7,347 nucleotides of DNA from a virus (lineage: Duplodnaviria; Heunggongvirae; Uroviricota; Caudoviricetes), in the IMG/VR virus record IMGVR_UViG_2671180433_000009, positions 1 through 7,347 of that record, one strand, 5' to 3'. The translations under genes were made by a program, and so were the position numbers. Position 1 is the stretch's first letter, and every line of letters starts with the position of its first letter. The notes beneath the pieces were generated by a model. That model was not told the DNA's origin. It worked only from the letters and a program-made list of their open reading frames with translations, and searched no databases. Below, in pieces: positions 1 to 7,347 of this stretch.

Positions 1-319
1 CGCGCACAGACGGCCCCGCCATTACGCTGAACCAGCGGTTACGCACGGAATCTTCATGCCAGCGGGTATCGCTGTAACGGGTAATCTGGCGATTCCTGTC
101 TCCTGCATAGCTGAATGACGTCACCAGCCCCAGCGTGTCCGTGAATTCATAACGGTATTTCACGTTAATCCCGTTAAGATTATCGCTACCGGGAGCGTTC
201 GTCCGGGCATGAAGATACCCCGCGCTCAGCGTGGCCTGCTGCTCAGACGCCCATGCAGGCGCACCGGATACGGTCAGATAAATGGCTGCGGACAAAATGG
301 CGGCATAAAGTTTACGCAT
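1..319 (-). CDS. lom: Lom outer-membrane protein (Ail/Lom/OmpX family beta-barrel), N-terminal 106 codons; 3' end lies beyond window start
   Basis: Reverse complement of 1-319 translates without stops from ATG (317-319) as [106 protein letters not shown]. This matches phage lambda Lom as I recall it, including a signal-peptide-like N-terminus ending AWA. Position directly downstream of J is as in lambda. Not in the ORF track because it is truncated by the window edge. Confidence 0.9.
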
Positions 320-324
320 AATTA

Positions 325-330
325 CCTCTC
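325..330 (-). promoter_or_regulatory. Shine-Dalgarno sequence for lom (GAGAGG, 5 nt upstream of ATG)
   Basis: Minus-strand sequence reads gcGAGAGGtaattATG immediately upstream of the lom start codon. Confidence 0.55.
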
Positions 331-340
331 GCTTTTCTGC

Positions 341-370
341 AATAAAAAAGGCGTCATTCCTGACGCCCTT
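341..370 (-). terminator. Rho-independent terminator between the J stop codon and lom
   Basis: Minus-strand sequence reads aaaGGGCGTCA-ggaa-TGACGCCttttttatt: a 7-bp perfect GC-rich stem (extendable with a G-U pair), 4-nt loop, then a T-run. On the plus strand it is preceded by an A-run, so it could be bidirectional. Sits 20 nt after the J allele-A stop (390-392). Confidence 0.6.
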
Positions 371-389
371 TATTGGGGTTATAAATATT

Positions 390-1986
390 TCAACGAATAC
401 TGATGCCGGAAGCAGCTTTTTTGGTCACAATCACCGTACAGTCGGTGATATTGCCTGCCCCCTGATTGCCTTTCTGGAAAATCTTAAACTCCAGAGTGAC
501 GCTACCACCACCACTAGGCATATCAATAACTGCACTGTAACTACCGGGAATGGCCCCTTTAGTTTCTCTGGATGCGATTAATACGCCGTTTTTGCGAACT
601 TCAAAACCATAACCCGTGTATCGCGTGCCTCCTGGGTTATTTCCGCTCCCCGGATCGTCATACGCTATACCGTTAAAAATAATGGGCGGAATAATAATCT
701 GGCGGTCAAAGTTATGATCATCGCTGATGGTGACTGTAACCGTACCGTTTGGTGTTTCCGTGTTACCCCACGTACCGACTTTTTTCGGGAAGGCTTTTGA
801 TACAGCTTTAACGAAATCCCCTCTGACCTGGGTCGCCTCCAGCATGCCCTTAATCGTACAGTTCTGGTTAATCGTGACATTGTTGAGCGCTCCTGAGTTC
901 GCATTCACACTGCCACTGATATCCGCATTTTTCGCCGTCAGTCGCCCGTCTGGTGTCAGGGAAAATGCCGGAGGATTACCGCCGCTGGTAATGGTGGGAG
1001 CCGTCAGATATTTCAGGAACACTTCATTCATGAATATCTGATCGCCCTGACCAACAAACATCGGCTTTGTGTTGCCATTCGCAGGATTAATCATCGCAAT
1101 CCTGTCTGCTGCCAGCAGCACCTGACTCTGCATGCCGTCGGGGGTGTTCTCAATACCGGCACCGATACCCGCAATATAAAGGCGTCCGTCCTGCATCTGC
1201 TGCAGCTTCACTGCCCACATGCTGTTCAGGTTATTATTTGTATCAACCTGAACCTTCTGTATCTGCTGGATCGCTGCACTCTGGTCTTCCAGTTTCTTAT
1301 TGACGGTCTGTGTTATTTCATTGCTGACATCCGTTATGGACGTCCTGATTTCAGTCAGGTCAGGCGCAAGCTGACCGTTATCAATCTGCGTCCACAGCTC
1401 CTGAGCCAGATGGGTTTTCCCTATCTCGCCTTTGAAAAAATCCAGATAGCCGGATGCATCATCACTCGGCTGACCAACAGCCTCCACGAATGCCGATTTG
1501 CCAACGGTGTTCACACTGCGGATATAAAAGTAATAATCATGGCCCGGTTTGATATTGATACTGGCGGCTATCCAGTACAGCCCCGTGCCAAGGTAGCGGG
1601 CTGTGGTTTCAACCTGCCTGATATCGGTAATCCGCGTTTCCGAAAACCAGAACTCAAACTGTACCGTCGGGTCATACACCGCAAGACGCGGGACCGCTGT
1701 TATCTGAAAATAGCCCGGTGTCAGCTCAATCGTGGCGGGTACCGCAGGTGCATTAATCCTGAACGTGGTGGTGGCCGGTTCCCCCTGCTGGCCATAACTG
1801 TTAATTGCCCTGACTGTCAGGGTGTATTCCCCGAGCGGCAGACCACTGAAACGATGCTCTGTATCCGCAGTGATGGCGGTGGTCACCAGACGGCTGTCTT
1901 CTCCGCTTCCGTTGGTCAGGCGCAGACTGAAGCGCACACCCTTCACCACCCGCGGCGTGTCCCATTTCGCCTGTGCCAGATACTGA
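390..1986 (-). CDS. J: Host-specificity protein J (central tail fibre) allele A, 3' fragment: FN3-like region, central region and complete C-terminal receptor-binding module with native stop; 5'-truncated, no convincing start or RBS
   Basis: Track ORF 390..1949 (519 aa; its reported start is a GTG, not ATG). J homology in the same frame begins at the codon at 1983-1985 ([23 protein letters not shown]...). Encoded motifs such as [59 protein letters not shown] and [31 protein letters not shown] closely match lambda gpJ as I recall it. Ends ...[10 protein letters not shown] then stop at 390-392. Homology breaks at 1986/1987, where it abuts the stop codon of the allele-B copy. Confidence 0.8.
1050..1986. 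repeat. Direct repeat R1, copy 1 (937 bp; J allele A FN3/central region)
   Basis: Matches 5902-6838 at a constant offset of 4852 bp. Identical at every stretch I compared by eye (1201-1260, 1801-1920, both ends). Encoded J protein segments are identical, and the antisense ORFs 1410..1994 and 6262..6909 share their first 192 aa. Identity ends at 1049/5901 and 1987/6839. Confidence 0.9.
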
Positions 1987-4299
1987 TCAGCTAATCGTGA
2001 TGCCTGCAGTGGCTTTCTTCATCACCACAACCAGCAAATCGCTGATACTTGCTGTGGGATACCAGTTATTTACCAGCCATGCTGACACCGAAAACTCCAG
2101 TGTCATGTGACCGTGACCGGCAGGCATATCAATAACGCCACTGTAAATCAGCGTATTATCCAGCGCGGTACGGTTATAAATTTCAGCACCGTTTTTCCGC
2201 ACTATCAGACGGCATGAGGAGTAAATATCAGTATGCTCTCTCTCATGCTTAGCGCCACTGAATGCCACCGCCGGAATAACAATCTGCCGGTCAAACGGCT
2301 GATCATCATAAACCCTGACGGTAATGCTCCCTGATGGCCACCGCTCCGGTGCACGGGAGTCCCGGGGGAAAGCTTTGCCCACTGTTTTAACGAGATCGCC
2401 TTCAATCTGGTTCGCGGACAGTTTTCCCAGAACCCGACAGTTCTCGTTAATCGTGACGTTGTTGAGCGTCCCGGAATTCGCATTCACGTTACCGCTGATA
2501 TCAGCATTTCTTGCGGTCAGCCTGCCCTCCGGCGTCAGGGAAAACGTCGGGGGATTGCCGGACGAGGTGATACTCACCGCAAACAGCCGCTTCAGGAACA
2601 CATCGTTCATGAACAACTGATTCCCCTGCGCCACAAATAACGGCGTGGTGTTGCCGTCCTCCGGGTTAATCATCGCAATACGGTCAGCCAGCAGCAGTAT
2701 GTTGCTCAGGGGCTGGCCATCAGTATCCTCAATCCCCGCTCCAATACCGGCAACATAGGGTATGCCATTTTTTGTTTTCTGTACCTTCAGCATGTAAAGT
2801 GCAGCCAGGTCATCATTTGTGTCCTTCTGCACGCGCTGTATCTGCTGTATGGTGGCGCTCTGGTCCTCCAGCGTTTTACTGACCGTCTGTGTGATTTCAT
2901 TGCGGGTTTCTGTGATGGTGGTCTTCATCTCCGCCATCTCATCTGCAAGCTGGCTGTTATCTATCAGTTCCCACAACCCCTGAGCCAGATGCAGTTTTCC
3001 TATTTTTTCCCGGAACAGCCCCAGATACCCTTCTGCATCATTGCTGGCCCGGCCACTGGCTTCCACAAAAGCAGATTTCCCCACCAGGTTGACGCTGCGC
3101 ACGTAAAACCAGAAATCCTTCCCGGGCTTAATGTGCGGGCCGGATACACTCCACTGACTGCCGGTCCCCAGATAACGGGCAGAGGTTTCCACCTGAGATG
3201 TATCTGCGATTTTTGTCTCCGAAAACCAGAACTCAAACTGTACCGTCGGGTCATACACCGCAAGACGCGGGACCGCTGTTATCTGAAAATAGCCCGGTGT
3301 CAGCTCAATCGTGGCGGGTACCGCAGGTGCATTAATCCTGAACGTGGTGGTGGCCGGTTCCCCCTGCTGGCCATAACTGTTAATTGCCCTGACTGTCAGG
3401 GTGTATTCCCCGAGCGGCAGACCACTGAAACGATGCTCTGTATCCGCAGTGATGGCGGTGGTCACCAGACGGCTGTCTTCTCCGCTTCCGCTGGTCAGGC
3501 GCAGACTGAAGCGCACACCCTTCACCACCCGCGGCGTGTCCCATTTCGCCTGTGCCAGATACTGGCCGTCAGCTGCGCTCACCTCCACCGTCAGGTGCTG
3601 CACTGCCGGAGGGATGACGCTGTTCAGGGTGCCGCTCTGGTCGCCGTCAAAGTGCGCCCCGTTATCCACGATGGCTTCTTTCTCCGGCACGTGCTGCACC
3701 GCCGTGATGGCAAAGGTGCCGTCCGTGTTTTCCCGGATGGAGACACAGCGGAACAGGCGACGACGCAGTGACGGCAGGGAGAGTCCCCATACACCGTATG
3801 TCTCCACACCATCAGGCAGGGTGCTGACCTGTATCCGGTCCGGCGCGGGGTGTGCGGTGATGTCCACACTCACCGGCTTACCGCTGCCGTTAATCAGGTT
3901 CACCGTGGCGGCACCGGTCTCCGGCAGTGTCACCTCACGGTCCAGCGTCAGGGTGCGGCTGGCGGCATCGATGGACAGGACACGTCCGCCGGTCATGGTC
4001 CCGGCATAGTCGTTATCACAGATTTCAATGATGTCACCGGGTGTGTGACGCAGCCCCTGTGACCCGAGCGTGAAATCCACCGTCTGCGTTTCCAGCTGTC
4101 CGGTCTTTATCACCCACAGCCCGGCACGGTGGGCCTGACCGCGACTGGTGCAGCCGAACGCATCCATCTTCAGCAGGTTGCGCCCGTAGCGCAGTATGGC
4201 TTCCGGGTCTTCCACCAGTTCCGTGGAGGTCTGCCAGCCGTTCTGCGGGTCGGTGTAATTCACCTCCACCGCCGTGTGAGGCAACATAGGGTATGCCAT
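1987..4299 (-). CDS. J: Host-specificity protein J allele B, 3' two-thirds (770-aa ORF) with complete C-terminal receptor-binding module; 5'-truncated, ATG created at a junction
   Basis: Track ORF 1987..4299. After a junction-derived MAYPMLPH it reads [32 protein letters not shown]...[43 protein letters not shown]..., colinear with lambda gpJ from its AVEVNWIDP region to the C-terminus. Ends ...[14 protein letters not shown] then stop at 1987-1989. The C-terminal roughly 250 aa differ strongly from allele A. Confidence 0.8.
2749..4278. repeat. Tandem duplication R2, copy 1 (1530 bp; J allele B from AVEVNYT to NGIPYVA)
   Basis: Matches 4280-5806 head-to-tail at offset 1531 at the low end and 1528 at the high end (one 3-bp indel). 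Antisense ORFs 3000..3263 and 4531..4794 are identical. The upstream third of the unit carries scattered substitutions, mostly transitions, for example 3411-3510 versus 4942-5041. Confidence 0.85.
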
Positions 4300-5902
4300 T
4301 TTTTGTTTTCTGTACCTTCAGCATGTAAAGTGCAGCCAGGTCATCATTTGTGTCCTTCTGCACGCGCTGTATCTGCTGTATGGTGGCGCTCTGGTCCTCC
4401 AGCGTTTTACTGACCGTCTGTGTGATTTCATTGCGGGTTTCTGTGATGGTGGTCTTCATCTCCGCCATCTCATCTGCAAGCTGGCTGTTATCTATCAGTT
4501 CCCACAACCCCTGAGCCAGATGCAGTTTTCCTATTTTTTCCCGGAACAGCCCCAGATACCCTTCTGCATCATTGCTGGCCCGGCCACTGGCTTCCACAAA
4601 AGCAGATTTCCCCACCAGGTTGACGCTGCGCACGTAAAACCAGAAATCCTTCCCGGGCTTAATGTGCGGGCCGGATACACTCCACTGACTGCCGGTCCCC
4701 AGATAACGGGCAGAGGTTTCCACCTGAGATGTATCTGCGATTTTTGTCTCCGAAAACCAGAACTCAAACTGTACCGTCGGGTCATACACCGCAAGACGCG
4801 GGACCGCTGTTATCTGAAAATAGCCCGGTGTCAGCTCAATCGTGGCGGGTACCGCAGGTGCATTAATCCTGAACGTGGTGGTGGCCGGTTCCCCCTGCTG
4901 GCCATAACTGTTAATCGCCCTGACCGTCAGGGTGTATTCCCCCGGCGGCAGACCGCTGAAACGGTGCTCTGTATCCGCGGTGATGGCGGTGGTCACCAGA
5001 CGGCTGTCCTGACCGCTTCCACTGGTCAGGCGCAGACTGAAGCGCACACCCTTCACCACCCGCGGCGTGTCCCATTTCGCCTGCGCCAGATACCGGCCGT
5101 CAGCTGCGCTCACCTCCACCGTCAGGTGCTGCACTGCCGGTGGGATGACGCTGTTCAGGGAACCTGACTGCGGCTCAAAGCGGGCACCGTTATCCACGAT
5201 GGCTTCTTTTTCCGGTACGTGCTGCACCGCCGTGATGGCAAAGGTGCCGTCCGTGTTTTCCCGGATGGAGACACAGCGGAACAGGCGACGGCGCAGTGAC
5301 GGCAGGGAGAGTCCCCACACCCCGTATGTCTCCACACCATCAGGCAGGGTACTGACCTGTATCCGGTCCGGCGCGGGGTGTGCGGTGATGTCCACACTCA
5401 CCGGCTTACCGCTGCCGTTAATCAGGTTCACCGCCGATGTACCTGTCTCCGGCAGGGTAACCTCACGGTCCAGCGTCAGGGTGCGGGTGGCAGCATCAAT
5501 GGACAGGACACGTCCGCCGGTCAGGGTCCCGGCATAGTCATTATCACAGATTTCAATAATGTCACCGGGTGTGTGCCGCAGCCCCTGAGACCCGAGCGTG
5601 AAATCCACCGTCTGCGTTTCCAGCAGTTCGGTCTTTATCACCCACAGTCCGGCACGGTGGGCCTGACCGCGGCTGGTACAGCCGAACGCGTCCATCTTCA
5701 GCAGGTTGCGTCCGTAGCGCAGTATGGCTTCCGGGTCTTCCACCAGTTCCGTGGAGGTCTGCCAGCCGTTCTGCGGGTCGGTGTAATTCACCTCCACCGC
5801 CGCGTGCCGGTCCTTCAGGGCACTGAAGCTGTAGCGGAACCCCACGCCGTTATCATCCACCACCACATCGCTGTTGGTGTACGGCCACACCACATCCGAC
5901 AA
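4034..5902 (-). CDS. J: Host-specificity protein J allele B, internal fragment (about 540 J-homologous codons, 4280-5901), truncated by a frameshift junction near 4279; lacks the C-terminal module
   Basis: Track ORF 4034..5902 (reported start is TTG). Encodes [42 protein letters not shown]... through ...[14 protein letters not shown], then 82 aa of out-of-frame sequence ([15 protein letters not shown]...) that is the next J copy read in the wrong frame, to a stop at 4034-4036. Confidence 0.75.
4280..5806. repeat. Tandem duplication R2, copy 2 (1527 bp)
   Basis: See copy 1. The copies abut with one extra nucleotide (4279), giving a frameshift between them. Confidence 0.85.
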
Positions 5903-7347
5903 CCAACAAACATCGGCTTTGTGTTGCCATTCGCAGGATTAATCATCGCAATCCTGTCTGCTGCCAGCAGCACCTGACTCTGCATGCCGTCGGGGGTGTT
6001 CTCAATACCGGCACCGATACCCGCAATATAAAGGCGTCCGTCCTGCATCTGCTGCAGCTTCACTGCCCACATGCTGTTCAGGTTATTATTTGTATCAACC
6101 TGAACCTTCTGTATCTGCTGGATCGCTGCACTCTGGTCTTCCAGTTTCTTATTGACGGTCTGTGTTATTTCATTGCTGACATCCGTTATGGACGTCCTGA
6201 TTTCAGTCAGGTCAGGCGCAAGCTGACCGTTATCAATCTGCGTCCACAGCTCCTGAGCCAGATGGGTTTTCCCTATCTCGCCTTTGAAAAAATCCAGATA
6301 GCCGGATGCATCATCACTCGGCTGACCAACAGCCTCCACGAATGCCGATTTGCCAACGGTGTTCACACTGCGGATATAAAAGTAATAATCATGGCCCGGT
6401 TTGATATTGATACTGGCGGCTATCCAGTACAGCCCCGTGCCAAGGTAGCGGGCTGTGGTTTCAACCTGCCTGATATCGGTAATCCGCGTTTCCGAAAACC
6501 AGAACTCAAACTGTACCGTCGGGTCATACACCGCAAGACGCGGGACCGCTGTTATCTGAAAATAGCCCGGTGTCAGCTCAATCGTGGCGGGTACCGCAGG
6601 TGCATTAATCCTGAACGTGGTGGTGGCCGGTTCCCCCTGCTGGCCATAACTGTTAATTGCCCTGACTGTCAGGGTGTATTCCCCGAGCGGCAGACCACTG
6701 AAACGATGCTCTGTATCCGCAGTGATGGCGGTGGTCACCAGACGGCTGTCTTCTCCGCTTCCGTTGGTCAGGCGCAGACTGAAGCGCACACCCTTCACCA
6801 CCCGCGGCGTGTCCCATTTCGCCTGTGCCAGATACTGACCGTCAGCCGCGCTCACCTCCACCGTCAGGTGCTGCACTGCCGGTGGAATAACGCTGTTCAG
6901 GGAACCTGACTGCGGCTCAAAGCTGGCCCCGTTATCCACAATGGCTTCTTTTTCCGGTACGTGCTGCACCGCCGTGATGGCAAAGGTGCCCTCCGTGTTT
7001 TCCCGGATGGAGACACAGCGGAACAGGCGACGACGCAGTGACGGCAGGGAGAGTCCCCATACACCGTATGTCTCCACACCATCAGGCAGGGTGCTGACCT
7101 GTATCCGGTCCGGCGCGGGGTGTGCAGTGATGTCCACACTCACCGGCTTACCGCTGCCGTTAATCAGGTTCACCGTGGCGGCACCGGTCTCCGGAAGTGT
7201 CACTTCACGGTCCAGCGTCAGGGTGCGGGTGGCAGCATCAATGGACAGGACACGTCCGCCGGTCATGGTCCCGGCATAGTCGTTATCACAGATTTCAATG
7301 ATGTCACCGGGTGTGTGACGCAGCCCCTGTGACCCGAGCGTGAAATC
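5815..7347 (-). CDS. J: Host-specificity protein J allele A, main reading frame entering from beyond the window end; J-homologous to 5902, then frameshifted with premature stop at 5815-5817
   Basis: Frame is open from window end 7347 (the track lists it from an internal ATG at 7266). Encodes [37 protein letters not shown]...[21 protein letters not shown]... through ...[13 protein letters not shown], identical in protein sequence to the 390-1986 copy over about 310 aa. After 5902 it reads [28 protein letters not shown] then stop: this is the upstream J region of the next copy read out of frame. Confidence 0.8.
5902..6838. repeat. Direct repeat R1, copy 2 (937 bp)
   Basis: See copy 1; same orientation, offset 4852 bp. 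Confidence 0.9.

Follow-up and report, generated by a model that had tools for sequence, protein, structure and literature searches.

The window, which is the whole 7347-nt stretch of DNA that was analyzed, is identical in extent to the entire public record CYBE01000123.1 (7347 bp) of the draft assembly GCA_001286205.1. All long open reading frames (ORFs) in the window are located on the minus strand, and all of them are parts of a lambda-type J gene, which is the tip attachment or host specificity gene. The genes called in this record carry the domain set of gpJ (PF13550, PF24421, PF24489, PF09327, and PF12421), and the last of them belongs to the Ail_Lom family. The record is composed of four contigs, designated c1 to c4, which are linked by single-N gaps (Table 1). 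The annotated J-lom locus of Escherichia coli O157:H7 strain 493/89 was used as the reference (L001) for the alignment of the window. Positions 1–1986 aligned without gaps to L001 4001–5986 with 99.2% identity, and positions 5902–7347 aligned without gaps to L001 5050–6495 with 97.7% identity; the identity was about 88% between 4280–5900 and L001 5227–6790, and about 83% between 1987–4278 and the same locus, in an alignment reaching up to L001 position 6696. The lom fragment is collinear with the annotated Ail/Lom gene that adjoins gpJ in strain 493/89. The pieces were collinear, in alignment, with the annotated gpJ of NZ_CP038412.1, which has lom downstream. This content resembles the lambdoid prophages of E. 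coli, in which the lambda gpJ gene is followed by lom, as all four pieces of the window are collinear with gpJ and lom comes after allele A, which is also the order in lambda.

The 519-amino acid (aa) ORF of c1 contains the Pfam domains Ig_J, Ig_J_second, Phage_Tail_Tip, and Ig_GpJ_C. The C-terminal 299 aa of both complete ends, which are those of alleles A and B2, match the lambda gpJ structures 8iyk and 9wca, and the E-values of the gpJ matches in the PDB are between 1e-85 and 1e-111. The last ~380 nt of alleles A and B2 (~125 codons; 390–770 versus 1987–2365) could not be aligned at the DNA level. As these ends cannot be aligned, yet both match gpJ receptor-binding ends, the strain has J genes with different tips, and this difference is the ordinary mosaicism of lambdoid J genes. 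Between the stop codon of J (390–392) and the start of lom (319) there is a G+C-rich hairpin at positions 350–367 (GGCGTCA TTCC TGACGCC), which has a run of A at one flank and a T-rich run at the opposite flank, and which was flagged on the plus strand by a scan. From its sequence, this hairpin looks like a two-way intrinsic terminator.

Table 1. Positions of the genes, contigs, gaps, and repeated stretches in the window
Feature	Position	Strand	Description
lom, 5′ part (Ail/Lom outer-membrane protein)	1–319	−	Called gene of 106 residues, PF06316 Ail_Lom, L003 7029–7347; clipped by the end of the record
Contig c1: 3′ part of J allele A, intergenic hairpin, and start of lom	1–1985	−	ORF 390–1949, stop codon 390–392
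Junction J1, scaffold gap N	1986		Middle of allele A meets the stop codon of allele B2; collinearity with J is lost
Contig c2: J allele B2, from about gpJ residue 395 to the stop codon (1987–1989)	1987–4278	−	ORF 1987–4299; different C-terminal receptor-binding end
Junction J2, scaffold gap N	4279		N in the public record, A in the window; break of collinearity
Contig c3: internal piece of J allele B1, about gpJ residues 364–905	4280–5900	−	Own start and own stop both absent
Junction J3, scaffold gap N	5901		N in the public record, A in the window; break of collinearity
Contig c4: upstream part of J allele A, gpJ residues 463 to about 944	5902–7347	−	Frame open up to the end of the record
Repeat copy 1, end of c1 that overlaps c4	1050–1985		Exact 936-nt run anchored at the contig end
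Repeat copy 2, end of c4 that overlaps c1	5902–6837		Exact run
Internal stretch of c2 identical to the low end of c3	2749–3384		636 nt
Low end of c3, flush with the N at 4279	4280–4915		Identical to c2 2749–3384

The sequence-only reading of the window had described a 937-bp direct repeat, with copies at 1050–1986 and 5902–6838 and a period of 4852 bp. This was confirmed by exact pairwise alignment and by self-BLAST of the window as supplied, in which 937 of 937 bases matched at an offset of 4852, with zero mismatches. No further exact run of 15 nt or more was found at this offset in the whole window, and the identity of 937 bases is far beyond what could arise by chance. The public record CYBE01000123.1 differs from the window at three positions, 1986, 4279, and 5901, where it has N and the window has the letter A. 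In the numbering of the record itself (L003), these are positions 5362, 3069, and 1447, where the reverse-complemented window has T. The determined part of the repeat is 936 nt long rather than 937, because position 1986 is an N, and the A substituted for it merely equals the real A of position 6838. All three N were rendered as A on the plus strand, and the gaps were therefore invisible to the earlier reader. The look-up of the predicted proteins agrees with this, as the exact 770-aa and 622-aa ORFs gave no match, because gene calling had used the record containing the Ns. In the whole gene-position collection the 519-aa ORF, which begins just past J1, is known from two contigs only, one in this assembly and one in the sister assembly described below.

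The repeats are closely tied to the gaps. Copy 1 of the 936-nt repeat abuts the N at 1986, and copy 2 begins right after the N at 5901. The window also contains a second perfect direct repeat, 636 nt long with an offset of 1531, which is flush with the N at 4279. The overlap of c2 and c3, which represent alleles B2 and B1, has 96.3% identity overall in 1530 nt according to self-BLAST. Hence, the estimate of roughly 97% identity that had been given for the other duplicated regions holds on average, but it passed over this perfect 636-nt run. The runs of perfect identity are fixed precisely to contig ends, which is expected of assembly overlaps, and the 636-nt repeat is likewise an overlap at a contig end, in this case of B2 with B1. 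Additionally, the last 107 nt of the record (7241–7347) are identical to 3971–4077 inside c2, which means that the end of the scaffold falls within a stretch common to J paralogues.

The breaks of collinearity with gpJ were mapped by alignment before they were compared with the N positions, and the data showed that they coincide exactly with the three Ns. When read along the gene, each junction is a backward jump of 1.5–1.7 kb within J, and no reading frame continues across J1, J2, or J3. The joints contain no meaningful homology, and one of them is located directly after a stop codon; c2 begins at its own stop codon, which is directly joined to mid-J sequence. An origin of the joints in a biological process or in engineering, such as template switching, microhomology, or engineered joints, was considered and rejected, as no useful homology was present and one joint lies exactly after the stop codon. 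Because the joints are occupied by Ns, the question of such an origin is moot.

When 200-nt probes over each junction were compared with 5,426 complete E. coli genomes, the adjacency of the two sides was absent from all of them. Only one probe match had coverage of at least 80% (H51), and in this match the two halves were 600 bp apart and in their natural order. It was rejected as a counterpart of the junction, because it corresponds to a J pseudogene with an internal deletion, the halves of which are naturally ordered. In the locus in question (L004 3001–5689; NZ_CP103972.1, complete genome of strain DLI.5a), J is present in two parts, namely a “DUF3672” ORF and a TipJ pseudogene that is truncated, and the internal deletion in DLI.5a places mid-J sequence within 600 bp of the end of J. 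This rearrangement is real, and it is unrelated to the junctions of the window.

The comparison with finished genomes showed what the separate pieces correspond to. When c4 and c1 were merged over their overlap, the product contained an open frame of 701 codons, which is collinear with gpJ residues 463–1163 with 7 aa differences, and which is then followed by lom. The merged sequence (2495 nt) matched the J-lom locus of O157:H7 strain 493/89 in one ungapped piece, over 100% of its length and with 98.5% identity. After this merging nothing biological distinguishes the window from a normal J-lom locus, and only the scaffold layout differs. Contig c2 had a one-piece match with 97.8% identity within ordinary gpJ genes of complete genomes, and c3 had a one-piece match with 98.5% identity within gpJ genes of complete genomes, in a different prophage than c2. 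For example, in strain 2571 a c2-like J is located at 3.63 Mb and a c3-like J at 2.87 Mb, in separate prophages. The matches of the whole window in complete genomes and phage records all collapse to about 2.8 kb, which is a single J-lom locus.

The number of J-like places in related complete E. coli is about 8–20 per genome or record, which also bears on the source of the alleles. They could have come from a mixed culture or from contaminating DNA instead of several prophages of one genome, and such a mixture would likewise give rise to parallel allele contigs that a scaffolder could chain, but nothing specific speaks in its favor. Related enterohemorrhagic-type E. coli hold 8–20 J-like places, and c2-like and c3-like alleles are found in different prophages of one strain. 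As a single genome has this many J-like places, a mixture is unnecessary, and we consider it exceedingly improbable.

The same abundance of J genes is relevant to the origin of c1 and c4. The scaffold could be an artifact in which these two contigs were derived from two prophages sharing an identical 936-nt J segment, and the repeat would then be real yet dispersed, with its copies hundreds of kilobases apart. The contig ends correspond to both ends of the shared stretch, as they would for an exact repeat with divergent flanks, and related complete genomes contain up to 14–20 J-like places each, both of which are in agreement with two prophages. Weaker support comes from the part of c4 above the repeat, which is more divergent from the locus of strain 493/89 (22 mismatches in 510 nt) than the part of c1 below the repeat (5 in 1049), although uneven divergence is normal in mosaic J genes. 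On the other hand, merged c4 and c1 match single J-lom loci in one piece, and their relative order and orientation are correct in both assemblies. Moreover, the overlap grows to 1061 nt in the sister assembly, which indicates that its ends are set by the reach of the extension and not by a fixed repeat boundary. A derivation of c1 and c4 from two prophages is thus unlikely, even if it deserves some weight. Whether these contigs came from one prophage or from two, neither the 4.85-kb spacing nor the “insert” is real.

In the sister assembly, GCA_001286145.1 (L002), the pieces follow one another as they do in the window, and positions 1614, 2980, and 5273 are single Ns. Compared with the corresponding contig of the window, the first contig of L002 reaches 125 nt deeper into allele A, and the perfect repeat of this assembly is 1061 nt long (553–1613 = 5274–6334) and flush with the Ns. 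The second contig of L002 has 112 nt of additional ordinary J sequence, which is identical to c2. The c2-like contig of the sister assembly (2981–5272) has the same size (2292 nt) and the same ends as c2, and the identity over c2 and c1 is 99.98%. Hence, at J3 and J2 the two assemblies disagree on one side or more, although the sequences next to the breaks are identical. Because the extensions in the sister assembly follow J, the natural continuation past J3 and J2 is ordinary J sequence, and the break points are set by assembly and not by biology. Judging by their accession numbers, the two assemblies may have been submitted in one batch, and they are probably close relatives that were processed alike. 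The contigs common to both that are 100% identical also make this likely, and in relatives processed alike the same false links would recur. In positions 2794–2979 of the sister assembly its second contig runs along J and then becomes an inverted copy of an upstream J segment, with 2890–2979 matching L001 6728–6817 in an orientation opposite to the rest. This looks like a hairpin-like chimeric contig end, and like another sign of assembly noise at J paralogues.

These data also bear on the possibility that the window represents a real tandem array of J fragments (A-upstream, B1, B2, A-downstream), made by illegitimate or template-switch recombination among prophages, in which the Ns are only unread spots. 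The recurrence of this order in two assemblies is the observation that speaks against an artifact, as on its face it could suggest a real shared structure. It could also be argued that the pieces were put together by the scaffolder on read-pair evidence, and that recombination between the repeat copies would restore an intact J. Formally, the window shares with real long direct repeats, such as those of tandem segmental duplications or Campbell-type integration, which are substrates for RecA, the X-Y-X layout and a perfect X. However, the boundaries between X and Y are Ns in the window, and its junctions are not conserved in the sister assembly. Novel junctions would be unique sequence that is easy to assemble, and yet all three are N. 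The first two breaks shift between the assemblies even though the sequence flanking them is identical, the junctions are absent from the 5,426 complete genomes, every frame is broken at the joints, and the perfect runs are anchored exactly at the contig ends. In a real tandem duplication, continuous sequence over the junctions and their independent recovery would be expected, and neither was observed here. We therefore regard a real array as highly improbable. If the array were real, it would disrupt J, and RecA-dependent deletion between the 936-nt perfect repeats could restore the gene. The further proposal that the strain carries an array of J fragments from three alleles upstream of lom, with RecA-dependent deletion acting as a reversible on/off or cassette-like host-range state, is so improbable that we give it almost no credence. 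A silent cassette or shufflon for a tail-fiber gene was also considered and rejected, as the frames are broken (the upstream J at J3), and neither inverted repeats nor a recombinase accompany them; no inverted repeats were found in the window, and no recombinase gene was found beside the array in the sister assembly.

Taken together, the sequence comparisons suggest, with a probability that we estimate at about 95%, that the window is a draft scaffold, assembled from short reads, in which contigs of paralogous J genes were joined, and not a continuous piece of genome, and that the repeat is a single J stretch written twice. The source strain would be an E. coli with several lambdoid prophages, each with one J (tail-tip, host-specificity) gene. 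The J paralogues would share long exact stretches, and the assembler would yield four partial J contigs from them. Read pairs in the shared stretches would link contigs from different prophages, so that a greedy scaffolder may chain parallel alleles head to tail, with all contigs in one orientation and one N carried by each join. Contigs c1 and c4 would then be the downstream and upstream parts of allele A, with their 936-nt overlap printed twice, 4852 nt apart, and the 3.9-kb “insert” between them would consist of pieces of B2 and B1, which are other J alleles of other prophages. A gap filler would presumably extend each contig edge along its own true continuation, and at a false join such extensions would never meet, which could leave a single residual N together with duplicated sequence.

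The features of the window are like those of false joins made by scaffolders and gap fillers (e.g., SSPACE and GapFiller), as it has single-N gaps, one orientation of the contigs, duplicates flush with the gaps, and parallel alleles placed in series. Furthermore, there is N at the joints, merging restores the locus, finished genomes lack the junctions, and the breaks vary between assemblies, as is characteristic of an artifact. Hence, the pattern is compatible with a scaffolder and a gap filler such as SSPACE and GapFiller, where the identity of the software is deduced from the pattern. SSPACE puts a single n where a negative gap cannot be merged. A search of full texts for the SSPACE rule behind single-N output returned no usable passage, and no literature was found on the two assembly accessions. 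According to a paper describing a widely used pipeline, SSPACE and GapFiller are greedy, and false joins are possible (PMC5320598). GapFiller extends base by base from both edges, and the gap is closed only when the extensions overlap (PMC3446322).

The interpretation of the window as a scaffold of paralogous contigs changes the meaning of the repeat. The sequence-only reading had named three possible sources, namely a very recent duplication, gene conversion, and an assembly that is collapsed or chimeric; of these, the chimeric assembly was essentially right, while a real X-Y-X structure is unsupported. It had also predicted that the 3.9-kb interior should be unstable through RecA-dependent recombination. 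This prediction does not stand, because the ends of the insert are N gaps, the junctions are absent from complete genomes, and the breaks are shifted in the sister assembly. As the spacing and the insert are artifactual, there is nothing to which the predicted instability could apply. The genes belong to the gpJ and Lom families and are ordinary among them, and scaffolding errors with this type of layout are known. The biology here is ordinary as well, with a single E. coli genome carrying several mosaic J alleles of lambdoid type, and the repeat around an insert is not a real feature. These observations show that single-N joins in a draft scaffold can mimic a striking perfect direct repeat around an “insert”. 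Their relevance is limited to quality control; when draft assemblies are scanned, Ns should be kept or flagged, and perfect repeats that end flush with former Ns should be treated as contig overlaps.

The longer sequence of the sister assembly also contains genes beyond the region covered by the window. Downstream of lom and the side tail-fiber genes, two large genes in positions 9404–15744 encode a 782-aa SopA/pentapeptide-repeat protein and a 1133-aa DUF4765 protein. In attaching-and-effacing E. coli, the ends of lambdoid prophages typically carry type III effector genes of this sort, which suggests that the strains belong to this pathotype.
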